A DNA stretch of 16,387 bases from positions 1 through 16,387 of the forward strand of contig DXJL01000018.1 of NCBI GenBank assembly GCA_019057635.1, given 5' to 3'. A program made the translations under genes and the position numbers. The notes beneath the pieces are model-generated. The model was given only the letters and a program-made list of their open reading frames with translations, made no database searches and had not been told where the DNA came from. Below, in pieces: positions 1 through 16,387 of the stretch; within the stretch, counting starts at the first letter, position 1, and each line of letters begins with the position of its first letter. This stretch comes from Candidatus Heimdallarchaeota archaeon. GTDB lineage: Archaea; Asgardarchaeota; Heimdallarchaeia; Hodarchaeales; Hodarchaeaceae.

Positions 1-2
1 AG

Positions 3-830
3 CATGAAGAAAGTAAATATGTAACTCGTGATGGAATAGATATTTTTTATCAAGTTTGGAGACCGGAAGGAACACCCAAGGGAATTGTACAATTAGTTCA
101 CGGATTAGCCGAACATGCAGGACGATATATGCATGTGGTTAACAAACTTGTCCCAGAAGGGTACCTCATCTATGGCGATGATCATCGAGGCCATGGGAAG
201 TCAGGAGGGCAAAGGGGATTCGTAAAATCAGTAGATGAATTCGTTCATGATCAAAAGGAATTTACTGGAGTAATACGGAAAAAAGAAACAGGAAATATAC
301 CACTATTCTTGCTAGGTCATTCTATGGGATCAATAATTTCAATTATATACGCAGCAGAATATCCTGGCGCGTTTAAAGGGCTTATACTATCTGGGACTGG
401 AAGCGCGGTAGGAGAAGGGGTAAATTGGTTTACAATACTATTAGCGAGAACTATGTCAAAAATATTACCAAAATTTAAGGTGAAAAATGAATTATCGGAT
501 GGAGTGTCACGAGATCCCGCTGTAAAAGAAGCCTATAATAATGATCCATATGTATTAAATGAAATAACTGCTAGATTAGGAAATGAAATATTTAAAGGAT
601 TGAAAACTATAGAAAGTAGAATTCAAGAAATAAAAATGCCCATTTTAGCTCAGAAAGGTGGAAAAGATCCATTGATTATAAAAACAGAGAAATTATTTGA
701 AAATGTAACTGCTGAGGATTCCACCTTAAAAATCTATAAGGGGTTATTTCACGAAGTGTATAATGAATTAGAAGAGGATCGTGAAGTCGTTCTGACGGAT
801 CTATGCCAGTGGTTAAATAACCATCTCTAA
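3..830 (+). CDS. Alpha/beta hydrolase, lysophospholipase / monoacylglycerol lipase-like (Hydrolase_4 type), 5'-truncated by the window edge
   Basis: The frame of ORF 129..830 is open back to base 3 (HEESKYVTRDGIDIFYQVWRPEGTPKGIVQLVHGLAEHAGRY), which adds the family HGxxEH motif. Also DHRGHGKS, nucleophile elbow GHSMG, candidate catalytic Asp (KDPL) and His (FHE). The true start lies upstream of the window, not at 129. Confidence 0.93.
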   Translation, partial: HEESKYVTRDGIDIFYQVWRPEGTPKGIVQLVHGLAEHAGRYMHVVNKLVPEGYLIYGDDHRGHGKSGGQRGFVKSVDEFVHDQKEFTGVIRKKETGNIPLFLLGHSMGSIISIIYAAEYPGAFKGLILSGTGSAVGEGVNWFTILLARTMSKILPKFKVKNELSDGVSRDPAVKEAYNNDPYVLNEITARLGNEIFKGLKTIESRIQEIKMPILAQKGGKDPLIIKTEKLFENVTAEDSTLKIYKGLFHEVYNELEEDREVVLTDLCQWLNNHL

Positions 831-1215
831 TTTTATTACTCCTTGAGTGAAATGTGTTCTTTTAATTCATATATTCTCACAGAACATTTAATTCTTAATC
901 TCTTAGCGACTGGATTAGATGGAGTACAGATACAGTAAAACAAGTTTTCTCCTCTTTTCCTTTCAAATCTCATAAGCAGGAGTTATTTAGGAATTTAATT
1001 GTTTTAAGTCGGGTCTAAATACTCTAAAATCCGTGGAAAATCCTTTATCACTTATTACAGATCTAATATGTATAATGGATTTGAAATCAGGAAAAATTAC
1101 ATCAGGTACAGTCAAATAAAGGATGTGAGGAAATAAGGAAGGATATGGTAATTTTTCTTATGCCCCAGTGATTAATTTTATAAATGATAAGGGAGTAAGT
1201 ATAATTGAAAGACAA

Positions 1216-1344
1216 ATGTCAAATGAAGTGAAAGAACCTACATCCGAAGGCGAAATCAAAGATATCATCAAAATCCTTGAGTACCTTAATTATGAGGCTA
1301 CAATTGCCTTAAATGGAGTAGATCCGGCTTTAGTGTTTCAATAG
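1216..1344 (+). other. Small 42-aa ORF or degraded gene remnant
   Basis: Manual translation MSNEVKEPTSEGEIKDIIKILEYLNYEATIALNGVDPALVFQ*. The frame is open from 1129 and composition is protein-like, but no family is recognised. Confidence 0.3.
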
Positions 1345-1398
1345 CAGTTGAAATTCTAATATCAATAAAGCAAAAAACAATTTTCGAATTTTTGAAGT

Positions 1399-2646
1399 CT
1401 AAGCTTCCACACTATGAACGCTCTTTCTCGGATATGCATCTGAATCTTTCATTAGGAGACTTATAATAGCCGCTATTCCAAAAACGAATGCAAAGAGAAT
1501 CATATCTGGCATTATTAAGAGTATAATCCCTCCTAACTGGCCAAACATCATTAGGATACCATTCGAAATTTCTTCTGATATAGGATAAGTTATTTCTGCT
1601 CCATAGGTTAGCCCAACTGGTAATGCTGGTACTAATATGAATCCAAAAGCAAAAGCTAGTATTAATGTCAGAATAAAAATGTCAGAAAATTCTAGTAACA
1701 GTGATAAGGGGACACTAATGATTAAAGCTAGATTTAAGAAGATTTTTCGTTTTCCCAATTTATCCGATAACGAAGAAAGAAGAAAAGCACCAAAAATACC
1801 TCCTATTAACACTAAGCCACCAATGATTCCTGAATCAGGTGAAAATCGAATGAAAATGTCATCGATAGCACTCAATAATGCATTAAAAATACCCAATCCA
1901 CAAAAAAGCAATACTAAAAGGAGATTGAAATCACGATTTTTAAATAGTTCTTTAAACGGTTTTGATTGTACTGTTTCATCCCGAATATACTCATTGGGGG
2001 GTTTCCGGGGTTTATCCTTAACAAGTAGTAAATATAACAACATAGAAATCAAGGAAAATATCCCATAAACAAGTAACACAAATTCAATGCCATATAGCGA
2101 ATAGAGGGGATATGTGACAAACATAGCTATGATAATTCCTATGAAAAGTGCCATCGTTCCAAGACCAGTGGCTGTGACCTTTTCCTCCTGAGGAAACCAA
2201 TTGACGGCAAGTTTTGTGAATGAGTTTAAAACAAAAGGTTGCCCAACTGCTACCATCACTTGGCAAAGCATTAGTAGTATGAAATTAGACCCCGTAAAAG
2301 CTCGTAGAAAGCCAAAAACGCCAGTTAAAATAACTCCTATTCCAGTTCCCCATTTCAATCCATTTTTTTCTATTAACCAACTAGCTGGAAAGTTTACGGG
2401 GATATATATAATCATAAAACTAGCTGCTAATAGTAAAATGGTGTCACTGTTAACATTATAGTAACTAGCAACTTCATTCATTATAGGTGCGAATGTAATC
2501 CATATAATCTGGGTCATTGCTCCTACAAACATAAAAAGGATTAAAACAACCCATCTATAAGAATAAATTTCATATTTACTGTTTTCATTTTGTGTCAAAA
2601 TTGCCACTTCCCTTAAAGAGGACGATTTAATCGTTCTGGGTGCCAT
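1399..2646 (-). CDS. MFS transporter, FLVCR/SLC49-like
   Basis: About 12 hydrophobic segments; N-terminal YxYRWVVL, WITFAPI, loop motif LSDKLGKRK and GAEITYPISEEISNG, which resemble the FLVCR/SLC49 family. The real start may be TTG at 2598 (purine-rich GGGAAGTG just upstream; a TATA-like TTATAAG abuts the ATG at 2646). Confidence 0.9.
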   Translation of the reverse strand: MAPRTIKSSSLREVAILTQNENSKYEIYSYRWVVLILFMFVGAMTQIIWITFAPIMNEVASYYNVNSDTILLLAASFMIIYIPVNFPASWLIEKNGLKWGTGIGVILTGVFGFLRAFTGSNFILLMLCQVMVAVGQPFVLNSFTKLAVNWFPQEEKVTATGLGTMALFIGIIIAMFVTYPLYSLYGIEFVLLVYGIFSLISMLLYLLLVKDKPRKPPNEYIRDETVQSKPFKELFKNRDFNLLLVLLFCGLGIFNALLSAIDDIFIRFSPDSGIIGGLVLIGGIFGAFLLSSLSDKLGKRKIFLNLALIISVPLSLLLEFSDIFILTLILAFAFGFILVPALPVGLTYGAEITYPISEEISNGILMMFGQLGGIILLIMPDMILFAFVFGIAAIISLLMKDSDAYPRKSVHSVEA

Positions 2647-2812
2647 ACTTATAAGTAATGATGTAGAATAATATTAATCTTCATTCATCCAAGAGAAAAA
2701 AAGTTCTCGCACATATAGATCGGAGAAGTATATACCAATCCATTGGACGATGCTAGATAAAGTAAAATATAGTACTATCGGTAAAAAGCTGGTTAATTCT
2801 TATTTAAATTGA

Positions 2813-3334
2813 TTAAATTTCTTTTTCCATGAATAACCAAAAGGGTTTCATCTTTTCAAGTATTTCAGATCCATCGTATTCGTCTCTTTCAATAAACCCG
2901 AAAGAACGATACATATGAAGTGCACTTTTCATAAAAGGCGCTGTATTGAGATAAATTCTAGAAAACCCAAATTCCTTTCCTTTTTTCAGTAATTGCTCCA
3001 GCATTCTCTTTCCTAATCCTTTTCCACGAAATTTTTGCCTTATATACATCCGTTTAATTTCTCCAATATCCTTATTCATATTCTGAAGAGCACCCATACC
3101 TGCAACCTCCTCCTCTACATATAAAAGGTAAGAAATTCCCTCTGGAGGTGTAAAAAAGGCAAATTCGTGAACAATAACATCAGCAAATTCACGGTAACTA
3201 GTGTCATTAGTAGGAAGAACTTCAATATTATATTTCGTCTTTATTTCGGTGTAAACCCATGTAAAAAATTCTTCATTTAAATCAACCAGTATCGATCGAT
3301 GACGTTCTAGATCAATAATAACCAAATTTGACAT
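2813..3334 (-). CDS. GNAT family N-acetyltransferase
   Basis: GEIKRMYIRQKFRGKGLGKRML (acetyl-CoA binding motif A), SALHMYRSFGF (motif B); GGTGA Shine-Dalgarno immediately upstream of the ATG. Confidence 0.93.
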   Translation of the reverse strand: MSNLVIIDLERHRSILVDLNEEFFTWVYTEIKTKYNIEVLPTNDTSYREFADVIVHEFAFFTPPEGISYLLYVEEEVAGMGALQNMNKDIGEIKRMYIRQKFRGKGLGKRMLEQLLKKGKEFGFSRIYLNTAPFMKSALHMYRSFGFIERDEYDGSEILEKMKPFWLFMEKEI

Positions 3335-3406
3335 TACTCACCATCTTTTAGATCCATTTCAGAATTAATTCTATGCAAGACGAATAAACTTCTATCTTCT
3401 ACGGGA

Positions 3407-3417
3407 TTTAAATCTTT
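3407..3417 (-). promoter_or_regulatory. Putative archaeal BRE/TATA for the GNAT gene
   Basis: Minus strand reads AAAGATTTAAA, a purine run followed by TTTAAA, about 75 nt upstream of the GNAT start. Confidence 0.4.
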
Positions 3418-3516
3418 AACCTACTGCACAAAATCATATTGTAATACCTCACAGAGCAAACTTGACCGTATTCTAATCGATCGTGCAGTTTGTTCATATT
3501 TAACTGCTATTCCTGA

Positions 3517-6500
3517 TCATTGATTATCTTTCTGACCCTTTTTGATACCAAGCGCTTCTCGTACATATTCCTCTACTCTTTTGTGCTGTTCTTCAGATGA
3601 AAGTTGAGTATCAAGTTTCAGGATTGATTTGATGTTATTTCTAAGTCTTTCGAATTTAACTGACTCTTTCATCGCTATATCATAGAAAAGTTTCATATCC
3701 TCTTGTTGTGCAATTCTTAAGCATTTATCTATCCAATGTTCGACTTGATCAAACTGGAATGATGCAAGGTCAATTCTTGCTCTCAACAGATATACTTGAC
3801 ATAGTTGAGCGTAATATTGGTTGTTTTCACAATCATCTTGCCATTTATTCAGCATTGTAAGCAATTTCTTCTTAGTTATGGGTGAAGGATTGCTCAACCA
3901 GGTTTTAAATTCAGATGTAACGAGAGCCCCCTGACAGATTACTTGAAATTCTACATCTAAATCCTCACTATTTAACGCTGCTTCCCATTCTTTTTCTGCT
4001 GATCCCCAATTTTTCTCTGTTTCAGCAAGAAGGGCTTGAATCATGTGATGAAAAGCAAAAATGGCTGGATTTTTATATGGGGGTTCTGGAAAGCGCTGAA
4101 GGATGTGACTTCCAGGGGATAGAATTTGTGTTTCTTTTTGGAGGAGAACCATTCTAAACGATGTTTCTGCAACCATTCTATCGTTCTCTGAAAGCTCAAA
4201 CACGTCCAGAGCGGCTTCATACTGCTGGATGGAAGTCAAGAATTCACATTGAAGATAAAGTGCATTAGCCTTTTCTATTAACGATTTTGCATCTGTTTCG
4301 GTTTGCACTAATGCAATGTAATCAGTAAAACCTAATTTTTGAATTTTTACTGCAGTAGGATAATCTGGTGCCTTCAATCTCGTGATGAAATTTCTTCTTT
4401 CTGTTTCTTCCCTTAGTTTGACTATAAAAGCTGCAAGGGCTATACTAGCAATAATAATCGTCAATCCTACATGAAAAATACTAAAACTGATTATTGGAAA
4501 ACTCCAAAAATTACGAGGATTTGACCCACCTCTGTATTCGTCTACATTGAGAACCCAATCACCATCTAAGTCGATTTTTGCGTCACTTGGATCCTGTGCA
4601 TTGAGCCCCATTTTAAATTCCCAAATATCAGGCATACCATCGATGTCTCGATCATAAAAAGCGTACATCTTATCAATATGTTGAAAGTTTGGAGCAAAGC
4701 TCATTGGATTTAAGGAACCACTCTCATTATAGTTCTGTATCCAATCACGGAATACAACTAATTTCAAATCTTGATTGAGATATATATAGAGGGAATCATT
4801 TGCGGCTACTTCCTCAATATTATAGTACATTTCTCGACGAACATCAATGTCTTGTTCAATCGCTGCATCTTCGATCAGTGTGTTCAAAGATGGATTTTCA
4901 TATGAAAGTAAGGATGCATAAACACCATATTGTCCATGCAGAAATGGAGCTACAAAATTGTCTGGATCTGCATAATCTGCAGCCCATCCACAATAATTGA
5001 GAGGAATTTCCCGACCCCAAGTGACTTCATTATACTGGTCCTGGTCCATGGGTTGGAGAATTGCCTTTATTCCAACATCGCACATCACTAAGGAATTAGC
5101 TAAGGATAAGTATAAATAGGAAAGTACTTCGTTCGTAACAGGATACACTAAATTGATAGTTCCTCGCCAACCAACTTGCTCAAATAGTGTTCTGGCTGTT
5201 TCTAAGTCGTAAGAAGGAAGAAGATCATTTTCTTTCAGGTTATCATTATGACCAAGAATTCCCTCGGGGATTATCCCTTCCATCTGTTTGCCAATTCCGT
5301 TTAGAATATTATCGATATAAAACGAGTAATCAAAAGCACTAGCCATGGCTTTGCGGAAGATCACCGATGTAAAAGGATTATTTTGACTAGCATTTTCTTC
5401 ACCTTTGGAAAATCGGGACAGGAGACTAGCATCGTACAAAGAATTTTCTGATTCATTCAGAAATATTGAAGGTAAGGATTCCTTCATATTCATACCTAGG
5501 AAGAAAGTGGTTGATGTTGGAGCGGTAAATGTAGTTATTCCTTCATAAAGTGGCTCACCTGTCGGAGTGATGACGTTAAAGGCATCAGGTTTTTCTACAT
5601 ATACCATATCAGAATCTCCATTAATTAAATTTTGATAACGGGTTTCATCATCTAATTCAGATCTAATTTCAATCTCCTCGACAGAGTGCAAACTAAATGA
5701 TCCCCACCAATTTTCATTTTTCTGGAGGAGGATAGAATCCTTAGTTATTGCTTTCAATTTATATGCTCCAGATCCAATCGCGTGTTCCTTCATCCATAAA
5801 TGATAGGAATCGCTCAAACGATGCGATCCAGGGACTACACCAGAATCCTTTGGATTATGGCCAATATTCAGTCCCAATTTGGTGTAATCCGATAGGGTTG
5901 GAAACCACCTATCAAGAGGAAACATACCAAAGACTTTATCCCCATATAACAATGTGTATTCTTTTGGTTTATTTTCTATGATAGCTTTTGGGGAAACAGC
6001 GCTTCCGATATCGAATGCTAGGGAATTAATAAACGGTGAATATGCAGAATCAAGGTTGATCTCTAAGATATAATCATCTATCACAACAATTCCGCCTGCA
6101 TCAAGATAAGCTTGCGCTTCTGTATAATTAGGGTTGAAATATTGCATATAAGTCGACCCTCCTTTGATGACTTGAGCTATCATCCAAGAGGGACCCCATG
6201 GATCGTTCATAAGAATGGCTCTATCAATAGAATATTTCATCACATACGCGTTAAAAACAACACCATCGTGGAATAAAACATTCTTTCGAAGGTTAAAGGT
6301 ATATACTCGTCCATTTGGCGAGACTGTCCATCCCGTGGCTAGTCTGCCTTCAAGCTCGTCTACTGAATTTCCCTTATATCCGACTAAGGTTTCATATATC
6401 AACTCAATAACTGTACTCCCAAGGGTTTCATAGTTGATGCCTGGATCTAAGGAATCAATGCTGTTTGGAATTCCTAATGTTTCCCAAATGAATTTATCGG

Positions 6501-6651
6501 GATTTTTCAATTCCCCATTTGCCTTAGTCGCTTGAATTTCGGGTATGGAGGACTGTGTGCTAATTAAAGTACTCAAAATTAGAATTAGCAGTACAACTAT
6601 AAGAGATAAGCCATTCCGCGCTATTTTAAGTTTCACCTCGAACCGTTCCAT
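3517..6651 (-). CDS. Fusion protein: signal peptide + family-5 ABC solute-binding domain (DppA/OppA-like) + acidic DxDxD repeats + single TM helix + TPR-like C-terminal domain
   Basis: Hydrophobic N-terminus; SBP family-5 motifs SLDPG, IYETLV, LATGWTVSPNGRVYTFNLRKNVLFHDG, IGSGAYKL, FRKAMASAFDY, GWAADYADPDNF; DRDIDGMPDIWE...DLDGDWVLNVDEY at ~4520-4653; TM FSIFHVGLTIIIASIALAAFIV at ~4420-4490 followed by KLREETERR; helical-repeat-like tail at 3517-4419. Confidence 0.9.
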   Translation of the reverse strand: MERFEVKLKIARNGLSLIVVLLILILSTLISTQSSIPEIQATKANGELKNPDKFIWETLGIPNSIDSLDPGINYETLGSTVIELIYETLVGYKGNSVDELEGRLATGWTVSPNGRVYTFNLRKNVLFHDGVVFNAYVMKYSIDRAILMNDPWGPSWMIAQVIKGGSTYMQYFNPNYTEAQAYLDAGGIVVIDDYILEINLDSAYSPFINSLAFDIGSAVSPKAIIENKPKEYTLLYGDKVFGMFPLDRWFPTLSDYTKLGLNIGHNPKDSGVVPGSHRLSDSYHLWMKEHAIGSGAYKLKAITKDSILLQKNENWWGSFSLHSVEEIEIRSELDDETRYQNLINGDSDMVYVEKPDAFNVITPTGEPLYEGITTFTAPTSTTFFLGMNMKESLPSIFLNESENSLYDASLLSRFSKGEENASQNNPFTSVIFRKAMASAFDYSFYIDNILNGIGKQMEGIIPEGILGHNDNLKENDLLPSYDLETARTLFEQVGWRGTINLVYPVTNEVLSYLYLSLANSLVMCDVGIKAILQPMDQDQYNEVTWGREIPLNYCGWAADYADPDNFVAPFLHGQYGVYASLLSYENPSLNTLIEDAAIEQDIDVRREMYYNIEEVAANDSLYIYLNQDLKLVVFRDWIQNYNESGSLNPMSFAPNFQHIDKMYAFYDRDIDGMPDIWEFKMGLNAQDPSDAKIDLDGDWVLNVDEYRGGSNPRNFWSFPIISFSIFHVGLTIIIASIALAAFIVKLREETERRNFITRLKAPDYPTAVKIQKLGFTDYIALVQTETDAKSLIEKANALYLQCEFLTSIQQYEAALDVFELSENDRMVAETSFRMVLLQKETQILSPGSHILQRFPEPPYKNPAIFAFHHMIQALLAETEKNWGSAEKEWEAALNSEDLDVEFQVICQGALVTSEFKTWLSNPSPITKKKLLTMLNKWQDDCENNQYYAQLCQVYLLRARIDLASFQFDQVEHWIDKCLRIAQQEDMKLFYDIAMKESVKFERLRNNIKSILKLDTQLSSEEQHKRVEEYVREALGIKKGQKDNQ

Positions 6652-6670
6652 TTTTTTTAATTCAGTTCTT

Positions 6671-6680
6671 ATTATAAAAA
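6671..6680 (-). promoter_or_regulatory. Putative TATA box for the SBP fusion gene (possibly leaderless transcript)
   Basis: Minus strand TTTTTATAAT lies 20-29 nt upstream of the ATG at 6651, roughly the archaeal TATA-to-start-site distance. Confidence 0.35.
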
Positions 6681-6949
6681 TTCGGGTTAAATAGTTAATT
6701 TTCGCGGCAATCGGTAGGTGAAAAGAAGAGGAGAGTGAATATTATCAATATTGCTTATCCAATTTTCGATTTAGAATGAACCATAGATAATAGTGTAAAT
6801 GAAAGAATTCTAAATCATGATATAAATCAAAAATAAAAGAAATTCATTCGCTCAACAGCCTGTTTTTCTTAATTTAGGCAAGCAAAGCGTAGGATACCTA
6901 TTAGAAAAATGATCAATTTTCAATATCTCTCTCTCCAAACGAGGTAATC

Positions 6950-7852
6950 GTGATGAGTCTTCGTCCCCCCGACAATACACTAGGCTCCTGGTCTTTTCCG
7001 CGTCGAATGTTTTACCAATTGGCCAAATTAGTCGTACCCAGATTTTTACGTTTCTATTTCCGATTTGAAGCCAAAAAACTTGAACACTTAGATCAATTTC
7101 CTGAGGGAACACCTGTAATTTACTGTTTCAATCATCGATCACATTTGGATACGTTTATTTTCGCTAGTGCGTTAGTTTATCCTTTTGGTAACAGGACCGC
7201 CTGTGGTTTAATGACTAATGGAAATGTGATGGAACAAAATAAATTCTTTTACCTGCTCAAGTATTTGGGGGCATATCCCGTTTATCCCCAGAACCCTGCT
7301 CCTGCTCTCGATTATACTCTGAAGCTCCTGAATGAAAATTTAGCAGTTCTTGTCGCTCCTCAAGGGAAACGAATACCGAGTACTCCCTTAGATGATTATC
7401 ATAACATAGATAACCAAGTCAAATCAGGAGTGGGAAGGATAATATTGCGATTTAATGGAAAAATTCCTGTAATACCAATGTATATTCATGGTTCTCACGA
7501 GGCGCTTTCTTTTGGAAAAATTCTCCCAAAAATAAAGTCATTTATTTCCATTTCCATCTGTAAACCTCTTATTTTTACTGAATATACACGAGAACAAGGA
7601 TGGAACGAATCGGACCCGAAGTTTCATTCTAATGCACATACAATAAGTCAAGCGATTATGGCTTCCATCCGAAATCAGATGTTAAGTGAGGAAAAGTACT
7701 TCTTCCAAATTCTTGCACGAAAGGCAACAGTTCCAGTCGAACAATTACAACTTTCCCATCGAAAACATCCCAAAGCATATCGATTTTTTCGGAACCTATT
7801 ACAATATTCTCCTGCTGAATTAAAAAATTATTTAGATTCTAATCCCTTATAA
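6950..7852 (+). CDS. 1-acyl-sn-glycerol-3-phosphate / lysophospholipid acyltransferase (PlsC-like LPLAT)
   Basis: Catalytic NHRSHLD (HxxxxD), block II LGAYPV, block III variant APQGKR, block IV-like KSGVGRI...IPVIPMYIHG; GAGGT SD at 6941-6945 before GTG 6950 / ATG 6953. Confidence 0.9.
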   Translation: MMSLRPPDNTLGSWSFPRRMFYQLAKLVVPRFLRFYFRFEAKKLEHLDQFPEGTPVIYCFNHRSHLDTFIFASALVYPFGNRTACGLMTNGNVMEQNKFFYLLKYLGAYPVYPQNPAPALDYTLKLLNENLAVLVAPQGKRIPSTPLDDYHNIDNQVKSGVGRIILRFNGKIPVIPMYIHGSHEALSFGKILPKIKSFISISICKPLIFTEYTREQGWNESDPKFHSNAHTISQAIMASIRNQMLSEEKYFFQILARKATVPVEQLQLSHRKHPKAYRFFRNLLQYSPAELKNYLDSNPL

Positions 7853-7905
7853 TGAACTATAGTTTTCGCATTGGCTATTTCTACAAATTGACATAAAAAA
7901 TAATT

Positions 7906-7915
7906 AAAAAAAAAA
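7906..7915 (-). terminator. Oligo-T archaeal terminator candidate
   Basis: T10 on the minus strand about 25 nt after the oxidoreductase stop, in a convergent intergenic region. Confidence 0.5.
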
Positions 7916-7940
7916 GTGATTAAGAGTTAAAAATTATAGA

Positions 7941-8963
7941 CTATTCTTCAGCCCGGCATTTTACAATATCCTCAACTTTGAAGCATTTATTACAAGTGAT
8001 GCAATCAGCAACTTTTTTCCCATTTTTAAATTTCTGAATAAGATCAGGTTCTCGAATGAAGGGACGTGAGAGAGAAATGAAATCAGCAAATTCATCTCTT
8101 ATTTTTTGCATTGTACTAAAAAATCGAAATCCTCCTACGACACTTACCACAGTATCCCCTATATGCTTTTTAATTTCCTGTGCGAAAGGGACGAAGTATG
8201 TATTTTCTTTTTCCTTAAGTGTTCGTGTAGATTTCGATCCACTTACTTCTATCGCATCTATTCCTTCATCAGATAACCATTGAGATACTTTAACACCTTC
8301 TTCGAGTGGAAAACCATCAGTAGGGTCATCTGCCCCGTTCATTTTTACTAGAATTGGAAAAGAAGATCCTACAACTTCACGAATACTGTGATAACTATTC
8401 AATAAGACAGCAGCACGGTTTTCTAAAGAACCTCCCCAGTCATCTGTCCTAGTATTAGTTCTTTTTGACAAAAATTGACTCAGTAAATAACCATGAGCAG
8501 CATGAATTTGGACACCATCATATCCTGCTTCTTTCGCTCGTTTTGTTGCTACTTTAAAACCAATAATAATTCCCTCAATATCATCCTCGGTCATTTCAAC
8601 AGATTCTCTACCTTCACGTATGGAGGGAACCTTCTTACTAGTTGAAAAAACACCTCCATGATTTAATTGAGCAATTATTTTTGACTCTGAATCTGAATTG
8701 TGAACTACTTCCACGAGTCGTTTGAGTTGTTCTACCTGAATTTGATTAGAGATCCCAGCCATTTTCTCATGGGCTTTTCCTTCATCTATGATATAGAGAT
8801 GCCCTTGAATTATTAATCCGATTTCTCCCAATGCTAGTTGACGATACAAGTCAAAATACTGTTCAGTTATAGTTCCATTTGCATTAGCCCCAAACTCAGC
8901 TGTTGCAGATCGAATAAAACGATTTTTTACTTTTAAATTCCCTATTTTTCCTTCTGTAAACAT
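7941..8963 (-). CDS. NADH:flavin oxidoreductase, Old Yellow Enzyme family
   Basis: KNRFIRSAT, IIAQLNHGG, AGYDGVQIHAAHGYLLSQFLS..TNTRTDDWGGSLENR, SLSRPFIREPDL, C-terminal CITCNKC; GAGG SD upstream. Confidence 0.95.
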   Translation of the reverse strand: MFTEGKIGNLKVKNRFIRSATAEFGANANGTITEQYFDLYRQLALGEIGLIIQGHLYIIDEGKAHEKMAGISNQIQVEQLKRLVEVVHNSDSESKIIAQLNHGGVFSTSKKVPSIREGRESVEMTEDDIEGIIIGFKVATKRAKEAGYDGVQIHAAHGYLLSQFLSKRTNTRTDDWGGSLENRAAVLLNSYHSIREVVGSSFPILVKMNGADDPTDGFPLEEGVKVSQWLSDEGIDAIEVSGSKSTRTLKEKENTYFVPFAQEIKKHIGDTVVSVVGGFRFFSTMQKIRDEFADFISLSRPFIREPDLIQKFKNGKKVADCITCNKCFKVEDIVKCRAEE

Positions 8964-9254
8964 TTTTATTCCTCGGAAGATATTGTATTAATTGATTTTT
9001 CAGATCATTATTAATATGCTGTATTTACAATTATAAATATCATAAAAAAGGCATAATTCGAAAATAATCCTATTAAAGATCCAAATGTATTAGTACCTTG
9101 ATTTATTTTAATCTAAATTATATGAATCTATTAATCTAATTAAACATTTGTAGCTTACTAATTCTTTTCCTAACCAAACTAGACGTCAATAATATATGAA
9201 TACTCAAGTGACATCTTAGTTACTCAAATATTTGAGTTCAGAAAAGGATTATTT

Positions 9255-9264
9255 AAAAAAAAAA
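9255..9264 (-). terminator. Oligo-T archaeal terminator candidate
   Basis: T10 on the minus strand about 22 nt downstream of the stop of the 1436-aa gene. Confidence 0.5.
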
Positions 9265-9286
9265 GAGAGGAGAAGTTGTGAGGAGC

Positions 9287-9355
9287 TTAACGTTTCTTCC
9301 GAATAAATGCTAGGATAACAACCACACCAAGAATGGTAAATAAATCAAAACCAGG
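9287..9355 (-). other. PGF-CTERM archaeal protein sorting signal
   Basis: PGF + hydrophobic helix + basic tail (RKKR), the tripartite layout known for archaeosortase A substrates. Confidence 0.8.
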
Positions 9356-12300
9356 TGTTAATCCAACTACATTGTCAATGGTTATATCCACTTCATCTGA
9401 AACCGTTGTTCCCTCAATAGTAACTCGGATAGTGTAGTCACCATCATCAACTTCTTTAGTATCCCACGCGAATTGTTGGGTTTCAAAACCACTCGCTAGT
9501 TCAGTCCAGCTAGTATCATCTTCAAGTTTGTATTCTACTTTGAATGTCATAGATTCTGCAGATGTCGTAGTTGCTGTCCATTTGATGAGATAAGTCCCCT
9601 TTATTTTTACACCTTCAGTAGGATCCGTAATACTCAGTGAATATGTGATATCAGACTCAATGACTGTCACTGTTACGATATCATGCAACACAAGACCAGA
9701 AGCATCTGTAGCCGAGAAATTGTAGGAATAGACACCATCTGGTAAATCAGAAACATCTAACGTGACTGATCCTTTGCCATCCCAATTTGACACTGTTGTA
9801 ACTTCTACTCCGTCTTTTTGAATCGTATAGTCAATCGGAGGAATCATTTCAAGAACTGTCCACACTAGCTCGTGGGTTTGACCGTCATTTTCGGTAAAGG
9901 AGAGGTCATTGGGTCCAACAATGACTGGATCGCCTACGACAATAAAATCACCGTCATATTTCACTATGTGATCCAGTTCAATGTTAACACCATATATGGT
10001 AGTTACTACAAAACTAGTATAATAGGTTTCACCTTTAAAGCCATAGAAAGTATTACTTTTAGCTGTTACCGTTAGTCCAGTAGTTGTTTTTGCTGAAACT
10101 GTTAAATTAAATTCTCCATCATCAATTAAATATATGTAGACATAATAATATCCTTTATAGGGTGTCGTTACGACCACTTGTTGGGGGAAACTATTAGGTC
10201 CACTATATGTGGTATTCTCATTAGAATCACTTGTTGCTAGGGTATAGTTATAACCCGTATGCTGACTGTTTTCATCATAGAGATGCAAATGTGTTCTACC
10301 TTGGACTGTGATACTGATAAATGCTGCTTCACCTAAAGTACCGTAACTAATTTGCTGACTCAAAATAGCTAATAATGTGGCATACACAGGATCCTCAGAA
10401 CCACGTGTATTATCCCAGTACCAAAGATCAGGATCATCTGCTTCACGAATGACATGACGGGTCAAGAATTGATAGATTGATTGATACATCCAGCTATACC
10501 CTGTACCCTTATCATGGCCAGTTAATATTAGGGCTTTAGCTGCAGAAACGATGGCATAATACCGATAACCATCGCTATGGAAATAATCATCGACATACTG
10601 TTCAATCCAAGTATGATTCATGTATCTAAGAGCTTCATTGATGTCCGAATCAGTGTCGTCATAACCCATGAGGGCTAAACACCAAATACCAGCTGCGTTC
10701 ATTCGTGAGTTGACCCAACCACCATCTGGTTGATAGGCAAATCCGTAATATGTTTCTTCCAGATTAACTTCAGTGAAACAACGTCTAACAAATGTTTCAG
10801 CTGCAGTCCAAGTTTGGGCTGGAATATTGATACCGATATCTCTCGCGGCAGCTAATGCGATTATCGACCATTGACTATTAGAGAGATCAGACCAGTAATA
10901 CCCAGTTAAAGTGGCGTTATCTAGGCCATAACCCCAACCTCCATAATGTGGATTACTAGGATCATAACCCAAGGGTTCACGATTTTGAGCTCTAATCACC
11001 CAACTGACTGCATCTAAGATGATTTTATCCAAGTCTGGATTTTCAACACCCCAGACGCCGTACGACACTTTAAGTGGAATAAGACCCATTAAGGCAATAG
11101 AAGTTTCATAATTCTCTTGACCTATTTCCCAAGACATTATTGCACCATCAGACTGGACTTGAGACTTGATGTACTCATAACAGCTTTGTACAACTGAATC
11201 ATCAAATCGACTTCCATTCTGTAATAAAGTTAGCATGGCCCAAGAAGTAAATGCCACTGATCTCGAACCTGGATCATCATGACCTCTCCAATCCTCTCGC
11301 GACCAGATATATGACCCATCTGGTTGTTGTTGTGAGATAATCCAATTGAGTCCGTTATTGATAAGCTCATCTGGAGGAGGAGTGGGATCATCGAATATCG
11401 TGACTGGTATTACCATTGGTTGTTGATTATGAGCAACATCTGTGGCTATCACAGTTAAGTCACGAGAACCTATCCAGTCAGATTTTGGGTAAAGATGCAC
11501 ATAAACATGTCCGTCAAATAATCGTAACTCAGTTATGTTCGCTGGACCTGTCCACTCAGGCTGCGAATAATACTTCCATGGATCAGTTGAAGCGAGAGGC
11601 GCACTGAATCCAGAAAGGAATACATCGACTCCCAGTACTCCGCTAATGTCATCAGTAATATTTGCTTCTAACTTAAAACCGAATTCATCACTAAGAGAAG
11701 CACCACTTTCAGGGGATATGATTTGGACTATTGGCCCTGTGTTATCTATGCTTGGTTCAGCTGTTAAGGTATACTCCCCTTTCACGGGTATACAGAATTG
11801 GGAACGTGGTACATATTGGATTGTAAGTAACGCCCAAATATCTGGACCATATTTGTACAAAGAGAAGTATTCGGTACGATTTGCCCAAATTTCCTCTGAA
11901 TAACGATAATCTGATTCAAAACCCCACCAAGGAGCAGAGAGATTGAGTGTTTGATGAATTATCCTATAATCTTGTGGGACAAGATAAGATACCGTGTCGT
12001 AGGGGAAATCAAATCCTATGGGTTCTAATGTGACATTAAAGAGGTTAAAAGGTGATAAATTGTCACTAATGTTGAACCAATAACTTATTTGGTCACCAGT
12101 CCATAGTGTTTCAGTTGTAGTGAACGGGAATCCGTTTGTATAATCTGGTAATGGGTCAATATCTTCCTGTAAAAGTGCGTTCGCGTGAGTAAAGTAGTTT
12201 TCAACATAAAATTCTCCATAGTATTCGGCAGTAATTGGACGTCCCCAGATATTTATGTAATTCCATTGTGTGAGGTTTAGATTTGGGTAACTGACATTAC

Positions 12301-13597
12301 CAAGAAAGATATCATCATCAAACACAGTACTAATTGTTACTAACTGTCTAATATCGAACCATAGATCAACATTGGTATTATTACCTTTCATAAACCATGA
12401 TGTATTAGTAGCGAAAAGATTGAATCCTGGGTCTCGCCATTCACTAGTATACAGCTCAGCATTGAATTCATACAGCCCATAGACCGTGAAATTCACTGGA
12501 ATTGACACTATAGCAAAATCAGCTTCGCCATTGCTATCGATATCTTCAATCCTCATTTGCCAAGTGGAGTTATCCTGATTATACAGAATTTCAGGCATAT
12601 TTGTCTCTTTAGGAATTAATGGGGTGCTAGTTATGTATGGACTCTCCATATACCAACCCATTTGATAATCCCATCCTTCTAAATCCTCGTCCCAAATATC
12701 TATTCTGGCATCGTTAATTTCGAAAGGTCCATCTCCAGTTACTTCTGTGGATGCCCACCAAAGATCTATATAACTGACTCCTTTAGAAACCATTGTCAAA
12801 TTATATTTCTCTTGCGAACCAGTCATAAAGCACTGTAAACGAATCCATCTTTCGTGAGTTGAATTTACTTCTGCTATAATATGGATTAAATCATAATAGC
12901 CATCATTTTCTATATCCACAAAATCTTCACTCCATGATTGTACAAACGCTCTGATCATCATTTCGAACTGGTCGGCAGAATAAGCTAGAGTCGATGTAAA
13001 GATAGTTGGACCGGCTTGATCCATCGTTCCAATCATCAATGCGACATCAGGTAAGTCCTGCGGGTTTTCAAAATCATAGTTGCTCATATCATAGAGGATC
13101 AAGTTAATTATACCAAGATGGCCATCCATCCCTGTAGCATTTATTTCCAAACCTCGAAATGCGAGTGTTATTGTGATATTTTCGTTGATAGTGTCACCTA
13201 TATATGCATCAGTCATATCAGTGACTTCTCCAGCGTATAATCGAAAATCCTGTCCAATAACATAGGGGAAAGGATTCTGAGGTGACGGTATAGCAGATAA
13301 ATTCAAACCTGAAACAAGAAAATACTGACCCACAATGTGGATTTCTAGAGTTACATTAATGTAGAAAAAATCATATAATCCATCTTCATCGAAATCAAAA
13401 GTCCCATCTACAATAGAATCCAAGTAGATTGTAGCATTTGGACCGTTTTCAGCCGTTGAAGAACGAAGTTGGGGAGTGTTATAAGAAGTAGTACTGGGAT
13501 CTCTTGAAGAAACTGTAGTTATCGGAATCAAAGAAAGGAATAGCATGAAAATACAGAGAATACCCAAAATACTGGTTTTTAATTTCATATTCTTCAT
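9287..13597 (-). CDS. Large cell-surface protein with prenyltransferase/squalene-cyclase-like (alpha/alpha) barrel, Ig-like domains and PGF-CTERM anchor
   Basis: Signal peptide MKNMKLKTSILGILCIFMLFLSL; three acidic DxxxDG-like loops; barrel repeats GLNWIISQQQPDGSY, YEYIKSQVQSDGAI, AVSWVIRAQN...GGWGY, SDLSNSQW, GFAYQP at ~10350-11375; C-terminus TPGFDLFTILGVVVILAFIRKKR; many NxS/T sequons. Confidence 0.88.
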   Translation of the reverse strand: MKNMKLKTSILGILCIFMLFLSLIPITTVSSRDPSTTSYNTPQLRSSTAENGPNATIYLDSIVDGTFDFDEDGLYDFFYINVTLEIHIVGQYFLVSGLNLSAIPSPQNPFPYVIGQDFRLYAGEVTDMTDAYIGDTINENITITLAFRGLEINATGMDGHLGIINLILYDMSNYDFENPQDLPDVALMIGTMDQAGPTIFTSTLAYSADQFEMMIRAFVQSWSEDFVDIENDGYYDLIHIIAEVNSTHERWIRLQCFMTGSQEKYNLTMVSKGVSYIDLWWASTEVTGDGPFEINDARIDIWDEDLEGWDYQMGWYMESPYITSTPLIPKETNMPEILYNQDNSTWQMRIEDIDSNGEADFAIVSIPVNFTVYGLYEFNAELYTSEWRDPGFNLFATNTSWFMKGNNTNVDLWFDIRQLVTISTVFDDDIFLGNVSYPNLNLTQWNYINIWGRPITAEYYGEFYVENYFTHANALLQEDIDPLPDYTNGFPFTTTETLWTGDQISYWFNISDNLSPFNLFNVTLEPIGFDFPYDTVSYLVPQDYRIIHQTLNLSAPWWGFESDYRYSEEIWANRTEYFSLYKYGPDIWALLTIQYVPRSQFCIPVKGEYTLTAEPSIDNTGPIVQIISPESGASLSDEFGFKLEANITDDISGVLGVDVFLSGFSAPLASTDPWKYYSQPEWTGPANITELRLFDGHVYVHLYPKSDWIGSRDLTVIATDVAHNQQPMVIPVTIFDDPTPPPDELINNGLNWIISQQQPDGSYIWSREDWRGHDDPGSRSVAFTSWAMLTLLQNGSRFDDSVVQSCYEYIKSQVQSDGAIMSWEIGQENYETSIALMGLIPLKVSYGVWGVENPDLDKIILDAVSWVIRAQNREPLGYDPSNPHYGGWGYGLDNATLTGYYWSDLSNSQWSIIALAAARDIGINIPAQTWTAAETFVRRCFTEVNLEETYYGFAYQPDGGWVNSRMNAAGIWCLALMGYDDTDSDINEALRYMNHTWIEQYVDDYFHSDGYRYYAIVSAAKALILTGHDKGTGYSWMYQSIYQFLTRHVIREADDPDLWYWDNTRGSEDPVYATLLAILSQQISYGTLGEAAFISITVQGRTHLHLYDENSQHTGYNYTLATSDSNENTTYSGPNSFPQQVVVTTPYKGYYYVYIYLIDDGEFNLTVSAKTTTGLTVTAKSNTFYGFKGETYYTSFVVTTIYGVNIELDHIVKYDGDFIVVGDPVIVGPNDLSFTENDGQTHELVWTVLEMIPPIDYTIQKDGVEVTTVSNWDGKGSVTLDVSDLPDGVYSYNFSATDASGLVLHDIVTVTVIESDITYSLSITDPTEGVKIKGTYLIKWTATTTSAESMTFKVEYKLEDDTSWTELASGFETQQFAWDTKEVDDGDYTIRVTIEGTTVSDEVDITIDNVVGLTPGFDLFTILGVVVILAFIRKKR

Positions 13598-13655
13598 TTT
13601 TAAAATCTCTTATAGTTTTTTCATTAAAAAAAATCCTGTAATTTCAGTCTACTTT

Positions 13656-13670
13656 CATATAAATACTTAT
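13656..13670 (-). promoter_or_regulatory. Putative BRE/TATA for the 1436-aa gene
   Basis: Minus strand ATAAGTATTTATATG about 60 nt upstream of the ATG at 13597. Confidence 0.4.
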
Positions 13671-13996
13671 CTACGATGAGAAAGTGAAATTATAACATAA
13701 AAAAAAATTGTAAGGATTTATTTCATGATTTCTAGAATTTTTTCCACATATATTCTTAGCCTAAATTAAGTCTCTTTGCTGATTAACTCATCACCATTTT
13801 TCTAGAGTTGGAAGGAATGAATCTAGATAATTCTTTGCTTCTTCCGTTGTAAGGTTAAGGGCATTTAAGACAGTAGATAAAGAGAAATTCTAGGATTATT
13901 TTTTTAGATATTTTTACTCGAAATACCGTCGTCGGTCGCACATTTAGATAGGAAAAGTATAAACTTAGGTATGTGTTGATTCCATCCTTCGAATAT

Positions 13997-16387
13997 CTAG
14001 GGATCACGAGAACCAGGTTTGTATCTTTTTATTTTGCGTGTGAAGAACACTAGTATCCCCAAAAATGAGAGTAGGATAAGGAAGTCAGGAAAAGAACCTG
14101 ATTTAGGAACAGATACCCCGGTTGGATTTGCTTCTATTTCATCTGAGAATTCACTCTCTCCTATAGCGTTAATCGCTGTTACTACATAAAAATAAGTTAT
14201 CGCACCTACTACAAGTGTATCGTTAAAGTTCGTTGTTGCTGTTGTTCCCACAAAGATGTATTCTCCACTTGTGGTACCACGATAGATAATATACCGTATA
14301 ATAGCAGATTCGCCATCATTACTAGGAGAAATCCAAGCTAAATGCACAAAATTAGCACCTACAGTATATGAAAGAGACTGAGGAGCACTGGGTGCGGTCA
14401 TCACAATTTCTGGACTTCCTAAAGGAATAACACTCACTTCTACTGAAAAAATACCTTCTCCGACACTATTAACCGCGGTAACTACATAATAATACATTGT
14501 TCCTCCAAAAACTGTAACATCAGTAAAATTAGTATTTGTGGTGGCGCCTAAGAACATATATTGACCACTTATGGTGCCACGGTAAACATTATATCGAATA
14601 ATAGCAGAACCGCCATCATCACTAGGGATAGTCCAAGTGATTATAGCAGAATTATCCCCAGGAGTAGCAGAGAGGCTTAGAGGAGCATTTGGTATGTAAG
14701 TAGCTACATCCTTAATAACAACAACATCCCTAGATACAAGTCTACCCCATTCATCTTCAACGTAGAATCTTATAACAACATAACCATTTGGAAGAGCACT
14801 CCACAAGGCTTGATCTATAGTTCCAGTCAATTGAGTAAATGTGATATTAGTAATTCCTCCATCAATCGTGTACCACATTGATTCTAGAACAGGCTCATCG
14901 ATAAAAATATCAAATTGGGGTGCAAAATGTCCAAAAGTAGAACCAGTTAAAGGAGCAATTATCGTGATCACGGGTACAGTGATATCTTTCATCACAACGA
15001 CAATTGACTCTCTTATATGCCCATATAAATCACTCGCAAAGAATTTAATGGTGACTAAGCCCTCTTCAGTGTTATCCCATATTATTTGGTCTATTGAACC
15101 GTTATCAGTAAATACTTTGATCATTCCTTCAATTTCATACCACATTTCCTCTAAATTCTCGTCTAATATCACAACAATAAAGTTAGGAGGCTCTGCTTCG
15201 AAAAATTGACCAGAAAAAGGGCTATTTATTGTCACATCAGGTGCGCTTAAATCAAATGAAATGAGGGGATAAAAATCTTTATTCTCAGCTGTACCTGATA
15301 TATTATAGGGTTGATCAACTATTCCATCTCCATCATCATCGAGAGTTAAATGATCATCCCAATAATTTCCATATTCCCCGTTATCCCAAGAATTATTAAT
15401 ACCATCATCAAGAGCATTAATTGTATTGTGGATGAAGGAATTAAAGAAAATGAAAACATCAATAGTATTAGAATCTAGTTGAATACCATACCCTTCTACT
15501 GCACCTGTACAATTATTTAATGAATTTTCAGAAATATTAGTTTGTTCTGTCGATACTGCGAAAATTCCCCGTCCAACACCATAAATACCCCAACTACCAC
15601 CCCATGGTAAATTTCCACGTTTTCCCCCAGTCATATTTAGAATTATGTTGTGGGTAATTACATTATTATCTGAATTTGAAAGATATATTCCATTACCAGC
15701 TCCACCAGTACCACCAGGACGCTGTAATCCCCCAGCTCCGCCCTCTCCTCCCACAACATGCATTATGTGGTTATCGGTAATTGTTAAATTATTAGATTCG
15801 AGAATAAAAATCCCATTACCATCACCACCATTACCACCAGGATTATATCTTGGACCCGATTTACCCCCTTGACCTTCATGGTATGCAAGGGTATTGTTGC
15901 TGATTGTTAGATTAGAACAGTAGACAATCGAAATTATCCCTAAATTTGTAGGATTAACTGAACTTGTAAGAACGTGGTCTTTGATAATAACATTGCTAAT
16001 ACCATAAAAATAAAAAATCAACTCTCCATCAACATAATTATTTAAAGCAATCAGATTTTGATAGCTATCGCTTTTGAAATAAAGGCCATTACCAGTAGTA
16101 TCCGCTCCTGCCGCAGAAATACCTGCAGATGGAGCACCTTGTCCTCCAATGATGGATGTAAGCGTATTATTGTGTAATATATTTGTGATAGAGGATTCAA
16201 AGTAAAACCCTGCTCCAATTCCTCCTTCTCCTCCTGTGTAACCATTTCCTGGTCCACTTTTTCCATTACTTCCAATAATGTTGTTTATACTATTATTAGT
16301 AACTTGATTATTCCTAGAGTTCTTAAAATAAATACCACTCCCAATCCCACCTGATCCTCCATCACCACCATAACCAGAGAATCCTCC
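13997..16387 (-). CDS. Cell-surface protein: NosD/CASH-like parallel beta-helix with Gly-rich loops, 2 Ig-like domains, 2 fibronectin type III domains, C-terminal TM anchor; 5'-truncated by the window edge
   Basis: The frame of ORF 13997..16021 is open for another 122 codons to the window end (GGFSGYGGDGGSGGIGSGIYFKNSRNNQVTNNSINN...LNNYVDGE). Beta-helix rungs GIYLSNSDNNVITHNII; cap NSWDNGEYGNYWDD...DGDGIVDQPY...DFYPL; FN3 motifs WxxPSxDG..I.RY..YRG and YYYVVTAVN; anchor GSFPDFLILLSFLGILVFFTRKIKR. Confidence 0.9.
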   Translation of the reverse strand, partial: GGFSGYGGDGGSGGIGSGIYFKNSRNNQVTNNSINNIIGSNGKSGPGNGYTGGEGGIGAGFYFESSITNILHNNTLTSIIGGQGAPSAGISAAGADTTGNGLYFKSDSYQNLIALNNYVDGELIFYFYGISNVIIKDHVLTSSVNPTNLGIISIVYCSNLTISNNTLAYHEGQGGKSGPRYNPGGNGGDGNGIFILESNNLTITDNHIMHVVGGEGGAGGLQRPGGTGGAGNGIYLSNSDNNVITHNIILNMTGGKRGNLPWGGSWGIYGVGRGIFAVSTEQTNISENSLNNCTGAVEGYGIQLDSNTIDVFIFFNSFIHNTINALDDGINNSWDNGEYGNYWDDHLTLDDDGDGIVDQPYNISGTAENKDFYPLISFDLSAPDVTINSPFSGQFFEAEPPNFIVVILDENLEEMWYEIEGMIKVFTDNGSIDQIIWDNTEEGLVTIKFFASDLYGHIRESIVVVMKDITVPVITIIAPLTGSTFGHFAPQFDIFIDEPVLESMWYTIDGGITNITFTQLTGTIDQALWSALPNGYVVIRFYVEDEWGRLVSRDVVVIKDVATYIPNAPLSLSATPGDNSAIITWTIPSDDGGSAIIRYNVYRGTISGQYMFLGATTNTNFTDVTVFGGTMYYYVVTAVNSVGEGIFSVEVSVIPLGSPEIVMTAPSAPQSLSYTVGANFVHLAWISPSNDGESAIIRYIIYRGTTSGEYIFVGTTATTNFNDTLVVGAITYFYVVTAINAIGESEFSDEIEANPTGVSVPKSGSFPDFLILLSFLGILVFFTRKIKRYKPGSRDP
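14123..14692 (-). repeat. Tandem duplication of the FN3 domain (300-nt period)
   Basis: PNAP begins at 14692 and PSAP at 14392; DNA similarity is visible, e.g. ataatagcagaaccgccatcatcactagg vs ataatagcagattcgccatcattactagg. Confidence 0.85.
14708..15253 (-). repeat. Two tandem ~90-aa Ig-like repeats
   Basis: Shared pattern P.(V/I)TI..P..G..F....P.F...I....LE.MWY.I.G...G.IDQ..W.....G.V.I.F...D..G......VVV.KD in both copies. Confidence 0.8.

Follow-up and report, generated by a model that had tools for sequence, protein, structure and literature searches.

The window analysed here, a stretch of 16,387 nucleotides from a Candidatus Heimdallarchaeota archaeon of the order Hodarchaeales, carries on its minus strand, at 3517..6651, a gene of 1044 codons followed by a stop codon at 3517-3519. 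The ORF list and the translation agree on one unbroken frame through the whole ORF. An earlier note on this DNA had pointed out the ORF, which is real; its strand had to be corrected to minus, the plus frame being full of stops. The neighbouring genes in the window encode an alpha/beta hydrolase, an MFS transporter, a GNAT protein, a PlsC-like acyltransferase, an OYE flavoprotein and two giant surface proteins, and no tRNA genes were found in it. On the RNA side, one 253-nt contig from one RNA library, possibly derived from DNA carry-over, spans positions 4382-4633.

A Kyte-Doolittle scan detected two hydrophobic segments only in the encoded protein, a signal-like one at the N-terminus and one at residues 715-748. 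The signal-peptide-like N-terminus (residues 1-41; 6529..6651, minus strand) has a basic start and a hydrophobic core at residues 15-30, and then reads ...IQA/TK, with a hydropathy peak in the 19-residue windows beginning at residues 6-19. The putative export signal was judged from these features; a comparable N-terminal hydrophobic 15-mer is present in 11 of the 11 scanned fused homologues that begin with Met. The signal-like segment is followed by a family-5 (cluster C type) solute-binding ectodomain at residues 42-660 (4672..6528, minus strand). Its Pfam core, SBP_bac_5 (PF00496), covers residues 99-574 (4930-6357, minus strand) with an E value of 1.5e-58 and 199.2 bits for a cut-off of 32.4; the match is nearly full length (profile positions 1-364 of 368), and a whole-genome family search returned identical coordinates. 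The best relatives of solved structure by sequence are HbpA (6ofq, 3.4e-25), DppA and NikA. The ectodomain stays under every NCBIfam equivalog cut-off, the best scores being those of nikA (92.9 bits for a cut-off of 393), Opp4A (68.6 for 650) and DppA (63.7 for 1005), so that it is assigned to no named substrate class (peptide, nickel, opine or sugar). According to excerpts of PMC8050422, nickel, opines and oligosaccharides are also ligands of family-5 proteins.

Downstream of the binding domain, the linker formed by residues 650-705 contains 23% Asp+Glu. Composition and a motif scan delimit an acidic stalk at residues 661-714 (4510..4671, minus strand) with thrombospondin-type-3-like calcium motifs, one strict DxDxDGxxDxxE at residue 667 and a degenerate one near residue 693 (DRDIDGMPDIWE, DLDGDWVLNVDE); we take DxDxDGxxDxxE to be the consensus of the TSP3 calcium-binding repeat. 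Stalk residues 664-713 match the NCBIfam model throspo3_MtsD weakly (E 9.9e-5, 20.6 bits for a cut-off of 800), and PF18884, which is carried by the relatives P0020 and P0026, gave no match at E<=0.01 in the window protein. The stalk ends in a family-wide NPxxFWSxP motif, and the consensus of the pre-helix columns in 56 relatives reads D.DGDwvsN.dE...GsnPrdFWSvPl.SfS. Next comes the single transmembrane helix at residues 715-748 (4408..4509, minus strand), the sole internal hydropathy peak, which is followed by the basic stretch KLREETERRNFITRLK. Of the 75 relatives whose matches cover the tail start, 72 have a hydrophobic segment that ends no more than 20 residues ahead of the tail. NCBIfam Heimdall-CTERM does not match the window protein, which continues for 296 residues beyond the helix, unlike the short-anchored PGF-CTERM/Heimdall-CTERM proteins. 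The sequence features thus support a predicted type-I single-pass protein, with a signal peptide, an extracytoplasmic binding domain on a calcium-type stalk, one helix and a cytoplasmic tail. The earlier note had listed a signal peptide, a complete family-5 binding protein, an acidic linker and a single membrane helix followed by basic residues; hydropathy, PF00496 and the linker composition bear out this list, and the three peptides that it quoted are all in the translation.

The cytoplasmic tail (residues 749-1044, 296 residues; 3520..4407, minus strand) opens with a conserved juxtamembrane LKAPDY..TA.KI motif and continues with a run of about 11 long helices, closed by a capping helix at the C-terminus. 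The AlphaFold2 model obtained from the 57-row alignment A1 is all-helical, with 14 helices (pLDDT 92.8, pTM 0.87); the one obtained from the single sequence had a pLDDT of 42.5 and was unusable. Comparison of the former with TPR structures by VIA-align gave Z scores of 16.0-11 over 200-250 residues, namely 16.0 for TSK/BRU1, 14.8 for an APC subunit, 13.6 for NprR, 13.3 for PlcR and LGN, and 13.0 for the transmembrane anti-sigma factor DdvA. Foldseek returned no PDB match at E<=0.001 (best 4.2e-3), and the matches listed, all weak, are TPR proteins throughout. At the sequence level, the window tail stays below the Pfam TPR cut-offs (TPR_MalT 14.6 bits for 45, TPR_2 14.4 for 27, TPR_12 10.5 for 30.1) and finds nothing at E<=10 by direct phmmer against solved structures. 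A tail-only profile built from 14 tails matches engineered consensus TPR proteins with E values between 7.7e-24 and 1e-7, TPR_12 is detected at E<=1 in 11 of these 14 tails (best 2.5e-6), and the ESM Atlas yields generic bacterial TPR clusters only. Furthermore, phmmer, with E values down to about 1e-28, joins the tail to soluble Hodarchaeales proteins, which contain TPR_12 in 26 of 26 scanned cases, with TPR_MalT matches over the matched stretch, and which can bear signalling outputs, either HisKA+HATPase_c (P0070) or a winged helix (P0072, P0108, P0114). Neither Pfam nor NCBIfam recognises an enzyme, kinase, MCP signalling, cyclase or DNA-binding domain in the tail. Together, the model and the profiles support a TPR-like solenoid devoid of an enzyme domain, in agreement with the helical repeats and the non-enzymatic character that the earlier note had ascribed to the tail.

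The fusion of a binding domain to this tail recurs. Orthologues are present in at least nine further genomes of the same genus; in four other genomes they comprise 1039-1047 codons and share 54-94% identity with the window protein, and one of these four loci lies on a closed 3.16-Mb chromosome. Databases contain 13 clusters, of several different sources, with the same architecture, and PF00496 also occurs in 13 of the 20 tail homologues of similar length. Single contigs bridge the junction and the helix-coding segment in three DNA runs from three studies. The tail is under purifying selection (dN/dS of 0.108 and 0.074 against two orthologues, compared with 0.245 and 0.117 for the ectodomain), and its identity equals or exceeds that of the ectodomain in the four orthologues. 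The source genome is fragmented (214 contigs), but an assembly or gene-calling artefact, in which a binding-protein gene and an unrelated gene downstream of it had been joined, is extremely improbable given the unbroken frame, the 13 clusters and the closed chromosome, the contigs from three studies over the helix segment, and the conservation of stalk, helix and tail alike; a chimeric junction, considered from the outset, can thus be set aside.

Stalk, helix and tail form a cassette that we detected in one Hodarchaeales genus only, in 15 of the 301 Asgard genomes searched; within that genus, 14 of 20 other genomes sampled encode the tail. The tail is matched by 155 cluster representatives; among the 43 scanned, 32 have a WD40 propeller, one has NosD, one has TSP3 repeats only, and in nine nothing was recognised. 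The WD40-type relatives, named "WD40 repeat protein", "eIF2A-related protein" or "hypothetical protein" in databases, occur in 1-5 copies per genome, with a tail of about 290 residues at 33-48% identity. They have in common with the window protein the calcium-repeat stalk, the FWSxP motif, one helix, the LKAPDY motif and the tail; they differ from it by a propeller ectodomain with 2-13 calcium repeats (a median of 6 strict motifs versus 1 in the window protein) and by a binding protein encoded in a separate neighbour gene, whereas the binding domain of the window protein is fused. Minimal members consist of helix and tail alone (P0051, P0061) or retain one stalk repeat (P0047, P0068); a locus search with P0061 gave only a spurious bacterial match. 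The tails of the fused forms constitute one clade (100/100) set among WD40-type tails, and their sister group is a polytomy in both trees. One possible origin, which our data allow, would be a fusion with the particular neighbour found in G062. We found no description of this family in the parts of the literature that our searches covered, in which a paper naming both Hodarchaeales and the tetratricopeptide repeat mentions TPR just as a promiscuous repeat.

Among the WD40-type relatives, the upstream side is visible for 16 genes, and 11 of these adjoin a family-5 gene; this gene is divergent in one case and in the other ten lies 8-145 nt upstream on the same strand. The partner family-5 proteins are surface-anchored, and at two more of the 16 loci another surface-anchored protein, of no known family, occupies the partner position. 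The closest standalone paralogue of the window ectodomain among those with a visible genomic place (48% identity) is itself the partner of a WD40-type gene. Since these gene pairs are conserved and no OppB/OppC-like permease was found across the 22 loci examined, the window protein appears to be such a pair, conserved and independent of a transporter, in fused form. And because its relatives keep both parts as neighbouring genes, it resembles a sensor without an enzyme more than a component of a transporter.

We therefore propose, with a probability of roughly 0.5, that the window protein is of receptor type and performs an enzyme-free transmembrane coupling. The two-lobed family-5 domain would stand outside on a short calcium-binding stalk, one helix would cross the membrane, and inside, the TPR solenoid of about 290 residues would provide a protein-docking surface. 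The protein would represent the cis (fused) form of a two-gene module, in which the gene of a surface-anchored family-5 protein immediately precedes that of a WD40-stalk-helix-TPR protein, without ABC transporter genes nearby. Capture of a ligand would close the binding domain, the stalk and the helix would then shift in position or self-association, and cytoplasmic binding by the TPR tail would change in turn; we infer that a ligand is bound, that its capture is coupled to the tail and that a partner exists in the cytoplasm. The receptor interpretation of the earlier note is upheld in part, as regards type-I topology, TPR-like tail, orphan status and junction; the peptide ligand and the signalling that it proposed remain putative, and the distant Opp/Dpp system present in the genome makes service to a transporter possible. 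It is strengthened by the presence of the same cassette behind other ectodomains and by the adjacency of WD40-type and family-5 genes, an arrangement of genes that excerpts of PMC8050422 and PMC11113362 describe for binding-protein-dependent receptors. Several points speak against a receptor. The tail has no enzymatic or DNA-binding domain. Minimal members, with helix and tail alone or with one stalk repeat, exist, so the tail may be a membrane-tethered scaffold independent of ectodomain input. WD40 propellers with 2-13 calcium repeats suit adhesion as well as sensing, and conserved gene pairs indicate a functional link, not signalling. Opp/Dpp transporters are encoded elsewhere in the source genome and in 5/5 related genomes. 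Finally, nothing is conserved in the neighbourhood of the fused gene beyond the PlsC-like acyltransferase, and its context therefore suggests no partner.

An alternative that we regard as unlikely is that the window protein is a transport binding protein serving an Opp/Dpp-type importer encoded elsewhere, for instance on contig C187, and that the TPR tail merely places, stabilises or regulates it. The complete SBP_bac_5 domain fits this proposal, as does the fact that three standalone paralogues of the subfamily, at 37-45% identity, adjoin Opp-type ATPase genes (G115:C47, G181:C52, G190:C227). The source genome indeed contains a single full Opp-type operon, on C187, and Opp/Dpp transporters were found in the five of five tested related genomes that have the fused gene, with 6-12 oligo_HPY matches. 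However, the C187 operon comprises its own binding protein together with two permeases and two ATPases; this binding protein shares 26% identity over 139 residues with the window protein, scores 20.8 bits with Heimdall-CTERM (cut-off 24) and ends in TPGFE-helix-RRKRK. The absence of flanking permease and ATPase genes, remarked on previously, holds for the whole window and, for permeases, extends to the four orthologous loci, so that the fused gene lies beside a permease at none of five loci; in G102 and G241, its distance to the nearest Opp ATPase gene exceeds 100 kb. A tail of 296 residues, more constrained than the ectodomain, would also be costly as a mere anchor because the standalone relatives use a PGF-type anchor of about 30 residues, and the paired WD40-type genes occur without any transporter logic.

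We likewise doubt that the cassette is a structural surface tether, which would fix binding or adhesion modules to a cytoplasmic structure via the TPR tail, pass no information and serve to organise the cell surface or cell-cell contacts. Such a role would suit a family dominated by WD40 propellers and long runs of calcium repeats, with helix-plus-tail forms lacking an ectodomain, and the other large genes of the window encode surface proteins. It would also suit the ParA/MinD-like ATPase gene that comes right after the tail gene in four loci and lies within 4 kb in two more. This ATPase was rejected as an obligatory partner: the genome of the window protein has only distant ParA/MinD-like homologues (30% and 26% identity), and the 181-residue neighbour has no homologue there. 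Other observations fit a tether poorly: a small-molecule binding domain is odd for adhesion, the partner genes encode mostly binding proteins, which have their own anchors and therefore no need of tethering, and the soluble cousins of the tail resemble regulators in their architecture.

If the receptor-type reading of the window protein is true, the coupling of binding proteins to a bare docking domain via one helix would be a different way to pass information or attachment. To our knowledge, prokaryotic transmembrane sensing proceeds almost only via kinases, chemoreceptors, cyclases and anti-sigma factors. Going further, and tentatively, one Hodarchaeales genus may possess its own enzyme-free signalling, in which binding proteins feed single-pass receptors, either WD40-docked or cis-fused, with the TPR platform as sole output; this possible plan would be nearer to eukaryotic adaptor-based single-pass receptors than to prokaryotic two-component or chemotaxis systems. 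The host belongs to an Asgard group investigated for clues to how eukaryotic cell organisation arose, Hodarchaeales being an archaeal order regarded as among the closest to eukaryotes. The proposal is testable, as the ectodomain, the tail and the paired binding-protein and propeller genes are defined and separately expressible. Should the tail only position a transport protein, the window protein would still be a clear natural fusion, pointing to a partner of unexplained extracellular WD40 proteins.

Among known systems, binding-protein-dependent receptors offer a first comparison. Excerpts of PMC8050422 and PMC11113362 describe receptors that are activated by binding proteins, family-5 members included, and whose genes are often neighbours; CBP-ChiS, DppA-Tap, AibA-TlpB (family 5), LuxP-LuxQ and, in Halobacterium, BasB-BasT and CosB-CosT are examples (PMC8050422). 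The likeness would be that the binding protein acts on a membrane protein, whether in addition to a transporter or in place of one, and that the genes are often adjacent, as in 11/16 of our WD40-type loci. Such receptors are known to terminate in a kinase, a cyclase or a chemoreceptor signalling domain, whereas here we find a bare TPR solenoid; in addition, the WD40 propeller would be the sensing surface here, and the window protein has its binding domain in cis, in the same chain.

Ordinary archaeal Opp/Dpp binding proteins such as that of C187 have in common with the window protein the SBP_bac_5 fold, a signal peptide and membrane tethering. They differ in having a Thr-rich linker, a PGF-like motif, a helix, RRKRK and an operon, whereas the window protein has the stalk, the helix, 296 further residues and no transporter neighbours. 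On the cytoplasmic side, the RNPP family (NprR, PlcR, Rap, AimR), MalT-type TPR regions, LGN/Pins and DdvA share the helical-hairpin superhelix with the tail; sequence similarity is confined to the profile level, and a fold in common shows no function. The TPR region of the window protein, in contrast to those regulators, would be anchored on the inner side of the membrane, with an ectodomain preceding it. Lastly, the window protein would share its overall plan with single-pass receptors of eukaryotes whose ectodomain is a Venus flytrap or a propeller, such as natriuretic peptide receptors, the LDL-receptor family and integrin alpha: a ligand-binding ectodomain, one helix and an adaptor-using cytoplasmic part. 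The likeness is one of general plan; the binding domain is of a different class and the cytoplasmic domains are unrelated.

The fused gene (3517-6651, minus strand) is a single open frame of 1044 codons; a plus-strand reading of the same interval was rejected, its frame being crowded with stops. The product contains a complete SBP_bac_5 domain at residues 99-574 (Pfam, E = 1.5e-58, profile positions 1-364 of 368), and a hydropathy scan revealed only two hydrophobic stretches, an N-terminal signal-like segment and residues 715-748. The linker from the binding domain to this helix, the stalk, has 23% acidic residues with one strict and one degenerate motif of the DxDxDGxxDxxE type, and the helix is followed by basic residues and a 296-residue tail (749-1044) in which Pfam recognized no domain at usual thresholds. 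Pfam detected no ABC permease or ATPase gene in the window, in line with the earlier note's remark that none flanks the gene. The neighbors encode an alpha/beta hydrolase, an MFS transporter, a GNAT protein, an OYE-type flavoprotein, a PlsC-like acyltransferase (6950-7852, plus; Pfam Acyltransferase, 2.6e-12) and two putative surface proteins of very large size, one (1436 residues; 9287-13597, minus) carrying Big_7 Ig-like domains and matching no NCBIfam model, the other with NosD/beta-helix and fibronectin-III domains and running past the window end (13997-16387, minus). Except for the strand, which is minus, the description in the earlier note thus holds. The acyltransferase gene also adjoins the fused gene in two orthologous loci (L003 and L004) and lies one gene off in a third (L005), on varying sides and in varying orientations, and is missing from the most distant locus (L006).

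Modeled without an alignment, the tail gave no usable fold (pLDDT 42.5); with a 57-row alignment, 14 helices were predicted (pLDDT 92.8, pTM 0.87). When this model was compared with 48,161 representative chains by VIA-align, the best 50 matches were nearly all TPR proteins, with 200-250 residues aligned in the top ones, namely TSK/BRU1 (Z 16.0), an APC subunit (14.8), NprR (13.6), PlcR and LGN (13.3) and the transmembrane anti-sigma factor DdvA (13.0), a result that indicates a fold class and nothing more because helical repeats easily reach Z scores of about 13-14. Foldseek also gave TPR proteins throughout the matches listed, none of them at E ≤ 0.001. Alone, the window tail fell below every Pfam TPR cut-off; a profile built from 14 tails matched consensus TPR proteins at 7.7e-24, and 11 of the 14 reached TPR_12 at E ≤ 1. 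Fold comparisons and profile thus support the TPR-like helical repeats proposed in the earlier note, with the tail as a divergent member. Furthermore, in comparisons with the two orthologues whose dS is unsaturated, dN/dS is lower in the tail (0.108 and 0.074) than in the binding domain (0.245 and 0.117). Judged by these ratios, the tail is not a dispensable appendage.

An exhaustive phmmer search with the tail against 1.84 billion cluster representatives returned 155 matches at E ≤ 0.001, including 51 at E ≤ 1e-30; the matches split into a membrane class and a soluble class. In the former, a hydrophobic segment ends ≤20 residues before the tail in 72 of the 75 matches covering the tail start, and the tail is C-terminal wherever the match reaches its end, with the exception of P0037. 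Pfam scans of 43 members found WD40 propellers in 32, a NosD beta-helix in one, TSP3 repeats alone in another and nothing known in nine, several of which are short; a signal-like N-terminus is present in 29/40 long members starting with Met. Strict calcium motifs have a median of 6 in non-fused members versus 1 in the fused forms, and the minimal forms consist of helix and tail only (P0051, P0061) or carry one stalk repeat besides (P0047, P0068). The soluble class comprises 53 candidates, 48 of which lack any hydrophobic segment. TPR_12 was found in all 26 scanned, TPR_MalT matches overlap the tail-like stretch, and additional domains are HisKA+HATPase_c in one and a C-terminal winged helix in three; organism names, borne by five of the eight soluble proteins looked up, are all Hodarchaeales or Promethearchaeota. 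By their predicted domains, the soluble Hodarchaeales homologues with HisKA+HATPase_c or winged-helix DNA-binding domains (P0070, P0072, P0108, P0114, P0137) are a set of TPR-based one-component-like regulators. At E ≤ 1e-10, the tail occurs in 15 of 301 sampled Asgard-phylum genomes, all within the GTDB genus of the window (its own genome and 14 of 20 other members) and in none of the 280 outside it, with 1-5 copies per genome and a single one in the window's. Given this distribution, the source name of one fused homologue, P0009 ("Candidatus Thorarchaeota archaeon"), may reflect an error in binning or naming.

The standalone proteins closest to the ectodomain (32-52% identity) are binding proteins 670-810 residues long, with named sources in Hodarchaeales, Promethearchaeota or Hermodarchaeota. 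Among the 13 complete ones with inspected C-termini, 11 finish with a PGF-like motif followed by a helix and then a few basic residues, mostly behind a Thr-rich linker; P0184 and P0188 terminate in another domain and lack a C-terminal helix. The fused proteins keep the last part of the fold (ESGSLNPMS..PNF) before changing to stalk, helix and tail. Trees of the tails, for which the soluble class served as outgroup, place the fused forms in one clade (SH-aLRT 100; bootstrap/SH-aLRT 100/100) nested among tails of the WD40 type, in which the same stalk-helix-tail cassette follows a WD40 propeller; no single group was picked out as immediate sister. This topology is consistent with the fusion having arisen once, on a cassette that already existed.

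We annotated the surroundings of all 18 non-fused tail genes of the genus sample, 17 loci in total, by ORF calling, using phmmer for tails and an HMM from the nearest ectodomain relatives for family 5; neighbor genes were clustered and representatives verified with Pfam. The ectodomain is WD40-type in 18/18. Where the upstream side is visible, a family-5 binding-protein gene directly adjoins the tail gene in 11/16, a count that overstates independence because many loci belong to related genomes and have a common ancestry. In ten pairs both genes share a strand, with the binding-protein gene 8-145 nt upstream (L008, L010, L011, L013, L015, L017, L019, L020, L021, L023); in L009 the two are divergent. 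A contig end truncates the L021 gene, whose family-5 assignment comes from BLAST clustering alone. The pairing recurs across several tail clades and three types of binding protein (about 645, about 710-735, and 796 residues), the last with 48% identity to the window's ectodomain. Exported proteins of no known family hold the upstream position in L012 (5516-6580, plus) and in L014 (10036-11901, minus; Thr-rich linker before its anchor). All partners read, nine of family 5 and these two, have a signal-like start and, except for that of L012, a PGF-like anchor of their own. No neighbor of such kind was found in L022 or for either tandem tail gene of L024. With OppB and OppC of the window's genome as queries, no permease was detected in any of 22 loci examined, in which the only ABC genes have generic ATPase domains, exporter-type or other; by contrast, three standalone paralogues (G115:C47, G181:C52, G190:C227) adjoin Opp-type ATPase genes. 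The conserved pairing and the natural fusion indicate a joint function of the stalk-helix-TPR cassette and family-5 binding proteins, separate from ABC transporters.

On the other side of the tail genes, a ParA/MinD-like P-loop ATPase gene (in L010 at 5223-5972, plus; Pfam AAA_31, 1.9e-21) follows convergently and immediately in L010, L011, L015 and L017, each time with a 181-residue gene of unassigned function (L010 4654-5199, plus), and lies 2.4-4 kb downstream in L012 and L022. The ATPase is a possible cytoplasmic partner of the TPR tail. In the window's genome, ParA/MinD-like homologues are only distant (30% and 26% identity), and the 181-residue protein has no homologue. Just downstream of WD40-type tail genes, L016 (2140-4554, minus) and L023 (10772-13282, plus) encode soluble proteins of 804-836 residues with TPR_MalT/TPR_12 and a carbon-nitrogen hydrolase domain.

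Binding-protein-dependent receptors, as covered in a review (PMC8050422), have the same genomic signature as these pairs and the fusion; examples are DppA-Tap, CBP-ChiS and AibA-TlpB in family 5 and BasB-BasT and CosB-CosT in archaea, and binding-protein genes are also described beside sensor kinase genes (PMC11113362). On this ground, our working hypothesis, with a probability of roughly one half, is that the window protein is a cis-fused sensor. A ligand would close the ectodomain, closure would be relayed via stalk and helix to the TPR platform, and the binding of that platform to a cytoplasmic partner or to itself would be altered; everything beyond the parts belonging together is our inference.

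Alternatively, the cassette could be a purely structural tether, which we consider unlikely: propeller-and-calcium-repeat ectodomains, ectodomain-less forms and the recurrent ParA/MinD-like neighbor fit it, but small-molecule binding domains with anchors of their own, and the regulator-like soluble cousins, fit it less well. Equally doubtful is that the protein serves a distant Opp system. Opp-type systems do exist in its own genome and in 5/5 relatives tested, but the only Opp/Dpp-type operon detected in its genome (contig C187, 1441-8537, minus) owns a very different binding protein, and such service would leave the strongly constrained tail without explanation. That operon reads permease, permease, ATPase, ATPase, a 361-residue gene with no Pfam match (3549-4634) and, last, the binding protein, which ends in a Thr-rich linker and PGF-like anchor like the 11 standalone relatives (Heimdall-CTERM near threshold, 20.8 bits versus a cut-off of 24).

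That the fusion is an artefact can practically be dismissed. A tail-only search retrieved 20 proteins of similar length, 13 of them also with PF00496 (1028-1049 residues where complete), and four orthologous loci come from named Heimdall/Hodarchaeota assemblies, including a closed 3.16-Mb chromosome, with whole-protein identities of 94, 85, 75 and 54%. The helix-coding segment is bridged by single contigs in three DNA runs, each belonging to a different study (X1, 3300-5763; X2, 3932-4897; X4, 4065-4878). Together, these results exclude the chimeric assembly that the earlier note had wanted checked. A 253-nt contig from one metatranscriptomic library covers the stalk-helix-tail junction (4382-4633) with zero differences, a weak hint of transcription given possible DNA carry-over.

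Full-text searches of main texts found no description of this family; a passage in one matching paper mentions TPR merely as a promiscuous repeat, the other papers retrieved were unrelated, and in the text of the review of binding proteins in signaling (PMC8050422) neither "tetratricopeptide" nor "fused" occurs. As a cis-fused sensor, the window protein would belong to a known general kind, the binding-protein-coupled membrane receptors, from which it differs by what is new here, an output consisting of a bare TPR domain.
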